NCBI GenBank assembly: GCA_021828195.1
Contig: JAKASQ010000002.1
Span: forward strand, 344,292-408,291
Direction of reading: 5' to 3'
Source: Thermoplasmata archaeon
GTDB lineage: Archaea; Thermoplasmatota; Thermoplasmata; Lutacidiplasmatales; UBA184
DNA length: 64,000 nucleotides
Shown: positions 1 to 64,000 of the stretch, piece by piece
How the letters are laid out: every line of letters begins with the position of its first letter
How positions within the stretch are numbered: the first letter of the stretch is position 1
The notes under the pieces: model-generated
What the model was told of the DNA's origin: nothing
Seen by the model: only the letters and a program-made list of their open reading frames with translations
Database searches by the model: none
Program-made: the position numbers and the translations under genes

Positions 1-284
1 GGATGGATCGGCACGCGATCGCGCCGATCCTGGCCCGGGATCCCCGACGCCTGTACGATGTGGTCGTGGGAGAGGAGATCTCGATGTGCGGGATCGCGCC
101 GACCACGGTGATGCTCTGCGCCCTCGAGGAGGAACCGCTCGGAGCCGAGCTGCTCCGCTGGGGCCACTCGGGCGAGGCCGCCCCGATGGACGAGGTCGTC
201 GGTTACGCCTCGATGGTCCTGCGGATCCCGCGAGAGCGCGCCCGCGCGCCCGCTCCAGCCCGCGGTTCGTCTCCCCTTAAATAG
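1..284 (+). CDS. MEMO1-family (AmmeMemoRadiSam protein B), C-terminal part, truncated by window edge
   Basis: Motifs SMCGIAP, LLRWGHSGE and VVGYASMV are typical of the MEMO1 C-terminus. Confidence 0.8.
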   Translation, partial: MDRHAIAPILARDPRRLYDVVVGEEISMCGIAPTTVMLCALEEEPLGAELLRWGHSGEAAPMDEVVGYASMVLRIPRERARAPAPARGSSPLK

Positions 285-310
285 CGAGTTCGGGTCCGCA
301 CCCGAGCGAC

Positions 311-859
311 ATGATCCTTTCCGACGTCAAGATTCGCGAGGAGATCCGCCGCGGGAAGATCGTCATCCGGCCGTTCCACCGGGAGTGCCTCGGCACGAAC
401 TCCTACGACGTCCACCTCGGTCCGTGGCTCGCGGTGTACAAGGGCGGCGCCCTCGACTCTCGCCGTGCGAACGCGGTCGAGGAGTTCCGCATCCCCAAGG
501 ACGGCTTCGTCCTCGTGCCCGGACAGCTGTACCTCGGGGTGACGGAGGAGTACACGGAAACCCACGGCTACGTGCCTTTCCTCGAGGGCAAGTCGAGCGT
601 GGGGCGGCTCGGGATCGACATCCACTCTACCGCCGGGAAAGGCGACGAGGGGTTCTGCAACTACTGGACGCTCGAAATGTCGGTCAAGCTGCCCGTCCGG
701 GTCTACGCCGGCATGCCCGTCGGCCAACTGATCTACTTCGAGATCTCCGGGCCGATCCAGCGCAGCTACTCGGCGAAGAGCTCGGCGAAGTATCGTCGAG
801 TCTCATCGCACCCGACCCCGTCCCGGATGCATCTGAACTTCCCGCGCGCCCGGCGGTGA
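311..859 (+). CDS. dcd: dCTP deaminase
   Basis: MILSD start, NSYDVHLG, EGKSSVGRLG, WTLE and GQL motifs. Confidence 0.95.
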   Translation: MILSDVKIREEIRRGKIVIRPFHRECLGTNSYDVHLGPWLAVYKGGALDSRRANAVEEFRIPKDGFVLVPGQLYLGVTEEYTETHGYVPFLEGKSSVGRLGIDIHSTAGKGDEGFCNYWTLEMSVKLPVRVYAGMPVGQLIYFEISGPIQRSYSAKSSAKYRRVSSHPTPSRMHLNFPRARR

Positions 860-871
860 AGGCCGCCCGCG

Positions 872-3799
872 CTATCCCGCCACGGGCGGGGCGGGAGCCC
901 CGTCCCGTCGTGCGAGGTAGAACGCGGGCCGTCCGGGACGAGCGCGGTCGCGTCGATGCATCGGATCGACGGCCTCGGCGTCCTCCTCGCGATGGACGGA
1001 GATGGCCTTGAATCCGAACCGCTTGACCAGGTAACCCTGGGCGGAACGCAAGACATCGACCTCGTCGATCGGGATCGGGGACGGTGGGCCTTCGGAGCGC
1101 GCGAGCGGAGCGATGCGCTGAACGTACTTGGGGATCTCCGTGCGGTGGGCCACAAGCTCCGGGTGCGCGTTCGCGCGCTCCATCACCTTCCCGATGTTCG
1201 CCGTGGCTCCGCTCTCCAGGGCCTCCCGGATCCACAGCTCCGGGAGCCGCTTCCACGGGGCCGCCACGTAGAAGATCACCTCGTCCGGGATCGACTCGTT
1301 GCGGTCCAAGAGCGGCCGCATCACATTGCGGAGATCGTCCTCGACCATCGCCAGGAAGGCTTCCGCGGCCTCGGCCACCTCGGAGCGCGGGAACTCCTCC
1401 GCCGAAGGGAACCGTTCCGAGGCGACGAGGCCGGGGAACCGGCCCGCGCCGAGCTCCTCTGCGAGATGCGGCGTGAACGGGGAGAGCATTCGGCTCCAGG
1501 CGTTCGCAACGCGATCGGTGGCATCGCCCGGAACGCCCCCGCGCGCGTAGTACCGCTTCAGCAGGGCGGGGACCGCGACGTAGATGGCCTCGGCCGCCTC
1601 ACGGGGGCGGTTCTCCCGAAGGTGGTGGGAGGCCCGAGCGACGACGCCGTGCATCTCGGAGAAGAGCCAAGCGTCCAGCTCGGGGATTCCCGCACCGGCG
1701 CCGGCGGCCTCGCGCGCCATCCGTTGGATGTCCTCCAGGCGCCCGACCGCCGCATCGGCGAGCGCCGGATCCCACTCGAAGTCGTACGACGGGAGGGCGC
1801 TGCTCGCGTGCACCAATCGCAGCGCGTCCGGACCCCACCGAGCGAGCGCCTCCCGGATCGCGAGGATCCGGCCGCCCTTCGCACTGACCTCCTTCTTGGA
1901 GATCTTCTCTCCCGAGGTGCCCGTCACCCAGCCGTGCACGAAGATACCGCGCGGGCCCAGCTCCGGCGGGAGGAGCTTTGCATGGGTCAGGAGGAAAGGG
2001 GGGAAGTGGACCCGTTTGTGTTCCTTCCCACCGACGTTGCAGTCGAGCGGGTACCAGTAGAGGAAGTCGGCCCGGATCTCCTGCTGTAGGCCCGCATCGA
2101 GCGTGGGTTCCCCGGATCCCTCACCGAGGAACACGAAGTCGAAGAAGGCGTCTGTCAGGGCGGACGGGAGGATCCCTCGCTCCCGCACGAACCGCCGAAC
2201 GACGTAGTAGGCCGGATAGAGTGTGGAGTCCGCGATCGGTTCGACGATCCACTCCGGATCGAACGGCAACGGCGTGCCCATCCAGCGGCCACGCCGGGTG
2301 CACGGACGGTCGTCCATCCAATCGAGGATGGCGGGGAGGTCGTGCGCGTAGTCCTCCGGGGAGATCGCCATCGAGCGGAGCGCGGCGTGACCGAGGGCCT
2401 TCCACTCCGGGTCACTGTAGCGGATGAACCACTGGTGGGGAACGCGTCGGATCACCACGGCGTGCCCGTTCCGGCAGATGACGGGCTCGGAGAACTCCTG
2501 CAGCTCGAAGCTCTGTTTGGTCGCTCCGAGGGCGGCGGTCACTCGCTCCCGTGCGTCGCGGACCGGGACTCCGAGGTAGTCGCGGACGGTCATCGTTCCG
2601 CGGGTGAACTCGAGTCGGTACAGCCGTTCGGTCGCTTCTTTGAGCGCCGGAGCGTCCGCGAGCTTCTTCGCGCCCGTCGCTCGATTGGCACGCTCCGCGG
2701 GCGTTCCCGTTCCGGCCGCCAGTTCCCGCTCCGAGGGGGGCAGTTCATGGATGGGAGGAACCGCGAGGATGACCGGTGCCGGGCGCAGGCTCTCTCGTTC
2801 CTTGACCGTCAGCTCCGAGAGCGCGAGCGAGTCTGCGGGTGCGTGTGCCGGGACAGACATGACGACCCCGGTCCCCACCCTGGGGTCCACGAGCGAGCTC
2901 GGGAAGATCGGCACCGGCACCCCCGTCAGGGGTGCGATCACGCTTCGGCCCTTCAGCTCGGCGGGCCGGATCTCATGGCCGATGCGGCCCCCGTGCTGCT
3001 CGACGAGCCGCTCCGCTCCCGCGCGGCTCACGAGATAGGTTGGGCCCTCGTTCGTCCAGGATACCAAGGGGTCGTGGAGCGGGATCCACAGGTTGGTCAC
3101 CCCGTAGATCGTTTCGGGCCGGAGCGTGGCCGCGAGAAGGATCCGTCCATCCTGGAGCCGAAACGGCACCGTCGTGTACCGAATGATCTCGGCGGTCCCT
3201 CCGGCCGAGAGATCCGTCTCGGACGGGTCAACCGCAACGGGGCCACAGACGGGGCAAACGGCCGAGTAGTGCGTCTTCTGGACGAGCGCGTCTCGGTCGC
3301 GAAGGCGGTCGAACTGCCACCGGATGAAAGCGCGATAATCGTCGTCGACCGTAGTGAGATGGGCGCTCTCATCCACGAGCACGCCGACCCGGCGGTAGAC
3401 GTCGAGGTACTGAGCGCCCAGGAATCGGGCGGCGAACTCGGGATCCTCGAGCTTGGGCCAGTCGGCCGGTGGGATCCCGTTCTGCTCGAGCTCGTGGACG
3501 GTCGTCGGGTTGCGGTCCTTTACCTTCTGGGCGTATGTGACCGCCGGCAGCCCCGAGGCGTGGACCCCCGCCGGGAAGAACACCTGCTCCCCGAGCATGC
3601 GGTGGAAGCGATGGAACGCATCGGCGTAGACGATCCCCCGCAAGTGCCCGACGTGCAGGAAGCCGCTCGGTCCGGGGTACGCGACGATCGCGTAGTACTT
3701 GGCCCGGTCCGGGTCGCGACGAGCGGTCGCTAGACCGGCCCGTTGCCACTCCTCCTGCCAATGCGCGGCCCGCTCGGATTCCATCGGATTCGTTCGCAT
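872..3799 (-). CDS. leuS: Leucyl-tRNA synthetase (archaeal type)
   Basis: HIGH-like HVGH, ATLRPET, GTGVVMSVPAHAPAD editing motif, KMSKS-like KISKK, PFTPHLAEEL. Confidence 0.95.
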   Translation of the reverse strand: MRTNPMESERAAHWQEEWQRAGLATARRDPDRAKYYAIVAYPGPSGFLHVGHLRGIVYADAFHRFHRMLGEQVFFPAGVHASGLPAVTYAQKVKDRNPTTVHELEQNGIPPADWPKLEDPEFAARFLGAQYLDVYRRVGVLVDESAHLTTVDDDYRAFIRWQFDRLRDRDALVQKTHYSAVCPVCGPVAVDPSETDLSAGGTAEIIRYTTVPFRLQDGRILLAATLRPETIYGVTNLWIPLHDPLVSWTNEGPTYLVSRAGAERLVEQHGGRIGHEIRPAELKGRSVIAPLTGVPVPIFPSSLVDPRVGTGVVMSVPAHAPADSLALSELTVKERESLRPAPVILAVPPIHELPPSERELAAGTGTPAERANRATGAKKLADAPALKEATERLYRLEFTRGTMTVRDYLGVPVRDARERVTAALGATKQSFELQEFSEPVICRNGHAVVIRRVPHQWFIRYSDPEWKALGHAALRSMAISPEDYAHDLPAILDWMDDRPCTRRGRWMGTPLPFDPEWIVEPIADSTLYPAYYVVRRFVRERGILPSALTDAFFDFVFLGEGSGEPTLDAGLQQEIRADFLYWYPLDCNVGGKEHKRVHFPPFLLTHAKLLPPELGPRGIFVHGWVTGTSGEKISKKEVSAKGGRILAIREALARWGPDALRLVHASSALPSYDFEWDPALADAAVGRLEDIQRMAREAAGAGAGIPELDAWLFSEMHGVVARASHHLRENRPREAAEAIYVAVPALLKRYYARGGVPGDATDRVANAWSRMLSPFTPHLAEELGAGRFPGLVASERFPSAEEFPRSEVAEAAEAFLAMVEDDLRNVMRPLLDRNESIPDEVIFYVAAPWKRLPELWIREALESGATANIGKVMERANAHPELVAHRTEIPKYVQRIAPLARSEGPPSPIPIDEVDVLRSAQGYLVKRFGFKAISVHREEDAEAVDPMHRRDRARPGRPAFYLARRDGAPAPPVAG

Positions 3800-3889
3800 C
3801 CTGGATTCCTATTTGAGGGGACCGCCGGTGGAAGGGGGCCAGAGCCCCGGGCAAAGCGTCTATAGCGGGACCCGGCCGTAGCAACCCGG

Positions 3890-4522
3890 ATGATGCGGCT
3901 AATCGAGATCTTCCACTCCATTCAAGGGGAGGGCCCGCTGATGGGCCGTCGCACGTCGTTCATTCGGACGGCGCGGTGCAACCTTCGGTGCTCGTGGTGC
4001 GACACCCCCTATTCCTTCGGGCCGGGCAAGGAGCGATCCATCGCCTCGATCCTGAAGGAAATCGAGCGCCACCGGACTCCGTACGTATGCCTCACGGGAG
4101 GCGAACCGCTCCTCCAGCCGGAGGCGGCGAGGCTCCTCCGGGAGCTCGCACGCCGAGGGAAGACCACGGTCGTCGAGACCGGGGGCTCGTTGGATGTAAC
4201 CCCCTACCTCTCGATCCCGGGAGTGATCCTCAGCGTCGACGTCAAGTGCCCGGGCTCGAAGATGGAGCGGCGCAATCGTTGGTCCAACCTCGCGCTCCTG
4301 CGGCCGACCGACATCGTGAAGTTCGTCCTCGGGGACCGACGCGATTACCTCTACGCCCGGCGCGTGATCGCCCGGCGCCCCATGCCGAAGGAGGTCGTGT
4401 TCCAACCGGTGTGGGGGACGGATGCCGGGCGCCTCGCGGACTGGGTGCTCCACGACCGCCTCAACGTACGGGTCCTGCTCCAAGAGCACAAGGTGCTCTG
4501 GGGCAACGTCCCCGGCCGGTGA
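3890..4522 (+). CDS. queE: 7-carboxy-7-deazaguanine synthase (radical SAM)
   Basis: EIFHSIQGEG, CNLRCSWCDT (CxxxCxxC) and TGGEPLLQ. Confidence 0.9.
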   Translation: MMRLIEIFHSIQGEGPLMGRRTSFIRTARCNLRCSWCDTPYSFGPGKERSIASILKEIERHRTPYVCLTGGEPLLQPEAARLLRELARRGKTTVVETGGSLDVTPYLSIPGVILSVDVKCPGSKMERRNRWSNLALLRPTDIVKFVLGDRRDYLYARRVIARRPMPKEVVFQPVWGTDAGRLADWVLHDRLNVRVLLQEHKVLWGNVPGR

Positions 4523-4595
4523 GCATTTCCCTCGAGTCGGCGGGCCGAGACGGATAGCCTAAAGAGTCTCCCCCTCTCCTTCGCGATTCTAGCGC

Positions 4596-5705
4596 ATGGC
4601 GCCTCTTCCCCCGCCTGTCAAAGGTTCCGCGGCGGGAATCGACCTGCCCTTCGGGAAGGCCCGCGCGATGGTGTTCCCCCGGGTGGTGCTCGCGGGGCAC
4701 GAAGTCCTGACCGAGTTGGGCTTGACTTGCCGCCAGTTCGGGTTCGCCGATCGTGGCGCCGTCGTCACCGGCCCGGCAACGGCCGCGCTCGCCGGGGACC
4801 GATCCGCCCAGATCCTCTCGGAGTCGGGCTTCGAGGTCGAGACGATCGTCGCCGGCGAGGCGACCGAGGAGGAGGTCGCCCGCGTCGAGCAGGTGGCCGC
4901 GCGCTCGAAGGCGGCGTTCCTCGTGGCGGTCGGCGGCGGCTCGAAGATCGACATCACCAAGGTCGTTGCCGACCATCTCCACCTTCCCTTCGTGAGCGTC
5001 CCGACCTCCGCCGCGCACGACGGGATCTCCTCGCCCCGGGCTTCCCTCCACGGAGCCCATACCACCAACAGCATCCGCGCGGCCGTTCCGCTCGGGATCA
5101 TCGCCGACACCGCGGTCATCGTGCGCGCCCCCTATCGGCTCCTGGCGTCAGGCTGCGCCGACGTGCTCTCGAACCTGACGGCGGTGCTCGATTGGAAGCT
5201 CGCGGTTCGGCTGCGCAACGAGGAGTACTCGAGCACCGCGGCCACCCTCTCGGAGTACTCGGCCCAACAGATCATGGATCAGGCCGCACTCATCAAGCCG
5301 AACCTGGAGGAGTCCGTCTGGATTGCCATCCGACCGTTGATCGTCGCGGGGATCGCAATGAGCGTGGCCGGCTCCTCACGGCCCTGCTCGGGCAGCGAGC
5401 ACCTGTTCAGCCACGCGCTCGACCGCGTGGCGGCGCATCCTAGCCTCCACGGAGAGCAGTGCGGGGTCGGAGCGATCATGATGATGTACCTGCACGGAGG
5501 GGACTGGCACCGACTGCGGAGCACGCTCCGCACGATCGGCGCTCCGACCACCGCGCACGAGCTCGGAGTCTCCAACGAGGAGACGATCAACGCGCTCGTC
5601 GCAGCGCATACCCTCCGACCGGAACGTTACACGATCCTAGGGGACAGTGGGTTGACACGCGAGGCGGCGGAACGCCTCGCCACCGTCACCGGGGTGGTGG
5701 GTTGA
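4596..5705 (+). CDS. egsA: sn-glycerol-1-phosphate dehydrogenase
   Basis: GGGSKIDITK, PTSAAHDGISSP, SRPCSGSEHLFSHALD, LHGEQCG, RPERYTIL. Confidence 0.95.
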   Translation: MAPLPPPVKGSAAGIDLPFGKARAMVFPRVVLAGHEVLTELGLTCRQFGFADRGAVVTGPATAALAGDRSAQILSESGFEVETIVAGEATEEEVARVEQVAARSKAAFLVAVGGGSKIDITKVVADHLHLPFVSVPTSAAHDGISSPRASLHGAHTTNSIRAAVPLGIIADTAVIVRAPYRLLASGCADVLSNLTAVLDWKLAVRLRNEEYSSTAATLSEYSAQQIMDQAALIKPNLEESVWIAIRPLIVAGIAMSVAGSSRPCSGSEHLFSHALDRVAAHPSLHGEQCGVGAIMMMYLHGGDWHRLRSTLRTIGAPTTAHELGVSNEETINALVAAHTLRPERYTILGDSGLTREAAERLATVTGVVG

Positions 5706-5707
5706 AC

Positions 5708-6136
5708 ATGGCGGATATCACGCTGATCGCACGGAACGAGGCGCACGAAGGGTTCGAATTCGTCTACCAGGGCGGGGCTCCGGTCTGCCGGACGTGCCCG
5801 TATCGACACGCCTGCCTCACGCTCGATCCGGGTCGCCGGTACACGGTCACGAAGGTCCGGCCGATCGCGCACCCCTGCGCGCTCCAGGAGACGGACGCGA
5901 ACGTCGTCGAGGTACGGGCGGTTCCGCGCTCGCTCGTCGTCGACGCGCGGGGAGCGACCGTCGGCGCCACCGTCGAGACCGGCCGATTCGCCTGCACCCG
6001 CCTGGATTGCCCCAACTGGGGGATATGTGCGGGCCCCAGCCTCCCAGCGAAGCAGCGGTTCCGCATCGAAACCGTGCATCCGGAAATGGCCGAGTGCCGT
6101 ATCGGTCGGACGCTCAAGCGGGTCGAGGCGATGTAG
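5708..6136 (+). CDS. UPF0179-family archaeal Cys-rich protein
   Basis: ATG 2 nt after the egsA stop; ITLI...GFEFVYQG...CxxCPY..C..L pattern; this family commonly follows egsA. Confidence 0.8.
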   Translation: MADITLIARNEAHEGFEFVYQGGAPVCRTCPYRHACLTLDPGRRYTVTKVRPIAHPCALQETDANVVEVRAVPRSLVVDARGATVGATVETGRFACTRLDCPNWGICAGPSLPAKQRFRIETVHPEMAECRIGRTLKRVEAM

Positions 6137-6193
6137 GCGCCTCGCCCGGCGGATGTAAGTTCATAACCATCCGCGAACTGCTCCGGCCGGATG

Positions 6194-6301
6194 GGGGCTG
6201 TGGGGTAGCTTCAGACCCGAGGCCCGCCCTCGGTCTGCTCTATTGGTCCATCCTTCGGGCTTTGGGAGCCCGGGACCCCGATTCAAATTCGGGCAGCCCC
6301 A
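6194..6301 (+). tRNA. tRNA-Pro(TGG) with a 33-nt D-loop intron (6211-6243)
   Basis: Acceptor stem GGGGCTG/CAGCCCC; anticodon arm CGGGC-TTTGGGA-GCCCG; T-arm CCCGA-TTCAAAT-TCGGG; hairpin insert inside the D-loop. Confidence 0.92.
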
Positions 6302-6370
6302 TACCGGAATCAGAGTGTGTGGAAACTCTCGAGGCCGGACGATAGAGTAGATGGCTCTTAGAGAGCCATT

Positions 6371-6640
6371 CTCGATGCGACTGATAAGAAGGAAGCGCAG
6401 GAGGAGTAGCTCCCGACCCGCATCCCGGACCTGAAGAAGAAGATTGCCAAGATGAAGGAGCAGAGGCCGCAGCACGCGGCTCTCCTCTCAAGGATGGAGG
6501 CCACCGGGCAGACCGAGGTCCCCCTCACCGATCCCGACTGCCGGATGAGGAGGACGCACAGAACCTGTGACCTGTGCTACAACACCCAGATCGTGGTGGA
6601 GGCGAAGTCCAAGCTCATCGTGGAGTACGACGTGACCAAC
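6371..6640 (+). pseudogene. IS1182-like transposase fragment
   Basis: LTDPDCRM...YNTQIVVEAKSKLIVEYDVTN resembles the IS1182 SxTDPDAR...YNxQ region; in-frame TAG at 6407; both ends missing. Confidence 0.7.
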
Positions 6641-6819
6641 CATCCCTTTTCGACCGCATCGGAATATTCGGTGACTTCGAGATAGCCCCGCTCGGAGCTA
6701 TCGACAAGAGGGTTCGGATCTGGCCAATCCTGCTACGGTGCGGCCAGCTAATGGTGGTCGCTCCGATTACGTGCAAGCCGTTTGACACCCCTTAAGTTCC
6801 CAGAGGTGCTCCGGTCCGC

Positions 6820-7257
6820 GTGGGTCTATCCGACGGGATTCGCCTTGGACACGTGAACATCGAAGTAACTGACCTCGCCCGTGCCCGCCGATTCTACGAC
6901 AGGTTCCTGCCGGTCCTGGGGTTCACGCGGGTTCAGCCCGACGATCCTTTCTGGTTAGGTTATCGGAAGGGACTCACCGCTCTCTGGATCACCGTGAGTC
7001 ATCCCAACAGAGTCAAGCGAAAGACTCCTCACGTTCCCACGGACGGTGTAGAAGACCCCATCTCGGACCACCTAGGGTTCCGCGCCCCATCCTCGAAACG
7101 GGTCTTCGACCTTGAATCGGCCCTTCGCAACAAGGGCTTCAACCCCGTCTACTCGACGGCGAGGCAACAGGCCCATGGCCCGGCGTGGTACACGTCGAAT
7201 GCCTGGAAGGACCCTGATAACAACGTTCTGGAAATCTACGCGCTCACTTCGCGGTGA
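6820..7257 (+). CDS. VOC/glyoxalase family protein
   Basis: HVNIEVTDLARARRFY, DHLGF, KDPDNNVLEI. Confidence 0.85.
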   Translation: MGLSDGIRLGHVNIEVTDLARARRFYDRFLPVLGFTRVQPDDPFWLGYRKGLTALWITVSHPNRVKRKTPHVPTDGVEDPISDHLGFRAPSSKRVFDLESALRNKGFNPVYSTARQQAHGPAWYTSNAWKDPDNNVLEIYALTSR

Positions 7258-7384
7258 TGGATAGAGACACGGTCCTCCGCGCGACCACGGGTTTGAAGTG
7301 GGACGCGTGCGGCCGATGGAGGACCGCAATCCGCGAAGGGAACGGACCGAAAGCGATCAGACGCCCCTTCCGGAAACCCACGAG

Positions 7385-7672
7385 TCATAGGCCGGTAGCT
7401 ACGACGGCGTCCGAATCGGAGTTCCTGAGCCTGAAGGCGCGCAAGGGGCGATACTCCTCCGATTCGTACCACGCCCGGAACGACTCCATCGAGGGGAACT
7501 CCACGACGATGAGCCGGCCGGGTTTCCAAGTGCCTTCTAGGAGCTGGAAGTCCTTGCTCGCGACGACGAACCGACCGCCATGTTTCTCGATCAAGTCGGA
7601 AAGACCCTGGGCATAGTGGTGAAGGGCCGCCTCGGTTTCCCATCTGATCTGGAGCACAAAGTAAACCGCCAT
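7385..7672 (-). CDS. DUF1330-family protein
   Basis: HGGRFVV, LEGTW...VVEFPSMESFRAWYESEEY..LR. Confidence 0.85.
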   Translation of the reverse strand: MAVYFVLQIRWETEAALHHYAQGLSDLIEKHGGRFVVASKDFQLLEGTWKPGRLIVVEFPSMESFRAWYESEEYRPLRAFRLRNSDSDAVVATGL

Positions 7673-8004
7673 TGGCTCGGCCGCCTCTCGGTGGAGGAGG
7701 ATGCGAGCGTTAAGGTGTCTTCGGGCCGTCTCGGGTGGGCAAATCGTACAGGATCTTGACCGGCTCGAGAGGTTCGACCGGCCAGGTATAGGATTGCCCG
7801 GAACGTCATGGGGTCAAGGCGTCGTTTTCGACCGGTAAGACCGCCCTTCCGCTCGCTCCGCTCAAGGAACTTACCCAAACCGTTGTGCCCTGACCACTGG
7901 CTCTATCGGTCACTCGAGGCCCTGAGCCTGGCCCGCCTGACTTGCACCAGGCTCGTTTAACCGTCCCGGCGCTTGGTCTTGCCCCGATCGCTCGGAGTTC
8001 ACGT

Positions 8005-8628
8005 ATGCAAAGAACCCATCCGCTCCGTCCGTTGACCTCGGGGCCTTCGGAATACTCGGTGAAGGAATTGTCCACCGTCACTTGGCCAGATTTCGAAAGA
8101 CTGTTTCTGAGAAAGAGCCAAGGGGGAGGTTGCTGGTGCATGATCTTTCACCAACTGGGTCGCCTGCCGAAGACAGAGAAAGGAGGGATGACCCGGAGCA
8201 GAGTGGCAAGAAGCCGACGGGCCAAGAGAACCTTGGTGGAGAAGGAATCCTCCCACGGCATCCTGGTCTACGCCAACGCAGAACCAGTCGGGTGGTGCCA
8301 ATACGGCCCGAAGGAGGATTTACCTCGGATCGATGCGGGAACGATGTACAAGAAGCTGGCGCTGGATGACCATGGCCAGAGGCTCTGGAGGATCACTTGC
8401 TTCTGGGTCGAGAGGAAGCATCGCAATGCGGGGGTGGCCACCACCGCCTTGCGCGCAGCCATCGAATCGATACGGAAGAGGGGGGGAGGCCTCGTCGAGG
8501 CCTATCCCGCCAAAGTGAAGGGATTCCCGGCTGATTGGATGGGCACCTGGCCCATGTTCAGAAAGGAAGGGTTCGAAATCGTGGCCCCGTACGGCAAGTT
8601 CAACGTGCTCGTGCGACTGGCGATGTAG
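8005..8628 (+). CDS. GNAT-family acetyltransferase (start uncertain)
   Basis: TWPDFERLF, GGCWC, VGWCQYGP, WRITCFWV, RNAGVA acetyl-CoA motif, VEAYP. Confidence 0.85.
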   Translation: MQRTHPLRPLTSGPSEYSVKELSTVTWPDFERLFLRKSQGGGCWCMIFHQLGRLPKTEKGGMTRSRVARSRRAKRTLVEKESSHGILVYANAEPVGWCQYGPKEDLPRIDAGTMYKKLALDDHGQRLWRITCFWVERKHRNAGVATTALRAAIESIRKRGGGLVEAYPAKVKGFPADWMGTWPMFRKEGFEIVAPYGKFNVLVRLAM

Positions 8629-8676
8629 CATCCTCTGGGGCCGGTAGGAGAGATCCCACAGCAAGAGAAAGGCACC

Positions 8677-9111
8677 CTATTGGGGCAGCTGAGTGAGGAG
8701 CTCCTCAGCGACTTCCAACGCGGACTCGGCGTTCGCCTTCGGGTCGGGTCCCCATGTGCTACAAAGGCAGGTTGGAGGCCCGCCGGCCCCCCCGACGGAT
8801 GGCTTCCAGGAGTGATAGTCCGCGTGTTCCCTCATTTCCCGAAGCGAGTCGAAGAGGTCCACAGACCCGACAGGCAGCCTCCTAATGACGAGACGACGCA
8901 GTTGCTGGTGAGTCAGGAAGACCTTCCTGCCACCTTTCCCGAATCGCGCCCATCCCGCGGGGTCGCAGAGGGCCCTCCTGAGTACGTGGAAACACGCATA
9001 ATACGAGCGTCCGACGGCGGTCCTGTACAACGCCTCGTGGTCCGTGCCACCGGCGGCCACACCTCCAAGAAGGTGCCGCGCGACACCCAAGAATTCCCTT
9101 CCATCGAACAT
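8677..9111 (-). CDS. HEPN-domain protein
   Basis: YRTAVGRSYYACFH helix and LREMREHADYH (RxxADY / Rx5H) signature. Confidence 0.75.
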   Translation of the reverse strand: MFDGREFLGVARHLLGGVAAGGTDHEALYRTAVGRSYYACFHVLRRALCDPAGWARFGKGGRKVFLTHQQLRRLVIRRLPVGSVDLFDSLREMREHADYHSWKPSVGGAGGPPTCLCSTWGPDPKANAESALEVAEELLTQLPQ

Positions 9112-9114
9112 TTC

Positions 9115-9717
9115 TCAGCCGACGAGTGATGTGGAGACCGTGTCTCTAATCTCGCGTGCAATGCGGCGTTCTTGAAGAGTGCTGGCTGTCGCGGCCTGGT
9201 GCTCGATAGAGGTCTCAACCTCAGTCCGTAGCTTTCTCCAAAGTGTGAATCGGCCCACTCGCTCGATTCCCGGAATTCGCAGTTCGATTCGCACGAGGTC
9301 CAAGTCTCTCTCGTCGGCGCTCGCAAGCCGGTAAATCCGAATCGACGCCCTAACGCCCCTCAACTCCGGCCAGGAGGAGACCCGCTCGAACACCGTCGGC
9401 GCCAGATGAGCAAGCAGTCGCTCCGTGGCAAACGGAAAGCCAGAAAGAACTTCGAATCCGTACGCAAGTTCTCGCATACCCCGGGAAGGAGTTCCGTTCC
9501 ACCCCGACAGGTTCGTCCCGAGTTTCCAAGCCTCGAAGCGATACGTGGCTGCCACGAGGCCCCGGAAAGGTGTGACGGGGTTTGCCCTATCAGTCAAGGG
9601 CCCCTTTGACCGGTTGACATCCAGGGTGACTCTCCTAGATTCGGGAAACCTCCCATCGGATTCAGGCGGTATGTCCTCTTGAGGATCGCCGCTCATGTCA
9701 GGTGGCAGTTCAGTCAT
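9115..9717 (-). CDS. Hypothetical protein, possible partner of the HEPN protein
   Basis: 200-aa ORF ending 3 nt before the HEPN start; ATGA overlap with the upstream ORF. Confidence 0.6.
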   Translation of the reverse strand: MTELPPDMSGDPQEDIPPESDGRFPESRRVTLDVNRSKGPLTDRANPVTPFRGLVAATYRFEAWKLGTNLSGWNGTPSRGMRELAYGFEVLSGFPFATERLLAHLAPTVFERVSSWPELRGVRASIRIYRLASADERDLDLVRIELRIPGIERVGRFTLWRKLRTEVETSIEHQAATASTLQERRIAREIRDTVSTSLVG

Positions 9718-10589
9718 CGTTCCTTGCCTTGCCGCTCCTTGCGAAATCCTCGCTGGCCCTCCTTGGATTCCTCAGGTGCACCCATCGACCGTCTTTGACT
9801 GCGTTCTTGCGCGGCGGCGTACAGGTCGAAGAATATCGAAAAGTCGTTGCGCCACTGGCCGCCTAAGTCCGAGAGCAACTGGCCAATCTCGTTCCAGCGC
9901 TCGCTGTCCGATTGAATCAAGTCGAGGGCGCGTTCCACGATGGAGGAGAACCCAGATGTGGAAGAGATGGAGGTAGTTCTGCTCGAACCCGGATTGTTTC
10001 TCCACCGTTCGTATTCTGACTGCCAGGCAAGAGCTGAGAGAATCGCGTAATCTGCGATCTGCTTCGGAGTCGCCCCGAACGCTCGCACAACCCAGTCGAC
10101 CTCATTTGCAACCCCCACAAACGGAGACCCACGGGGGGTACTCACAAGGCCGGAGGCTTCCTTCAGTGTCACTTCGGCCCACTTAAGCACAGCCGCCACA
10201 AGGGAGCTGTTCGATGAATAGGCACGACCTTCAAGTGCTCCCAGCGACTTCGACCAAAACGCTGCCTTGAACGTCGCCAAACGGGTCCAGGGGGCCGAGA
10301 AGTCCTCAGATCCGGCGGAGGTGAGAGTTCGGAAGCTACCCAAGAGACGCTCGAATTCCTGCTTCTGGGTGATATCGACCTTCCCGTCTGGCATTGAGGC
10401 GATGTTCAGGTCCTGGCCCGCCAGCCGAAGCGCGATTGCAACATTCGCAGCCATGGGCGACTTCACCCAGAGCGTCGATACCGTCAGTAGGCGATTTGCT
10501 TGGATGACAACCCTCTCGTAATCCCCCTCGTCCAAGAACTGCTCAGCAGCAGTAAGGATCTCTCCGAAGGCCGGCTCAGGTTCGGTCAA
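9714..10589 (-). CDS. Hypothetical, apparently alpha-helical protein
   Basis: 291-aa ORF in lower-GC DNA, coupled to the next gene by ATGA overlap. Confidence 0.65.
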   Translation of the reverse strand: MTEPEPAFGEILTAAEQFLDEGDYERVVIQANRLLTVSTLWVKSPMAANVAIALRLAGQDLNIASMPDGKVDITQKQEFERLLGSFRTLTSAGSEDFSAPWTRLATFKAAFWSKSLGALEGRAYSSNSSLVAAVLKWAEVTLKEASGLVSTPRGSPFVGVANEVDWVVRAFGATPKQIADYAILSALAWQSEYERWRNNPGSSRTTSISSTSGFSSIVERALDLIQSDSERWNEIGQLLSDLGGQWRNDFSIFFDLYAAAQERSQRRSMGAPEESKEGQRGFRKERQGKER

Positions 10590-10952
10590 ACTTCCCCAAC
10601 CTACGTGCCAAAGGTACGGTCCGCATACTTATCTCCTCCCGGGGAAGGGTTCCGTTGCGTATTCGCGGGGTGAGGAGGATTCCCCCCTCGATAGTCGCGG
10701 ACTCGACCCCGCGAAATTGAACAGCACCCGGTCACGCGGGACTCTATCGACATCGGGCCATCAGTGGCCTTTCGCACACTCTCCAGGACATCGTTCACAC
10801 CTCCATGGGGGGGACCCACACGAATCCCTCGGTCGTCGCCAGTAGCGAGCGCTTTCTGGTAGCCGCCCGGAAATAGTGCCTCGGGCGCACCTCTGCGGCG
10901 ACCATCCGCCCACTGGTGAGGGGAGGGACCCGGGAACGATCTGGAATCGTTC

Positions 10953-11378
10953 CTATCGGGAGTAGGCCCGAAGGGCGGCGTGGTCTTCTTCGTAGGACTT
11001 GTTGAGCATCTGCCTCACCAGAAGATTCGCCTCGTCCGAAGAGTGCCCCTTCGCAACGTACTCACCCACGATGCTCACGGCCGTCTTCCGTCCCTTCGGT
11101 GTGTAGAACGTGAAGGCTTTCGAGCCGGCCAGGGGCCCCTCCAAATACTCCACGGCGAAACCGAGGGGCGGGTAGAGGGTGATACGGTTCGTGACCTTCA
11201 CCCAAGCCCCGTCAGTTTCTACCTCGGAGGAGAGCTCGAGGACGCTTTCTCCTACCACCCGGCGTTCTTCGTTGCGACGGCCCTTATGAGCGGACCCATG
11301 CATGGGGTCCGAGAGGAACTTCCACACGACCTCGAGAGGAGCATCGAATTCACTCCCTTCATCTACGATATGCACCAT
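10953..11378 (-). CDS. SRPBCC/START-like protein
   Basis: MVHIVDEGSEFDAPLEVVWKFL; paralogous to 13003-13452. Confidence 0.7.
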   Translation of the reverse strand: MVHIVDEGSEFDAPLEVVWKFLSDPMHGSAHKGRRNEERRVVGESVLELSSEVETDGAWVKVTNRITLYPPLGFAVEYLEGPLAGSKAFTFYTPKGRKTAVSIVGEYVAKGHSSDEANLLVRQMLNKSYEEDHAALRAYSR

Positions 11379-11663
11379 GATCTCGCGCAGGACCTCAACC
11401 GCATAAGGCCGCTGACCCCTTAAGACCACAACCCACACGAATCGAGCAGGATCGGTGTCCCTGCAAGCGCTTTGGGACCTCTGTAGCGCGTGGGAAAACC
11501 CGCAGGGGAGTTTCGAACACTCCATCGGGCATGTTGGCCCATCAGCGTCTCCGTAAGCCCGTCAGGCGGATAGCCGCGCGTTGATGGAAGGCGCGCGCGG
11601 TCGATGACGGGACCGCAATCAGGGCCGCACGACATACCCCCGGCGGCCGCGGGCAATCGAGGT

Positions 11664-12065
11664 TCAATCCACAGAGGCGACCGCGTCGACCTCCAAGAGG
11701 AACTCTGGACGGAAAAGACGGCTCACTTGGACCGCTGTGCTCGTGGGGGGGTGCTGGGTGTTGATGAATCGATCCCGTACCTCACGAACCTCTGGGAGGT
11801 GCGTCACATCAAGGATGTAGTATGTGAGTCGCACCAGATCGTAAAACCGGGCGCCCGCGGATTCGAGGGCGGCTCCGAGGTTCTCAAAGACCTGCTCGGC
11901 TTGGCGCTGATAGTCATCCTGGCCGACCACGCCGCCGTTCGCGTCCATTGCGACCTGGCCCGCGATGAACACAAGCTTCCCGCCGTGTACCTCGGCGACG
12001 TGCGAATATCCGCTCGGCACGGCCATCGTCTTCGGGTTGTGAATCTTCACTCGTGGAACGGACAT
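11664..12065 (-). CDS. RidA (YjgF/YER057c) family protein
   Basis: GYSHV, FIAGQVA, QAEQVFENL, PTSTAVQVSRL, LLEVDAVA. Confidence 0.92.
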   Translation of the reverse strand: MSVPRVKIHNPKTMAVPSGYSHVAEVHGGKLVFIAGQVAMDANGGVVGQDDYQRQAEQVFENLGAALESAGARFYDLVRLTYYILDVTHLPEVREVRDRFINTQHPPTSTAVQVSRLFRPEFLLEVDAVASVD

Positions 12066-12482
12066 GCTAGCACAAATTGAGTCGGCCTTATCACAGTTGG
12101 CCCTCCGGAAGCTAACCCGCCCGGTTCGCCGCCTCGGGGGTCTCGAAGGCCCCTCGCAGCGAGCTTATCGCGGTCATCGATTCGCAGAGAGCGGGTAGGC
12201 ATAGGGCCGATACATCAAAGGCACGCCTTTGGGGCCGGCCACGTCGGCCCGTGTGGGTTAGAACCCGCCCAAGGCTGCTCCAGACCCGCCCGGACCTCTT
12301 CTCGCTCTCGAGGAATCAGGCCAGGGGCGGAGCGCTACGGCCCGCTTGAAAGGGGTGGGTTACCCCGTGGGGGCGTGCCTTAGGGCCTCAGCTGGGTGCC
12401 AGTCCCATTCGTCCCAACCCGATCTCTCAGCGCTTCGTCGGCGGGGATGATCATGACTCGGCAGACTCTCGCCTCCCCCCGC

Positions 12483-12947
12483 TCACCGCTTCGGGGCCCT
12501 CCGAGCAACCGTCGGGTGGATCATGACCTCGAAGTCCTTACCCCAGGTGGGAATCGATGCCTGAGAGGAGCCTCCCGATCCCCGCCATTTGGAAGCGAAG
12601 CGGATCAGAGTCAGCAGCACCGGAATCACGTCGGTTCCCTTGGCAGTAAGCTGCCAGCGAGTGAACGCGCGGTGGTGCTCCGCGCGGGAGAGGAATCCGT
12701 TCTCCTCAAGCTCTCTGAGTCGCAGGGCGAGAATCCGCTTGCTCATTCCGGGCGACTTTCGGAGCAGCTCGCTGAATCGCTGGGCTTGACCCAGTGCGAT
12801 GTTCATCAAGATGAGAAGGGCCCACTTGCGCCCCAGCACACCGAGGCTCGACTGTAGCGGATACACCAAGAAGTTGAGCCGGACTCTCATCTGGATGCTT
12901 GTACAGCCTCGGGGTGTGACGGTCACGACCGTCCTACTTTCTTTCAC
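12483..12947 (-). CDS. HxlR-family winged-helix transcriptional regulator (start uncertain)
   Basis: LGVLGRKWALLIL, RFSEL, LALRLRELEENG, LTAKG; divergent from the SRPBCC gene. Confidence 0.85.
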   Translation of the reverse strand: MKESRTVVTVTPRGCTSIQMRVRLNFLVYPLQSSLGVLGRKWALLILMNIALGQAQRFSELLRKSPGMSKRILALRLRELEENGFLSRAEHHRAFTRWQLTAKGTDVIPVLLTLIRFASKWRGSGGSSQASIPTWGKDFEVMIHPTVARRAPKR

Positions 12948-13002
12948 CTACTGACCCAAATACGTCACGGTCGATAGGGCTACTGCGGGAGAGTGAATCG
13001 CC

Positions 13003-13452
13003 GTGGTCTACGTAAAGGATGAGGGTAGTGAATTCGAGGCCCCGACCGACTTCGTCTGGAAGTACATCTTCGGTGGTGAAGGGCATGACGCCGCCCACAA
13101 GACAACTCGGAATCCGAAGTTCAAGAAAGTCTCGGACATCACCATCGAGTACGGATCCGAACGCTACCTCCGAGGAAAGTGGGCTCCGGATCGACTACGG
13201 ATCACGATGGTCGAGCCGATCTCCGTGACGACAGAGTGGATCGACGGGATTCTCGCGGGCTCGAAGTTCGTATACGTGTACTCGCCGAAGGGGGAGAAGA
13301 CTCGCATCGATGTCTACGGCGAGTTCACATCGAAGACGCTACCTCCGGGCGAGGTAGAGGCAGCCGCCCGAGAGTTCCTCGAGTCCGAGTTCAACGCGGA
13401 CGCTCCCGCCATCAAGGCCGAGTACGAGAAGGCGAAGAAGTCCCGAGGTTGA
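13003..13452 (+). CDS. SRPBCC/START-like protein
   Basis: MVYVKDEGSEFEAP...LAGSKF..YSPKG; paralogous to 10953-11378. Confidence 0.7.
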   Translation: MVYVKDEGSEFEAPTDFVWKYIFGGEGHDAAHKTTRNPKFKKVSDITIEYGSERYLRGKWAPDRLRITMVEPISVTTEWIDGILAGSKFVYVYSPKGEKTRIDVYGEFTSKTLPPGEVEAAAREFLESEFNADAPAIKAEYEKAKKSRG

Positions 13453-14241
13453 TCCGGGTCGCGGCCGCTGACGATCCCGCCGGGCTTCAGTTCGGCGGCC
13501 CAAAGGGGAGGGAGTCGCGCTCGATCATGTATCTCATCGTCGAGTGCGGGGACGGCGGGCCGGCCATCCCATCGACTTCAGGAGTCTGGCCGTACGGCCG
13601 GGGGCAATGCGACCGGCGCCCGAGTCGTTCTCGCGCGGTCCAGCGCTTTCCACGTTAGAGTGAGGAGTGCTCCCGTCGGAGCCTGATCGATCAGATCGGG
13701 CACCAGCTCACAGGGCCCCTCGCGAGTCAGCGTGTGGAGAACAGCCCGGGGGACATCGATCCCGTCAGTACGGGCGCCTTAACCGCACGACGTTCCGGGC
13801 GATCCTAGACTCGGCTGGCTGACCCTTTCGGGCCGGTCAAGATCCTGTGGTTCGCCACCCTAGGGGTGCGTTCGAAGTCCTGGTGTTTCCCCTTGGGTGC
13901 GGACCGCAAGGTCTTCGTCGTTTCTTACGTCGAAGAGGCCGAAGGAACGATAGAGACCACGCAGGATGGCGGATGCCGCTTCACCGTGGTACACCTGCGC
14001 CCATGAGTCCTCTTCGCCATGGGTAACATCTTTGCCGCCGGGGCCCTCCACGAGTACGTCCACCGCAAGCGTTTCATTGCGAACTCGGTCCACTTTCCGG
14101 TCCGTTGGGCTGCTACATTGCGGATGCGCGACGCGACGGGAGTAAGAGCCGCCTCACCGCGCCTCGCGGGCGACAATTCGTGCCTCTGGGGGAGGCGAAT
14201 TTGCCCCGGGCTTAAGTACGGGCGCCAGTTGAGAAATCGGC

Positions 14242-14826
14242 ATGGCTGAAGTCCTCCTCTTCCACCACGCCCAGGGGCAGACTGCCGGTTTCCTCGCCTT
14301 CGCGGACCAGCTTCGTCGCGCCCGGCACACGGTGCACACCCCAGACCTCTATGACGGGCATACGTTTGCCTCGATCGACGACGGTGTCGGGTACGCGAAG
14401 AAGGTCGGCTTCGGCACGATTGCCGAGCGGGGCAAGAAGGCAACCGAGGGCCTTCCGAGCGGCCTAGTCTACGCGGGCTTCTCGCTCGGCGTGATGCCGG
14501 CGCAGTCGCTCGCTCAGACCCGACCGGGCGCGAAGGGCGCGCTCCTCTTCTCCGCAGCCTTCCCGGCCGAAGAGTTCGGGAGACCATGGCCCGAGGGCGT
14601 CCCGCTGCAGATCCACATGATGGATAGGGACAAGTGGGTACTGGAAGGGGACCTCGACGCCGCCCGAAAACTGGTCAGCACTGTCAAAGAAGGCGAGCTC
14701 TTCCTCTACCCCGGTGAGCGCCATCTTTTCGCGGACAGCAGCCTCTCCGACTACGACCCGGAGGCGGCGGCCCACCTCACGCAACGTGTGCTCACCTTCC
14801 TGAGGAAGATAGACTCAAAGCCATGA
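14242..14826 (+). CDS. Dienelactone hydrolase family alpha/beta hydrolase
   Basis: LLFHHAQG, TPDLYDG, nucleophile elbow GFSLG, YPGERHLFAD. Confidence 0.88.
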   Translation: MAEVLLFHHAQGQTAGFLAFADQLRRARHTVHTPDLYDGHTFASIDDGVGYAKKVGFGTIAERGKKATEGLPSGLVYAGFSLGVMPAQSLAQTRPGAKGALLFSAAFPAEEFGRPWPEGVPLQIHMMDRDKWVLEGDLDAARKLVSTVKEGELFLYPGERHLFADSSLSDYDPEAAAHLTQRVLTFLRKIDSKP

Positions 14827-14986
14827 GTTGCCCCGAACACGGGACGGGCCTTCCTCCTAGAGCCGGCGAGAGTAGTGGTACCCCCCGCCGCACGCCCGCG
14901 AGGGTGACGTTTCAGGCGGAGAAGGGCCCACGCGTGAAGATTTTTTCCCTACCACGGTGTCGGGTCACGACACCCAGCACGCACCA

Positions 14987-15580
14987 ATGGCTTTCCCCTC
15001 GAAACCGCTCTGCTCCCAGACCTGGCCGGCCTTCGCTCGCCTCGTCGAGAAACACGGTGGAATCTTCGGCGGGTGCTGGTGCATCTCGTTTCATCTCGAG
15101 CCCGGGGAAGCGAAGCGCGGCGCGGCAGCGTACCGGGCGATGAAAGAGGCGCGAGTGCGGGAAGGCCGGGCGCACGCCGCTCTCGTCTTCGACGGTCCGA
15201 ACGCCGTCGGGTGGTGCCAGTTCGGCCCTACCGCGGAACTCCCCAACATCCGGAGCCAGAAGTCCTACGAAGAGGGACTGCGCCGGCTTCCCGATTGGCG
15301 CATCACCTGCTTTTTCATTGACCGGGAACGCCGCGGCGAGGGCATTGCCACGCTCGCCCTCCGCGAGGCGCTTCGACACATTGCTCGACTCGGAGGCGGA
15401 ACGGTCGAGGGGTACCCGGAGGACTACACGGACGAAAGGACGTCCTCCTCGTTCCTCTGTAGCGGAACCTTGAGGATGTTCGAGAAGTCGGGATTCCGGA
15501 AGACGCGCAAGATCGCGATGCGTCGATGGGTCGTGGTAAAGAGGGTTCCCCAAGCTCGGGCGAAGCACTCCACGAACTGA
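14987..15580 (+). CDS. GNAT-family acetyltransferase
   Basis: TWPAFARL, GGCWC, VGWCQFGP, WRITCFFID, RGEGIA; homologous to 8005-8628. Confidence 0.85.
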   Translation: MAFPSKPLCSQTWPAFARLVEKHGGIFGGCWCISFHLEPGEAKRGAAAYRAMKEARVREGRAHAALVFDGPNAVGWCQFGPTAELPNIRSQKSYEEGLRRLPDWRITCFFIDRERRGEGIATLALREALRHIARLGGGTVEGYPEDYTDERTSSSFLCSGTLRMFEKSGFRKTRKIAMRRWVVVKRVPQARAKHSTN

Positions 15581-15723
15581 ACCCCACACTTCAGGGGCGG
15601 GAGGCGGTCTAGACAAGTCGCGGTCCTGAGATTCCGGCAGGGCCTTTGATCCCGTGCGGAAGCCGTGCATTTGGCTCGCAGCGGTGGGTAGCCCGGACAG
15701 CCACGTCAGGAGGCAGGATCGAT

Positions 15724-16874
15724 CTAGAGTGGTGCGCCTGAAGTAGATGCGGTCACGTCCGGCCCGCCCTTCTCTCCTTCGCGCGGGTCGCGCCTCCGGT
15801 CCTCCTCGACGCGAGCGACCGGCTCACCCTGGAGCGTTGGGCTCGAGGGCGATCCACCCCTCACCTCCCCGTCCTTCGAGCCCGCATCCTCCTTCGCGCG
15901 GGGACCGGGGCGCAGAACCTTGAGATCGCCGGCGAGCTCGGCGCTCGGCCGAACACCGTTGCGCTCTGGCGGCAACGGTACCGCCTTCATGGGCTCCGCG
16001 GAGTCGAGTCCGATGCCCCCGACCGGGCTGCCTTCCTTCGATCCCTTCCGCTACCGTCAACCGGGTTCTCCACGCAACCCTCCACGAACGACCTCGGGGA
16101 GCGACCCTCTGGTCGACCCGCACGCTCGCTCGGGCCACCGGGGTGGGCGCCTCGATCGTTCGCCGAATCTGGAGACTCCATCGGCTCCAACCGCATCGGG
16201 TCCGCTCGTTCAAGGTCAGCCGCGACAAGCACTACATCGAGAAGGTCCACGACATCGTCGGTCTCTGCCTGAGCCCTCCCGAGCACGCCGGGGTCCTCTT
16301 GGTCGATGAGAAGACCCCGATCCAAGCCCTCGACCGAACCCCGACGACCCTTCCCCTCCGACCGTGCCTCCCCGAGACGCGGACGCACGATTATCGACGG
16401 AACGGGCACACCGACCTCTTCGCGGTCCTCAACACATTGAACGGAACCGTGGTGACGGAGTTCCACCTCCGTCATCGGAATCGGGAGTTCCGTCTCTTTC
16501 TCGACACGCTCGACCGCACGGTTCCGGAGGAGTTCCAGGCGCACGTAATCCTCGACCATCTCCGTGTCGACAAGCACCGCAACGTCAAGCGGTGGCTCGC
16601 GCGCCACCCCCGAATCCACTTCCATTTCGTGCCGACAAGTTCCTCGTTCATGAACCAGGCGGAGCGATGGTTCAAGCGGCTGACCGACACCCAAATCCGC
16701 CGAGGGGCGTTCCGCAGCGGGGGGGCCCTGAAGGAGAGGATCGAGGAGTTCGTGTCGACCTACAACGAGAATCCTCGACCCTTCATCCGGACTGCGATCC
16801 CCCATCGCCTGATTGGGAGCGGACGCCGAGCCCAAGCCCGGTTAAACGTAGAAGCGTCTGGCGCACTACACTAG
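15724..16874 (+). mobile_element. IS630-family element with a frameshifted transposase
   Basis: Imperfect terminal inverted repeats CTAGAGTGGTGCGCC and GGCGCACTACACTAG; HTH region RARILL...TVALWRQR; WSTRTLA; DDE motifs VDEK, ILDH, NQAERWF; frame break at the C-run near 16016-16020. Confidence 0.9.
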
Positions 16875-17968
16875 TCTCTTCCAATCCGCTCCAAGGAACG
16901 GCGAGCGGCCCGCAGGTGGAACATCCGGCCCGCCGCCCGTGGGAAGACCACGTAGATGGCCGCGTACACCTCCGCGGCCCACGTCTCGAGATCCGGGTTC
17001 CGGACATCGGGATGTTTTCCCAAGAAACGAAGGTAGGCTCGCGCCTCGCTCGCGACCTCGGAGCGAGTGCTGTGGGCGACCACGCGAGCCATGAGGGTCC
17101 CGACAAGCAATCGTTTTTCGATCTGGGTCGAGCGCGAGTCGAACCATGCCGCGTATCCGGGCAGGCAGAGATCGCGGCACAGCTGAGCGAGCCGAGAGCT
17201 GTCCTCCAGGCCATGGCGCAGCGACGATACCTGACCCGTTACGTTCGTCCCGTGGTGCCGATACTGGGTGAGGCGTCGATCGTCCAAGTAGAGTTCGTAC
17301 TGGGAGGCGACGCCCGCCACGAAGAGGAAGGGATCGGGGTTCTGGTACGCTACAAACCGGGGCGAGAGTTCGTCGGTCAGCACCTCCCGCCGAATGACGA
17401 TCGTGCTCGAGTTAAAGTACGAATACGTTCGCCGGATGGTGGGCAAGGCCGCGACCTTGGAGTCCGCGGCTACGTGCAGCGGTCCGGTCTGGTCGAAAAC
17501 CGGATCCACCTCGTTCGGAGCCCACGCCTTCCGCGGGATCGGGAATCCATCCGGGCCGATCACCGAGACGCGGTTGCGGTAGTACCCCACGTGGGGGTGG
17601 GTACGGAACACCTCGACCGCGTGCTGGAGCCGCACAGGATCGAAGAGATCGTCATCGTCCAGGAAGGCGATCAACGGAGCGTGCGATTTCCGGATGGCGC
17701 GCAGGAGCCAGGGCCCGATCCTCGGATCCGGATCGAGCAGGGAGATCACTCCCTTTCGGGCGAGGAACTCGTCCACCGGGGCCGACGGGAAGTTCTTGGT
17801 GACGATGATCTCGATCCGATCGCGGTCGAGCGTCTGGTCCAGAACCGATTGGACCGCGGCCGTTACGAACGTCGCTCGGGAGTAGGCTCCGATGATGACG
17901 GAGACGAGGGGGGCGGTCGACCCGGCGGATGGCGCTGGACCTCGGAGCATCTCTGGAGACTCTGCCAT
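16871..17968 (-). CDS. Glycosyltransferase family 2
   Basis: VSVIIGAY, AVQSVLDQT, IAFLDDDDLF. Confidence 0.9.
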   Translation of the reverse strand: MAESPEMLRGPAPSAGSTAPLVSVIIGAYSRATFVTAAVQSVLDQTLDRDRIEIIVTKNFPSAPVDEFLARKGVISLLDPDPRIGPWLLRAIRKSHAPLIAFLDDDDLFDPVRLQHAVEVFRTHPHVGYYRNRVSVIGPDGFPIPRKAWAPNEVDPVFDQTGPLHVAADSKVAALPTIRRTYSYFNSSTIVIRREVLTDELSPRFVAYQNPDPFLFVAGVASQYELYLDDRRLTQYRHHGTNVTGQVSSLRHGLEDSSRLAQLCRDLCLPGYAAWFDSRSTQIEKRLLVGTLMARVVAHSTRSEVASEARAYLRFLGKHPDVRNPDLETWAAEVYAAIYVVFPRAAGRMFHLRAARRSLERIGRD

Positions 17969-18189
17969 GGGATCGCAGATCACATTGAGGGGTGAAAGCG
18001 GAAACGACGGCCCCGTTCCCGAAGCGAGTCCATGCGGCCGACAGTCAACAAAGGCGCTTGATGCTTCCGCTGAGAAGCGGACGGGTGTGCCGGTCCCGAA
18101 GGTGCTTCGACCCGCGTGTGAGGCTAGATCATCCTGCCTCAACGAGCAGTTAAGTCCGAGAGGCCTCATCGATACCGAAGGCGAGTGCT

Positions 18190-19002
18190 GTGGGGCCGTA
18201 CGCAACCTCAGAGATCGCGGGCGAGAACCCGATCGGCGGTGGCGACTACTCCGTCATCTATGGGCGAGGTTGGGATGGAAACCCCGAGCTTGCAGCTTCC
18301 CAATCGCGCGCGACAGCGCGCCGCTTGCTTCCATTGGTGATCGAGGCAGTCGGAGGACCGCCCAAGACGGTCGTAGATGTGGGTTGCAACACGGGGATCT
18401 TCCTTCAAGAATTTCAACGGTTGGGCGTGGAAAGCGTGCTCGGTCTCGACGGTGAGTGGGTTCCGAGAGAACGGCTCCAGATTCCCACTTCCGCCTTCCG
18501 TGCGGTCGATTTGCGCAAGCCGGTCGCCCTCCCCGAGCATTTCGACCTCGCGATGAGTCTAGAGGTGGCGGAGCATCTGGAGCCGGAGTATGCGGACACC
18601 TTTGTCGATTCCCTCGTTTCCCTGGCGCCGATCGTACTATTCTCGGCCGCTCTTCCTCTCCAAAGGGGGACTCACCATGTCAACTGCCGTTGGCCGGAGT
18701 ACTGGGCGGAGAAGTTCCGCGCGCGGGGATATGTTCCCATCGACTGCCTGCGGGACCAGCTCCTTCCACTTCCCGACGTGGGGCATCCGTACGCCATGAA
18801 CACGATCCTCTACGTCGCGCGGGAGACTCTCCCGAAGCACCCGACGCTCCAAGACAGGCTCGATCCGCGAATGACCCGAGTTCCGATCAAGATCCGGACG
18901 GAGGACCATCCGTTGGCGTGGATGGCCAACCGGCTCCCGCCGCTGCCTCGCGAGTGGCTATTCTACGTCTCCCGTCGCCTCCTCCGGCACTCGCCTATCT
19001 AG
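18190..19002 (+). CDS. Class I SAM-dependent methyltransferase
   Basis: VVDVGCNTG, FDLAMSLEVAEHL, FSAALP.Q.GTHHVN. Confidence 0.88.
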   Translation: MGPYATSEIAGENPIGGGDYSVIYGRGWDGNPELAASQSRATARRLLPLVIEAVGGPPKTVVDVGCNTGIFLQEFQRLGVESVLGLDGEWVPRERLQIPTSAFRAVDLRKPVALPEHFDLAMSLEVAEHLEPEYADTFVDSLVSLAPIVLFSAALPLQRGTHHVNCRWPEYWAEKFRARGYVPIDCLRDQLLPLPDVGHPYAMNTILYVARETLPKHPTLQDRLDPRMTRVPIKIRTEDHPLAWMANRLPPLPREWLFYVSRRLLRHSPI

Positions 19003-19034
19003 CAGGGATCGTTCGCCGCTCGGGGATCTCGACG

Positions 19035-20048
19035 ATGACGAAGGCACTCATCTCGGTCGTCATCCCAGCGTTCAATCGCCGGGAGTTTCTCCGCGACGCC
19101 GTCGCTTCCGTGCTCGGCCAGACCCTTCCGCGATCGGACTTCGAGCTCGTCGTGATCAAGAATTTCGAGGAGCCCGACGTTGATGCTCGACGCGACGAAC
19201 CCGGGACGAAGATCCTGTGGGACGATAGCCTCGCCATCGGCGCCATGCTGACGCGGGCCCTCGATGTGTGCGAGGGAGAGGTCGTGTGCTTCCTGGACGA
19301 CGACGATCAGTTCGAGCCGGACAAGCTCTCCCGCATCGCTCGGCTTTTCCGGGAGGACCCGAGACGAACGTTCGTCCACGATGCCATCGCGCCGATGGAT
19401 CGGCTCGGCCACGTGCTCCCCGACTGGGGTCGCCTCCGCACGCAGCCGAGGGTATCCTATTCCGTGACGAGTGCTTCCGAGCGATCGACGAGGACGCCCG
19501 ACTTCTTCCGCAACGGCGTCAGCGTGAACCTCAGCGCGATGAGCGTGCGCACTTCGCTCCTCCGCACCGTGGCGGATCGATTCCGCCAGGTCGAAGCGAG
19601 CCCGGACATCTTCGTGTTCTTCGCCGCGCTGGCGAGCGAAGGAACCCTCTGGATCGAGGCCCGCCGCCTGACCCGTTATCGCTTCCACTCCAGCGCCAGC
19701 CACGCCGAGATCGACGAAGGAGGCTGGGTCTCAGAGGCCCGAAGGCTCGCCCGAGAGGAACGGACGGTGGAGCTCGTGGAGGAGATGACCCGGGGGAAAC
19801 CGGCCGAAACCGCCGGCCGGGGCTATGCGGCCGAGGCTCGATTTCAGTGCTATCTGATGGTCCCGGGAGCGCCCCCGCCGAGCTGGGGCCAGTTTGCCGA
19901 GCTTCTCCGCGCCGCCTGGGCGCGAAGGCAGGCTTACCTCGCCTCTCGGGCGTTGTGGGCTCTTGCCAAGCGGATGGCACCCCGGTGGGCCACTCAAGCG
20001 TACCACCGCCGCTCGCACGATCGCCACTCCCCCGGCGGCGCTCCGTAG
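19035..20048 (+). CDS. Glycosyltransferase family 2
   Basis: ISVVIPAFNRREFL, SVLGQT, VCFLDDDDQF. Confidence 0.9.
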   Translation: MTKALISVVIPAFNRREFLRDAVASVLGQTLPRSDFELVVIKNFEEPDVDARRDEPGTKILWDDSLAIGAMLTRALDVCEGEVVCFLDDDDQFEPDKLSRIARLFREDPRRTFVHDAIAPMDRLGHVLPDWGRLRTQPRVSYSVTSASERSTRTPDFFRNGVSVNLSAMSVRTSLLRTVADRFRQVEASPDIFVFFAALASEGTLWIEARRLTRYRFHSSASHAEIDEGGWVSEARRLAREERTVELVEEMTRGKPAETAGRGYAAEARFQCYLMVPGAPPPSWGQFAELLRAAWARRQAYLASRALWALAKRMAPRWATQAYHRRSHDRHSPGGAP

Positions 20049-20121
20049 CCGGCCGACCGATTGCCCGTCGACGGCTCTGCGGCAGAGTCCGCAAGACACG
20101 GACACCGCCCTGCTCGCGAAC

Positions 20122-21063
20122 TCACTTGATCCCGTAGAGGGGTGGATCGTGGAACTCCACCCTCTCCCACACCGAGGAGGCGCGTCGGAGGTACCCGATC
20201 TCGTCCACGGTCAAGAGCAACTGAGGCGGTGGCCCGTCCCAGGCGAGGCTCTTGTAATCGCCTCGAAGGAGCGATCCCAGGATCGCGTCGCGCAGGATGA
20301 GATAGTTGTTCCGCGCGGCCTTGCGGGGTCGGATGGGACGGAACCGTGCGCCGATCGCCGCGAACGTGAACCATCCCCAGAGGGCCGCCCGTCGGGCCGG
20401 CGGTTTCGCGGCGTTCAGGGCCATCAGATCCCGAACACGGTAGTTGGCACCGATGACCTGGTCGCGCTGGGTCGCGTACATCCGCAGGAGGCGCCGGACC
20501 GAAGAGCCCTGCACGTAGCGCATCTGACGCGCGTAGGCACCCATGCGGGCGGATTGAGATCCTCTCAGGGCGACGGGCCACGCGATCAGCCCGAAGCGCT
20601 CGATCAGCGGTCCGTAGAGGTCGATGTCCTCGGCTCCGATGAGATCCCGCCAGCCTCCGACCTCCTCGATGCTCCGGCGCGAGAGGGCGCAGATTTCCGA
20701 GAAGAGCATCCGATCGGTGCGAAGCTGGAGGTAGGCCCGGAGCAGTCCACCGTAGGCGGCGGCGTAGGTGATGCTCGTATCGAAGGGAATGACGACCGCG
20801 CCCGAGCTCGCCTCGAACGCGAGCCGCCGGCCAGCTCCTCTCCGCCGTTCGGCGTGGCGAACCAGCCGGAAATCGGCGCGCTGGCGCTGTCGATGCTCGA
20901 GGAGCTCCCGGGCGCCATCGGTGCTCGGGCCGTCCGCGACGACCACCTCGTACGGCACGCCGACCCCCCGGCCGAGGACATCGATGGAATCGAGCGATGC
21001 GACCAGCCGATCGGCCGTGTTGAGATTGGTCGCGCAGAAGGAGACGCGCTCTGCGAGAGCCAT
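20122..21063 (-). CDS. Glycosyltransferase family 2-like protein
   Basis: EVVVADGPSTDGA, EVGGWRDL..AEDIDL. Confidence 0.8.
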   Translation of the reverse strand: MALAERVSFCATNLNTADRLVASLDSIDVLGRGVGVPYEVVVADGPSTDGARELLEHRQRQRADFRLVRHAERRRGAGRRLAFEASSGAVVIPFDTSITYAAAYGGLLRAYLQLRTDRMLFSEICALSRRSIEEVGGWRDLIGAEDIDLYGPLIERFGLIAWPVALRGSQSARMGAYARQMRYVQGSSVRRLLRMYATQRDQVIGANYRVRDLMALNAAKPPARRAALWGWFTFAAIGARFRPIRPRKAARNNYLILRDAILGSLLRGDYKSLAWDGPPPQLLLTVDEIGYLRRASSVWERVEFHDPPLYGIK

Positions 21064-21164
21064 GGTCACCTCCGCGTCCGAACCTTCTTCTTGAGGTTGG
21101 CGGAGCCCGGAGAAGGGCGAACGGGAACCCTCAAGCCCCCCCTCCGCTCGGGGGCTCGAGATCC

Positions 21165-21986
21165 ATGCCGGAGGAGAAGTTGCCCGACACCCCGGAGACG
21201 GAGCCCGCTCGAGCCGGCGCGCGGGTCCATTCGGCGGAAATCTTCTGCGTAGCCTGCGATCGACTCACGTCCCACCGCATCCTACACGTCGACCGCACGG
21301 GCCACCGGCCCAACGCCCCGATGCGCGGAGTCGCTCGGTGCCGTGCCTGCGGGCTCGTCCACCCGTTCTCGTCGGCTCCACCGGCCTCCGTCCAGGTCGC
21401 CGAGATCATCTCGGAAGGGCCCGCCTCCACGCGACGGATGATCCAGTTGCCCGAAGCCCGCCGGCTCCAGGTCGGAAGCGGGGTACCCGAATCCGATGTT
21501 CCGGTGATCATCCACAAGATTGAGAATCGCCTGGGCCGTCCCGTGCCCGAGGCCCGGTCCGAGGAGATCGGGACCTTGTGGGTGACGCGCGATCTCGGTG
21601 CGGTCGTGCCCGTCTCGATCGTCGAAGGTCGCCGCACGCGCCCCGCCCGGCTCGTCGTGCCTCGGGAGACGATCCTCGTCGTGGGCGAGCGGATCCGAGT
21701 CGAGGAGACCGAGATCGTGATCGCCGGGCTGCGCGCCCGCGCTCGAAGCTGGCGAAAGCCGGGCGACGCCTTCCCCGCGGGCGAGGTCATCCGGCTCTAC
21801 GGGCGGCGCAACGTGATGCCGCCGGCGGGAAGGAGCGACTGGAGGAGCGATCGGGAGATCCCCAGCTCGCGGGCGAGTACGGACTCCCGTCCGGACCGGA
21901 CCCGTTCGTCCCCCGGTGTGAGAAGGACGCGCAGTCCCCCGCGGGGAGCGAACGCCGAGGGCGGAGCGACCGTCCACAGTTCGTGA
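21165..21986 (+). CDS. HVO_0476-like archaeal zinc-finger protein
   Basis: CVAC...HRIL...RCRACGLVH zinc ribbon followed by two similar beta domains ending IGTLW and VIRLYGRR. Confidence 0.75.
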   Translation: MPEEKLPDTPETEPARAGARVHSAEIFCVACDRLTSHRILHVDRTGHRPNAPMRGVARCRACGLVHPFSSAPPASVQVAEIISEGPASTRRMIQLPEARRLQVGSGVPESDVPVIIHKIENRLGRPVPEARSEEIGTLWVTRDLGAVVPVSIVEGRRTRPARLVVPRETILVVGERIRVEETEIVIAGLRARARSWRKPGDAFPAGEVIRLYGRRNVMPPAGRSDWRSDREIPSSRASTDSRPDRTRSSPGVRRTRSPPRGANAEGGATVHSS

Positions 21987-24031
21987 CCCTCGTAGGTCAC
22001 GGTCCCGATCCCGAGCTCGAGCGGCAGGTCCTTCAGAACGTTCTTCGTCCCCTCGATGACCCAGGCTCCCTTCGCCACGAACTCCCCGGTGTTCGGGGAT
22101 TTCGATACCTGCTCCGGCTGGACCCAGAACGCCGAAGCCGAGGCGAGACCCGCGCGCCAGGCCTTCGAGAACGCCACGGCCCACTGGGCCGCCTCGCGGA
22201 TCGTCACCTCGGTGACCGCCGGTCGTCCCGGATCGGGCCGTTTGACGATCACGCTCGCCGCGCCATGGAGATCGGCGTGCAGGTACACGTCCCCCTCCCG
22301 CAGGTGGCGACGCACCACGAGATCGTTCGAGGCCGCATCGCGCCCCGCGATCACTATCGCTCCTTCGGAAGAGAGGAACCAGCGGTAGCGTTCGAACCAG
22401 CGGGGTTTGCGCGCCCGCGAGGCCGGAGTTTCGGCCGAGGGGGCCCGCGCGGCGGTGCTCGGAGTCTGGGCAAGGCGCGCCTCCGTCTCCGCCAGTGCGG
22501 TGCGGGCCCCCCGGAGCTTGCTCTGAAGGCGCTTGCCTTCCTCGTAGAGTGCCTGGGCCGATCCTTGCAACGGTCGATCGAGCTGCAGGGGGATGGAACG
22601 CTCCCCGAGACGGACGGCCACCTCCCGCTTCTCCGAGCCCTCCGCGCGGGCCCGTGCCAGGGCGGCCTCCGCCTCCTGGTAGTGAGCATAGATCGACTCT
22701 GCCTGGGCACTGAGCTCTTGTGCGGCGGATTCCAGGGACTCAATCGCGGTGCGCTGGCGGGCCGCCTGCCGTTCGAGGTCCTCCCGCGCCTTGTCGACCG
22801 CCGAAATCTCGACAGGCACGGCCGCGGTCGTGACCGTGCGGAAGTACCGATAGGCGGCCTCGCCGAACGTGGGGGTTTCCACCTCTCGGACCGACGGGTC
22901 GGCCGCCCAGCGCAGCCCATGGTAGGGGCTGGCGTCGACAGGAACCCCGTCGCGCTCGTAGAGGTATCCTCGGGGAGGATCTCCGAGCTCTGCGTAGACT
23001 TCGCGGATCGCGCGAAGGAGGGCCGGGGCGATCCGTGTGGCGTCGGTCGACGCGGGTCCGTCCGGGATGCCGGACCTTGCGAGGATCTCCTCGGCGATCG
23101 GACCCCCGAGGGCGAGCCGGGCCGCGAGCGTGCTCGAGAGATCCGTCCGGGAGCGGGCGAGCTCTCGTTCGAGCGTCTCGCGGTCGGCACTCCAGGGGTC
23201 CGCCCGCTCCGGCGGGCGAGTGTACTCGGCCCCGACCCGCATCGTCCGGTGCGCCCATGTCCGAGGTCGGGCGACGGCGGCGATCTGTCCCCCTCGGGTC
23301 ACGAGCAAGTTCCCGGGTCCGAAGATCTCGAGGATCAGTCCGAGCTTCTCGCCGTCCGCACGCCGAAACTCGAGCTCGACGTACCGCTCCCCACGCGGTT
23401 CGCTCACCGTGTGAAGGATCGAACCGGAGAGGAGCCGGCGCAGCTCCTTGGCAAGGGGGGTCAGCTCCTCGGCGTGCTCGGCCCGCTCCTCGACCAGCGC
23501 CCCGTAGCGCCCGGGCACGAGCACGAGCTCGCGGCGGCCGGCCGATGCGGACCGCATGGTGACGGACCAGCCTCCCCCCGGGAGGTCGAACGCCTTGTCA
23601 ATGCGCCCGTGGACGGCCCTTCGGAGCTCGCGCGAGAGCGCGAGCATGTCGAGGGCGCTGAACCGGTCCTTGGGCGTGGGCTGAGACGTGACATCTTCCC
23701 CCGAACTCGTTCGGGGGCTTCCTCGGCGCGGTGTGGCGCCACCTTCACCGGCCCCACTTACAAGAGGGTGTTGCGCCCCCCTCCCTTCGGGGAGGGGGGT
23801 TTCGGATGGGGTGTCTCCATCCCTGGTGTCCGTCTCCGGCTTGGGTGCCACACCGCGCCGGACGGTTCCTGCTTCACGGACCCGGCTCGCTCCCGAGGGA
23901 GTGGAGGCCGCAGTTTCTGCAGGTGCGAATACCCCGGTGCCCCCGGGTACGACGGACCCGTGTGGTGCGAGTACTTCAGGCTCGCTAACCCCCCTACAAG
24001 TAGGGGGGCCTGCGCTCGCCGGCTTCGTCAA
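21797..24031 (-). CDS. rqcH: Ribosome quality control factor Rqc2/RqcH (NFACT), interrupted in frame by a 339-nt element
   Basis: FSALD..ALSREL N-terminus, EIFGPGNLLV, WFERYRWF, GRDAASND, HADLHGA, QVSKSP.TGEFV.KGAWVI; proposed TTG start at 24031 (alternative GTG at 24055). Confidence 0.9.
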   Translation of the reverse strand: MTKPASAGPPTCRGVSEPEVLAPHGSVVPGGTGVFAPAETAASTPSGASRVREAGTVRRGVAPKPETDTRDGDTPSETPLPEGRGAQHPLVSGAGEGGATPRRGSPRTSSGEDVTSQPTPKDRFSALDMLALSRELRRAVHGRIDKAFDLPGGGWSVTMRSASAGRRELVLVPGRYGALVEERAEHAEELTPLAKELRRLLSGSILHTVSEPRGERYVELEFRRADGEKLGLILEIFGPGNLLVTRGGQIAAVARPRTWAHRTMRVGAEYTRPPERADPWSADRETLERELARSRTDLSSTLAARLALGGPIAEEILARSGIPDGPASTDATRIAPALLRAIREVYAELGDPPRGYLYERDGVPVDASPYHGLRWAADPSVREVETPTFGEAAYRYFRTVTTAAVPVEISAVDKAREDLERQAARQRTAIESLESAAQELSAQAESIYAHYQEAEAALARARAEGSEKREVAVRLGERSIPLQLDRPLQGSAQALYEEGKRLQSKLRGARTALAETEARLAQTPSTAARAPSAETPASRARKPRWFERYRWFLSSEGAIVIAGRDAASNDLVVRRHLREGDVYLHADLHGAASVIVKRPDPGRPAVTEVTIREAAQWAVAFSKAWRAGLASASAFWVQPEQVSKSPNTGEFVAKGAWVIEGTKNVLKDLPLELGIGTVTYEGHELWTVAPPSAFAPRGGLRVLLTPGDERVRSGRESVLARELGISRSLLQSLLPAGGITLRRP
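23688..24026 (-). mobile_element. Non-autonomous IS200/IS605-family element (PATE-like) with a TnpB omegaRNA-like scaffold
   Basis: Follows TTGAC; left guide CAGG plus hairpin CCCCCCTAC-TT-GTAGGGGGG; right guide GAAG plus hairpin CCCCCGAAC-GA-GTTCGGGGG, ending GATGTCAC; internal CCTGC...GTGAAGCAGGAA; no tnpA or tnpB. Confidence 0.8.
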
Positions 24032-24072
24032 CGTACCTTCCGCCTCGCCGAACACACCGACCCGACGGCGGG

Positions 24073-24080
24073 CCTTAAGG
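24073..24080. promoter_or_regulatory. Palindromic TATA-like box between the divergent rqc2 and acyl-CoA dehydrogenase genes
   Basis: CCTTAAGG is the clearest TATA-like sequence in the short gap; similar CTTAAG/TTTATA motifs precede many genes in this window. Confidence 0.5.
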
Positions 24081-24120
24081 GTTGGTTGGCATCTGCGCGG
24101 GCATGCGCCCGGCGGGGATC

Positions 24121-25248
24121 ATGGGCACGCCCGACTGGCGGCAGCGGGCTCGAAGGTTCGTGAGCGAGCGCCTCGCTCCGATCGCGGCAGATATCGATCG
24201 AACCGACCAGGTACCTTCCGACCTGATGGCGATCCTCGGCAGGGAAGGGTTCACGGGCCTCGGCATCCCGGCGGAGTGGGGGGGGAGCGATGGGAACTCG
24301 GAGTCGACCGCAGCGGTCCTCGAGGAGCTCGCAGGGGCAAGCGCGGCGGTCGCCACCGATCTCTCCGTCCATCTCTCGGTCTGCGCGGCCCCGATCCTCC
24401 GATGGGGGACCGATGCGCAGCGAACGCGATTCCTTCGCCCGCTCGCGGCGGGCCGTTTCCTCGGTGCGTTCGGACTGACCGAGCCCGGGGTGGGCTCCGA
24501 CGCGGCGCGTCTCGCCACTCGATACGAACGAGCGCCGAACGGCTTTCGACTCCGCGGCTCGAAGATGTTCATCACCAACGGTGCATCCGCCGCCGTCGTG
24601 CTCGCCTTCGCCACGCGCGACCCCGCTCTCGGTTCCCGGGGGATCTCCGCCTTCCTGGTCCCCCAAGGCACTCCGGGGTACTCGGTCGCTCAGCGCCTGG
24701 ACAAGATGGGGATCCACGGGAGCGAAACGACCGAGCTCGTCTTCGAAGACGCCCACCTTCCCGAGGACGCTCTGCTCGGAGCGGAAGGAGAGGGACTTTC
24801 GATCGCGCTCGGCGCGCTCGCCGGGGGCCGGATCGGCATCGCCGCGTGCGCGCTCGGCGTCGCACGTGCCGCCTTCGAGGAGATGTGCCGGTCCGCCCGA
24901 CTTCGCAGCCACGAAGAGGATCGCGCCTGCGTGGCGCGCGCCTACGTCGAACTGGAGTCCGCCCGGGCCCTGGTTGAGGCTGCGGCGCGCGCGAAGGACG
25001 CCGGTCGACCCTTCGAGATCGCCGCCTCCGCCGCGAAGCTGGCCGCTTCGGGAGCGGCGGTCTCGATCGCGTCGGTGGGGCTCGACATCGCGGGCCCCGC
25101 TGGGACCCGGGCCGGGCATCTGGCGGAGCGCCTGTTGCGCGACGCTCGGGTCTTCCCCATCGTGGAGGGCACGACCGAGATCCAGGAGCGGCTCCTCGGC
25201 CGCTCGCTGATCGAGCAGGGTGGACCCTCCGCCGAGCGAACCCCTTAG
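24121..25248 (+). CDS. Acyl-CoA dehydrogenase family protein
   Basis: AFGLTEPGVGSDA, GSKMFITNG, KMGIHGSET, GRIGIAA, IVEGTTEIQ. Confidence 0.9.
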   Translation: MGTPDWRQRARRFVSERLAPIAADIDRTDQVPSDLMAILGREGFTGLGIPAEWGGSDGNSESTAAVLEELAGASAAVATDLSVHLSVCAAPILRWGTDAQRTRFLRPLAAGRFLGAFGLTEPGVGSDAARLATRYERAPNGFRLRGSKMFITNGASAAVVLAFATRDPALGSRGISAFLVPQGTPGYSVAQRLDKMGIHGSETTELVFEDAHLPEDALLGAEGEGLSIALGALAGGRIGIAACALGVARAAFEEMCRSARLRSHEEDRACVARAYVELESARALVEAAARAKDAGRPFEIAASAAKLAASGAAVSIASVGLDIAGPAGTRAGHLAERLLRDARVFPIVEGTTEIQERLLGRSLIEQGGPSAERTP

Positions 25249-25273
25249 TAACGTCGCGAGGTCACAACCACGG

Positions 25274-27562
25274 ATGCCGCGGTCCCGCTCCTCGCATGCA
25301 TCGCCGTCGTCTCCCCCTGCGGCGTCCGCCCCCGTCGCCTCATTTGGGCTCGACCCGGAGTGGGTGCGCATCCTCGGAGAGCAAGGGATCGAGTCGTTCT
25401 ACCCACCCCAGGCCGCCGCGGTGGGGCCGGTCATGGCCGGCGAGAGCCTGCTGCTCGCCTGCCCCACCGCGAGCGGCAAGTCCCTGATCGCCTACCTCGC
25501 TCTGCTGCGCGCCGCTCGCGCGGGCCGGACCGGGCTCTACCTCGTGCCGTTGCGCGCGCTCGCACGGGAGAAGGCGGAGGAGCTGAAGGCATTCGAGGAG
25601 CTTGGCGTCCGCGTCGGGATCTCGATCGGGGACTTCGATCTGCGCGCAGACCAGCTCGAGCGCCTCGATATCCTGGTCGCGACGAGCGAGAAGGCCGATG
25701 CGCTGCTGCGCCGCGGGAGTCCCTGGCTCGATCGGCTGGGGGTCGTCGTCGCCGACGAGGTGCACCTCTTGAGGGACCCCGATCGAGGACCCACGCTCGA
25801 GGTCAGCCTCACCCGATTGCGGCGCTCCTATCCGGATCTGCAGCTCGTGGCCCTTTCCGCCACGGTCGGTAATTCCCTCGCGGTGGCCAAGTGGCTCCAA
25901 GCCCGCCACATCGCGAGCGACTTCCGGCCCGTTCCGCTCAAGAGCGGCGTGTACTACGACGGGCGGATCGCCTTCACCGATCTGTCGATCCGCGAGATCC
26001 CGGGAAACACCGAGGCCGTTCCACGCCTCGTTCGATCGGTGATCGAGGAAGGGGGCCAAGCGCTCGTCTTCGTGAACACGCGGAAGGCGAGCGAAGTGGC
26101 CGCCCAGGGCCTCACGGGCACGGTCCGCCCGCTCTTGTCGGGGGAGGAGCGGACGCGGGCCCACGCGGCGGCGGAGGAGCTCGGGAGCGTCTCGGAGGAG
26201 GAGACGGAGGGCGTCCGCAAGCTCGCCGCTCTCGTTCCGCACGGCGTCGCCTACCACAACGCCTCGCTCACGAACCCGGAGCGGGAAGTGATCGAGCGCG
26301 CGTTCCGCGAGCGTGCCTTGAAGGTGCTCGTCGCGACGCCCACCCTCGCCGCGGGCATCAACCTGCCCGCGAGGCGCGTCATCGTGCGGGACACCTATCG
26401 CTACGACGATCGGCTCGGCATGCAGGCGCCGATCCCCGCCCTGGAGGTGCACCAGATGTGCGGGCGCGCGGGCCGACCCCGGTACGACACGGTCGGGGAG
26501 GCCGTCCTCATCGCCCGGGATGCCGACCAGGAGGAGCGACTGTTCGATGCGTATCTCTCGGCGCCCCCGGAAGATATCGAGAGCCGGTTGGCGGCGGAGC
26601 CCGCGCTCCGGATGCACATCCTCGCACTGGTCGCGAGTGGAGCGGTGGCGACCGAGGAGGAGCTCGAGTCGTTCTTCGGCGCTACGTTCTACGGCCAGAC
26701 GCTTCCCTGGCGCGATCTCGCGGACCAGGTCCGGCGGGTGCGCAGCTTCCTGGAGACCAACGACTTCCTCGCTCCCTCGCCGGGTCTACGCGCCACGCCG
26801 TTCGGACAGCTGACGAGCGAGCTCTACCTCGATCCCCTCAGCGCGATCGTCGTCCGGCAGATGCTCGATCGAGCGCCGATCGGCGTGCGCCCGTTCGCGA
26901 TCTTGGCCGGCGTCGCAGCCACTCCGGACCTGCCGCCGCTCTTCCTGCGGCGCGGGGAGGAGTCGAACCTGCTTGGACGATTCACGGACGAGGCGGAGGA
27001 ACTCTTGATCAAGCCGGAGGAAGCACCGCTCGACCTCGACCTCGATTTCTTCCTGTCGACCATCAAGACGGCGAGCGTGCTCGAGGCCTGGATCGATGAG
27101 ACCCCGATCCTCGAGATCAGCGAGCGGTTCGGGATCGGCGCCGGGGACCTGCGCGCCAAGGTCGAGGACGCGAACTGGCTCCTCTTCGCATCGAGCCGGA
27201 TCGCCGCGCGCTTTCACCGGCGTCTCACCCGGCCGATCGATGATCTCTCCCTCCGGGTGCAGTACGGGGTCCGTGAGGAGCTGCTCGATCTCGTGCGGCT
27301 GCGGGGCATCGGGCGGGTGCGCGCACGCGCGCTGCGCCGGGCGGGATTCCCCGACCGGGAGACCCTTCGCGCCGCCCCGCTCGACCGCGTGGAGCAGGCG
27401 CTTCGATCGCGCAAGCTCGCGGAGTCCGTACTCAGTCAGGTGCGGCGACCGGGGAGCGCTCCCCCGTCGGAGATTGATCCGGGGGAGCCCACCCCGACGA
27501 CCACGGCCCGCCGACGCTCGGTCCGGACCCTTGAGGAGTATCCCGACCCGGCGGAACCGTGA
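25274..27562 (+). CDS. hel308: Hel308/Ski2-like DNA helicase
   Basis: PTASGKS, DEVH, LSAT, TPTLAAGINLPA, QMCGRAGRP, C-terminal GIGRVRARAL. Confidence 0.93.
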   Translation: MPRSRSSHASPSSPPAASAPVASFGLDPEWVRILGEQGIESFYPPQAAAVGPVMAGESLLLACPTASGKSLIAYLALLRAARAGRTGLYLVPLRALAREKAEELKAFEELGVRVGISIGDFDLRADQLERLDILVATSEKADALLRRGSPWLDRLGVVVADEVHLLRDPDRGPTLEVSLTRLRRSYPDLQLVALSATVGNSLAVAKWLQARHIASDFRPVPLKSGVYYDGRIAFTDLSIREIPGNTEAVPRLVRSVIEEGGQALVFVNTRKASEVAAQGLTGTVRPLLSGEERTRAHAAAEELGSVSEEETEGVRKLAALVPHGVAYHNASLTNPEREVIERAFRERALKVLVATPTLAAGINLPARRVIVRDTYRYDDRLGMQAPIPALEVHQMCGRAGRPRYDTVGEAVLIARDADQEERLFDAYLSAPPEDIESRLAAEPALRMHILALVASGAVATEEELESFFGATFYGQTLPWRDLADQVRRVRSFLETNDFLAPSPGLRATPFGQLTSELYLDPLSAIVVRQMLDRAPIGVRPFAILAGVAATPDLPPLFLRRGEESNLLGRFTDEAEELLIKPEEAPLDLDLDFFLSTIKTASVLEAWIDETPILEISERFGIGAGDLRAKVEDANWLLFASSRIAARFHRRLTRPIDDLSLRVQYGVREELLDLVRLRGIGRVRARALRRAGFPDRETLRAAPLDRVEQALRSRKLAESVLSQVRRPGSAPPSEIDPGEPTPTTTARRRSVRTLEEYPDPAEP

Positions 27563-28640
27563 ACCACTCCCGTACCGGCGATAGGAAGTGCAGAACGGAC
27601 TGCGTTCCCCCCATGCCGCCGGGTCGGATCTCTCGCCGCACGTAACCGGCCTGTTCTAGCCGGATGATCCGACGCCAGAACGTCGTCGTCGGTAAGGGGC
27701 GCGCGCCCTCGGCCCTCGCGAGGAGCGCTTCCCAGCGGCGGATATCCCGCAAGGGGACCGATTCGCGGTCGGCCGCGCGCGCGAGCGCGCGCACGACGTG
27801 CCGTTCGATCAACAGGTCGAGCCGGGACTCGAGCGGCCGATAGACCGATCCCGGACGGATCGCGCTCGGACCGAGGATCTCCCGACGCACGAGGTCCATG
27901 GCTCGGGAAACGCCGCAGCCATCCCGACGGACGCGGGCGGTGACCCGCTCGAGGATCGTCTCCGGCGCGGATCGCCCGAGCGCGCGCTCCATCCGGTCCC
28001 GAAGGATCGCCCCGAGCTCGGCGTCCGAGTACGGAGAAACGCGGACCCAGCGCTCGGGCGGGGGTCGTAGCCCGAATCCTCGGGTCGCCCCTTCGAGCCC
28101 CTCCCGCCGGCCGGCGAGGATGAGGAGAATGGAGGGAACACCGCTCTCGCCCTCCGGCAGGAAGCGTTCCGGGTCGGAGAACGCGCGCAGGAGGACGGCG
28201 AGATCCGGCCCTCCCACCCCGATGTCATCGAGCAGGATCAGGGCGACCCGCCGATCGCGGTGGAGCCTCCGGAGGAACCCCGCGAGCACCTCCACGACGG
28301 AGAACCCGCGACCGTCGAAGCCCGGATCGAAGTAGCGCAGAAGCGCGGAGGCCACACCGAGCCCGGTCCGGCAGCCGCGGGTGCGCACGGCGTACAGGCG
28401 GGTCTCCGACGGGCCAGGCGAGCTCCGCTTCCGGGCGGCGAGGGTCCGACCGGCCGCCCGTGCCACGGTGGACGTTCCCGACCCCTCGGGCCCCTCCACG
28501 AACACCATCGGCGGAGAACGGGGGTCCTCCGGCGGGTGTTCCAAGAGACGAACGGCTTGGGCGACTTCACGGGAGCGTGCCAGCGGCACCGGAGGCAACC
28601 AATCCGGGCCGAGGATCTCGGGGTGCACCGCGTTCAGCAT
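27432..28640 (-). CDS. Divergent Orc1/Cdc6-like AAA+ protein with a C-terminal winged helix
   Basis: L.PDWLP..PLAR..E, Walker A-like GPEGSGTS, RGFS, ILLDD, PYS.AEL..IL.DR, C-terminal LEQAGYV...GG.GGT. Confidence 0.7.
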   Translation of the reverse strand: MLNAVHPEILGPDWLPPVPLARSREVAQAVRLLEHPPEDPRSPPMVFVEGPEGSGTSTVARAAGRTLAARKRSSPGPSETRLYAVRTRGCRTGLGVASALLRYFDPGFDGRGFSVVEVLAGFLRRLHRDRRVALILLDDIGVGGPDLAVLLRAFSDPERFLPEGESGVPSILLILAGRREGLEGATRGFGLRPPPERWVRVSPYSDAELGAILRDRMERALGRSAPETILERVTARVRRDGCGVSRAMDLVRREILGPSAIRPGSVYRPLESRLDLLIERHVVRALARAADRESVPLRDIRRWEALLARAEGARPLPTTTFWRRIIRLEQAGYVRREIRPGGMGGTQSVLHFLSPVREWFTVPPGRDTPQGSGPSVGGPWSSGWAPPDQSPTGERSPVAAPD

Positions 28641-28809
28641 GACTGGTGGAATGCTATGTATTATAAGAAATCTAATACTCTCCCATGCATCGTCCATCCC
28701 GATCGGCGCGGGCCGATTCCCGGGATGGGTGGAGGGGCTCCGGGGGAGCGGGGGCCCGGCAGCACGAATCTTAAGACCGCGCGCGCCTCCGCGCGCAAGG
28801 AATGGTACC

Positions 28810-29926
<1,117 letters not shown>

Positions 29927-29940
<14 letters not shown>

Positions 29941-30136
29941 TCTTGACCACGACCCGTTTGGGCCGCGGCCCGTTGAACTCGGCGTAGATCGCCGCGGTGA
30001 TGTGCATCGCAGAGACGAGGGCGAGCCCCTCCCGGATCCCGCTGTCCTTCACGATCGCCCCCACCCGGCCGGTGGGCCGGACGCATTCGCGCGGCGTCTC
30101 CGCGTTCCATACGATGTATTCGGTGCCGCTCTTCAC
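29927..30136 (-). pseudogene. YjbQ (UPF0047) homologue with a large internal in-frame deletion
   Basis: N-terminal SGIREGLALVSAMHITA is joined directly to C-terminal YAEFNGPRPKRVVVKIIGE; only 69 aa. Confidence 0.75.
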
Positions 30137-30178
30137 GCCGACCCGAGCGGTCCCTCGCCCCTAAGGGGCGGTCGGCGT

Positions 30179-30601
30179 TCACTCGAGCAGGTCTTCGAGC
30201 TCGCTCGCCACGAGGCTGAGAAGCTGGTCGAGGACGCGGTGCTTAAACTCGGTGATCTGCCCCGCGTCGGTCTCGATGCGCGCGAGGAACTCGTCGCCGT
30301 CCCGCAGGAATGACAGAGAGAGCACGTGGCGTCGTCCATCTCCGAAGCGCGGAGGGCTCGGGGGGGCTTCCGCGGCCGCGGGCACGACCTTGCGCGGAAG
30401 CGCGGGCTTGACGGGGATCTTCGGCTTCGGACGTGCGGCCCTCTTCGCTACGACCTTCTTGCGGGGAGGGGCGCGTCGCGGAGTCGGCTTGCTCGGCTTC
30501 GCCGTCGGGCGACGGACCGGTCGGTGGGTCGGTCGAGTCTTCGACGGGCGTCGGGCGGGCTTCGGTCCGCTGCGCGACTTCTTGCGAGAGGTAGAAGCCA
30601 T
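30179..30601 (-). CDS. Hypothetical protein with a K/R/P-rich N-terminus and a small globular C-terminal domain
   Basis: Highly basic low-complexity first ~80 aa; protein-like C-terminus; TATA-like element upstream. Confidence 0.65.
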   Translation of the reverse strand: MASTSRKKSRSGPKPARRPSKTRPTHRPVRRPTAKPSKPTPRRAPPRKKVVAKRAARPKPKIPVKPALPRKVVPAAAEAPPSPPRFGDGRRHVLSLSFLRDGDEFLARIETDAGQITEFKHRVLDQLLSLVASELEDLLE

Positions 30602-30759
30602 CGATAAACCCTTGATTTCGCCCCCACCAGCCCCCCCTATTTAGAGGTTGGGTCGAGCATGTTCGGCGGGATCGCGGCTCGAGGCCGCGGGCGAGCCGAT
30701 TATAGTCCGGGCTCCCCTGGCGCTCCCATCGAGATGAAGGTCCTCGACCCGCTCCGGGC

Positions 30760-32553
30760 GTGCTCTGGCGGGCCGGGGTGGGCTTCCCCGGGGGGCGGCC
30801 CGTGAGGAGGGAGACGGCGCTCTTCCTCGGAGGGCTCGCGACGCTCTTGGTCGTGCTCGCGGTCGAGCCTTACATCTCCTTCTCCCTGTTCGGATCGGAT
30901 TCGGGCGAGTACTACACGCTGACCCACGCCCTCGTCTCGACCGGCCACCTGCCGCACGGAGCCGCGTACGTGGGCTGGGGTACGGCGTATCCGGACTTTC
31001 CCGGCATCTTCCTCCTCTCCGGCGCCGGATCCGGCGCGCTCGGGATCGACCCGCTCTCCGCGTTGACGATCATCATCCCCGTGGTCTCCGCGCTCTCCGT
31101 TTTCCCGCTGTTCCTCCTGTTCCGCCGGCTCTACGCCCACGATTCGATCGCACTGCTCGGGGCCGCGTTCGCCTCGGTCGCGATGCCCCGGATGTTCTCG
31201 ATCGCGCACCCGGCACCGCTCGCGCTCGGGGACTTCCTGTGCGTCGCCGCGATCTGGCTCTTCGTGGAAACCCGCCGGGACTCCCGATTCTACCTGCCGC
31301 TCGTGCTGGCGAGCGGGGCGCTGATCGTGACCCACCATCTCTCCTCGTTCATGTTCGTCCTGAGCGCGCTCGGAAGCCTTCTTCTCCTCGAGCTCTGGCG
31401 ACCGGGCCTGTGGAGCCGCCGCTTTCCGACGCGCGAGCTCGGGTTCATCGCCGCCTTCATCACCGCGACCCTCGCCTACTGGTTCTATGGCACGTCCTCC
31501 TTCGTGGCGACCGTCATTGCGCCGGGGCTCGGCGGCGACGCGCTCGCGGGATTCGCCGCGCTCGAAGCGCTGGGTCTCGCGGGCGTCGGGGTCGCCGGGC
31601 TCGTCCTGTACTGGCGCCGAGGAGCGTTCCGACCCCGTCGGACCTGGGTCCGGATGCCGAGCGATCGCAGCCTCGTGCGGGACATGGCGATCCTCGCGGC
31701 CCTGATCTTCGGAGGCATCGCGACCGTCCTGTTCATTCCCCTCCCTGGGACGAGCCAGTTGACGAGCCCGATGGCGATCCTCTGGTTCGCACCGGTCCTC
31801 GGTATGGGGATCCTCACGGCCGGCAGCCGGCGGGCACCAACGGCCTCGCGGCTCGGCCCGCTCTCCCTGACGATGGCGACCGCGTTAGGGATCGGCGCCG
31901 CGCTCACGCTGCTCGCGACGTACTACCTCAGCTCGACGTCCGGGTTCGTCGAAGCGATCCCCGCCTCGCGCTACGTGGAGTACCTGTTCATCCCGATCGG
32001 GCTACTGGCCGCGATCGGCGTGGGCGCGCTCGTCGCACGCGCCGGCGAACGGGGGGGTCGACGAGCGCTCGTGGCGGCGTCGCTCGGCGTGGTCCTGCTC
32101 GTGGCGGCGAACGCCGCGATCGTCTATCCCCCGCAGGCCAACTTCGGAGGATTCCAGGAAGGGTACCCACCGGGCGATGCCGCGCTCTGGCAGTGGGTCT
32201 CCATCGGAGTGCCGCAGAACCAGGTGATCGCGAGCTCGCACCCGCTCAGCTCGGCGGTGTTCGGCTTCGACGGAAATCGTGCGACCTGGGGATCGACCCC
32301 GGCCCTGTTCACGGGGTCGAACTGGACGAGCGCCGCGGCCGAGTTACGGAGCTCGGACGCGCCCCATTCTCCCTTCCCGATCGACGTGGTGATCGTGGAC
32401 TCGGTGATGTACGGGGGCGTCGCGCTCGATCCGTCGGCGGCCGCCCTCCCGCTGAGCCCCGCGGCGATCGCGTGGTTCGAGCATGCACCCTTCCTCGTCC
32501 TGTACGAGAGCGGTCAGGACGTGACCTACCTGGTCGACGCGGCCTACGAATGA
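30760..32553 (+). CDS. Polytopic membrane protein, GT-C/oligosaccharyltransferase-like
   Basis: Many hydrophobic segments; GSDSGEYY loop after TM1, YPDFPG, THHLS, soluble C-terminal domain. Confidence 0.7.
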   Translation: MLWRAGVGFPGGRPVRRETALFLGGLATLLVVLAVEPYISFSLFGSDSGEYYTLTHALVSTGHLPHGAAYVGWGTAYPDFPGIFLLSGAGSGALGIDPLSALTIIIPVVSALSVFPLFLLFRRLYAHDSIALLGAAFASVAMPRMFSIAHPAPLALGDFLCVAAIWLFVETRRDSRFYLPLVLASGALIVTHHLSSFMFVLSALGSLLLLELWRPGLWSRRFPTRELGFIAAFITATLAYWFYGTSSFVATVIAPGLGGDALAGFAALEALGLAGVGVAGLVLYWRRGAFRPRRTWVRMPSDRSLVRDMAILAALIFGGIATVLFIPLPGTSQLTSPMAILWFAPVLGMGILTAGSRRAPTASRLGPLSLTMATALGIGAALTLLATYYLSSTSGFVEAIPASRYVEYLFIPIGLLAAIGVGALVARAGERGGRRALVAASLGVVLLVAANAAIVYPPQANFGGFQEGYPPGDAALWQWVSIGVPQNQVIASSHPLSSAVFGFDGNRATWGSTPALFTGSNWTSAAAELRSSDAPHSPFPIDVVIVDSVMYGGVALDPSAAALPLSPAAIAWFEHAPFLVLYESGQDVTYLVDAAYE

Positions 32554-32662
32554 TGGCCGAGAAAGCGGCACTCTAGTGGGAGGAATCGGCCGGCTCATAC
32601 GGGTACGGGGCCCCCCGGCTCCGCCACACGCGTGTTCGCCCCTTCTTGTTCACGGGAGGAGC

Positions 32663-33388
32663 TCACGTGTGGGCCCCGAGCCGGTCGAACGATCCGTCCC
32701 GAAGCCAGAGGACGATCGGGATCGAGCTCCGTGCCGCGAGCGCGTGGAGAGCCGAGCGAGCGAACGCGAGCTTTCGGATCTTCCGCTCGCGCAGCCGTGG
32801 GTCCTCCTCGTCGATCCGATCGAACTCGAATCCCCAGAGGAGGATCCGCTCGGCGCCGAAGTGCTCGGCGAGGTGGACGGCCCGATCGCCATCGGTGAAC
32901 CCTCCTACGTCGATTAGGTCCTCGGTGGGCGGCCCGGCCCAGGATCCGGCGAGCGCACCGGGGAACTGGGGGACCCACTCCTCGAGCGCCGGGAGGTTGT
33001 CGCCGTGGGCGTGGATCACCGCGAGCGCCCCTCGACTGTTCGCCGAGATCTCCGCGGGGATCGGTCCGTCGAGATCCGTCACGATGACGGCGGGCACGAG
33101 GCCCGCTCCGGTGCAGGCCGCCGTCGCTCCATCCGCCGCCACGATCACCGGGGTCTTCGCCCGGGGAGGCAAGCGCCACACCGGCGGGGGCCCCGCTCCC
33201 GGAGCGAGCCCGACCACGACGACCTCACGGGCGTGGAGGCGCTCGCGGATCCGCGGCAGCGGGTCGACCCGGGCCGCCGGCGGGAGGAGACGCCTCAGCG
33301 CTTCGGCGGCGCGGACCTCCCGGTCGAACGGGAACCCGAACGCGGCGCGGATTCGCGCATACTCCGGGGCCCATTCGGCGTACTCCAC
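32663..33388 (-). CDS. mptE: 6-hydroxymethyl-7,8-dihydropterin pyrophosphokinase
   Basis: W.PEY..I...FGF, AADGA, VTDLDG, HAHGDN, GGFTDGDRA. Confidence 0.9.
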   Translation of the reverse strand: MEYAEWAPEYARIRAAFGFPFDREVRAAEALRRLLPPAARVDPLPRIRERLHAREVVVVGLAPGAGPPPVWRLPPRAKTPVIVAADGATAACTGAGLVPAVIVTDLDGPIPAEISANSRGALAVIHAHGDNLPALEEWVPQFPGALAGSWAGPPTEDLIDVGGFTDGDRAVHLAEHFGAERILLWGFEFDRIDEEDPRLRERKIRKLAFARSALHALAARSSIPIVLWLRDGSFDRLGAHT

Positions 33389-33459
33389 GGCTTACCGCCG
33401 GAAGAGGAGCCATTGATTTATAAGACGGGCCATGCTCCGGCCCTCGAGGAACAGCCGAT

Positions 33460-34572
33460 ATGCGCCCACTCGCTCAGGAGATCCTATCGCACTTGCCCGC
33501 CGATACCGCCCGCCCTCCCCTGAAACCGGGTGGGGACGATGCCGAGCTCGAAGCGGTTCTCGCCACGCTGAAAACGACCATCAAGATCATCGGCTGCGGG
33601 GGCGGGGGCTGCAACACCATCAACCGGCTCACCGAGCAGGGGCTCTCCGGCGCGGTGACGATCGCCGCCAACACCGACGCCCAGCATCTGCTCACGATCC
33701 ACTCCGATCGCAAGGTCCTCCTCGGCCGACGCCTCACCCGAGGTCTCGGTGCCGGGGCGCTCCCCGATGTCGGCGAGCGCGCCGCTCAAGAGGCGAGCGA
33801 CGACCTCAAGGCGCTCCTGGCGAGTTCCGACATGGTGTTCATCACCCTCGGTCTCGGCGGGGGGACCGGGACGGGTTCCGCCCCCGTCATCGCCGAGATC
33901 GCCAAGGCTTCCGGCGGGGACCCGCTCACGATCGCGGTCGCGACCCTTCCGTTCACCTCGGAAGGCACGGTGCGTACCGAGAATGCGCTCGCGGGCCTGG
34001 AGCGCCTCTCCTCGGTCGTCGACACCGTCATCACGATCCCGAACGACCGCCTGCTCGAGCTCGTGCCGCGGCTCCCCGTGCAGACCGCCTTCAAGGTCGC
34101 CGATTCCGTCCTCGCGAGCGCCATCCGCGGGATCACCGAGATCATCACCCGGCCGGGCCTCGTCAACCTCGATTTCAACGACCTGCGCACCATCCTCAAG
34201 GGCGGGGGCGTCGCGCTCATCGGCATCGGCGAGTCCGAGAGCGACAACCGGGCCGAGGACGCCGTGATGGAGGCGATCAACTCCCCGCTGCTCCGGGTCG
34301 ATATCGCCGGGGCGACCGGGGCGCTCATCAACGTCACGGGCGGCCCGGACATGACCGTCAGCGAAGCCCAGAAGGCGAGCGAGATCGTCCAGAAGACCAT
34401 CAGCCCGAACGCGCGCATCATCTGGGGAGCGAACATCGACCCCACCATGCAAGCCACGATCCGCGTGCTGCTCGTGGTCACCGGCGTTAAATCCCCCCAG
34501 ATTCTCGGGGCATCGTCCGCGGGATCTCACGGCTCGCGCGCGCGCGAGCACGAGATCGAAACGGTACGGTAG
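33460..34572 (+). CDS. ftsZ: Cell division protein FtsZ
   Basis: GCGGGGCN, NTDAQHL, GLGGGTGTG tubulin signature, NLDFNDL. Confidence 0.97.
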   Translation: MRPLAQEILSHLPADTARPPLKPGGDDAELEAVLATLKTTIKIIGCGGGGCNTINRLTEQGLSGAVTIAANTDAQHLLTIHSDRKVLLGRRLTRGLGAGALPDVGERAAQEASDDLKALLASSDMVFITLGLGGGTGTGSAPVIAEIAKASGGDPLTIAVATLPFTSEGTVRTENALAGLERLSSVVDTVITIPNDRLLELVPRLPVQTAFKVADSVLASAIRGITEIITRPGLVNLDFNDLRTILKGGGVALIGIGESESDNRAEDAVMEAINSPLLRVDIAGATGALINVTGGPDMTVSEAQKASEIVQKTISPNARIIWGANIDPTMQATIRVLLVVTGVKSPQILGASSAGSHGSRAREHEIETVR

Positions 34573-34583
34573 GTACAACCCCC

Positions 34584-34829
34584 ATGGCATTCCTCGACCG
34601 GGCCCGGCGGGTCCAGGACGATTTCGATGGTCGCCTGCACCACGTCGGCCACGGCAAGTACGGCCGCATCCTGCGGATGGCCCGCAAGCCCACCCGCGAG
34701 GAGTACACGCGCGTGTTGACGATCACGTTCATCGGGGCGGCGATCATCGGCCTCACGGGCTTCGGAATCTACATCTTCTTCACTCAAGCCGGCCCGTGGA
34801 TCTGGGCGAATTACTTCGCCACGCTGTAG
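34584..34829 (+). CDS. secE: Protein translocase SecE (Sec61 gamma)
   Basis: YGRILRMARKPTREEY plus one TM helix; conserved position between ftsZ and spt5. Confidence 0.92.
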   Translation: MAFLDRARRVQDDFDGRLHHVGHGKYGRILRMARKPTREEYTRVLTITFIGAAIIGLTGFGIYIFFTQAGPWIWANYFATL

Positions 34830-34861
34830 GTCCCGCGGCCGTACGGAGGACAGGAGGCGGA

Positions 34862-35860
34862 ATGGCAGGGAACCCCACGGACGAAGGCATCGGTCTCCTC
34901 GGCGGTCCACCGACACCGAGCCCGGGGAAGGCGCCCACGACCCCCGCGACCGCTCGGGCGCCGATCCCTCCGCCCGGTCCCACGGCGACCCCGGCGCGCG
35001 CCGCCGAGCCGTCCCAGCTGAGCCTCAAGGCCGCCGACGACACCGTCCGGGAGGTCACGGCCGGCACGATCACCACCTTGAGCGCCGTGCTCGCCCACCA
35101 GCGCGGAAGCGCTGGCCCGGTCGAGCTCACCATCGATGTCGGCTACACCTCCACCTACCCCGGAGAAGGGGCCGAGTGGCCCGTGCGCTGGGCTCCCCCG
35201 GGGAAGCGGACCGCCGTGGAGCTGTTCGCCCGTTCTCAGTCCGTGACCCTCACGATGGAGGAGAACTCCCTCGTTCCCCTCTCCTTCGAGATCACCGCCC
35301 CGGTCGGAGTGCGGTACGGGGACCGCGTGGAGATCCGTCTCCAGGCGAAGGCGCTGGACGGAGGGAATCCCGCCAAGCTCACGCTCGCCTGCGTCGCTCG
35401 CCAAGCCGTGCTCGCGATCAAGAGCTCGCGCGGGTACGAGCGCGAGGTCGCCGACACGCTGCTCGCGCGCACCGAGGAGAAGCCCGACGTCATCTTCGCG
35501 CTCCTCGTGCCGGCGGCGCTGCGCGGCTACGTCTTTGCCGAGGGGATGAGCTTCGAGGGCGTCCACGAGATGCTCAAGGGGATCCGCAAGGCCCGGGGCC
35601 TCGTCGCCGGGGAAACGACGCTCAAAGAGGTCGAGCCGCTCCTCGTCCCGAAGATCACAGTCGAGGGATTCGTCGAGGGGGCGATCGTCGAGCTCATCGC
35701 CGGTCCGTTCAAGGGCGAGAAGGCCCGAGTGAAGCGGATCGACCAGGACAAGGAAGAGATCACCGTCGAGCTCATCGAGGCCGTGGTGCCGATCCCCGTG
35801 ACGGTACGCGGCGATCACGTGCGCATGTTGGAGAAGGGAGGCGGCAAGAGTGGCGGATGA
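34862..35860 (+). CDS. spt5: Transcription elongation factor Spt5 with a long N-terminal extension
   Basis: NGN domain (GYEREVA...LRGYVFAE) and KOW (VELIAGPFKGEKARV, PIPVTV) occupy the last ~150 aa. Confidence 0.92.
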   Translation: MAGNPTDEGIGLLGGPPTPSPGKAPTTPATARAPIPPPGPTATPARAAEPSQLSLKAADDTVREVTAGTITTLSAVLAHQRGSAGPVELTIDVGYTSTYPGEGAEWPVRWAPPGKRTAVELFARSQSVTLTMEENSLVPLSFEITAPVGVRYGDRVEIRLQAKALDGGNPAKLTLACVARQAVLAIKSSRGYEREVADTLLARTEEKPDVIFALLVPAALRGYVFAEGMSFEGVHEMLKGIRKARGLVAGETTLKEVEPLLVPKITVEGFVEGAIVELIAGPFKGEKARVKRIDQDKEEITVELIEAVVPIPVTVRGDHVRMLEKGGGKSGG

Positions 35861-36317
35861 AGTGAGCGTCCTCGTCGAGGGTGGCAAGGCGACGGCGGGA
35901 CCGCCGCTGGGCCCCGCGCTCGGACCCCTCGGGGTCAACGTGGGGCAGGTCGTCGCGAAGATCAACGAGGAAACGAAGCGGTTCGCCGGGATGCGCGTTC
36001 CCGTCATCGTCCGGGTCGATCCCGGTACCCGCCAGTTCACGCTCGTGGTCGGGCGGCCCCCGGTCACCGCGCTCCTGTTGAAGGAAGCGGGGAAGGAGAA
36101 GGGCTCGGGCAAGGCGAAGACCGACATCGTCGGGGATGTCTCGCTGGAGGCCGTTCGCAAGATCGCCGAGGCGAAGAGCGGCGACATGTTCGGCCGCTCG
36201 GTCGAGGAGAAGGTCAACCAGGTGATCGGCACCTGCGTCTCGCTCGGACTCACGGTCGATGGCCAGGACCCCCGGGCGCTGCTCCAGGAGCGCGTGCGGA
36301 AGGGAGCCTCCGCATGA
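35850..36317 (+). CDS. rpl11: 50S ribosomal protein uL11
   Basis: LVEGGKATAGPPLGPALGP, GTCVSLG. Confidence 0.97.
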   Translation: MADEVSVLVEGGKATAGPPLGPALGPLGVNVGQVVAKINEETKRFAGMRVPVIVRVDPGTRQFTLVVGRPPVTALLLKEAGKEKGSGKAKTDIVGDVSLEAVRKIAEAKSGDMFGRSVEEKVNQVIGTCVSLGLTVDGQDPRALLQERVRKGASA

Positions 36318-36607
36318 TGGGCGGGGGCCCGCCGCCCGATCTTTCGAACGCCGAGATCGTCGACTACGAGGTGGTCGGCGGCGACGCGAAGGTCCGCCTC
36401 AAGCTCAAGGACGGCTCGGTCATCGAGGTCCGGCTGGAGATCATGAACATCCTGCGGGCGGGCCACGACGCCAACACGGGCCTTCCGAGCTACATCGTCC
36501 AGTCCGCTCCGATCGTCCGCCTCGTGGAGACCCCGAAGGAGTTGCGCAAGGCCCCGATGCGCCCCGGCACCGGCAAGGATACAAAGTCCCTGCCCGGCTT
36601 CGGATAG
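36314..36607 (+). CDS. Hypothetical small beta-rich protein
   Basis: ATGA overlap with the rpl11 stop; codon usage like neighbours; KLKDGSVI...GLPSYIV. Confidence 0.7.
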   Translation: MMGGGPPPDLSNAEIVDYEVVGGDAKVRLKLKDGSVIEVRLEIMNILRAGHDANTGLPSYIVQSAPIVRLVETPKELRKAPMRPGTGKDTKSLPGFG

Positions 36608-36786
36608 CGGGCCCGCCCGCGGCCGATCGGCCGCGTCGAACGGAACGCGCCTCGAGCCGCACCGAGAGGAGTTCCCGACCCGAGTTTGTCTAGCCGCTGT
36701 TTTCCACTCGCGCGCTCCCGCTGAGGCCACGCCTCGCCCGGGGCAACCTCTTTAGACCCGGCTACGCTGGCAATCTTGTGGTCGAT

Positions 36787-37116
36787 ATGCAGGAGTCGCC
36801 CGCGACCCCTCCCGAGGATTTCGGGGGCGATCCGCGCCTCGGATGGGAGATCGCGAGCGGTCTACTGATCTTCTTGGGCTGGGGCATCGCCGTCGTGATC
36901 AACCTGCTCGCCCATGCGCTCGCGCCGGCGGACGGCATGCGACTGTGGTGGGGCATCTGGATCGGGCCCCACTTGGGAGGGTTCGCGTGGATCACCCTCG
37001 GGATCGGCGTCTTCACGGGCACGATGGGCGTGATCTTCCTCCATCTCGCGCGCACGAGCGCGCGGGGCCCGCTCGTGCTTCCCGGCTACGACTACTCCTC
37101 CGAGCAGCCCCCGTAA
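36787..37116 (+). CDS. Small membrane protein (2 TM)
   Basis: Two hydrophobic helices; TATA-like CTTTAG upstream. Confidence 0.65.
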   Translation: MQESPATPPEDFGGDPRLGWEIASGLLIFLGWGIAVVINLLAHALAPADGMRLWWGIWIGPHLGGFAWITLGIGVFTGTMGVIFLHLARTSARGPLVLPGYDYSSEQPP

Positions 37117-37125
37117 CCGAGCGCC

Positions 37126-37284
37126 CTAGGAGAGTCCGGGGCCGCGACCCCGCCGCGCTCCGCCGGCGCAGTCCGAGCAGACCCGTTCAGAGGGCGTCAT
37201 GTGCTCGGAACAGTACATCTGACCGCAGATGGGGCAGCTGCGCGTGGCCGGTCGCCCGCACCGGATACACTGACCGACGATCAT
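37126..37284 (-). CDS. Small Cys-rich zinc-finger protein
   Basis: CxxC...CxxC...CxxH...CxxC in 52 aa, directly downstream of the HAD phosphatase. Confidence 0.7.
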   Translation of the reverse strand: MIVGQCIRCGRPATRSCPICGQMYCSEHMTPSERVCSDCAGGARRGRGPGLS

Positions 37285-37303
37285 GGTGGGGACCCGGCCG
37301 AGG

Positions 37304-38026
37304 CTAGGGCCCCCTTCCCGATAAACCGCTCGCCCGGATCGCCTCAAGGAATCCGGGAGCCCCGTCCGCGCGGGTGACGAGATCGGCCGCGCGCCGCGCG
37401 CGGGGGCTCGCCGAGGGGAAGCTGACCCCGAATCCCGCCGCGCGCAGGAGCCGCGCGTCGTTGTCCCCGTCACCGATCGCGACCACGTGCTCGAGGCCGA
37501 GCCCTAGCAGCTCGACCGCTCGGCGCACTCCGAAGTACTTGCCCGCGCCCCGCTCCATCAAATGGATCGCGAACCCACTGCTCTCCGCGTAGGCGTTGAC
37601 GCCCCGCATCCGGCGGCGCACCTCCGCGAGGGGAACGCTCGAATCGATGCCGACCTCGGTCTCGCGCCACCGGTCGGTGAAGAGTCGATGGACGGGGAGG
37701 CCGGTCGCCCGGAGTGCCCGGTACGCCGCGAGCGCCACGCGTCGGTCCGCGAGGTGCTCGATCCGCTCCCCGGACTCGGTATGCTGGTAGACGATCCCGC
37801 CGTTCTCCGCGACGATCGGGCCCACGAGGCCGAGCGAGCGGTGGAGCGCGAGGGCGATCGGCAGCACGTTGCCCGTCGCGAGGATGACGGGGATTCCTCG
37901 GTCGGTCAGGCGTCGCAGCGCGCCGAGCGCCGCGGGGTGGAGGCGGCGCTCGGGGTCGGTGATGGTCCCGTCGACATCCGTGACGAGGACCCGAAGGTCC
38001 TTCGATGCGCGGGCGGCGCGCCTCAC
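37304..38026 (-). CDS. HAD phosphoglycolate phosphatase (archaeal type)
   Basis: DVDGT, ATGN, AENGG, GDGDND; GTGA overlap with the gatE stop. Confidence 0.9.
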   Translation of the reverse strand: MRRAARASKDLRVLVTDVDGTITDPERRLHPAALGALRRLTDRGIPVILATGNVLPIALALHRSLGLVGPIVAENGGIVYQHTESGERIEHLADRRVALAAYRALRATGLPVHRLFTDRWRETEVGIDSSVPLAEVRRRMRGVNAYAESSGFAIHLMERGAGKYFGVRRAVELLGLGLEHVVAIGDGDNDARLLRAAGFGVSFPSASPRARRAADLVTRADGAPGFLEAIRASGLSGRGP

Positions 38027-39882
38027 GCGCGAGGCTCCGAGAGGACCCGAGCGATTCCCTCGTGGAGCGCCGCGGCGACCTCTTGGCCGTCGCGTTGGCC
38101 GCGGACCTCGCGCATGAGGTCGCCCATGAGCGGAGAGAACGCGTCCTCCCCCCGAGCGGCGATCATCCCCCGGTTGGCGTCCACGATACGGTCGACGAGA
38201 CGGTCGAGCTCGGCCCGGGACATCCCCGAGAGTCCCGCCTTGGCGATCGCCTCCTCGACGGTGGGGGCCCCGCTGGTCAGGGCGGCGAGCACCGCCGGGA
38301 AGCCTTCCTTGGCGAATCGTCCGGACTGCTGGGCGGACAGGAGTTCTCCGAGGAGCCCGAGGGGCCACTCCCGTTCGGCGCCGCCGCCGGCAGCGGGGAG
38401 GTCCTGGGTCAGGAGACGAGCGACCACCGCCGGCGCGTGGCCCTGGTGCGCGAGCGCTTCGAACGCGTCGACGTGCCCGCCCGCCACCAGCTGCCGGACG
38501 ACCTCGGGAACGAGGTGGTACTCCTGCGCGAGCCGCTCGCGCAGGGCCGCGGGCCGCTCGGGAAGCCCCGCGTCGATGCGAGCGAGGTCCGCGGCGGTGA
38601 TGGGGATGGGCGCGACGTCGGTCTCGGGATACATGCGGTCGCGACCCGGGAGCGGCCTCGAGAACCGGCTGCGCCCGTCTGGAAGCGGGTCCCGGGTCTC
38701 GGAGGGGATGCCGTCGAGCGCGGCGAGCGCACGGGCCGCGATCCGATCGAGCGCCGCGCCGGCCCGTTCGGCCGATCGATCCGCGACCAGCACGAACGCG
38801 TCGTTCGGGCCCGAGCCGAGCCGCGTTCGCAATCGCTCCGTCTCCTCCGCACCGATCCCGGCACCGGGGAGTTCGTCCGAATGCAGGATCCCGCGCAGTC
38901 CGAGAAAGCGCGCCTGGTCCGCGAGCTCTCGTCCGAGGCGCTCCTCCGAGCTCGGCGGACTCTTCAACAGGCCGGCGAAACCGGGGAGCGCGATCGCGAG
39001 CACGACTCCTCGGTGGCGGATCGCATCGGCCACCGGCCCGCTGTCGACCGCCCCGAGGAGTTCCGTCACGTCGAGGGCCGGAGGGAACGTGCTCGCCGCG
39101 TTCCGGCCCCGGAGCCGATCGCGGACCTCGAGCAGCACCCGCTGGCGCTCCACCTCGCGCTCGACGTACTGGGGAAGGCGTCGGAGCTCCTGCACGCCCT
39201 TGATCTCGATCCGCCGGCCGCCCTCCGTGGAGACGTTCAGGTCCTCGCGGATGGTCCCGATTCCCCGACGTACGCGCCGGGTCGCGCGCAGGAGCGCTCC
39301 GATCTCCTCGGCGACCTCTCGGGCTTCCTCCGGAGTGATCAAGTCGGGACCGGTCGCGATCTCGACCAGCGGGATGCCGAGCCGGTCGAGGCGATACAGG
39401 ACCTCTCCGCCCTTCTCGGAGATCTTTCGGGCCGCGTCCTCCTCGAGGCAGATCGACAGGATCGAGTAGCGCCGCTTCCCGAGCTCGAGGTACCCGCCCG
39501 CGGCGACGAGCGCGGTCCGTTGGAAGCCGGAGGTGTTCGATCCGTCGACCACGATCTTGCGCATCACCTCGATCTCGTCCAGCACCCGGGCGTGCAGCAT
39601 GCGCGCCAGCGTGAGGGCCGTGTCGAGAGCCGCCGGGTTGAGCCCGTGCGGCGGCTCCTCGTCCATCTCGACGAGGCAGTTCGCCTCCGTCGTCTCGTAG
39701 CGATACGTCAGTCCCCGTGAAGCCTGGTGGGCGGCCGCGGCGTCGATCCCGCGGTTCTCGCCGCTCGAGGCTCGCAGGCGACGCGAAAAGCTCCCCGTGA
39801 CCGCGTCCGACAGCTCGGAGGGGCAGGCGCAGAACAGCTTGCCCGTCGCCAGCTGTTGGTGGACCTCGAGCCCCGCCTTCAC
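38023..39882 (-). CDS. gatE: Glu-tRNA(Gln) amidotransferase subunit E
   Basis: KAGLEVHQQL, MRKIVVDGSNTSGFQRT, RPLPGRDRMYPETD. Confidence 0.97.
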   Translation of the reverse strand: MKAGLEVHQQLATGKLFCACPSELSDAVTGSFSRRLRASSGENRGIDAAAAHQASRGLTYRYETTEANCLVEMDEEPPHGLNPAALDTALTLARMLHARVLDEIEVMRKIVVDGSNTSGFQRTALVAAGGYLELGKRRYSILSICLEEDAARKISEKGGEVLYRLDRLGIPLVEIATGPDLITPEEAREVAEEIGALLRATRRVRRGIGTIREDLNVSTEGGRRIEIKGVQELRRLPQYVEREVERQRVLLEVRDRLRGRNAASTFPPALDVTELLGAVDSGPVADAIRHRGVVLAIALPGFAGLLKSPPSSEERLGRELADQARFLGLRGILHSDELPGAGIGAEETERLRTRLGSGPNDAFVLVADRSAERAGAALDRIAARALAALDGIPSETRDPLPDGRSRFSRPLPGRDRMYPETDVAPIPITAADLARIDAGLPERPAALRERLAQEYHLVPEVVRQLVAGGHVDAFEALAHQGHAPAVVARLLTQDLPAAGGGAEREWPLGLLGELLSAQQSGRFAKEGFPAVLAALTSGAPTVEEAIAKAGLSGMSRAELDRLVDRIVDANRGMIAARGEDAFSPLMGDLMREVRGQRDGQEVAAALHEGIARVLSEPRA

Positions 39883-41198
39883 TCCTCGCCTCGGGTCTGA
39901 TGGCGCGCGACGAACTCTCCGACCCGATCGAGCCGCAACAGCGATCTCACATCGTCCGGGCTTGACGCGTGGCCGAGCGCCCACAACAGCTTGACGTAGG
40001 CCGTCTCGGGAAGGAGGTCGTCCAGGAAGAGCACTCCCGCTCGATGCAGTTCGCGGCCCGTCGCATACACGAAGGGATCCGCGATCCCCTCCAGGCACTG
40101 TGTCGTCATCGCGACGACGACCCCCGCCTCGGTCGCCCGCCGGATCCAATCGACGTGGGCCGAAGCGACGTGGCCGAGCCCCGTTCCTGCGAGGACGATC
40201 CCCCGCGCGCCCCGCACGAACGCCTCGGCGAGCTCCGGCGTCAAGCCGGGGTAGTACCAGAGGAGCCGGCCCGAGAGATCGAGCGGCCCGTCGAAGCGTG
40301 CTCCGTGCGGGCTGGGGGGTCGAACGCGCACATCGAGACGGATCTCGGCGCCCTCGACCACGCCGAGGGGAGGGGCGTTTCGACTCTGGAAGGCGTCCCG
40401 GCGGCTCGAGTGCATCTTGCGCACGTGCGTGCCCCGATGGATGGCAAAGCGTGTGTCGGAGAGCCCCGCGTGCATCACCACCACGACCTCCCCGATCCGG
40501 CGGTCGCGTGCCACGCGGGCGGCCGCCTGCAGGTTGGAGGTGCCGTCCGACGAAGGCCGGTCCGGCGATCGCTGGGCACCCACGACCACCACCGGCCCCG
40601 GAAGCTCGGGAAGGAGGAAGGACAGAGCCGCGGCCGTGAAACCGAGCGTATCCGTTCCGTGGGCGATCACGATCCCCCGCGCCCCCTCCCGGAATGTCAG
40701 GGCGACCCGCTCCGCGAGGATCGACCAGTCGTGGGGAGCGATGTTCTCGCTGAGGCGATCGAACACCGGGACCACCCGGACTGCGCCTTCCGAAAGCAGG
40801 TCCGGATAGAAGTCGAGGATCTCGCCCTCGCCGCGGACCGGGCGGACCCCGCCGGTCTCGTAGTCGATCCGGGAGGCGATGGTGCCGCCGGTCGTCAACA
40901 GGGCGATGTGGTCCCCCGGGTGCGCCACGGAGTTCGAGCCCGTCGCGGCGCGCTCGTCCGCCGGAGCCGAGGGCGGCGGCGCCGGGGAGATCCGGAAGGT
41001 GAAGTCCGTTCCGATCCGTATGCCGACGTTGTACCCGCTCTCCAGTTTGAGCTGTAGGATCCGATCTCCGGAGAGTTCGTGAGATGGAACGATGGTACCC
41101 GTCCAGTCGGCTCCCGCCGGATCGTGTAGCTCGACTCGCTGACCCATGGGGAGGGTCCGTAGTGTCTCCCAGGGGTCCTTCGCGGTAGGTGGACTCAT
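39879..41198 (-). CDS. gatD: Glu-tRNA(Gln) amidotransferase subunit D
   Basis: LKLESGYNVG, TGGTIASRIDY, HGTDT, QRSPDRPSSD, KMHSSRRDAF. Confidence 0.97.
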   Translation of the reverse strand: MSPPTAKDPWETLRTLPMGQRVELHDPAGADWTGTIVPSHELSGDRILQLKLESGYNVGIRIGTDFTFRISPAPPPSAPADERAATGSNSVAHPGDHIALLTTGGTIASRIDYETGGVRPVRGEGEILDFYPDLLSEGAVRVVPVFDRLSENIAPHDWSILAERVALTFREGARGIVIAHGTDTLGFTAAALSFLLPELPGPVVVVGAQRSPDRPSSDGTSNLQAAARVARDRRIGEVVVVMHAGLSDTRFAIHRGTHVRKMHSSRRDAFQSRNAPPLGVVEGAEIRLDVRVRPPSPHGARFDGPLDLSGRLLWYYPGLTPELAEAFVRGARGIVLAGTGLGHVASAHVDWIRRATEAGVVVAMTTQCLEGIADPFVYATGRELHRAGVLFLDDLLPETAYVKLLWALGHASSPDDVRSLLRLDRVGEFVARHQTRGEE

Positions 41199-41329
41199 CG
41201 GTCGAAGGACTCCCGTTCCTCCCATCGCAGCGTTCCGCGTTATAAATTGTGGCGCGGCGGGCGCGATCGCCGAGACCGTGCTTTTATACACTCCTCCGCT
41301 CGCGCGCCTCGGTACGAACGACCACGAAT

Positions 41330-41436
41330 GCCCGTGTGGGGTAGCTTCGGGAGCGGGGGTTCCCCCCGTCCTGCTACATTGGATATCCTAGAGGCCTGCG
41401 GAGCCTCAGACCTGGGTTCGAATCCCAGCACGGGCG
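41330..41436 (+). tRNA. tRNA-Arg(GCG) with a 33-nt D-loop intron (41347-41379)
   Basis: Acceptor stem GCCCGTG/CACGGGC; anticodon arm GAGGC-CTGCGGA-GCCTC; T-arm CTGGG-TTCGAAT-CCCAG; BHB-type helix GTAG/CTAC. Confidence 0.93.
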
Positions 41437-41851
41437 TTCCCTCTGAAGGGGAGAGCCCACTTGGGGTCGGCACGGTTCGATGGGGACTTCGCGGAGGGCC
41501 CGACTGTCGGTCTCGCGGCCCCGCTTCGGCAACGGTCGACGGTCGTCTTTCCTCGGTGGGGCCAGCCGCGGCGTCGGGGACTGTAACGGTGTCCGGCCCA
41601 TCGGGGACGGTCGTCGTGACGTTCGCGATCAGTGCGTCGCCGTCGCGGCGCTCGGCCGCATAGCGTGTCACGGATCGGAAGGAGCGACGTTGGGAGCCCG
41701 AGCGACGTTCGATTGGCGACGGGCGTGGGCCCGGGGTGGGACGCACCCACCACCTCCCGCTCGCTCCGCCCCCGGGGTGCGAGCGCGCTCGCGCCGCGGG
41801 GACGGATGGACCCCGTAGCGGCGAACGACTCCGTCCACGGGCCCGGCGGGC

Positions 41852-44521
41852 CTAGCGCGCGAACCGGTGGGTCATCACGTACGGCAGCACGCCGCCGGCG
41901 AGGTAGTACTCGAGCTCGATCGGGGAGTGGATAGCGCATTCGAGTGTCGCGGAGATCGGCGGATCCGGCTCGCGCAGGGCTTCCAGCGTGATCGCCCCCC
42001 GAGGCGAGAGCTCCCCGCCGGAGGCGACGCTCAGGCGGAACGACTCACGACCGGTCAGGCCGAGCGCCTTCCAGCCCTGGCCCGGGGCGAAGCGCAGCGG
42101 GAGGACGCCCATCTCGATCAGATTGGTCCGGTGGATCCGCTCGAAGCTCTCCGCGGCCACGGCGCCGATCCCGAGCAGGCGAGGCCCCTTCGCGGCCCAA
42201 TCCCGAGAGCTTCCCTGGCCGTAGCTCTTGCCCGCCAGCACGATGAGCGGGACGCCTTCGGTGCGGTACCGCTCGGCCGCATCGTAAACGGAGAGCACGT
42301 CGCCCTCGGGGAGGTGTGCGGTCCAGCCTCCCTCCTTCGGTGCCAGGAGCTGGTTCTTCAGACGAACATTCGCGAACGTCCCTCTCACCATCACCTCGTG
42401 GTCCCCCCGGCGCGTGCCGTAGGTGTTGAATTGAGACGCCGGAACCCCGTGGGCGAGCAGGTACCGGCCCGCGGGAGTGCTCTCGGGAAACGCGCCGGCC
42501 GGAGAGATGTGGTCCGTCGAGATCTGGTCGCCGAAGGTCAGGAGCGCCCGGGCCCCCTCGGCGAGGACCCCGCGCTGGGGGATCCACGGGGGAGGCAGGT
42601 GGAGGTACGGTGCGGCCTGGAGGTAGGTCGAAGCGGGATCCCAGGCATACAGGTCCCCCTTCGGTGGATCGAGGGACTCCCAATGCAGGTCTCCGACCTC
42701 GATCGCCCGATACTTCTCGCGGAAGATCTCCGGGTTGAGATCGGCCTCCACGAGGCGGCGGATCTCGGCCGCGGTCGGCCACAGGTCCCTCAGCCGGACC
42801 GGAGCGCCGTCGGGGCCCTTCCCGATCGGGTCGCGGGTGAGGTCGATGTCCATCCGTCCGGCGAGGGCGTAGGCCACGACGAGCATCGGAGAGGCGAGGT
42901 AGTTCGCCCGGACCTGGTTGTGGATCCGCGCTTCGAAGTTCCGGTTCCCGCTGAGCACGGCCGCGACGTAGCGATCGTGCTCCGCGACGTCCTTCGCGAC
43001 GTCCGGAGGCAGCGGGCCGGAATTGCCGATGCAGGTCGTGCAGCCAAAGCCGACGAGTCCGAAGCCGAGTTCGGTGAGCGGCTGGAGCAACCCGGCGCGC
43101 TGGAGATAGTCGGTGACGACCTTCGAACCCGGCGCGAGCGAGGTCTTCACGTACGGCGGCACCCGCAGCCCGAGGGCGAGCGCCCGTTGGGCGATGAGCC
43201 CGGCACCGAACATGACGGAGGGATTGGAGGTGTTCGTACAGCTCGTGATCGCCGCGATCACGATCGAGCCGTCGGGCGTGACCGGGGCGCCGTTCGGCAC
43301 GGCCGGCTTGATCTTCCGGTAGGCCGCGAGCGATCGGGCGAATCCCGCGGGGGCATCGGAGAGGGCCATCGATTCCTGCGGGTTGCCCGGACCGGAGATC
43401 GTGGGGACGATCGTCCCGAGATCGATCGTCAGGACATCGTCGAACTCGAGCTCGCCCCGGAGCTTCGTGCCCCAGAGCTCCTGGAGCTTCGCATACGCTT
43501 CGACCCGGGCGACCGCCTTCGCGTCGCGTCCGGTGCCGTGCAGGTAGGCGATCGTGGCCTCGTCGATCGGGAAGAAGGCGGCTGTCGCCCCGTACTCCGG
43601 GCACATGTTGGAGATGGTCGCCCGGTCCGGGACGGCGAGTCGGGAGACCCCGGGGCCGAAGAACTCCACGAACTGATCGACCACGCCGCGCTCGCGCAGA
43701 CGACGGGTGATCGTCAGCGTCAGATCCATCGCGGTCGCCCCTTCCGGCATCGAACCGATCAGTTCGACTCCGACGACGATCGGATCGGCAAGGAAGTACG
43801 GCTCGCCGAGCATGACCGCCTCCGCCTCGATCCCTCCCACTCCCCATCCGAGGACCGACACGCCGTTGACCATCGTGGTGTGCGAATCCGTTCCGATCAG
43901 CGTGTCCGGGAAGGCCACCGAGTTTCCCGCGATCTCCTGCCGCTGGACGACCGAGGCGAGGTACTCGAGGTTCACCTGGTGGCAGATGCCGTTGCCCGGC
44001 GGCACGATCCGGGTGTTCGAGAACGCACCCCTCGCCCAGCCAAGGAAGCGGTACCGCTCCCCGTTGCGCTCGTACTCGTGATCGAGATTGATCGTGAGCG
44101 ATTGGGGCGTCCCGAAGCTGTCGACCTGGACCGAGTGGTCGACGATGAGGTCGACCGGCACGACCGGATTGATCCGTTTCGGGTCGAGCCCGCGCTCGGC
44201 CGCATCGTTGCGCAGGGTGGCGAGGTCCACGAGCGTGGGGATCCCCGTGAAGTCTTGCAGCAGGACCCTCGCCGGATGGAACGGGATCTCGACCGTCGGG
44301 GGGATGTCGCGACCCTCGGCGAGTGCGCGGACGGTCTCCGGGTCCACGCGCGCCGGGTCGAACCGACGCACGAGGTTCTCCAGAAGGATCCGAACGGTCC
44401 GGGGACGCCGGGCGAGCTTGGAGTGGTCGATCCCCGAGAGGCGGTCGAGACGGTAGACGAACGAATCTTCTCCGGCCAGAAAGACGGACTCGAGGACACC
44501 GAGGGGATCCGCGGGCTTCAT
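41852..44521 (-). CDS. acnA: Aconitate hydratase A
   Basis: QDFTG, DHSVQVD, GTDSHT, TSCTNTSNP, GCTTCIGNSG, GNRNFE, GSSRDWAAKG. Confidence 0.97.
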   Translation of the reverse strand: MKPADPLGVLESVFLAGEDSFVYRLDRLSGIDHSKLARRPRTVRILLENLVRRFDPARVDPETVRALAEGRDIPPTVEIPFHPARVLLQDFTGIPTLVDLATLRNDAAERGLDPKRINPVVPVDLIVDHSVQVDSFGTPQSLTINLDHEYERNGERYRFLGWARGAFSNTRIVPPGNGICHQVNLEYLASVVQRQEIAGNSVAFPDTLIGTDSHTTMVNGVSVLGWGVGGIEAEAVMLGEPYFLADPIVVGVELIGSMPEGATAMDLTLTITRRLRERGVVDQFVEFFGPGVSRLAVPDRATISNMCPEYGATAAFFPIDEATIAYLHGTGRDAKAVARVEAYAKLQELWGTKLRGELEFDDVLTIDLGTIVPTISGPGNPQESMALSDAPAGFARSLAAYRKIKPAVPNGAPVTPDGSIVIAAITSCTNTSNPSVMFGAGLIAQRALALGLRVPPYVKTSLAPGSKVVTDYLQRAGLLQPLTELGFGLVGFGCTTCIGNSGPLPPDVAKDVAEHDRYVAAVLSGNRNFEARIHNQVRANYLASPMLVVAYALAGRMDIDLTRDPIGKGPDGAPVRLRDLWPTAAEIRRLVEADLNPEIFREKYRAIEVGDLHWESLDPPKGDLYAWDPASTYLQAAPYLHLPPPWIPQRGVLAEGARALLTFGDQISTDHISPAGAFPESTPAGRYLLAHGVPASQFNTYGTRRGDHEVMVRGTFANVRLKNQLLAPKEGGWTAHLPEGDVLSVYDAAERYRTEGVPLIVLAGKSYGQGSSRDWAAKGPRLLGIGAVAAESFERIHRTNLIEMGVLPLRFAPGQGWKALGLTGRESFRLSVASGGELSPRGAITLEALREPDPPISATLECAIHSPIELEYYLAGGVLPYVMTHRFAR

Positions 44522-44602
44522 GGTCCGTAGAGTGCGCGACCCTTCTTGGGCTCTGCGGTGCGTGATCCACCTCCTTGCCCGAGCGGCTGCCCGGGCCGAC
44601 GG

Positions 44603-45586
44603 TCACCGGGAGAAGCGGAGCGAGCGCTCCCAGCTCAGCGCGAGGTGCTCTCCCGGACGGGGCCGTGCCGCATGGCGATCCAGCTCGACCTCGAGCCGCT
44701 CTCCGCTCGCGCACTGCACGACCACGAGCGAGCCACGACCCGTGAACCCCACGGCGAGAACGTCGACCGGGAGGCCCACCGAACCGATCGGGTCGAGCCG
44801 CGCGTCTTGGGGTCGGAACGCCATCCAGCCCGGACCCTCCGGCAGGAGGTTGTACCCCAGGAAGCGGGCCGTGCCGACGTCCAGCGGCGCGTCGTACACG
44901 GTCGCCGGTGCGCCGATGGCGCGCAGTCGACCCTCGAGCAGGATGGCGACCCGATCTCCGAGGAAGAGGCCCTCCTCCCGATCGTGGGTGACGTGGACGG
45001 CCGCGATCCCCCGCTCCGCGAGCACGTGACGGAACTCCCCCCGCAGGCCGGCCCGGACCCCGGCATCGATCGCCGCGAACGGCTCGTCGAGCAGCACGAC
45101 CCGGGGGTGGGCCGCGATCGTGCGGGCGAGCGCTACCCGTTGGCGCTCTCCTCCCGAGAGCGTCGCCGGATTGCGTTCCTCGAACCCCTGCATCCGGACG
45201 AGTTCGAGGGCCCGGCGGGCCTCGGTGTCCGTCTCGGAGAGCGAGCGCCCCTGAACGAGCGGGCCGTAGGCCACGTTCTCGTACACGGTCCGGCGCGGAA
45301 AGAGCGCCGCTTCCTGGAGCAGCAGCCCGATGCGTCGGCGGTGAACGGGCACATCGCGAAGATCCTTTCCGTCGAGCCGGACGGCGCCCCGAGCGGGGCG
45401 CTCCAACCCCACGATGGTCCGCAGCAGCGTGGTCTTTCCGCTTCCGTTCGGGCCCATCAGCGACAACAGCTCGCCTGGCGCGACCTCGAAGGATATCGAG
45501 TCCAGTACCGAGGTCCGACCGAGCGAGACCGAGAGATCCTCGACCTCGAGCACGGGAGGCTCAGAGCTCGGCACGGTTGCCTCCAT
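44603..45586 (-). CDS. Thiamine ABC transporter ATP-binding protein (ThiQ-like)
   Basis: GPNGSGKT, LSGGERQR, LLDEP, VTHD; last gene of the riboswitch-led operon. Confidence 0.85.
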   Translation of the reverse strand: MEATVPSSEPPVLEVEDLSVSLGRTSVLDSISFEVAPGELLSLMGPNGSGKTTLLRTIVGLERPARGAVRLDGKDLRDVPVHRRRIGLLLQEAALFPRRTVYENVAYGPLVQGRSLSETDTEARRALELVRMQGFEERNPATLSGGERQRVALARTIAAHPRVVLLDEPFAAIDAGVRAGLRGEFRHVLAERGIAAVHVTHDREEGLFLGDRVAILLEGRLRAIGAPATVYDAPLDVGTARFLGYNLLPEGPGWMAFRPQDARLDPIGSVGLPVDVLAVGFTGRGSLVVVQCASGERLEVELDRHAARPRPGEHLALSWERSLRFSR

Positions 45587-47210
45587 AGTTCACCGCCGCG
45601 AAGACGGCGAGGCTGACCAGGAGCAGCAGCCCTGCCGCCGCCTCCGCAAGCGGGAACTGGCGCAGGTCTTGGAGATCGTAGACCGCGACGCTCAGGGTCG
45701 CGAAGTTCGGAGTGACGAGGAAGTACGTCGCGGTGAACTCCCCGAGCCCCAAGGCGAAGGCGAAGAGCCCCGCCGTCAAGAGTCCGCGACGGACCTGGGG
45801 GAGATCGGTGTCGAGGTAGGCGATCCAGGCCGGGGCCCCGAGCACGCGTGCGGAGTCTCGAGCCGCGGGCGAGAGCCCGGCGAGAGGTATCTGGAGGCTC
45901 TGGAGGGCGAACGGGAGCGCCAGGATGGACTGGCTGACGATGATCAGGATCCACACGGTCGACTCCCCGCCGAGCACGGGCCGCCAGAACTCGGCCAGCG
46001 AGAACGCGAGAAGCACCGGCGAGATCAGGAGCGGGAGGAACAGGTACAGCGACAGGCCCGTAGCGAGCCGCGGCCGAGCTCCGAGCGCGTAGCCGGCCAG
46101 GATCCCGAGGAGCAGCACGATCGTCGCCGCGACCGCCGCGAAGAACAGGGTGTTGGCGAGGACTTGGACCAGTGGGATCCCGAGAAGGTGGGTCGCGGCG
46201 GGACCGAACAGTTCCGCCCACGGAGCGCCGAACGTCCCTCCGCCCGGGGGGCTCAACGAACGGTAGAGCACCGTCCCGAGGAAGAACGCGACCGCTCCCA
46301 GAAGGGCGATCGTCTCCGCGGCGAGCGCGTAGGCGAGGGGCGAGCGGACGCGTCCCGGGCGCGGTCGGGTCCGGACCGACGAGCTCGACGAGCGGAGCCG
46401 GTGAAGGAGCACGAGGTAGATTGCCGTCGGGATCACGAGGAAGAGGAAGAGCGCGAGGGCGAGGAGAGCCGCACCGGTCGGATCGAACCCGTACTGGTCG
46501 AGGTACCAGATCCGGGCCTCGACCGTGTAGCATCGCGCTCCGCACAGGACGAGTGGGGTCGCGAAGGCGACCGCGCTGAACAGGAATGTCAGGAATCCAC
46601 CGGCCGCCGCCCCGAGCCAGGATCCCGGGCCCCAGACGTCTCGATACGCGCGCGCCGGACCGCCCCCGAGGGTCGCCGCCGTTTCCTCCAGCTCCGAGGA
46701 GGCGCTCTCGCATCCGAGCGCCGTGAACAAGATCACGATCGGGACGTTGAACAAGAGGTTCGCTGCGACGATCGCCGGAAGGCCGTGGCCCAGGACCCCG
46801 AGGGCCGGTATCGCGCTCGATACGGTGCCGGACGGACCGAAGAGATCGAGCATGCCGAGCACGACCACGATCGAGGGGAGGAGGAACGGGACGAGCAGGA
46901 AGGCGCGGACGGCGGAGCGACCGGGCCAGGTGTAGCGGCCCAGGAACACGCCGGCCGGATAGCCGATGGGTACGGCGAGCACGGCGCTCAGGCTTCCCTG
47001 CTCCAGCGAGTTCTCGAACGCCTGCCGATTCAGCGGGGATTGCGTGAGCGCGTCGATCCAGCCGGCGCCGCCTCCGGCCCAGAGCCCCTGACCGAACAGC
47101 AGGGCCACCGGGAGGAGCGCGAAGAGGAGGACGTAACCGATGATCGGGAGAACCGGCCACGCCCCCCGATCACCTACGGCGGAGCGTACTGGTTCGCCAG
47201 GGTCTGCCAT
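45561..47210 (-). CDS. Thiamine ABC transporter permease (ThiP-like)
   Basis: Two permease repeats with EAA-like loops (LEETAATLG, ARDSARVLG); start uncertain. Confidence 0.85.
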   Translation of the reverse strand: MADPGEPVRSAVGDRGAWPVLPIIGYVLLFALLPVALLFGQGLWAGGGAGWIDALTQSPLNRQAFENSLEQGSLSAVLAVPIGYPAGVFLGRYTWPGRSAVRAFLLVPFLLPSIVVVLGMLDLFGPSGTVSSAIPALGVLGHGLPAIVAANLLFNVPIVILFTALGCESASSELEETAATLGGGPARAYRDVWGPGSWLGAAAGGFLTFLFSAVAFATPLVLCGARCYTVEARIWYLDQYGFDPTGAALLALALFLFLVIPTAIYLVLLHRLRSSSSSVRTRPRPGRVRSPLAYALAAETIALLGAVAFFLGTVLYRSLSPPGGGTFGAPWAELFGPAATHLLGIPLVQVLANTLFFAAVAATIVLLLGILAGYALGARPRLATGLSLYLFLPLLISPVLLAFSLAEFWRPVLGGESTVWILIIVSQSILALPFALQSLQIPLAGLSPAARDSARVLGAPAWIAYLDTDLPQVRRGLLTAGLFAFALGLGEFTATYFLVTPNFATLSVAVYDLQDLRQFPLAEAAAGLLLLVSLAVFAAVNYGGNRAEL

Positions 47211-48334
47211 TCGTTCTGCCAGTTCGTGATGTTCGCGGCGAGTGCGGAGGGGGTCGTGTACTCGTTGAGCGGCACGATCGAGTTCGGGTCGATCAGTCCG
47301 CGGTACTCGGAGGGGAGCGGGACCGTCCGGTTCGCCGGGTACTCCCACTCATTGAGCGGGATCTCGTTCTGGACCGTCCCGTTCAGGAACCAGTTGATGA
47401 ACTGCTCGTCGAGGGAGAGGTGCTGCGTCCCGGCGACGATCCCGATCCCGTAGATGGTCTGCCAACCGTAGAGCGTGTGGTTCCAGCTCGTCACGGTCGT
47501 GTTGAACGCCCCGAGGCCGGGGTTGTCGATCGCGTAGGCCGGGTCGGTCGTGTAGCTGACGACCGCGAGCGGATTTCCCGGAGGAGAGGTGAACTCGTTG
47601 AACGCGGTCGACCAGTCGGGCGCGCTGGGAGCGTACGGAAGGACCTGCTGCCAGAAGTTCTGCCAGCTCTCGTGCAGGATCGCGGAGTAGAACTCGATCT
47701 CCCATGCCAGGAACTCCTCCCCCGTGATGTCGGTCGTGGGGTTCTCGTAGAGGAGCTGACGCGCCCACGTGGAGTTCTGCGAGAAGTTCAGGAACGAGGA
47801 GTTCGCGACGGCGCCGTCCGTGATCGTACGGAACGACGCATTGTAGTCGATGCCGAGATAGCCGTATTCGTACGGGGTGACGGCGTGATCCGGGCTCAGG
47901 TCCCGGACCAACGAGGCCGGCACGGTCGCGAGCGCGGGGGAAACGTACGGGACGAGCAGCCCCTGGCTCTCGGCTTGGCTCGCGGTGATCTCGTCCAGCC
48001 CGATCACGAGGTCCGCTCCGGGCGAGTTCTTCTGCGCGAGCAGCGTGCTCGCCAGGTCTCCGGAAGGACACTCGACCTGGATGCGGACGTGATGCGCCGT
48101 CGCGAAGGTTCCAAAGACCTTCGAGAACGCGGGGGCGCCGCACGTACCGCCGAAGAGGCTCGAATACGTGTAGATCATCAAGGTCGGCGTCGGGGCGAAG
48201 TAGTACTGCGTGAGGCCGATGCCGGCGACGACGACGACCACCGAGACCGCCGCGATCAGGATGATCGTGCTCGCGCGGCCCGGGCGGCGCAATCGCCGCG
48301 GCGACGCGGCCGCGTTCGATGGTGCGCTACTCAT
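47174..48334 (-). CDS. thiB: Thiamine ABC transporter substrate-binding protein
   Basis: N-terminal TM anchor, IYTYSS, ADLVIGLD, DWSTA, VSYTTDPAY, QNEIP.NEW.YP; preceded by a TPP riboswitch. Confidence 0.88.
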   Translation of the reverse strand: MSSAPSNAAASPRRLRRPGRASTIILIAAVSVVVVVAGIGLTQYYFAPTPTLMIYTYSSLFGGTCGAPAFSKVFGTFATAHHVRIQVECPSGDLASTLLAQKNSPGADLVIGLDEITASQAESQGLLVPYVSPALATVPASLVRDLSPDHAVTPYEYGYLGIDYNASFRTITDGAVANSSFLNFSQNSTWARQLLYENPTTDITGEEFLAWEIEFYSAILHESWQNFWQQVLPYAPSAPDWSTAFNEFTSPPGNPLAVVSYTTDPAYAIDNPGLGAFNTTVTSWNHTLYGWQTIYGIGIVAGTQHLSLDEQFINWFLNGTVQNEIPLNEWEYPANRTVPLPSEYRGLIDPNSIVPLNEYTTPSALAANITNWQNEWQTLANQYAPP

Positions 48335-48375
48335 TCCTCCGGCGAACCGGCGGAGAGGATGGTCACTTCGTCCAT

Positions 48376-48466
48376 CGCGTTCCCTTCGCGGGCATTATCC
48401 CGTGCAGGTTCCTGGGGTCGACGAGGCGTGCTCGTCCTCTCAGCCGGTTCACAGCTCCCCCTGCGA
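48376..48466 (-). promoter_or_regulatory. TPP riboswitch
   Basis: Minus strand reads GGGGAGC...GGCTGAGA...GACCC..GAACCTG...GGATAATGCC.GCGAAGGGAA, about 40 nt upstream of thiB. Confidence 0.92.
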
Positions 48467-48637
48467 GGAAGACCATCCCGCCCGCGGCATTAACGTTTGC
48501 AGACCCGCCGGTTCGCGTGCGGGTCGAGGGAGGGCTCGGAGCTTCCCGGCCTCCTCAGCGACCGACGAGGGCCGGCGGCGTGCCGGTCTAGCGTGATATA
48601 CCCCTCGCGAGTCTATGCGGTAGAGGAGCGTCGCGCG

Positions 48638-49579
48638 ATGGTCGAGTCGATGGACCAGCTTCGGTTCGGCACGGAGCTCGTCAAGCGCGGCTTTGCCCGC
48701 ATGCAGCAGGGCGGCGTCATCATGGACGTCACCAACGCGGAACAAGCCGCGCTCGCAGAGGTGGCCGGGGCCGTCGCGGTGATGGCGCTGGAGCGGGTCC
48801 CCGCGGACATCCGGGCCATGGGCGGTGTCGCCCGCATGGCCGACCCGCTCAAGGTGCGTGAGATCCAAGCTCGCGTCACGATTCCCGTGATGGCCAAGTG
48901 CCGCATCGGTCACACCTCCGAGGCCCGGATCCTGGAATCGCTCGGAGTCGACATGGTGGACGAGTCCGAGGTCCTCACACCGGCCGATCCCTTCTACCAC
49001 GTCGACAAGAAGGCGTTCCAGGTACCGTTCGTCTGCGGCGCCCGAAACCTCGGGGAAGCGCTTCGCCGCATCGATGAGGGCGCGGCGATGATCCGCACGA
49101 AAGGCGAGGCCGGAACGGGCAACGTGATCGAGGCCGTCCGCCACATTCACCAGATCCGCTCGGAGATCGCCCTCGTCCGCAAGATGACCAAGAAGAACGC
49201 CGCGCTCTGGGCCCGGAAGGCCCGGGTGCTGCCCTCGACCGTGGAAGAGGTCCGTGCGCTCGGGCGCCTGCCCGTCGTCAACTTCGCCGCCGGAGGGATC
49301 GCGACTCCGGCAGATGCCGCCCTCTGTCGGCTCCTCGGGGTCGACGGGATCTTCGTGGGGAGCGGGATCTTCAAGTCCCAGCACCCGGAGAAGGTCGCGC
49401 GCGCGGTGGTAGAGGCCTCGCTACACTTCGATCAGCCCGAGGTGCTCGCCCGCGTCTCGGAAGGGCTCGGGGAACCGATGAAGGGCCTCGATCTCGCGGG
49501 CGTGCCGGACTCCGAGATGCTCCAAGTGCGCGAGTCGCAACCGGCCGCGCCCCCGCGCCCCGGTGTCACCGAGGCCTAG
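48638..49579 (+). CDS. pdxS: Pyridoxal 5'-phosphate synthase subunit PdxS
   Basis: [43 protein letters not shown]. Confidence 0.97.
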
Positions 49580-49609
49580 CCGGTCCATTCGACCGCGCCC
49601 TTTACCTAA

Positions 49610-50773
49610 GTGGCCTCCGATGCTCTACCGGAGCCGCCCGTGCGCATCGTCCTCGTTACTCCGTTCTTCTATCCCCACGCCGGGGGCGTCGAGACCCATG
49701 TTCGTCAGCTCGCACGGGGATTCGCGCAGCAGGGCCAGGAGGTGGTGGTGCTCACCGCGCGTTTCGATCCCGACCTGCCCGGGCAGGAGGACCTCGAAGG
49801 CTACCGGATCGTCCGGGCCCCCTGCCGAGCGGTCCTCTTCAACACCCCGATCGATCCCGCGGTCGGCCGCGTGCTCAAGGGGCTGAAAGCGGACATCGTC
49901 CACCTGCACTACCCCCCGCCGCTCACCTCGTACTTTGCCGTCCGCGCGCTGCAGCGGAGCCCGGTCCCGATCTGCCTCACGTACCACTGCGATCTCTACC
50001 TCCCGGGACCTTGGGGTCGCGTCCTCACGGAGGCGTTCCAGCGGATCTTCCTGACCCGCACGCTCGCCCGGGTCGATCGGATCATCGTCCACACGCGCAG
50101 CTATGGGATGACCTCCGCCGTACTGCGTGGACGGCCCCTCGAGATCATCCCCTCGGTCGTCGATCTCGATCGATTCCGGCCCGGCCTCGACTCCTCCGAC
50201 GTCCGCCGCGAGTTCGCGCTCGAGGGAAAGCGAGTGCTCGCATTCACCGGTCGGCTCGTCCCGCACAAAGGCGTGGACGTGATCCTGCGGGCGCTCGCCG
50301 AGCTGCCCCGCGACGTGGTGCTCCTCGCCATCGGTAGCGGTCCCCGCTTCACGTACCTCCGGCGTCTCGCCTACCGCCTCGGCGTCCCGCACCGCGTGCG
50401 ATTCCTGACGGAGGTCTCGGACGTCGACCTCCCCCGGTACCTCTGCGCGGCCGATCTGTTCGTCTTTCCCTCCCAGAACCGGCTCGAGGGCTTTGGGCTC
50501 GCCGTGGCGGAGGCGATGGCCGTGGGCCTCCCGGTCGTCACGGCGGACATGCCCGGGGTCCGAGAAGTGATCGAGCCGGGGAAGGAGGGCCTCCTCGCCG
50601 AACCGCTGATCGCCTCCGATCTGGCCACCCGCATTCGGGAGATCCTCGACGATGATGCGATGCGCGCTCGGATGGCTGCCGCCGCGCGCAAACGCGCGGA
50701 GCAGCGCTACGGCGTCGAGACCGTGACCGGCCAGCTCCTCAAGCTCTACGCCGAGGTGCTCGCAGATCGTTGA
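49610..50773 (+). CDS. Glycosyltransferase family 4
   Basis: FYPHAGGVE, GRLVPHKG, EGFGLAVAEAMA. Confidence 0.92.
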   Translation: MASDALPEPPVRIVLVTPFFYPHAGGVETHVRQLARGFAQQGQEVVVLTARFDPDLPGQEDLEGYRIVRAPCRAVLFNTPIDPAVGRVLKGLKADIVHLHYPPPLTSYFAVRALQRSPVPICLTYHCDLYLPGPWGRVLTEAFQRIFLTRTLARVDRIIVHTRSYGMTSAVLRGRPLEIIPSVVDLDRFRPGLDSSDVRREFALEGKRVLAFTGRLVPHKGVDVILRALAELPRDVVLLAIGSGPRFTYLRRLAYRLGVPHRVRFLTEVSDVDLPRYLCAADLFVFPSQNRLEGFGLAVAEAMAVGLPVVTADMPGVREVIEPGKEGLLAEPLIASDLATRIREILDDDAMRARMAAAARKRAEQRYGVETVTGQLLKLYAEVLADR

Positions 50774-51581
50774 TCTCGTCGCGCAGGCGGCGCGCTTCCA
50801 AGCCGGCGGCCTCCCGCCAGTCGCTCTTCGAGGATGCGTACAGGATGCTGCGAGAAGCCGCCGCCAGGAGCCCGCGGTCGTTGCGGTCGATCCCCCCCGA
50901 GATGCTTGCGGCGAGATCTCCGCGCTGCGCACCGACCCCGGGAAGGAGGATCGCGCCTCGCTCGCCGAGCGCGGCGCGGGCCCGCGCGACCGCTCGAGGA
51001 TCGGTGGCCCCGATGACGACGCCGGCGTTCCCGCTCTTGCGCGCGAGCGTGCCCACGGTCCGGACGATCTCGATCCACAGCGGCGAGGAGCCGTGGCGGA
51101 TCTCCTGGAAGTCCCGGGAACCGGGGTTGCTGGTGTGGGCCACGACGAAGTAGCCTCGATCGGGACGGGCCGCGATCGGAACGAGGCTCTCCCAGCCCAG
51201 CCACGGGGTCACGGTGATCGCGTCGAACCCGAAGGCATCGAACACTCCGTCGGCGAGCAGGCGCATGGTGTTCGGGATGTCGTTCGCCTTCAGGTCGAGG
51301 ATCTTGAGACGGCCCGGCCCGATCCTTCGGGCGATGCGCTCCAAGGCTCCGAACCCCGCCGCTCCGTAGCTCCAATAGGCGGCAAGCTGCATCTTGTACG
51401 CCGACACGTACGGGCGCGTGGCTCCGACGATCCCGCCGAGGAAGGCATCGAGCTGGCGGATCCGACTCTGCCGGCGCAGGGGGGAGGGCGTCCGCGCCGG
51501 GTCCGGATCGAGCCCCACCGACACCAGCGAATTGGTCTCGCAGAGGACGTGGTCGAGGCGGTCGAGGAACGGGGCGGGCAC
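50739..51581 (-). CDS. pyrF: Orotidine-5'-phosphate decarboxylase
   Basis: VGLDP, DLKANDIPNT, TSNPGS, VIGAT, LPGVGAQ, SRSILYA. Confidence 0.93.
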   Translation of the reverse strand: MPAPFLDRLDHVLCETNSLVSVGLDPDPARTPSPLRRQSRIRQLDAFLGGIVGATRPYVSAYKMQLAAYWSYGAAGFGALERIARRIGPGRLKILDLKANDIPNTMRLLADGVFDAFGFDAITVTPWLGWESLVPIAARPDRGYFVVAHTSNPGSRDFQEIRHGSSPLWIEIVRTVGTLARKSGNAGVVIGATDPRAVARARAALGERGAILLPGVGAQRGDLAASISGGIDRNDRGLLAAASRSILYASSKSDWREAAGLEARRLRDEINDLRAPRRRA

Positions 51582-51700
51582 GTTCGGTCCATCGTCGCCG
51601 GCCCGATAAGGCGTACTCCCCGTCGGGGAGCTCAGCGTTCAGGCGCGGTGTCGGGTTTTTATCAAGACCCGCTGTGGGGAGCGACCGCGAGAGAACGAAC

Positions 51701-52861
51701 GTGACGGAAGTTACGGAGCCCGCCTCCCCCACCGATACCCGGCTGCGCGACCTGCGGCCGACGGACGCCCCCGTTCAGATCCTGGGACGGGTCGTGACGG
51801 TGGAGCGTCGCGAGTACGCCAACGCCGCCGACGGCCGGCGTCGCACGTTCCTCTCGGGCCTGTTGAGCGACGGGACGGCGACCGTCCGGTTCACCTGGTG
51901 GGAACCTCCGGCTGAGGGCGTCGACCGTGGAACGGTCCTGCGTGCCGTGAACGCCCAGGTCCGAGAGTTCCGGGGACGGCCCGAGGTCTCCTTCGGTTAT
52001 CGCACACGCGTTGCACCGGCGAGCGAGCTCGAGCTTCCGCCGATCGACGGCGACGACATTCCTCTGCGCAAGATCCACGAGCTGGGAGTCTCCGACGAGG
52101 GATTCCGCCTCGAGGGCCGAGTGGTGCGCATCTCCCCCCGCACGGTCACCGTCGGAACCGAGCAGCGGGCGATCTACGAAGGTCTCCTCGCCGACCGGAG
52201 CGGCTCGATCGCCTTCACCTCGTGGAGCGACTTCGCTCTCCAGGCCGGCCAGACGGTGCGCATCGCGGGAGGATACGTGCGCATGTTCCGCAACCGCCCG
52301 CAACTCAATCTCGATGAACGCTCGGTCGTGGCCCGTATCGAGGGCGGGGATCTGCCCCAGCCGGCGGAGGTGCTCTCGACTCCATCCCGCCCCATCGCCG
52401 AGATCGAGGAAGCGGGCGGAGGAGAGTCGATCGCGCTCGAGGGCGTGATCCTCGGGCTCCTGCCCCCGAGCGGTCTCGTCTATCGATGCCCTACCTGCAG
52501 GCGCGCCGTCGCCGGAGGGATATGTCCCACGCACGGAGCCGTCCAGGGCGTCGCCGATCTGCGAGGACGGTTCGTCGTCGATGACGGCTCGGGCTCGGCC
52601 ACCGTGAACGCCGCCCGGGAGGGGACCGAGAGGCTCTGGGGCCTCTCGCTCGAAGGGGCCCTCGCCCGCCTGCGCGACACGCCCGACCCGACGCGGCTCG
52701 AGGAGCAGCTCTTCGAGGCGACCTTCGGCACGCATGTCCGCGTACGGGGTCGGGCGTCCAGGGACGACTTCGGCCTGACCGTGTACCCCGAATCGATCGA
52801 GCGCGTGACCATCGAGGTCCCGACGCGCGCGCGCGAGCTCGCGGCCCGGCTGGGAAGCTAG
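51701..52861 (+). CDS. Replication protein A (OB folds plus zinc finger)
   Basis: Repeated OB motifs (GLLSDGT..VRFT.W; GLLADRSGSIAFTSW), CPTC.R....CPTHG, VDDGSG. Confidence 0.88.
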   Translation: MTEVTEPASPTDTRLRDLRPTDAPVQILGRVVTVERREYANAADGRRRTFLSGLLSDGTATVRFTWWEPPAEGVDRGTVLRAVNAQVREFRGRPEVSFGYRTRVAPASELELPPIDGDDIPLRKIHELGVSDEGFRLEGRVVRISPRTVTVGTEQRAIYEGLLADRSGSIAFTSWSDFALQAGQTVRIAGGYVRMFRNRPQLNLDERSVVARIEGGDLPQPAEVLSTPSRPIAEIEEAGGGESIALEGVILGLLPPSGLVYRCPTCRRAVAGGICPTHGAVQGVADLRGRFVVDDGSGSATVNAAREGTERLWGLSLEGALARLRDTPDPTRLEEQLFEATFGTHVRVRGRASRDDFGLTVYPESIERVTIEVPTRARELAARLGS

Positions 52862-52864
52862 ACG

Positions 52865-53806
52865 ATGGCGTTGCGCGAGACCGCCTGGCGGGAAACGGCG
52901 GCGGAGATCCTGGCCGCGCTCCAGGAGGAGCGCGGAAGTGGGGAGCGCGCGGCCACGTACCTGCTCTCTCCGTACGGGTCGAGGATGAGCCGAGTGCTCA
53001 TCGCGGGAAACTTGAGCCCGCCGGAGTCGATCGGCCGGAATCCCGCCCAGCCGTTCTGGCGCTCCCGCCTCACCGACCCCACGGGCACGGTGGCCGTGAC
53101 GGCGGGGGGTTTCCAGCCGCGGGCCATGGCCCAGCTGCGTGCGATCACGACGTCCCAGCCGGCCCTGGTCGCGGGGAAGGTCCACCTCTACCGCGGGAAC
53201 GACGGAACGGGATACGTTTCGATTCGGGCGGAAGCCCTACGCCCGCTGGACGAGGGTCAGTTGCGGGTTGCGCTTCTCGATGAGCTGAGCCAGAGTCTCG
53301 ATCGACTCGAGCTCGTAGAACGGCTCCGGAAGGAGCCGATGACCCCCGATGCGGGCCTGCGAGCGGAAGGGATCGGCGCCGTGGGGCTGCGGGCGGCCCG
53401 GGAGGCGATCCGGCGGTACCCCTCCATCGACCGCTCCGCCTTCCGGGCGATCCTGAAACTGTTGCTTCCTGCGATTGAGGGGCGCGCCCCGGTCGTCTCG
53501 GCCGCGCCCGGTATCCCGGCGACCGTTCGGGTGACACGGGTGGAGGTCCCAGCCCCTCGGCGCCGAGAAGCCCCGAGCGCGTCCGAACGCGCGAACGAGT
53601 CCGCGTTCCTCGATGTGATGGACGAGCTCGCGGATGGGTCGATGGACGGATATGCGGACTACCGCGAGCTGCGTCAGCGTCTGGCGGAGCGAGGCCTCTC
53701 CGAGGAGGCGGCGGAGACCATCCTCGCCCGGCTGCAGGACGACGGCGTGGTCGAGGAGCCGATCATGGGCCGCCTTCGCCGCGCTTCCGCCCTCACGGAC
53801 GGCTGA
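52865..53806 (+). CDS. RPA-associated protein (OB fold plus winged helix)
   Basis: RETAWR, YLLSPYG...RVLIAG, DPTG, FQP; C-terminal L..LQDDG.V.EP..G; follows RPA. Confidence 0.85.
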   Translation: MALRETAWRETAAEILAALQEERGSGERAATYLLSPYGSRMSRVLIAGNLSPPESIGRNPAQPFWRSRLTDPTGTVAVTAGGFQPRAMAQLRAITTSQPALVAGKVHLYRGNDGTGYVSIRAEALRPLDEGQLRVALLDELSQSLDRLELVERLRKEPMTPDAGLRAEGIGAVGLRAAREAIRRYPSIDRSAFRAILKLLLPAIEGRAPVVSAAPGIPATVRVTRVEVPAPRRREAPSASERANESAFLDVMDELADGSMDGYADYRELRQRLAERGLSEEAAETILARLQDDGVVEEPIMGRLRRASALTDG

Positions 53807-53864
53807 TCGGAGCCTCCCCCGCAGCCGATTGGATACATTTATACCACCTCGACACTCGGCGGCG

Positions 53865-53925
53865 GGGGGATGAAGACCACCTGTCTCTCCGATTACGTGA
53901 CGAGACCAGCGACGAACTGACCCCC
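53865..53925 (+). ncRNA. Box C/D 2'-O-methylation guide sRNA
   Basis: GGGGG-[C: ATGAAGA]-12 nt-[D': CCGA]-TTAC-[C': GTGACGA]-13 nt-[D: CTGA]-CCCCC; TTTATA at 53838. Confidence 0.8.
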
Positions 53926-53949
53926 ACCTTCCAACGGAACCAGAACTCA

Positions 53950-54927
53950 ATGGCCCAGAAGTACTCGTATTGGCCCCTCGCGATCTTCATGGCCATCGTT
54001 ATCGTGGCCGCCAGCGGAGCCGGGGCCTACCTCTACTACCATTCCAAGCTCTCCCCGACGCAACCGCTCCTTTCGGTCGAGCTGGGTGACAACGTGACCG
54101 TGAACTACATCGGCTACTTTGGAAGCGGCCCCCAGACCGGGGCGATCTTCGACACGTCGCTCTGGAGCATCGCGAACAACTCGAACCTGAAGAAATCGCT
54201 CGAATTCACCAATCGAGGATCGCAAGCGGCCTACACGCCGCTCGGCGTCTATGTTGGACCAACGGCTCCCTCCGGCGGCTACGTGGTCCACAACACCACC
54301 TTCAACACGGTCGTCACCGGGTTCTGGAAGGGCATGCTCGGGATGACCGGGAACGTCAGCAGATCGATCTCGATCCCACCGTCGCTCGGCTACGGCAACG
54401 GGCAGGCCGGGTGCTACCGGAGCAGCCCGCTCGTCTACACGATCCCCGCCACGAACGTCATCGCGCTGTCCACCTTCCAGACGCAATATCCCAACGGGAC
54501 CGCCACGGCGGGGTCCCAGTTCACCGACCCGCAGTACGGTTGGACCGACTTCGTCCTCAGCGCGAACGCGAGCTGGGTCGTCGTCCAGTACCATCCCACT
54601 CCCGGCCAGCTCTCCTCGCCGTACGGGTACCCCGAGCAGGTGACGAACATCTCGACCGCAAGCGGCGGCGCGGGCACGATCACCCTCACGAGCCTGCTCG
54701 CCCCCAGCCAGGCGGGACTCGTCCTGGGCAAGCTGCCCGCCTCCGCGAGCACGATCTGCAGCGCGAACAAGTTCATCGTCAGTTCGATCAACCCCGCCAC
54801 GAATACCCAGGTCTGGAACTTCAACGCCGAAGTGATGGGACAGACCCTCGTCTTTGTGGTCACAGTCCTGAACATCTATCCCGGCCCGAACCACACGGGC
54901 GGCTCCTCCGGAAGTGGCGGGTACTGA
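53950..54927 (+). CDS. Membrane-anchored FKBP-type peptidyl-prolyl isomerase-like protein
   Basis: N-terminal TM; GDNVTVNYIG...IFDTS, GF.KGM.GM, IPPSLGYG, C-terminal FN..MGQTLVFVVTV. Confidence 0.75.
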   Translation: MAQKYSYWPLAIFMAIVIVAASGAGAYLYYHSKLSPTQPLLSVELGDNVTVNYIGYFGSGPQTGAIFDTSLWSIANNSNLKKSLEFTNRGSQAAYTPLGVYVGPTAPSGGYVVHNTTFNTVVTGFWKGMLGMTGNVSRSISIPPSLGYGNGQAGCYRSSPLVYTIPATNVIALSTFQTQYPNGTATAGSQFTDPQYGWTDFVLSANASWVVVQYHPTPGQLSSPYGYPEQVTNISTASGGAGTITLTSLLAPSQAGLVLGKLPASASTICSANKFIVSSINPATNTQVWNFNAEVMGQTLVFVVTVLNIYPGPNHTGGSSGSGGY

Positions 54928-54963
54928 CCGCGCCCGCCCCCGGCGCTCGGATCGGAGCCTCGC

Positions 54964-55869
54964 TTAACGGAGCGTGACCCGACCGTGCTTCTTGAGCTGC
55001 TCGAGGGTCGATTCTGCCACGCGGGCTCGGATCTCTTCCGGCCCGGCTCCGCGCCGCTGGGGAGCGAACCGACGCGCGGCGTCGCGCGCCTCCTCTCGGC
55101 GCTGGCGTGACTTCTCCACCAGCTGCGCCGCCTCACGGTCGAGGGTCGCGAACTCCCGGTTCACCGAATCGAGCTTCTCCATGATCTGGCGGCGCAGCAG
55201 ACCCTTCGCCCGCATCTGCGCAACGACCGAGCCCTGGGCGGCGAGATTGGAACGGACCTCATCGAGCTTCGCCTCCCGGTCGCCCTTCAGGCGAACGGTT
55301 TCCGAGCCGAGGCGGCTGACCTCGCCCCGCGCTTCCCGCATCGCGGTCTCCGCCTCCTTCAAGCGTTTCTCGTGTTCGGCGAGCACGGCGGCGTGCGCTT
55401 CGAGCTCTTTGAGGAACTGGCTGCGCTCGCGCATCCGTGCGATGAGCGCGTTCTCCTCCTTGACGGGGAGCGCGTGGGTCTGCTGGCGCAGCTCGAGCTC
55501 GGCGATCTCCTTGCGGACCTGCTCGGGCCGGGCGCGCTCGCTCGCGGGGATTTCCGAGCGGATCTCCCGAGTGCGGGCGGTGAGTTCGTCGAGCTTCGCG
55601 CGGGCCGCGTTGCGTGCATCGCGCAGGCGGGCGATCTCCCGGCCCATCCGGCGGTGTTCCTCGTAGCGTTGCTCGGCGGCCGCCTGCGGACCGTGCTGGG
55701 AGTCGTAGAGGGCCTTCTGCTCGGCCGCGAGTTCGCGGACCTGGTCGACAAGGTCCTGACGGCGTTGGTGGAGGACGCGCAGCTTGCCATCGATCGCCTC
55801 GAGGCGATCGCGGCCCTCCCGCTCCTCCTGCTCCGCCTCTTCGGAGAGGAACGCCGTCCGTCCGCGCAT
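54964..55869 (-). CDS. Archaeal coiled-coil protein
   Basis: Heptad E/R/K/L-rich sequence; IAELELRQQT..L..KEE..LI motif. Confidence 0.8.
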   Translation of the reverse strand: MRGRTAFLSEEAEQEEREGRDRLEAIDGKLRVLHQRRQDLVDQVRELAAEQKALYDSQHGPQAAAEQRYEEHRRMGREIARLRDARNAARAKLDELTARTREIRSEIPASERARPEQVRKEIAELELRQQTHALPVKEENALIARMRERSQFLKELEAHAAVLAEHEKRLKEAETAMREARGEVSRLGSETVRLKGDREAKLDEVRSNLAAQGSVVAQMRAKGLLRRQIMEKLDSVNREFATLDREAAQLVEKSRQRREEARDAARRFAPQRRGAGPEEIRARVAESTLEQLKKHGRVTLR

Positions 55870-55925
55870 CGCCCCACGACCAACGGGGGGTCTCAAATAG
55901 ACTACCCCCGCACCCCGCGGTCCGC

Positions 55926-56292
55926 TTAGGCTCGGAAGAGCCCGAGGAGGTTGGCGATGGCCAACGCGGCGAAGGCGTGCGGCCGTGCGCGCTTGAGATA
56001 GGTGGGCCAGGGGATCGACACGCCCGCTTGGTGTGCGGCCGAGAGCGCGACGATGTTGGAGGCGGACCCGATCGGGGTGCCGCCCCCGCCGATGCCGAGT
56101 CCCAAGACCGAGGCGAACACGAAGGGTTCGGGTCCCGATCGACGCGATCCCGTCCGCGATCGCGCTCACGGCGCCGGTGCCTACGAGCGCTCCGACGAGG
56201 ATGAAGAGCCCGAGCAGGAACAGCACGATCTCCCCATCGAGTGAGCGGATCACCCGTGTCGTGTAGACGGGGAACGATAGCCCCCGCGCCAC
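55926..56292 (-). pseudogene. ArsB/NhaD/SLC13-type permease remnant
   Basis: LD...VLFLLGLFILVGAL and GGGGTPIGSASNIV lie in different frames with the intervening region missing. Confidence 0.65.
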
Positions 56293-56317
56293 AAGCCCGC
56301 CGATCAGCCAGACGGGT

Positions 56318-57094
56318 TCAGGTCGTAGGAGCCCGCGCGGAAGCGGGCCGTTGCGTGTCTCCGCCGGGGGGCCCCTCCGGGCGGAGGCGAGCGAGCAGGT
56401 GGGCGGCGAAGAGAGCGGCCGGCACGGCCGCGTCGATGTTCACCACGGCGAGCGGCGCGCACGATTGCAGCATCGAGGAGAGCGCGCCCTCCCCGGCGCC
56501 GCCCCGGCCGTAGCCGACCGCGACGGGGACCCCGACAACGGGGGCGCGGACCAGGCCCGCGACGACCGTGGCGAGGGCGCCCTCCCGTCCCGCGAACACG
56601 AGGTAGCACCGAGGGCGATGGCGCTCCAGCTTCCTCACGGCGCGCAGGAGGCGGTGCAGCCCCGCCACGCCGACGTCGTAAGCCATCACGGTTCGGATCC
56701 CGAGTTCGTGGAGTACCGCTCGGGCTTCTTCAGCGATGATCACGTCGCTCGTCCCCGCGGTGACGAGCGCGATCGGCCCCCGCGCATAGTGAACGTGCAG
56801 TGGTCCGACGAGCCGGAGCACCCGTCCGTCCGCGAGCTCCCGGACGGGAAGTCCCGTCGCCCGTTCTGCCCGGAGACGTCGCAACTGAGCGGGGGTGGGG
56901 CGGGAGACGATGGCGCCTTCCCCCTTTCGGTGAAGCGCACGAAGGATGCCGACCAGATGCTCAGCGCTCTTGCCCTCCGCGAGCACTATCTCAGGGACCC
57001 CGGTGCGTCGCGTCCGCGCGCGATCGAGGCGAGCGTATCCGCCGACCGCGAACTCGTTCGGTGAGCGTTTCCGGGGCGCCGGACGTCCGGTCAC
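56318..57094 (-). CDS. larB: LarB-like (AIR carboxylase-related) protein
   Basis: ARLD..R..RTGVPEIV..EGK, TAGTSD..IAEEA, DVGVAGLHRL, VGYG, SMLQSC. Confidence 0.88.
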   Translation of the reverse strand: MTGRPAPRKRSPNEFAVGGYARLDRARTRRTGVPEIVLAEGKSAEHLVGILRALHRKGEGAIVSRPTPAQLRRLRAERATGLPVRELADGRVLRLVGPLHVHYARGPIALVTAGTSDVIIAEEARAVLHELGIRTVMAYDVGVAGLHRLLRAVRKLERHRPRCYLVFAGREGALATVVAGLVRAPVVGVPVAVGYGRGGAGEGALSSMLQSCAPLAVVNIDAAVPAALFAAHLLARLRPEGPPGGDTQRPASARAPTT

Positions 57095-57153
57095 TGCTTC
57101 CACGACCCAAGTTGTGATATATCGGGTGCTAGTAGTCGCGCTCGGCGCCCCCC

Positions 57154-58302
57154 ATGCCAGACTTCTCACTCACTCCGGAACAGGAAAGCCTCCGGGACCT
57201 CGCCCGGAAGTTCGCGCGGACCGAGATGGCGCCGCATGCTGCGGAGTGCGACAAGGCCGGGCGCTTCCCCGAGGAGATCTACCGCAGGGGCTGGGAACTT
57301 GGACTGATGAACCTGAACGTCCCGACCGAGTACGGCGGCAGCGGCCTCTCGGTCATGGACCAATGCCTGATCGTCGAGGAGCTCGCCCAAGGCTGCGGGG
57401 GCATGACGACCTCGATCATCGCCAACTGCCTCGCGCTCGAACCGATCATCCTCGGCGGGACGGCGGAGCAGCGGGCGCAATGGCTCACGCCGTTCTGCGC
57501 GGAGTACCATCTCGCGTCCTTCTGCCTGACCGAGCCCGGCGGGGGCAGCGATGCCGGTGCGCTGAAGACGCGTGCGCGAAAGGAGGGGGATCACTACGTC
57601 CTCGACGGAGAGAAGTGCTTCATCACCAACGCCCCGCACGCCTCGCTGTACACGGTCTTCGCGACGATCGATCCGCAGCTCGGCCACAAAGGGATCACCG
57701 CGTTCATCGTTCCCCGCGACACTCCCGGGGTCGCTCCCGGAAAGGACGAGGACAAGATGGGCCACCGCGCGAGCTCTACCAGCACGGTTCACTTCGAGGG
57801 GGTTCGAGTGCCCGTCGCGAACCGGCTCGGCGCCGAGGGCGAAGGGTTCTTGATGGCGATGCGCACGCTCGACCAGACCCGGACGCCGATCGGCGCGCTC
57901 GCGACCGGGATCGGCCAGGCGGCGCTGGACCACGCCGCCAAGTACGCGCTCGGTCGCCGTTCGTTCGGCAAGCCGATCGCCGAGCACCAGGCGATCCAGA
58001 TCAAGCTCGCCAACATGGTCCAGTCCATTCGCGCCGCCCGGCTCCTCACCTGGCAGGCCGCCGTCACGATCGACCGGGGAGAGCGGGGATCGCTCGAGTC
58101 GGCGATCGCGAAGTGCTACGCCTCGGACGCCGCGATGCACGTCGCCGACGACGCGATCCAGATCTTCGGCGGCTACGGCTACATGAAGGAGTATCCGGTC
58201 GAGAAGCTCCTGCGCGACGCGAAGCTCACCCAGATCTACGAGGGTGCGAACGAGATCCAGCGGATCGTCATCTCGAAAGAGTTGCTGCGAGCGTACGCGT
58301 AG
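57154..58302 (+). CDS. Acyl-CoA dehydrogenase
   Basis: CLTEPGGGSD, KCFITN, RRSFGKPI, QIFGGYGY, IYEGANEIQ. Confidence 0.95.
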   Translation: MPDFSLTPEQESLRDLARKFARTEMAPHAAECDKAGRFPEEIYRRGWELGLMNLNVPTEYGGSGLSVMDQCLIVEELAQGCGGMTTSIIANCLALEPIILGGTAEQRAQWLTPFCAEYHLASFCLTEPGGGSDAGALKTRARKEGDHYVLDGEKCFITNAPHASLYTVFATIDPQLGHKGITAFIVPRDTPGVAPGKDEDKMGHRASSTSTVHFEGVRVPVANRLGAEGEGFLMAMRTLDQTRTPIGALATGIGQAALDHAAKYALGRRSFGKPIAEHQAIQIKLANMVQSIRAARLLTWQAAVTIDRGERGSLESAIAKCYASDAAMHVADDAIQIFGGYGYMKEYPVEKLLRDAKLTQIYEGANEIQRIVISKELLRAYA

Positions 58303-58316
58303 GCCCGGAGGAGCCG

Positions 58317-59114
58317 ATGGAGATCGCCGTTCTGATCAAGCCGGTACCGGAGGCGGAGACCCGCCTTCGCGCCCGAACCGACGGGACCCAGCTCGACGCC
58401 GAGGGTGTCAAGTTCGTGCTCGCCGGCTACGACGAATCCGCGATCGAGCAGGCACTCCTCCTCCGCGAGGCGACGCCCGGCTCGAAGGTACGGGCGCTCG
58501 CGTTCGGTCCGGCGCCCCGCACCGAGGAGGTCCTGCGCGCCGCTCTCGCCCTCGGGGTCGATGAGGTGACCTGGGTCGAGTCACCGGCGGAAGGGGCGGA
58601 CGACCCGGGGGTCGTGGCCCGCGCGCTCGCCTTCGCGCTCGCCCGGGTCCCGCACGAACTGCTCTTGGGAGGCAAGCAGGCGGGCGATGACGAGGAAGGT
58701 CTCGTGACGGCCGCGATCGCGGAGTCCCTCGGCATCGCGGACTTCGGCAGCGTCGTCAACCTGCGCGTCGACTCGGCGAGCGGGTCTCTCACGTTCCAGC
58801 GTGCGACCGAGGAGGGCGTCGAGAGCTGGACCGCTCCCCTTCCGTGCGCCATCGCGCTCCAGCAGGCGTGGAACGACCCGCGGACCGCGAAACTGCCGAA
58901 CATCCTCAAGTCCCGGAAGATGCCGATCGCGAAGATTCCCTGGGCCGAGGTCTCGGCCGCGCTCGGGGAGGCGGCCCGACCCCGCTCGGTGGCGGAACGG
59001 TTCGAGCTCCCGCCGGCCCGCACCGGCGCGAAGATGATCGAGTACAAGTCCCCGGAAGAGGCGGCAGAGACGATCGTCCGCCTCCTGCGCGAGGAGGCGA
59101 AGGTCTTCCCGTGA
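58317..59114 (+). CDS. etfB: Electron transfer flavoprotein beta subunit
   Basis: IKPVP, YDESAIEQAL, GKQAGDD, NDPR. Confidence 0.9.
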   Translation: MEIAVLIKPVPEAETRLRARTDGTQLDAEGVKFVLAGYDESAIEQALLLREATPGSKVRALAFGPAPRTEEVLRAALALGVDEVTWVESPAEGADDPGVVARALAFALARVPHELLLGGKQAGDDEEGLVTAAIAESLGIADFGSVVNLRVDSASGSLTFQRATEEGVESWTAPLPCAIALQQAWNDPRTAKLPNILKSRKMPIAKIPWAEVSAALGEAARPRSVAERFELPPARTGAKMIEYKSPEEAAETIVRLLREEAKVFP

Positions 59115-60109
59115 CGCCGTCCATCCTCGTCGTGGGCGAGCGGCTTTCCGGCCATCTCACCTCCGCCACGCGGGAGGCGGTCGGAGTGGCGCTCGCGCTC
59201 GCGGGCCCCGAGGGCTCCGTGGTCGGATTCCTCGCGGGCAGTTCGCTGGACCGCTCGGTGACGGAGTTCGGGGAGCTCGGAGTGACACGCATCCGGACCC
59301 GGGAGGATCCCCGCCTCGACGCGGCGGGGGCCGGTGCGATCGCGGTGAGCGTCGTGGCATCGGCCGAGGCGGTCTCCGCGTCCGTCATCGTGACGGGCGG
59401 AACGGAATTCGGTCGGGACCTGACGGGCCGCCTGGCCGTTCGATGGAGCGCGGCCGTGGCGAACGGCGTGACGGAAGCGACGTGGGCCGATGCGGGCGGG
59501 CTCCGCGTACTCCGACCGGTCTACGGAGGTCGAGCCACCGAGACCCGTCGGCTTACCGGGTCCCGCATCGCGATCGCGATCCGGCCCCATGCCTTCGCCG
59601 AGCCCACCGCCGGCGCGGCCGTGGCCATCGCCGAGCCGGACGCCGGCCCGGAGATCCCCGACCCCCTACTCGCCGCGCGACGCACCGAGGTTGCCGCAGC
59701 CGGCGTGTCGGCCGGACCCGCGCTCTCCGATGCCTCCATCGTGGTCTCGGGTGGCCGGGGGGTTCGGGACGCGAACGGCTTCCGCCTCGTCGAGGCGCTG
59801 GCGGATTCGCTCGGAGCGGCTGTCGGAGCTTCGCGCGCCGTCACCGACGCGGGATGGCGGCCGAGTTCCTTCCAGGTCGGCCAGACGGGCAAGGCCGTCT
59901 CTCCGCAGCTCTACATCGCGGTGGGGATATCCGGAGCGATCCAGCACATCGTGGGCATGGTGAGCTCCCGAGTGATCGTCGCGGTCAACAATGACTCCTC
60001 CGCGCCGATCTTCCGCGTGGCCGACTACGGAATCGTCGGGGACTTGTTCCAGATCGTCCCTGCGCTCACGAAGGAAATCCGACGCGTCCGGGGTCTCCCG
60101 GCGGGGTGA
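59111..60109 (+). CDS. etfA: Electron transfer flavoprotein alpha subunit
   Basis: RPVYGG, VSGGRG, GASRA, QVGQTGK, GISGAIQH. Confidence 0.95.
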   Translation: MTPSILVVGERLSGHLTSATREAVGVALALAGPEGSVVGFLAGSSLDRSVTEFGELGVTRIRTREDPRLDAAGAGAIAVSVVASAEAVSASVIVTGGTEFGRDLTGRLAVRWSAAVANGVTEATWADAGGLRVLRPVYGGRATETRRLTGSRIAIAIRPHAFAEPTAGAAVAIAEPDAGPEIPDPLLAARRTEVAAAGVSAGPALSDASIVVSGGRGVRDANGFRLVEALADSLGAAVGASRAVTDAGWRPSSFQVGQTGKAVSPQLYIAVGISGAIQHIVGMVSSRVIVAVNNDSSAPIFRVADYGIVGDLFQIVPALTKEIRRVRGLPAG

Positions 60110-60429
60110 GGGGCTCGCCGTTCGCCGGCGACCGGCGTGGAGGACGCCCGGGCACCTCCCATTCACGAGGCGCCGCCGGGCGCTCTCCCCCTCGTAGCCG
60201 AGGCGCCCGAGCGGGAGGTCGAACGCCCACTTCCGGAGCGGGATCCACCCCGGACCGTCGAGGAGAGCGGAGCCGCCGAACGCGCCGAGCCTGAGCTGTC
60301 CGTTCCTCCTCCGCTCTGCTTCGCCTCCGGCGCGGAGGTGCTTCGGATCACCGGGAACGTCTCGGCGTGGAGGGAGCCGGTGATCGAGACCGGACCGACT
60401 TCGGATCTTGAGGTACGCTCCGGCGTCCT

Positions 60430-61731
60430 TCAGGAGTATCGAACGAGGTCGAGCGTATCGCGCGCGAGGTCCCTTCGGGAGTCGCCGGAGGCCGCGCGCG
60501 CCGCGCGCACGAGCTCACGGAGGTGGCGTTTCGGCTCCCCGGACTCCGATAGCATCGCATGGAACAGCTCGATCGCGAGATTCGGATGGACCCCGTAGAA
60601 GCGGGGGTTCCACTTCACGCGGTCCAGCTTCTCGAACTCCCGGAAGTCGTGCAGGATCCCCGTCGCCTCGAGCCGCCGGCCGTACTCCGAGAGCCGAGAG
60701 GCCGATGCGTCGCCCGCCGAGCTTGCCGCGAGGGCCGTCTCCGCGGCCTCGAGCCCGCTTCGGATCGCGTAATTCATGCCCTGGATGACGATCCCGTTGG
60801 AGAACACGAATCCCGCCGCATCTCCCGTGACCATCCAACCGTCGCCGGAGAACGCCGCGGGCCGGCTCGCCCAGCCGGAGCTGATGAGCTTCGCTCCGTA
60901 CTCCACAAGCTCGGCGTCCTTCAAGCGGGCCGCGATCGTCGGATGCATTCGGAACCGCTCGATCAACTCGTGCGAGGGCGTAGTCTGTCCGTACATGGAT
61001 CCGATGTTCACGATCAGGCCGATCGACAACGTGTCGGCGTTGGTGTAGAGGAACCCGCCTCCCATGACCCCCGGAGGGAGCATGCCGGCGACCCACTCCT
61101 CCGCGTGCCCTTCGTCCGGTCCGAGCTGGAAGCGCTCCTCGATCCGCTCGGCGGGAAGCCGATAGGTTTCCTTGATGCCGAGCTCGGTGGCGTTCCACTC
61201 CAGGCGCTTCGCCGGCCGGATGGGGGTCCCGAGGGTGACGCGAGAGTTCGTCCCATCGGCCACGATCGTGATCGGAGCGGTCATCGGTTCGCCGCCCTGG
61301 AGCACCCCTTGGGCTCCCGTGCCCTCCCACAGAAGGCCGTCGACGGGAACCCCCGTGACCACGGTCGCCCCGGCCTCCTCCGCCTTCTTCGCGAGCCAGG
61401 CATCCGTTCGCGCCCGCAACACGGAGTGCGCGGCGAACGGCGCTCGCTTCCAGCGCTCGTCGTCGAAGTCAACCGAGAGCGCTCCATCCTTGGTCAGGAA
61501 GCCGAATCGCTTGCGCACGATGTGCCGCTCGAGCGGCATCTGCGCGGTCCAATCCGGAAGGATCCGGTCGAGATCCCGCCCCCAGAGAACGCCCCCCGAG
61601 AGGTTCTTCGCTCCCGCCTCGGGCGACCGTTCCAGGAGGAGGACCCGCGCTCCGCCCTGCGCGAGGCGGATCGCGGCGGGGCTGCCGGCCATCCCGGCAC
61701 CGACCACGATCACGTCGAAGTCGTCCGCCAT
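60430..61731 (-). CDS. fixC: FixC-like FAD-dependent ETF oxidoreductase
   Basis: GAGMAG, GAKNLSGG, GGGFLYTN, LVEYGAKLI, GDAAG. Confidence 0.85.
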   Translation of the reverse strand: MADDFDVIVVGAGMAGSPAAIRLAQGGARVLLLERSPEAGAKNLSGGVLWGRDLDRILPDWTAQMPLERHIVRKRFGFLTKDGALSVDFDDERWKRAPFAAHSVLRARTDAWLAKKAEEAGATVVTGVPVDGLLWEGTGAQGVLQGGEPMTAPITIVADGTNSRVTLGTPIRPAKRLEWNATELGIKETYRLPAERIEERFQLGPDEGHAEEWVAGMLPPGVMGGGFLYTNADTLSIGLIVNIGSMYGQTTPSHELIERFRMHPTIAARLKDAELVEYGAKLISSGWASRPAAFSGDGWMVTGDAAGFVFSNGIVIQGMNYAIRSGLEAAETALAASSAGDASASRLSEYGRRLEATGILHDFREFEKLDRVKWNPRFYGVHPNLAIELFHAMLSESGEPKRHLRELVRAARAASGDSRRDLARDTLDLVRYS

Positions 61732-61826
61732 CGGTTCGCGGCGTGGACGGGTCGCGACATGATAAGTCTTCGACCGGGGTCCGCGCCCGTTCGCGCTTAT
61801 ATTTCGGAGGCGGTCGAGACACTCCG

Positions 61827-62669
61827 ATGGGCGTCACGGACTGCCATGTCCACATCAACCCCGTCTGGGAGATGCGCGCGGACGCGCTCCAGCTCATCGG
61901 GCATATCGATCCCCAGATCGCGCGGATGGTCCACGAGCCGCGCCTCTTCCTGGACCTGCTTGACCGCTCCGGTGTCGAGCGGGCGGTGCTGATCAACTAC
62001 GTCGCGCCGGAAGTGATCGGATACACCGAGAAAGCGAACGCGTTCGTCAGCGAGTACGCCCGAGCCGACCCGGACCGGCTTATCGCGGTCGGAGGGATCT
62101 CGCCCGATCACCCCCAACCGGCGGAGGAGATCCGCCACCTCGTCGAGTCGCTCGGCATCCGAGCGTTGAAGCTCCATCCCCCGCACCAGCTCTTCCGTCC
62201 CAACGATTACGCGGAGGGCCGGCACCCGGGCCTCGCGGAGATCTACGCGGCGTGCGCCCGGCACGCGCTCCCCGTGATCTTTCACACGGGCACGTCGATC
62301 TTTCCACGCGCCCGGAGCCGCTTCGGGGACCCGCTCCTCCTGGAGGACGTGGCCCTCGACCATCCGGAGCTGACGATCGTCCTGGCCCATGGGGGCCGCC
62401 CGTTCTGGACGGAAGAGGCCGTCTACCTCGCTCGTCGGTTCCCCAACGTGTGGCTCGAGATCTCCGGCGTCCCTCCGGCGAGGTTGCTCGAGTACTTCCC
62501 GATCCTGCCCCGCATCTCGGACAAGGTCCTCTTCGGCAGCGACTGGCCGGGGCCCGGGGTCAAAGGGATCGGCGAGAACCTCGAGCAGTTCCGCGCGCTG
62601 GGACTGACGGAGGACGCGCAGCGGCGCATCCTCGAGGAGAATCCCCGCCGCGTGTTCCGTCCCGGCTAG
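61827..62669 (+). CDS. Amidohydrolase_2 family protein
   Basis: DCHVH, KLHPPHQ, FHTG, LAHGG, FGSDWP. Confidence 0.9.
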   Translation: MGVTDCHVHINPVWEMRADALQLIGHIDPQIARMVHEPRLFLDLLDRSGVERAVLINYVAPEVIGYTEKANAFVSEYARADPDRLIAVGGISPDHPQPAEEIRHLVESLGIRALKLHPPHQLFRPNDYAEGRHPGLAEIYAACARHALPVIFHTGTSIFPRARSRFGDPLLLEDVALDHPELTIVLAHGGRPFWTEEAVYLARRFPNVWLEISGVPPARLLEYFPILPRISDKVLFGSDWPGPGVKGIGENLEQFRALGLTEDAQRRILEENPRRVFRPG

Positions 62670-63205
62670 CGTCGGGTACGACGGACCGAGGCGCTCGCGA
62701 ACGTGGCGGCTCCGAACCGCCCCTCGTCCAAGACCTGGACGCGATCGGGAGCGAAGCGGAAGAAGGCGAGCGTTCTCAATCCGTCCGCGAGGAGCCGATC
62801 CTGCGGGGTCCGCCCGCGCAGGTACTGCGCGTAGCGCGGGAACCGGCGTGCGTAGACCCGGCTCGCGGACTTCGCTGCCGCGCCGGAGACCCGATGCGCC
62901 TTCCCGAACAACTGCGCGCCCCGGTCGTTGCCGCCCCAGCGCTGCGTCGAGCAAAAGATCGTCAAGGCCATGGACGGGTTCCTCAGGAGGTTCTGGGCGT
63001 GCGTGGACGCCGGATCCGATATGAAGTAGAATTCGAGATCGGGGGTGTAGGCAACGAACGCGGTGCTGATGTGCGCCCGGTGTCCGGGGGCGACGGTAGC
63101 GATCGAGGCGATCGCGGTCTCCGAGAGGATGTGCGCGAGGCTCGCCCGCACGGCGCTCTCGGCGAACGCGCGCGACTCGAGACGGACGACCACGTTCCCC
63201 CCCAT
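62666..63205 (-). CDS. Pyridoxamine 5'-phosphate oxidase-like (split-barrel) protein
   Basis: SIATV, FYFISD..STHAQNL..NP. Confidence 0.75.
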   Translation of the reverse strand: MGGNVVVRLESRAFAESAVRASLAHILSETAIASIATVAPGHRAHISTAFVAYTPDLEFYFISDPASTHAQNLLRNPSMALTIFCSTQRWGGNDRGAQLFGKAHRVSGAAAKSASRVYARRFPRYAQYLRGRTPQDRLLADGLRTLAFFRFAPDRVQVLDEGRFGAATFASASVRRTRR

Positions 63206-63296
63206 CGGCCCCGACACTAAAGGCTTCGGCCCGCGGATCCGCGCTCCCCGGAGAGCGAACGTGAGGACTTACATACCTACCCCGTCTCGTTAGGGC

Positions 63297-63737
63297 GTGA
63301 CCGATCCCTCCAAGCCGGACGCTCCCGACGAAGCTTCGGCTCCCCCGGAGCCCGAAGCGGCTCCCGCCACCGTCGAGCTCGTCGAAGGGGGTGAAGACGT
63401 CGGTCGACTCCCGCTGCCTCGGAAGAGCCGGGGCGAGTCCTTCGGCATCGCGAGCCGACTGCTCGGAGCCGCGCGGATCCAGGTCATGTGCGACGACTCG
63501 GTCTCGCGGATGGGTCGTATCACGGGGAAGATGAAGAAGAAGATGTGGATCCGAGAGGGCGATCTCCTCGTCGTGCGCCCGTGGGGATTCCAGGAGGGAA
63601 AGGCCGACATCATCTTCCGCTACAGCCGCACCCAGGCGCAGTACCTCTCGCGCCGCAAGCTCCTGCCTGCGTCGATGGATCTGTTCGGCGCGCCGGATGC
63701 ACCTCCCTCCGACGCGGTCCCGCCCACGGCCACTTGA
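63297..63737 (+). CDS. eif1a: Translation initiation factor aIF-1A
   Basis: LLG..RI.V.C.D...R.GRITGKMKKKMWIREGD.LVV.PW.FQ..KADIIFRY. Confidence 0.95.
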   Translation: MTDPSKPDAPDEASAPPEPEAAPATVELVEGGEDVGRLPLPRKSRGESFGIASRLLGAARIQVMCDDSVSRMGRITGKMKKKMWIREGDLLVVRPWGFQEGKADIIFRYSRTQAQYLSRRKLLPASMDLFGAPDAPPSDAVPPTAT

Positions 63738-63743
63738 ACCACG

Positions 63744-64000
63744 ATGACGGCCCCGGCCGCCCCCCGCATCGATTCGCTCGAGATGGCGGTCGCCGAGGAG
63801 AACGCGGTCGCCCTCGGGATCCCCGTCGACGCCCTGATGGAGAATGCGGGCCGCGCGGTCGCCGAAGAGGCGGCGCGTCGGCTCTCCGCCCCGCCCTCCC
63901 GGGTCGGGATCCTCGTGGGGATGGGCAACAACGGAGGAGATGCCATGGCCGCGGGGTACTACCTCTCCCAGTGGGGCTACCAAGCCGAGGCCTGGCTCGT
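63744..64000 (+). CDS. NAD(P)H-hydrate epimerase (Nnr), N-terminus, truncated by window edge
   Basis: LMENAGRAVA and G.GNNGGD motifs. Confidence 0.9.
   Translation, partial: MTAPAAPRIDSLEMAVAEENAVALGIPVDALMENAGRAVAEEAARRLSAPPSRVGILVGMGNNGGDAMAAGYYLSQWGYQAEAWL

Follow-up and report, generated by a model that had tools for sequence, protein, structure and literature searches.

The window, which was the whole 64,000-nt stretch of DNA analysed, carried the rqc2/rqcH gene on its minus strand. The gene matched Pfam NFACT_N and NFACT-R with E-values of 4.8e-29 and 4.1e-32, and it scored 447 bits against the NCBIfam profile RqcH_arch, for which the equivalog cut-off is 400. RqcH was single-copy, with one match in this genome (G000). 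The TTG start codon (24031-24029, minus strand) formed the first three bases of the word TTGAC (24027..24031, minus strand), a target word that consists of TGAC preceded by a base other than C. Directly 3' of this word lay copy A, a protein-less IS200/IS605-family element of 339 nt (23688..24026, minus strand), whose extent was defined by its boundaries, its copies and an empty site. It was flanked by TTGAC on the left and GTCTCAG on the right, and the minus-strand junctions read ...GAGGCGGAAGGTACGTTGAC/GAAGCCGGCG...GGGGGAAGATGTCAC/GTCTCAGCCCACG. The original prediction had placed the feature at 23688-24031. The element was found there, but that range also included the 5-nt TTGAC target, and the insert proper was 24026..23688. 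The rest of rqc2/rqcH (21797..23687, minus strand) was intact over 630 codons, and profile matches to NFACT_N and NFACT-R_1 were located in it. The rqc2 5' leader (24032..24060, minus strand) was unchanged and purine-rich, GAGGCGGAAGG, and was near-identical in the empty allele of the sister genome G004. Outside the element, a profile match identified the divergent neighbour (24082..25248, plus strand) as an acyl-CoA dehydrogenase gene. The host was an archaeon of 67% G+C from mine-drainage-type metagenomes.

The TTG codon aligned to the start codon of the genus orthologues, which read M-x-x-x-PTPKDRF, and therefore the insertion lay inside codon 2. The start was located 2-9 codons before (K/L)KDRF in all 13 orthologous loci that had the motif and a printed N-terminus, a count that excluded 16 loci (11 on the other strand and 5 without a match) and L036, which was 32% identical and had no recognisable N-terminus. 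This agreed with the earlier claim that a normal Rqc2 N-terminus would be restored on removal of the insert. The right end contains an ATG (GAAG ATG TCAC), but this was out of the rqc2 frame and was rejected as a possible new start.

Each end of copy A carried a subterminal hairpin with a guide word directly 5' of its foot. The left guide word was CAGG (24009..24012, minus strand; element nt 15-18), which abuts the foot of the left hairpin on its 5' side and was taken as the guide by the rule described in PMC3201880. The left hairpin, CCCCCCTAC-TT-GTAGGGGGG (23989..24008, minus strand; helix 2 of the predicted structure), was 18 nt from the left cleavage point. On the right, the sequence gave GAAG (23718..23721, minus strand; -34..-31) immediately 5' of the hairpin foot, and the hairpin itself, CCCCCGAAC-GA-GTTCGGGGG (23698..23717, minus strand; helix 12), stopped 10 nt short of the end of the element. 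The last 4 nt were TCAC, the right cleavage word (23688..23691, minus strand), and the same ending was seen in all copies. The guide words and their similar spacing were thus where they had been predicted. The element ends, GAAGCC... and ...GTCAC, were not inverted repeats. The left guide word varied in the family, with CAGG in copy A and CAAG in most copies. TGAC/CAAG and TCAC/GAAG fitted a putative pairing scheme of our own that was derived from the words of IS608, although the words showed no variation within the family from which covariation could be judged. The right guide of IS608 is GAAT.

Between the left hairpin and the RNA region, the alignment showed AAGTA (23972..23976, minus strand), in which A51, A52, T54 and A55 were invariant in 8/8 copies. 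This position corresponded to CTTATA/CTTATG in the tnpB elements. Some 25 nt upstream of element nt 77, AAGTA may represent a TATA-like box. Element nt 77-339 (263 nt; 23688..23950, minus strand) showed homology to the 3'-terminal 164 nt of the tnpB elements, the putative omega-RNA region, and contained in addition an extra module of about 100 nt inside a covarying long-range helix. By position, and as in the TnpB systems of PMC10055086, an omega RNA transcribed from copy A would have as its guide the first 20 nt past the right end (GTCTCAG..., rqc2 codons 2-8; 23668..23687, minus strand). For the TnpB nuclease, TTGAC would serve as the TAM.

The sister genome G004, whose RqcH was 95% identical, was compared at the orthologous position. 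Its site was empty, read ACGTTGTC-GTCTCAG, and was exactly 339 nt shorter with no duplication. These results were consistent with the predicted empty orthologous site and with insertion that leaves no target duplication. Copy C was also missing from its orthologous site in G004. The comparison covered A and C, since the orthologous site of copy B in G004 met a contig end. In addition, the occupied allele was found in three further studies, where contigs of DNA runs bridged both junctions. These contigs carried up to 9 differences per ~500 nt, and the frame was open over the covered part, with codons read by hand. The element interior was represented by short contigs from several family copies and was left out of this comparison. 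In the RNA runs, the only contig spanning the site came from a relative with an empty site.

Copy A matched three loci elsewhere in G000, in alignments that spanned most or part of its length (E 2e-31, 3e-29 and 6e-22), and also matched the ends of longer elements. Because of these matches, we judged from the sequences that copy A is not a chance pattern. The genome held four protein-less copies, namely A and three more, of 339, 336, 342 and 336 nt. Copies A, B and C were only 67-71% identical to each other. The three copies other than A were intergenic, so that one of the four was intragenic. Four complete elements of 1361-1373 nt had the same ends and carried tnpB only, each with an open tnpB frame of about 409 codons, and a fifth tnpB copy had the right end in common. 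Copy F, the sole tnpB element scanned, matched Pfam HTH_OrfB_IS605, OrfB_IS605 and Cas12f1-like_TNB, and scored 248 bits against NCBIfam guided_TnpB (cut-off 100). The left flank was (A/T/G)TGAC in 12/12 copies with a defined left boundary, as was expected from the claim that other copies would follow (T)TGAC. Eight copies lay at unrelated sites with sharp TGAC/TCAC boundaries. Conservation of the segment as protein in rqc2 orthologues, or a lack of shared ends and of an empty allele, had been named as arguments against an insertion. Neither was observed, and both the copies and the G004 empty site were found.

The Y1_Tnp profile gave one match in the genome (118 bits, cut-off 23), which sat in a related IS605-type element. 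The left hairpin of this tnpA element was identical to that of copy F, and its right end terminated in TGAC. However, its left cleavage word was, on our reading, apparently TCAT and not TGAC. Its ends (TCAT/GAGA, TGAC/CAAG) also fitted the scheme that we derived from the IS608 words. Since the element of the sole tnpA apparently uses TCAT, mobilisation of copy A in trans by the resident TnpA was considered only plausible. Same-ended autonomous tnpA/tnpB elements had been predicted. The tnpB part of this held, but tnpA was found in a different IS605-type element with another left word.

A genus-wide DNA search at E <= 1e-8 gave matches in 4/61 genomes, G000 included, and no further protein-less copies; outside G000 the matches were confined to the leftmost 48 nt of the element. 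Pattern scans of genome contigs and metagenome contigs gave 11 loci, which were reduced to four real relatives. Two pairs were duplicate contigs (L058 = L063 and L060 = L064), and L059, L062, L065, L067 and L068 had neither hairpins nor a TGAC flank and were dropped as chance matches. These results confirmed copy A as a palindrome-associated transposable element (PATE), which is an already known kind of element. It is real and largely ordinary, in an unusual place.

Alignment of copy A with the tnpB copies showed that nt 77-181 and 303-339 correspond to the last 164 nt of the latter. A structure of 77 pairs was obtained across 8 copies, in which 91% of cells were paired, compared to 37-52% when the partners were slid. 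Compensatory change was seen at 29 pairs, compared to 7-15 in the slid controls, and 0/500 shuffles were as high; because the structure was predicted from the same 8 sequences, the contrast with the slid controls is inflated. The two terminal hairpins, helices 2 and 12, were paired at 95% and 100% in the 8 copies and had 4 and 3 compensatory pairs, respectively. The predicted fold of the element RNA was −182 kcal/mol with z = −4.4. In the RNA library of a relative, a 176-nt contig was found at a depth of 134, compared to 5.2 for rqc2, where contigs do not show RNA ends. Of its 176 nt, 164 were the 3' end of an E-like tnpB element and the other 12 belonged to the flank. Its size and place were those expected of an omega RNA, and this contig of a relative's full-length element was the only hint of expression. 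Homology to tnpB 3' ends, covariation and this RNA contig together suggested an omega-RNA role for copy A. The extra module of about 100 nt in the protein-less copies was absent from the resident tnpB elements, and therefore the resident TnpB may not accept their RNA. An Rfam scan of 22500-25500 gave no match at E <= 1 except a sub-threshold match to Sso133, which was rejected as chance (24 bits against a gathering score of 44). An SRP RNA or RNase P RNA gene was also considered; it had no Rfam match, repeat copies of the segment were present, and it was dropped.

The insert added 113 codons to rqc2, and reading of the frame bore out the claim that all 339 nt are stop-free. Whether read from GTG 24055 or from TTG 24031, the rqc2 frame crossed the insert and reached the NFACT domains without a stop, and the only in-frame ATG/GTG/TTG codons were at 24055, 24031, 23851 and 23647. 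However, copy A was stop-free in 3/6 frames, and so the open rqc2 frame was only mildly surprising. The original prediction had allowed that the frame could be partly chance, and the frame proved to be weaker evidence than had been thought. By our own estimate from composition, the chance of an open frame of 112 codons was about 0.08. All 4 genome copies were stop-free in the frame inherited from tnpB, compared to 3/20 of the other frames. In the relatives from other metagenomes the same frame had a stop in 4/4, so that 4/8 copies in total were stop-free and a frame kept open as in an RPE-like element was seen in 0/4 of these relatives. The length was a multiple of three in 4/4 genome copies and 7/8 family copies despite many indels that were not multiples of three. 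It had been expected that copies would be of such length and stop-free in host ORFs; the length and the open frame were observed in 4/4 genome copies, and the host ORFs were not, as the other three were intergenic. The peptides of copies A-D differed through compensated frameshifts and were not conserved between copies. Moreover, six substitutions inside the element in another population, read by hand, were all non-synonymous in the rqc2 frame, which meant that the leader was not conserved as protein. In our reading, the open frame is mainly explained by the 67% G+C and by descent of the frame from tnpB, and not by design.

On the basis of sequence comparison, copy A is best explained as a fusion: nt 1-76 are a left end and its hairpin, and nt 77-339 are the 3' part of an IS1341-type tnpB element, comprising its omega-RNA region and its right end. 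A Y1 TnpA acting in trans would have pasted copy A in single-stranded form immediately 3' of TGAC. The insertion point would be after base 5 of the archaeal rqcH/rqc2 coding sequence and before base 6, and no target bases would have been duplicated. Transcription of copy A in the rqc2 sense would give an omega RNA whose guide would be the first ~16-20 nt of downstream rqc2. The resident TnpB could then cut empty TTGAC-GTCTCAG alleles, by which copy A would be kept in place. Translation from the old TTG would be the default, because all initiation signals lie upstream and are followed by 113 sense codons, and it would give RqcH with a 113-residue leader. This explanation as a whole, a non-autonomous PATE inserted by TnpA in trans, with an omega RNA and read-through as the default, was considered very probable. 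For the fate of RqcH itself, the chances were put as even that a product with a 113-residue leader rich in Pro, Gly, Ala, Ser, Thr and Arg is made.

Loss of RqcH was considered a rather unlikely outcome, though one to be taken seriously. Strong hairpins just past the start, or the 113-residue leader itself, could abolish RqcH, and the gene would then be a young pseudogene that has not decayed. RqcH is usually dispensable in the laboratory, it is single-copy here, and the element RNA is as strongly folded as described above. Among nine G000/G004 differences that could be polarised, 6 were derived in G000 and 3 in G004, as judged by eye on the protein alignment with at least 4/5 outgroups agreeing. 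However, this split was not significant and the changes were conservative. The 630 codons had no stop or frameshift, the RqcH_arch score was above the equivalog cut-off, and in the alignment G000 kept the common residue wherever six other sequences agreed. The occupied allele of the three further studies also kept its frame open over the covered part despite the differences that it carried. A very unlikely outcome was restart of translation at ATG 23647 (native Met15), which would give RqcH without 14 residues. In-frame start codons are few, and the RqcH_arch profile begins at residue 11 with NFACT_N position 4 at residue 14, so that restart would lose little of the modelled domain. However, K7, D8, R9, F10, L13 and D14 would be lost, all invariant in 7/7 aligned genus sequences. 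The preceding cggttcagcgccctcgac had no purine-rich stretch, and the same Met was present in the G004 empty allele, which meant that it was not a response to the insertion.

Other explanations concerned the 339 nt themselves. Precise excision by TnpA in part of the population would restore TTG ACG TCT... and make copy A a reversible switch. Scarless excision is a property of peel-and-paste transposition (PMC3201880, PMC10055086), a tnpA gene was present in the genome, and A and C were absent from a 95%-identical sister while A, B and C shared so little identity. However, an element-free joint was sought in contigs of three DNA runs (X9, X11 and X13) and none was found, which argued weakly against a switch because contigs drop rare variants. 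The empty sites in G004 read TGTC and CGAC, not TGAC, and this fitted sites that were never a target as well as excised ones. A switch was therefore regarded as distinctly unlikely. Removal of the 339 nt from the mRNA, which the original prediction had offered, found no support and was held to be extremely improbable. The RNA is highly structured, and fusions of IS605-family elements with group I introns exist (10.1101/2023.11.20.567912), so that self-splicing of an IStron-like kind or an archaeal bulge-helix-bulge intron could be imagined. However, no group I or group II intron or other family was matched in 22500-25500 at E <= 1, and the conserved structure consisted of transposon-end hairpins and the region homologous to tnpB 3' ends. 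No spliced joint was seen among the RNA contigs, all of which lacked the occupied allele. A native, lineage-specific N-terminal domain or a housekeeping RNA gene, as opposed to a mobile element, would account for an open frame in a structured RNA, and was given practically no credence. It was refuted by the repeat copies at unrelated sites with sharp boundaries, by the empty site in G004 and by the conserved start of the orthologues, and the peptide was unconserved between copies, with shifting frames.

Copy A is a clean natural case of a protein-less IS200/IS605 element: its boundaries are exact, an empty allele is available, its RNA structure covaries, and the genome has resident tnpB relatives and one tnpA. 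The archaeal family would be easy to bring to the bench through TnpA excision assays and TnpB assays of TAM and guide. For annotation, RqcH here should not be entered as a 752-residue protein with a novel N-terminal domain. Since the frame is open, the gene is conserved and the allele recurs in contigs of three further studies, the position five bases into a ribosome-rescue gene raised the question of whether genes can harbour such elements as translated leaders. Should this be the case, PATEs within genes of high-G+C genomes may have been missed and annotated as odd N-terminal extensions. A further idea, prompted by the lengths and open frames of the copies, is that protein-less elements of this lineage are kept translatable, as an omega-RNA gene and a read-through linker at once, with RqcH working behind a 113-residue disordered leader. 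We considered this very unlikely. If it were true, coding sequence would be open to colonisation by an IS200/IS605 element, which would be the RNA-guided equivalent in archaea of the Rickettsia palindromic elements (RPEs).

Copy A was compared with known systems. PATEs have been described in Haloquadratum walsbyi and other haloarchaea (PMC3119063). As described there, they are likewise too short for a transposase, lack terminal inverted repeats and target duplication, and have near-terminal palindromes in common with IS605/IS1341-type elements. They are likewise tnpB elements that lost their core, some retaining part of the tnpB C-terminal region, in genomes with one or no intact IS200-type transposase. 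In contrast to them, copy A was found in a 67% G+C archaeon of mine-drainage-type metagenomes, in the second codon of a conserved gene with the frame still open, and with an extra structured module of ~100 nt missing from the resident tnpB elements. The PATE-like elements of Geobacillus stearothermophilus (PMC10055086) are also protein-less with tnpB-family ends, and their TAM is the transposase target word that adjoins the left end. That study proposes that a TnpA encoded at another locus moves them and that TnpB receives omega RNA from them in trans. Here, by comparison, the omega-RNA role is predicted from homology, covariation and one RNA contig.

Single-strand 'peel and paste' transposition is typified by IS608 of Helicobacter pylori and by ISDra2 (PMC3201880). 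As described for IS608, the left cleavage word is external to the element, which inserts 3' of it and is excised without a scar, and a 4-nt guide stands 5' of each hairpin foot. Copy A resembles IS608 in where its words and putative guides lie and in its insertion 3' of the word, and its excision would likewise be scarless. The distance between cleavage point and hairpin was 18 nt at the left end and 10 nt at the right end of copy A, compared to ~19 and 10 in IS608 (PMC3201880). The words differed, with TGAC/TCAC and putative guides CA(A/G)G/GAAG here and TTAC/TCAA with the left guide AAAG in IS608 (PMC3201880), and copy A had no internal tnpA. The RPEs, which are intragenic MITEs (PMC10969869), are similar in that a small repeat lies in frame in a gene with a potential translational fusion. 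However, RPEs are described as encoding a conserved peptide and as mostly intragenic (PMC10969869), whereas here the peptide was unconserved and 1/4 genome copies was intragenic. IStrons, in which an IS605/IS607-family element is joined to a group I intron (10.1101/2023.11.20.567912), are likewise described as sitting in a gene without destroying it. In contrast, no Intron_gpI or other intron match that could indicate a group I ribozyme core was found by Rfam in 22500-25500, and any tolerance of copy A would be via read-through translation, not splicing.

The rqc2/rqcH open reading frame was located on the minus strand (21797..24055) and contained NFACT_N from residue 136 and NFACT-R_1. Without the insert, its 630-codon body scored 447 bits against NCBIfam RqcH_arch (equivalog cut-off 400). 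Copy A, a 339-nt protein-less element of the IS200/IS605 family, occupied positions 24026..23688 of the minus strand. The reading there was ...GAGGCGGAAGGTACGTTGAC|GAAGCCGGCGAGCGCAGGCCCCCCTACTTGTAGGGGGG ... GGAAGCCCCCGAACGAGTTCGGGGGAAGATGTCAC|GTCTCAGCCCACGCCC, with 339 nt between the bars that mark its ends, and the rqc2 frame was stop-free across all of them. This confirmed the in-frame insert seen in the original prediction. The neighbour of rqc2 on the opposite strand was an acyl-CoA dehydrogenase gene. The genome, G000, was 1.62 Mb in 7 contigs with 67% G+C.

Forty relatives were searched with the RqcH body. In the sister genome G004, RqcH was 95% identical and the open frame had 660 codons versus 773 in G000, which was 113 fewer. 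The DNA alignment, ...GGATACGTTGTC-GTCTCAGCCC... in G004 and ...GGTACGTTGAC[339 nt]GTCTCAGCCC... in G000, had almost identical flanks, with no duplication and no loss. The empty allele expected among orthologues was thus found in G004, with the target word TGTC and not the TGAC of G000. N-termini were read for 14 orthologous loci, the G004 locus included; 11 on the other strand and 5 without a hit were left out. In 13 of the 14, the start codon was 2-9 codons (mostly 3-5) ahead of a conserved (K/L)KDRF(T/S)xLD motif. The sole exception was L036 (32% identical), which had no recognisable N-terminus. One locus (L017) came from a genome flagged as unpublished, G018, and the conclusion stands without it. 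Since the TTG of G000 and G004 sits at the start position of the orthologues, the insertion falls within codon 2 (TTG AC|G), as predicted.

BLAST (E <= 1e-3) gave 19 matches to the 339 nt in G000. They included three further protein-less copies, namely B and D, of 336 nt each, and C, whose length is 342 nt once its left boundary is placed 9 nt further out. Both element ends were also present on four long elements, E, F, G and H (1361-1373 nt), and a fifth tnpB copy, I, had only the inner and right-end parts in common with the family. Further copies after (T)TGAC had been expected, and ATGAC, TTGAC or GTGAC preceded every G000 copy with a defined left end. The terminus of every copy was (G/A)TCAC. 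In the long elements, a frame of about 409 codons was open. That of copy F, the only one scanned, matched HTH_OrfB_IS605, OrfB_IS605 and Cas12f1-like_TNB, with 248 bits against guided_TnpB (cut-off 100). VDLG, FEDM and DRDLNAA were seen in the TnpB sequences, and we take these to be the usual acidic RuvC catalytic motifs. The MYQP start of tnpB in E-H was the one matching the HTH_OrfB_IS605 profile. In all four (C2:69409; C6:574581, 619617, 459677), nt 2-4 were ATG or GTG, and the frame was open from there into tnpB, about 29 codons before MYQP. Two solitary matches, one left-end-like (C3:35406-35438, 91% over 33 nt) and one right-end-like (C4:37941-37984, 82% over 44 nt), could be leftovers of other family members, or their ends.

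Y1_Tnp had a single match in the genome, at about 117 bits. This tnpA belonged to a different, IS605-type element (C6:670795-672340), in which it lay divergently, back to back with a distant TnpB-like ORF (OrfB_IS605 25 bits, below the cut-off of 30.5; TNB domain 54 bits). The predicted autonomous elements with the same ends were therefore found for tnpB, but not for tnpA, and the reading of copy A as a non-autonomous IS200/IS605 element was supported. On the left, the tnpA element appeared to be bounded by TCAT|, and on the right by ...TCGTTGAC|. Its left hairpin, CCCCCCAACTTGTTGGGGGG, was identical to that of copy F, and its right hairpin, CCACCGA...TCGGTGG, was similar to those of F, H and D. 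The sections of PMC3201880 on IS608 place the left cleavage point 3' of TTAC and 19 nt before the hairpin, and the right one at TCAA, 10 nt after its hairpin, with four-base guides 5' of each hairpin foot. Here these spacings were 18 nt (left) and 10 nt (right). At the guide positions, the family had CA(A/G)G (left) and GAAG (right), and the claimed words CAGG and GAAG were present there. From the IS608 words, we inferred a scheme in which the pairs (cleavage base to guide base) would be 1 to 2, 2 to 1 and 4 to 4, with an A at cleavage position 3 facing an A. TGAC/CAAG and TCAC/GAAG fit this scheme, the words being invariant in the family and hence offering no covariation to compare. The presumed words of the tnpA element, TCAT/GAGA and TGAC/CAAG, also fit. 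Copies A (CAGG) and C (GAAC) deviated in their guides, so they may move poorly.

The surroundings of the other copies were also inspected. Copy C (C6:427956-428297; minus strand, 1501-1842 of extracted locus L002) lies directly against the 3' end of a small convergent gene (...VESTEDSILE), whose final base and TGA stop come from the terminal GTGAC of the copy, read as its reverse complement. The G004 orthologue of this site was empty, and the gene there ends ...ILES-TAG. In the two cases resolved, the empty G004 sites orthologous to copy A (L011) and copy C (L054), TGAC was absent (TGTC and CGAC, respectively). This fits sites that were never a target, or survival of alleles lacking the TAM under TnpB cutting, and n = 2 allows no conclusion. 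Copy B (C2:236214-236549; 1501-1836 of L004) lies about 45 nt upstream of a co-directional gene whose product starts MSEPTFRQMAVAVDGS and by eye resembles a universal stress protein. RNA reading out of copy B would enter this gene.

Nucleotides 77-181 and 303-339 of copy A aligned with the 3'-terminal 164 nt of the tnpB elements, the place of omega RNAs, and the protein-less copies carried about 100 extra nt between these two parts. Four members, with lengths of 336, 341, 339 and 342 nt, were added by pattern scans of public collections, and each followed TGAC. Of the remaining hits, five were discarded as chance and two as duplicates. Two clear members (L058/L063 and L060/L064) were on contigs titled Acidimicrobiales bacterium MAG009, an actinobacterial bin, which is either mis-binning or cross-domain distribution. 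RNAalifold on eight aligned copies gave 77 pairs, 29 with compensatory change. Paired cells amounted to 91% versus 37-52% with partners slid, a comparison favoured by predicting the structure from the same eight sequences. None of 500 shuffles reached the observed pairing values. In the long-range helix around the extra module, both sides had changed in 11 of 15 pairs. Copy A folded at -182 kcal/mol (z = -4.4), and an Rfam scan around it gave no family match. A51, A52, T54 and A55 (AAgTA) were invariant, and the tnpB elements have CTTATA/CTTATG there. It is speculation that AAgTA might be a promoter box, about 25 nt ahead of nt 77.

All four G000 protein-less copies had lengths divisible by three and were stop-free from nt 2, in the frame that the long elements use for tnpB. 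Among their remaining five frames each, 3 of 20 were open. The proposed test of whether other copies are 3n long and stop-free in host ORFs came out positive in G000 for length and stops, but not for location, since B and D were intergenic and C lay between genes. The pattern is weakened by these locations and by the following results. Copy A itself was open in three of six frames. Each of the four outside relatives had one stop in the frame from nt 2, and one was 341 nt. The peptides were not conserved because frames shift between copies. In a contig from DNA run X9, all six differences inside copy A were non-synonymous in the rqc2 frame, with no new stops (by hand). G+C content and tnpB ancestry therefore mostly account for the open frame in rqc2, in agreement with the earlier suggestion of partial chance. 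These do not account for the 7 of 8 family lengths divisible by three.

The in-frame start codons of rqc2 were only 24055, 24031, 23851 and 23647. K7, D8, R9, F10, L13 and D14 were invariant in 7 of 7 sequences of the RqcH alignment, and all six would be missing after a restart at Met15. As the initiation signals all lie upstream of copy A and are the same as in the empty allele, read-through into a 113-residue leader would be the default expectation. G000 and G004 differed at 30 of 630 positions (own count), and the changes were conservative. Where at least 4 of 5 outgroups agreed, polarisation by eye assigned 6 derived differences to G000 and 3 to G004, which was not significant.

The stretch was found in metagenome runs from mine drainage, sediment, soil and wastewater. 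Contigs from three DNA runs of three studies (X9, X11, X13) and an RNA library (X19) were compared with the locus. The right junction was crossed at 23300-23821 (X9), 23300-23756 (X11) and 23300-23764 (X13), and the left at 24001-24400 (X9, X11) and 23934-24240 (X13). No contig of the three runs joined across copy A, although rare empty alleles may escape contigs. Thus, the occupied allele is widespread. The rqc2 contig of X19 (267 nt, depth 5.2) covered 23440-23688 and then 14 letters of the G004-type empty site, and comes from a relative lacking the element. A 176-nt X19 contig (record 13), placed at 23688-23724, had a depth of 134 versus 5.2. Its sequence comprised the element's final 37 nt, a further 127 nt inward, with 28 of the first 30 letters agreeing with copy E, and 12 nt of foreign flank. 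In all, it spans the terminal 164 nt of an E-like tnpB element, in a relative, with the flank added, and this is the extent to be expected of a full-length element's omega RNA. The contig looks like such an RNA in abundance, though contigs are no proof of RNA ends and DNA is possible in RNA libraries.

In-frame intragenic repeats are known in Rickettsia, as outlined in a review (PMC10969869). In the literature searched, no PATE (palindrome-associated transposable element) within rqcH/rqc2 was found. Copy A is a PATE and so belongs to a known kind of element, and its position in rqc2 is the notable part. Geobacillus PATE-like elements encode omega RNAs proposed for TnpB use in trans, according to the relevant portion of PMC10055086. 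Copy A is like the Haloquadratum elements for which PATEs were defined, as far as the description in PMC3119063 extends, both being protein-less IS605-type derivatives.

Follow-up and report, generated by a model that had tools for sequence, protein, structure and literature searches.

The window analysed here, a 64-kb stretch from a Thermoplasmata MAG, carries the gene rqcH on its minus strand, and this gene is interrupted by a short element. The element directly follows TGAC and separates base 5 of rqcH from base 6; no target duplication accompanies it (Table 1). In the sister species G004, whose RqcH is 95% identical, the corresponding site is exactly empty: the rqcH flanks abut as TTG(T/A)C|GTCTCAG, the site reads ...GGAGGATACGTTGTCGTCTCAGCCC, and joining the two flanks of the element gives the G004 site with nothing duplicated. 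The same empty-allele junction was carried by a contig of an RNA library. The occupied allele was found in DNA contigs from two other studies, which cross each junction from the flank, and a search for the empty-allele joint in the DNA data sets X9 and X11 returned none. Because none of the 19 rqcH orthologs examined has the element, the insertion is young, and it postdates the split from the nearest sampled species.

The native start codon overlaps the target motif TGAC, and G004 reads GGAGGATACG-TTG-TCG-TCT-CAG at the same place. ATG, GTG or TTG stood at the exact start position in 13/19 orthologs and within two codons of it in the other 6. The promoter box is likewise conserved: among the 19 orthologous loci from the genus, 18 have cTTAAgg or cTTAAtg equally far from the start codon and one has TTATT; the element is sense to rqcH and downstream of this box. 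Since the length of the element is divisible by three and the rqcH frame meets no stop codon within it, rqcH remains one open frame, and the last two bases of the element (AC) rebuild the interrupted codon. The preliminary description had suggested that its scaffold bases would also serve as coding sequence, and the frame is indeed open across the whole element. The rqcH body is collinear with that of G004 over 630 codons without a stop, at 94.8% nucleotide identity and a dN/dS of 0.17. The inserted peptide has a high content of P, G, S, T, A, E and R, and no Pfam domain occurs before residue 136 of the fused ORF.

Table 1. Features of the interrupted rqcH gene and of the element within it (window positions unless prefixed C2 or C6)
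Feature	Position	Strand	Basis or remark
TTAA (TATA-like) box, inferred rqcH promoter	24072..24081	-	about 45 nt upstream of start codon
Native rqcH start codon TTG, preceded by GGAAGG	24029..24031	-	comparison with G004
Target/transposon-adjacent motif (TAM) TGAC, beside left end	24027..24030	-	17/18 family left ends preceded by TGAC
Whole element, non-autonomous IS200/IS605 (PATE/MITE)	23688..24026	-	339 nt = 113 codons; rqcH frame without stop; target duplication absent
Left end	23951..24026	-	about 76 nt retained
Left-end subterminal hairpin CCCCCCTA-CTTG-TAGGGGGG	24008-23989	-	sequence
GTACCCGGGGGCACCGGGGT string, first base	23950	-	string located in sequence
P1 hairpin CCCGG-GGGCA-CCGGG	23933..23947	-	remnant of tnpB codons VPGGTG; 5/5 pairs intact
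P2 5' strand CCTGC	23919..23923	-	pairs with 23872-23868; counterpart of ISDra2 omegaRNA stem 2 by analogy
P3 stem ACT-G-CGGC with GCCGGGT	23880..23914	-	7 bp and one bulge; pairing read from sequence
CCTCCAC string	about 23906-23901	-	located in sequence
P3 apical hairpin CTCC-CTCG-GGAG	23901-23890	-	G392 copy has CCCC-TTCG-GGGG
GTGA string	23877-23874	-	located in sequence
P2 3' strand GCAGG	23868..23872	-	covariation in family
Expanded variable domain P4	23719..23865	-	P4-like hairpin and about 100 extra nt; mini-element-specific insert at 23730-23830
P4 closing helix, 13 bp, GGCGCGGTGTGGC with GCCACACCGCGCC	23859-23847 with 23737-23725	-	sequence
P5 terminal hairpin CCCCCGAA-CGAG-TTCGGGGG	23698..23717	-	right-end subterminal hairpin; counterpart of ISDra2 stem 4 by analogy
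3' tail AAGATGTCAC, element end	23688..23697	-	GGAGGATGTCA tail nearly invariant in 29 sequences
Putative guide GTCTCAGCCCACGCCCAAGG	23668..23687	-	bases immediately 3' of right end
Right flank GTCTCAGCCCACGCCC	23687 onward	-	located in sequence
rqcH body, NFACT_N and NFACT-R_1	21797..23687	-	intact; Pfam E=4.8e-29 and 4.1e-32
tnpB elements	C2:69405-70781; C6:618257-619621		two of six full-length copies; the C2 copy has the closest right end

The ends of the element were compared with those of tnpB elements. Terminal inverted repeats are absent, and subterminal hairpins are present at both ends, which are 90-97% identical to tnpB-element ends. A blastn search against the own genome returned whole-length copies (E=3e-32 and E=1e-24), well outside what chance would give, and end matches adjoining tnpB genes. 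The left end showed 90-93% identity over 52-54 nt to three tnpB elements and 77% to the element at C2:69405 (blastn), and the one IS in the genome that bears tnpA has a near-identical hairpin (CCCCCCAACTTGTTGGGGGG) in its left end. Homology to the tnpB 3' end and right end of six tnpB elements of the same genome extends over the right-hand 263 nt (23950-23688), and in the final 37-38 nt the identity to one of these right ends, at C2:70745-70782, is 97%. The element is too short for TnpA or TnpB, and of tnpB only the last codons (VPGGTG...) survive. The deletion took nearly the whole tnpB ORF and stopped a few bases before P1, the hairpin with which the conserved RNA region begins on its 5' side. 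These results show that the element is a gene-less PATE/MITE that arose by deletion from an archaeal tnpB-only IS200/IS605 element; for this reading taken jointly with use of its RNA by TnpB in trans, we put the probability at roughly 0.6.

The possible partners are encoded in the same genome. Its six tnpB-bearing elements all have the ends TGAC|G...GGATGTCAC and measure 1361-1373 nt in full; in them, the scaffold region corresponds to the last roughly 40 tnpB codons plus the right end. The cognate tnpB that the preliminary description called for is present in six genes, of which five encode all three RuvC motifs and the zinc-finger motifs (regex), the sixth being without an exact GVDLG. One of these proteins (P0003) matched ISDra2 TnpB (8bf8/8exa) with E=2e-45 over residues 7-377. 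A single Y1 TnpA gene was found in the genome (C6:670870-671226; PF01797, 117.6 bits), and the IS that bears it carries the hairpin of the family. The tnpB frame was also seen to be open through the left end in 11/11 close relatives, which is uninformative because only 30 codons of homologous, GC-rich sequence are involved.

Altogether five mini-element copies were identified, four of them in this genome and the fifth in G392, with the same ends at unrelated loci and 59-82% identity to one another. A search of the genome contigs for related loci returned 4 loci only; by DNA search, the family is carried by 4 of the 61 genomes of the genus, and a metagenome-wide exact-pattern scan for the left-end junction of the mini-element gave 5 loci, all unrelated chance matches. 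The copies are 339, 336, 342, 336 and 339 nt long, all five being multiples of three, and the frame phased with TG|AC holds 0 stops in 5/5 copies against 10 and 19 in the other frames, counts that leave out the TGA of the target motif. The encoded peptide differs between mini-element lineages, since frame shifts alter most of it, and only one of the five copies lies inside coding sequence. For the G392 copy, a position at the start of a thioredoxin gene was considered and rejected, as the best ortholog aligns only from a downstream ATG; with the trx start placed according to that ortholog, the copy is upstream of it by about 66 nt. Besides the rqcH site, both mini-element sites assessable in G004 are empty (2/2), a count from which the C2:236210 copy is left out because the G004 contig diverges and ends there; at one of the two, C6:134846-135185, the G004 site reads TGAC|GCAGTT without duplication. 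Such sites, occupied here and empty in G004, lend indirect support to a mobilisation in trans by the Y1 TnpA. These findings refute the view that the sequence is not mobile DNA and represents an ancestral structured N-terminal extension or leader of rqcH lost in other lineages. That view has only the continuous open frame in its favour, and against it stand the exact absence in G004, four further copies with the same ends at unrelated loci, the sharing of these ends with tnpB elements, and the empty G004 sites of other copies.

By its sequence, the right part of the element is judged to be an orphan TnpB omegaRNA-type scaffold, as the preliminary description had suggested; the scaffold is the right end of the gene-less element. 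All strings quoted in that description were located on the minus strand, and the starting string is correct, although its position is 23950 rather than 23952, two bases away. We built a covariance model (R1) from 19 tnpB-linked right ends, with the mini-elements excluded from training. R1 matched 23811-23953(-) with 64.0 bits (E=4.9e-19) and 23688-23787(-) with 29.9 bits (E=3.7e-8), which, together with the blastn links, bears out the expected similarity to tnpB 3' ends. Elsewhere in the window, the next minus-strand match reached 11 bits, and a plus-strand match of 13.5 bits was the palindromic terminal hairpin. Ten untrained tnpB loci of the same lineage, a haloarchaeal plasmid included, scored 23-133 bits, while one Deinococcus and one Thermus tnpB locus gave no match. 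The proposed search with covariance models succeeded with R1 and not with Rfam, for which the scan of 22500-25000 gave no match with E below 0.1; the best match, Sso133 at E=0.1, was taken as chance. A full-length tnpB element of the family also had no Rfam match up to E=1, so the clade is missing from Rfam and the null result is uninformative for this copy.

The pairing of the scaffold was then evaluated by covariation; single-sequence MFE folds were not relied upon (full-length fold z = -0.7). In the MAFFT alignment A1, the terminal hairpin of short-form relatives is wrongly placed; only the P1, P2, P3 and tail columns of A1 were therefore used, together with segment-wise alignments. RNAalifold recovered P1-P5, with 21/44 pairs compensated. 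Pairing cells amounted to 96.6%, compared with 82.3% in shuffles (0/500 attained the observed value) and 34-45% when partners were slid. Pairs changed on both sides numbered 14/18 in P1, P2 and P3 and 1/4 in the pseudoknot (15/22 in total). In P1, 5/5 pairs covary in 29 tnpB-linked sequences (e.g. GGGAG/CTCCC and CGGCA/TGCCG), and in P3, 7/8 pairs do so in the family. The predicted pairing of CCTGC with GCAGG, which forms P2, was confirmed as a helix that covaries across the family (one position has UA 18 / CG 9, another CG 27 / AU 2), and in the G392 copy CCUGC/GCAGG is replaced by CUCGU/GCGAG through double compensation. P5 pairs also covary (CG 9 / AU 8 at one position). The P4 site varies in length, from 0 nt in low-GC relatives and about 42 nt in the tnpB elements of the genome to 138-150 nt in the mini-elements, where the closing helix is perfect but of other sequence in other copies (GGGCGGAACAG/CTGTTCCGCCC and GGGAGCGCAAACA/TGTTTGCGCTCCC; 16 bp in G392). 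Within the mini-element lineage, compensatory changes were found in P2, in the long P4 helix and in the apical hairpin. These helices, like P1 and P3, are not known to play a part in TnpA transposition.

The pseudoknot was assigned differently from the preliminary description. A pairing of GTGA with the terminal TCAC performed no better than shuffles. More likely, by analogy with ISDra2, the terminal UGUC of the tail (23693-23690; the right end closes ...AUGUCAC) pairs with the loop of the P1 hairpin, in which GGCA would form the 5' strand. This pairing is possible in 100% of cells (GU 27 / AU 2 and AU 28 / UG 1), and it alone among the helices is tentative because its covariation is weak (2 + 1 variant sequences). 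A helix between GTGGAG and CTCCAC was considered and dropped, as CTCCAC is missing in low-GC relatives and GTGGAG is altered in mini-elements. GTGGAGA itself, invariant in tnpB-linked copies, reads GCAGAAA in the rqcH copy; in tnpB it encodes TPVE, so its invariance may reflect protein constraint. In the rqcH copy, P1, P2, P5 and the pseudoknot pairs are all intact, while three sister copies carry a single mismatch in P2, the pseudoknot or both, which is some sign of family decay.

The putative guide comprises the third base of native rqcH codon 2 and codons 3-9 (first base). This 20-mer is unique in the genome, where it is preceded by TCAC, not TGAC; in G004 it is preceded by TTGTC. A five-nucleotide TTGAC motif had been proposed, but the conserved motif is TGAC, and the base 5' of it among 18 family left ends is A in 6, G in 9, T in 3 and C in 0. 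TGAC (24030-24027) followed by GTCTCAGCCC... (23687 onward) gives the rejoined site by construction, and this joining of TGAC to the 3' flank restores precisely the rqcH site that is empty in G004, in agreement with the guide target that had been suggested. Targeting of the vacated donor site is generic to every IS200/IS605 omegaRNA and not special to the rqcH copy.

On these grounds, the following course of events is proposed. The scaffold would be transcribed, together with rqcH beyond it, from the promoter of rqcH or from one in the left end; TnpB from one of the six full-length copies would bind the scaffold in trans and trim the RNA, and the first 16-20 nt of the flank (GUCUCAGCCCACGCCC...) would act as the guide. 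While the element is in place, the target would be spared because it is preceded by TCAC, not TGAC. If the single TnpA excised the element, the rejoined TGAC+GTCTCAG... (TTGACGTCTCAG) could then be cut by the guided TnpB and repaired from a genome copy still holding the element. Once processed, the RNA would no longer link the rqcH start codon to the body of the gene, which ought to cost the host. In RNA-library data, the right end of a relative's full-length element was represented by contigs of 176 nt (depth 134) and 151 nt (depth 187), which begin near P1 and extend beyond TCAC by 12 or 3 nt; contigs of this kind can show neither RNA ends nor strand. Libraries X19 and X20 yielded no RNA contigs over the rqcH element, and lack of cover does not equal absence.

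Two other accounts of the element were weighed against its use by TnpB in trans. It is possible, though on balance unlikely, that the element is an inert passenger moved by TnpA alone, its omegaRNA part being a decaying leftover of the tnpB 3' end that yields no discrete RNA and is unusable by TnpB, and that it is kept at rqcH by drift or lack of excision. This would fit the missing RNA contigs in the two libraries, the 100-nt insertion between P4 and P5, which is unlike every tnpB-linked copy, the loss of GTGGAGA, the single mismatches of three sister copies and the low mutual identity of the copies. However, P1, P2, P3 and the long P4 helix have been kept by compensatory substitutions among mini-elements, as illustrated by the two forms of P2 and by P4 closing helices of unrelated sequence; moreover, the tnpB deletion ended just short of the 5' edge of the conserved RNA, and every core pair is intact in the rqcH copy.

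A takeover by the host, with the insertion serving either as a structured 5' leader that tunes how rqcH is translated or how stable it is, or as a disordered N-terminal extension that adds 113 residues to RqcH and is tolerated or useful, would make the TnpB link irrelevant. The open frame and length of the element, the start codon, GGAAGG and promoter box kept upstream, the junctions recovered in two further studies and the intact rqcH body with its dN/dS of 0.17 are all compatible with it. We nevertheless consider it improbable: the insertion is young and absent from all orthologs examined, dN/dS mostly records the time before insertion, the peptide has the composition given above, no Pfam domain ahead of residue 136 and an amino-acid sequence that differs between mini-element lineages, and the same element family occurs at unrelated loci. 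A stronger form of the TnpB reading, which we regard as speculative and rather unlikely, is that the family has been shaped to live inside genes (multiples of three, stop-free in the NTG|AC-N frame), that the same 263 nt have been selected as transposon end, guide-RNA scaffold and translatable sequence, and that a TnpB homing drive locks the insertion into a conserved host gene. If the family were so shaped, an insertion just after the start codon would add only a disordered N-terminal tail.

Elements of this general kind are known. PATEs often encode omegaRNAs that TnpB would serve in trans, according to the available text of a preprint (Meers et al. 2023, PMC10055086), so gene-less elements that keep an omegaRNA are already described, and it is the rqcH position that is unusual. 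The ISGst PATE-like elements of Geobacillus stearothermophilus presented there are likewise protein-less, resemble tnpB elements of their own genome at both ends, and keep the omegaRNA, with TnpB in trans and TnpA encoded elsewhere, the last two features being predicted in our case. In contrast to them, the rqcH element is archaeal (Thermoplasmata), has a scaffold roughly 100 nt longer, and lies in host coding sequence at codon 2, in frame. The PATEs of Haloquadratum walsbyi derive from IS605/IS1341-type transposons via core deletion (Dyall-Smith et al. 2011, PMC3119063) and, in the available part of that paper, share with the present element the archaeal host, near-terminal palindromes without terminal inverted repeats, the absence of target duplication, heterogeneous copies and strain-specific insertions. 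That work predates the omegaRNA, and its available text is silent on RNA function and reports no in-frame insertion at a gene start; the supplementary tables there and in Meers et al. may list PATEs in coding sequences. Rickettsia palindromic elements and other MITEs fused in frame with host ORFs, as outlined in the accessible text of PMC10969869, are also small, non-autonomous and readable through by a host protein. Compared with these, the present family has one of five copies in a gene, an unconserved peptide and an element that is putatively also an RNA-guide gene.

For the RNA, the closest structural comparison was ISDra2 of Deinococcus radiodurans (Nakagawa et al. 2023, PMC10097598; PDB 8h1j and 8exa), whose TnpB has 408 aa versus 409 aa here. 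In the available description of its cryo-EM structure, the omegaRNA has the same order of parts, with a 5' hairpin or pseudoknot strand, a helix that closes a stem-loop (stems 2 and 3, corresponding to P2 and P3), and a terminal hairpin (stem 4, corresponding to P5). Its positions -5..-3 pair with -103..-105, and here the last bases before the guide would likewise pair far upstream. The pseudoknot partner lies in a 19-nt loop in ISDra2 and, as proposed, in a 5-nt hairpin loop here, and the rqcH scaffold has the extra P4 domain in the interval from stem 2 to stem 4. The two RNAs share no detectable sequence homology; this mapping is by analogy only. The ISDra2 TAM, TTGAT, is related to TGAC.

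With an empty site as its control, the locus provides a clean natural case of what is probably a gene-less TnpB guide-RNA element in the poorly studied archaeal class Thermoplasmata (from mine-drainage and sediment metagenomes), and it defines a covarying omegaRNA architecture for the archaeal TnpB clade represented by R1, which reaches from Thermoplasmata to a haloarchaeal plasmid. What sets it apart is the position, five bases into a conserved ribosome-quality-control gene that is still readable. If the RNA is made and used, host mRNA and transposon guide RNA would be one transcript with opposed interests, and homing would protect the insertion in the host gene. The predicted TAM, the guide and the compact TnpB are directly testable. 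As a separate observation, NTG|AC-N can itself constitute a start codon, followed by Thr.

The 339-nt block lies in rqcH, which is flanked by genes for an acyl-CoA dehydrogenase and a Hel308-type archaeal helicase. In the nearest sampled species (G004), whose RqcH is 95% identical to that of the window, the gene starts ...GGAGGATACG TTG TCG TCT CAG CCC ACG CCC AAG GAC..., and the site consists of the window flanks abutting each other, with the 339 nt absent, no duplication, and TGTC instead of TGAC as the sole mismatch. The same empty junction was found in an RNA-library contig of a public run. Among 19 orthologous loci of the genus (one, L047, from the unpublished genome G018), the start codon was exactly at the position of the window TTG in 13 and at most two codons away in the other six; a few residues past the start comes a conserved KDRF motif, and 18 of the 19 loci have the TTAA box about 45 nt upstream. 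The empty site and these start positions place the entry of the element between bases 5 and 6 of the rqcH coding sequence. With a length of 113 codons and no stop in the rqcH frame, the element leaves the reading frame open, and the rqcH body is collinear with that of G004 (94.8% nucleotide identity, dN/dS 0.17, no stop). DNA contigs of two further studies span the right-end and left-end junctions from the flanking genes, so the occupied allele is not an assembly artefact of a single sample; DNA of this locus occurs in mine-drainage, sediment and soil metagenome runs.

Coordinates of the rqcH locus, the inserted element and its gene-less relatives (window positions unless another contig is named)
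Feature	Position	Strand	Remark
TTAA box, conserved	~24078-24075	-	upstream of rqcH start
GGAAGG		-	5' of rqcH start codon
TTG codon	24031-24029	-	overlaps TGAC
TGAC tetranucleotide	24030-24027	-	overlaps rqcH TTG
Inserted block, 339 nt	24026-23688	-	first bases GAAGCCGGCGAGCGCAGG, last bases GGGGGAAGATGTCAC
R1 match	23811-23953	-	64.0 bits, rough E=4.9e-19
R1 match	23688-23787	-	29.9 bits, rough E=3.7e-8
R1 next-best minus-strand match in window		-	11 bits
P1	23947-23933	-	5/5 pairs
P2, CCTGC with GCAGG	23923-23919 with 23872-23868	-	5/5 pairs
P3	within 23914-23880	-	7 bp, one bulged G
13-bp helix closing the insert	23859-23847 with 23737-23725	-	perfect
P5	23717-23698	-	8 bp
Tail AAGAUGUCAC	23697-23688	-	complete
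rqcH body, 630 codons, NFACT/RqcH	directly 3' of block	-	starts GTCTCAGCCCACGCCCAAGGACCGGTTC...; Pfam NFACT_N and NFACT-R_1
Five gene-less copies	window 23688-24026; own genome C2:236214-236549, C6:134846-135181, C6:427956-428297; L130 348-686 (genome G392)

The right-hand 263 nt of the element is an RNA gene of the tnpB family. In full-length copies, the last 164 nt cover the final ~40 tnpB codons and the right end, and conservation of this stretch extends across TnpB proteins with just 35-100% identity. We aligned 19 tnpB-linked copies, leaving the mini-elements out (alignment A2). RNAalifold predicted a hairpin (P1), a long-range helix (P2) closing a stem with an apical hairpin (P3), a variable hairpin (P4) and a terminal hairpin (P5), with 21 of 44 pairs compensated. 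A covariance model built from A2 (R1; E-values rough, from a shortened calibration) matched the window element in two parts, which establishes homology of the scaffold to tnpB 3' ends from tnpB-linked training copies only. In the same genome, R1 scored 177-198 bits on six tnpB-linked copies and gave matches of 30-64 bits on the four gene-less ones; ten tnpB loci of the lineage outside the training set, including one from G018 (L095) and a haloarchaeal plasmid, scored 23-133 bits. One Deinococcus and one Thermus locus gave no R1 match. An Rfam search of this locus and of a full-length tnpB element matched no family, Rfam having none for this TnpB clade.

P1, P2, P3 and a pseudoknot were named on a wider alignment of 29 sequences (A1), where 96.6% of cells pair compared to 82.3% in column shuffles (0 of 500 reached the observed value), pairing falls to 34-45% when partners are slid, and 15 of 22 pairs have changed on both sides. 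The strings quoted in the preliminary description are all present, on the minus strand, with the start coordinate off by two bases. Its CCTGC:GCAGG helix is real and covaries in the family (UA 18 / CG 9; CG 27 / AU 2). The GTGA:TCAC pairing that it proposed is not supported: of the 29 sequences, 24 lack one of the outer pairs and 17 the other, and 439 of 500 shuffles reach its score. In the ISDra2 omegaRNA, as described in passages of Nakagawa et al. (PMC10097598), bases -5 to -3 pair with a segment 100 nt upstream beside stem 1, stem 3 is enclosed by stem 2, and stem 4 abuts the 3' tail. By analogy, the invariant P1 loop GGCA, which can pair with an invariant UGUC at -6 to -3 in 29/29 sequences, may form the pseudoknot, with little variation behind it (three variants, pairing kept: GU 27 / AU 2; AU 28 / UG 1). 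The insert between P2 and P5 measures 0 nt in low-GC relatives, ~42 nt in the tnpB copies of this genome and 138-150 nt in the gene-less copies; counterparts of the 13-bp helix that closes it are equally perfect in other copies and differ in sequence. A weak Rfam match to Sulfolobus sRNA133 within the mini-element-specific insert (23744-23817, minus strand; 24.1 bits, below the gathering score of 44; E=0.1) was taken as chance. In tnpB-linked copies, GTGGAGA never varies and codes for TPVE, and the rqcH copy has GCAGAAA in its place; we take this change as a probable release from protein constraint, and alternatively it could reflect loss of a TnpB contact.

The preliminary description had called the scaffold an orphan and suggested looking for tnpB elsewhere in the genome. 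A blastn search of the block against the 1.62-Mb assembly found whole-length copies and both-end matches adjoining tnpB genes. The TnpB zinc-ribbon family is matched by nine stretches of the assembly, six of them inside elements of 1361-1373 nt that, after TGAC, start G..CCGGCGAGCGCAAG and end GGAGGATGTCAC. Their 409-aa TnpB matches ISDra2 TnpB, whose structure is solved, over residues 7-377 (E=2e-45) and carries three Pfam TnpB domains; regular expressions found the RuvC and zinc-finger motifs in five of the six copies, the sixth lacking only an exact GVDLG. The assembly has a single Y1 transposase gene (tnpA), which lies in an IS at C6:670790-672340 (L060), divergent to a different tnpB. The hairpin CCCCCCAACTTGTTGGGGGG in the left end of this tnpA-bearing IS recurs in the ends of tnpB-only family members, and the right end of the IS reads ...GCCACCGAGTTCAATCGGTGGTCGTTGAC; on the shared hairpin, its TnpA is the likely trans-mobiliser of the family. 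TGAC precedes 17 of 18 left ends from own and related genomes, and the base 5' of it (window 24031 and loci L062-L097, for example) is A in 6, G in 9, T in 3 and C in none of the 18, in a genome of 67% GC. The TAM is therefore TGAC or DTGAC and not the 5-nt TTGAC claimed earlier. The missing C means either that the TAM is DTGAC or that NTG, which is in phase with the open frame of the element, is retained as a possible start codon. In 11/11 complete close relatives (C6:618257-619621, for example), the tnpB ATG is preceded by 30-34 codons of open, in-phase sequence, which cover the whole left end from the first base after the target-motif TG; the open frames measure 439-584 aa, against the 409 aa of the protein. 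This is probably an effect of GC-richness. Solo left-end-like and right-end-like fragments at C3:35366-35449 and C4:37915-37986 (R1 19.9 and 17.6 bits) are probably remnants of decayed copies.

The rqcH copy belongs to a tnpB element family, tnpB and tnpA genes are present in the genome, the structure of the copy is intact, and its TAM plus flank equals the empty site. The presumed mechanism follows the published model as set out in parts of the Meers et al. preprint (PMC10055086) and of PMC10278001, which describes TnpB processing its own mRNA. The scaffold would be transcribed through into rqcH, and TnpB supplied in trans would bind and trim the RNA. Once TnpA excises the element, the rejoined TGAC-GTCTCAG... 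site would be cut, and the break mended from a copy still holding the element. The 20-nt would-be guide occurs once in the genome, in its own flank, after TCAC and not TGAC; the TGTC of G004 would evade insertion and cleavage alike. In two metatranscriptome runs (X19 and X20), no RNA contig covered the rqcH mini-element, and the relevant contigs were a low-depth empty-allele rqcH 5' end (depth ~5) and two high-depth contigs (176 nt, depth 134; 151 nt, depth 187) matching the right end of a relative's full-length tnpB element (aligned to window 23688-23724). The latter reach from near P1 to 12 or 3 nt beyond TCAC; contigs show neither RNA ends, strand nor level, and these two give a weak hint of an abundant family omegaRNA in a relative.

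Of the five gene-less copies found, four are in this genome and one is in G392; their mutual identities are 59-82%. Compensatory double changes among them fall in P2, in the hairpin that caps P3 and in the long P4 helix; P2, for example, is CCUGC/GCAGG in the rqcH copy and CUCGU/GCGAG in the 82%-identical G392 copy. We know of no requirement of TnpA for any of these helices, so the changes argue for selection on the RNA. In three sister copies, P2, the pseudoknot or both contain a single mismatch. In G004, the rqcH site and both other assessable mini-element sites are empty, and the copies differ by 18-41%, far above host genes of the two species (rqcH dS 0.14). These are thus old, diverged copies at young sites, which fits movement by excision and re-insertion better than copying.

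According to sections of PMC3119063, Haloquadratum is where PATEs, gene-less derivatives of IS200/IS605 elements, were defined; portions of Meers et al. (PMC10055086) state that such elements frequently carry omegaRNAs, for which TnpB has to act in trans. A gene-less guide-RNA element is therefore of a known kind. The rqcH copy stands out by its archaeal clade, by the size of its P4 expansion and most of all by lying in the first codons of a conserved gene; its novelty is modest. The observation in the preliminary description is confirmed, and its interpretation, a putative guide-RNA function directed at the empty allele, appears right in kind and wrong in two details.

The gene-less copies also share a coding regularity. 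Their lengths (339, 336, 342, 336 and 339 nt) are all multiples of three, unlike those of full-length tnpB elements, and the frame phased with TG|AC-G is stop-free in all five, despite mutual frame shifts. Stop trinucleotides in the two remaining forward frames number 10 and 19 (target-motif TGA left out); these 29 lie at 13 alignment columns, with none in the phased frame. In dinucleotide shuffles, that frame was open in 6-9% of trials per copy. With each column counted once, 14/14 column-frame cases avoid frame 2 ((2/3)^14 = 0.003, before the lengths are counted; the lengths of the three independent lineages contribute a further factor of roughly 1/9 to 1/27). On the reverse strand, 3 of 15 frames are likewise open. 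Given that the copies are related, and that open frames are frequent at 67% GC, we regard the regularity as suggestive. Rickettsia also has in-frame MITEs, and as described in part of PMC10969869 their peptide is conserved, unlike that of the present copies. Of the five copies, only one lies inside a gene and three others lie ~45-66 nt upstream of a same-strand gene. The antisense copy at C6:427956-428301 abuts the end of an opposite-strand 415-aa gene (at C6 ~427954-427959, L002 1499-1504), and the TGA in its terminal GTGAC is the present stop of that gene, which in G004 (L125 ~2000-2012) ends ...GAG TCG TAG.
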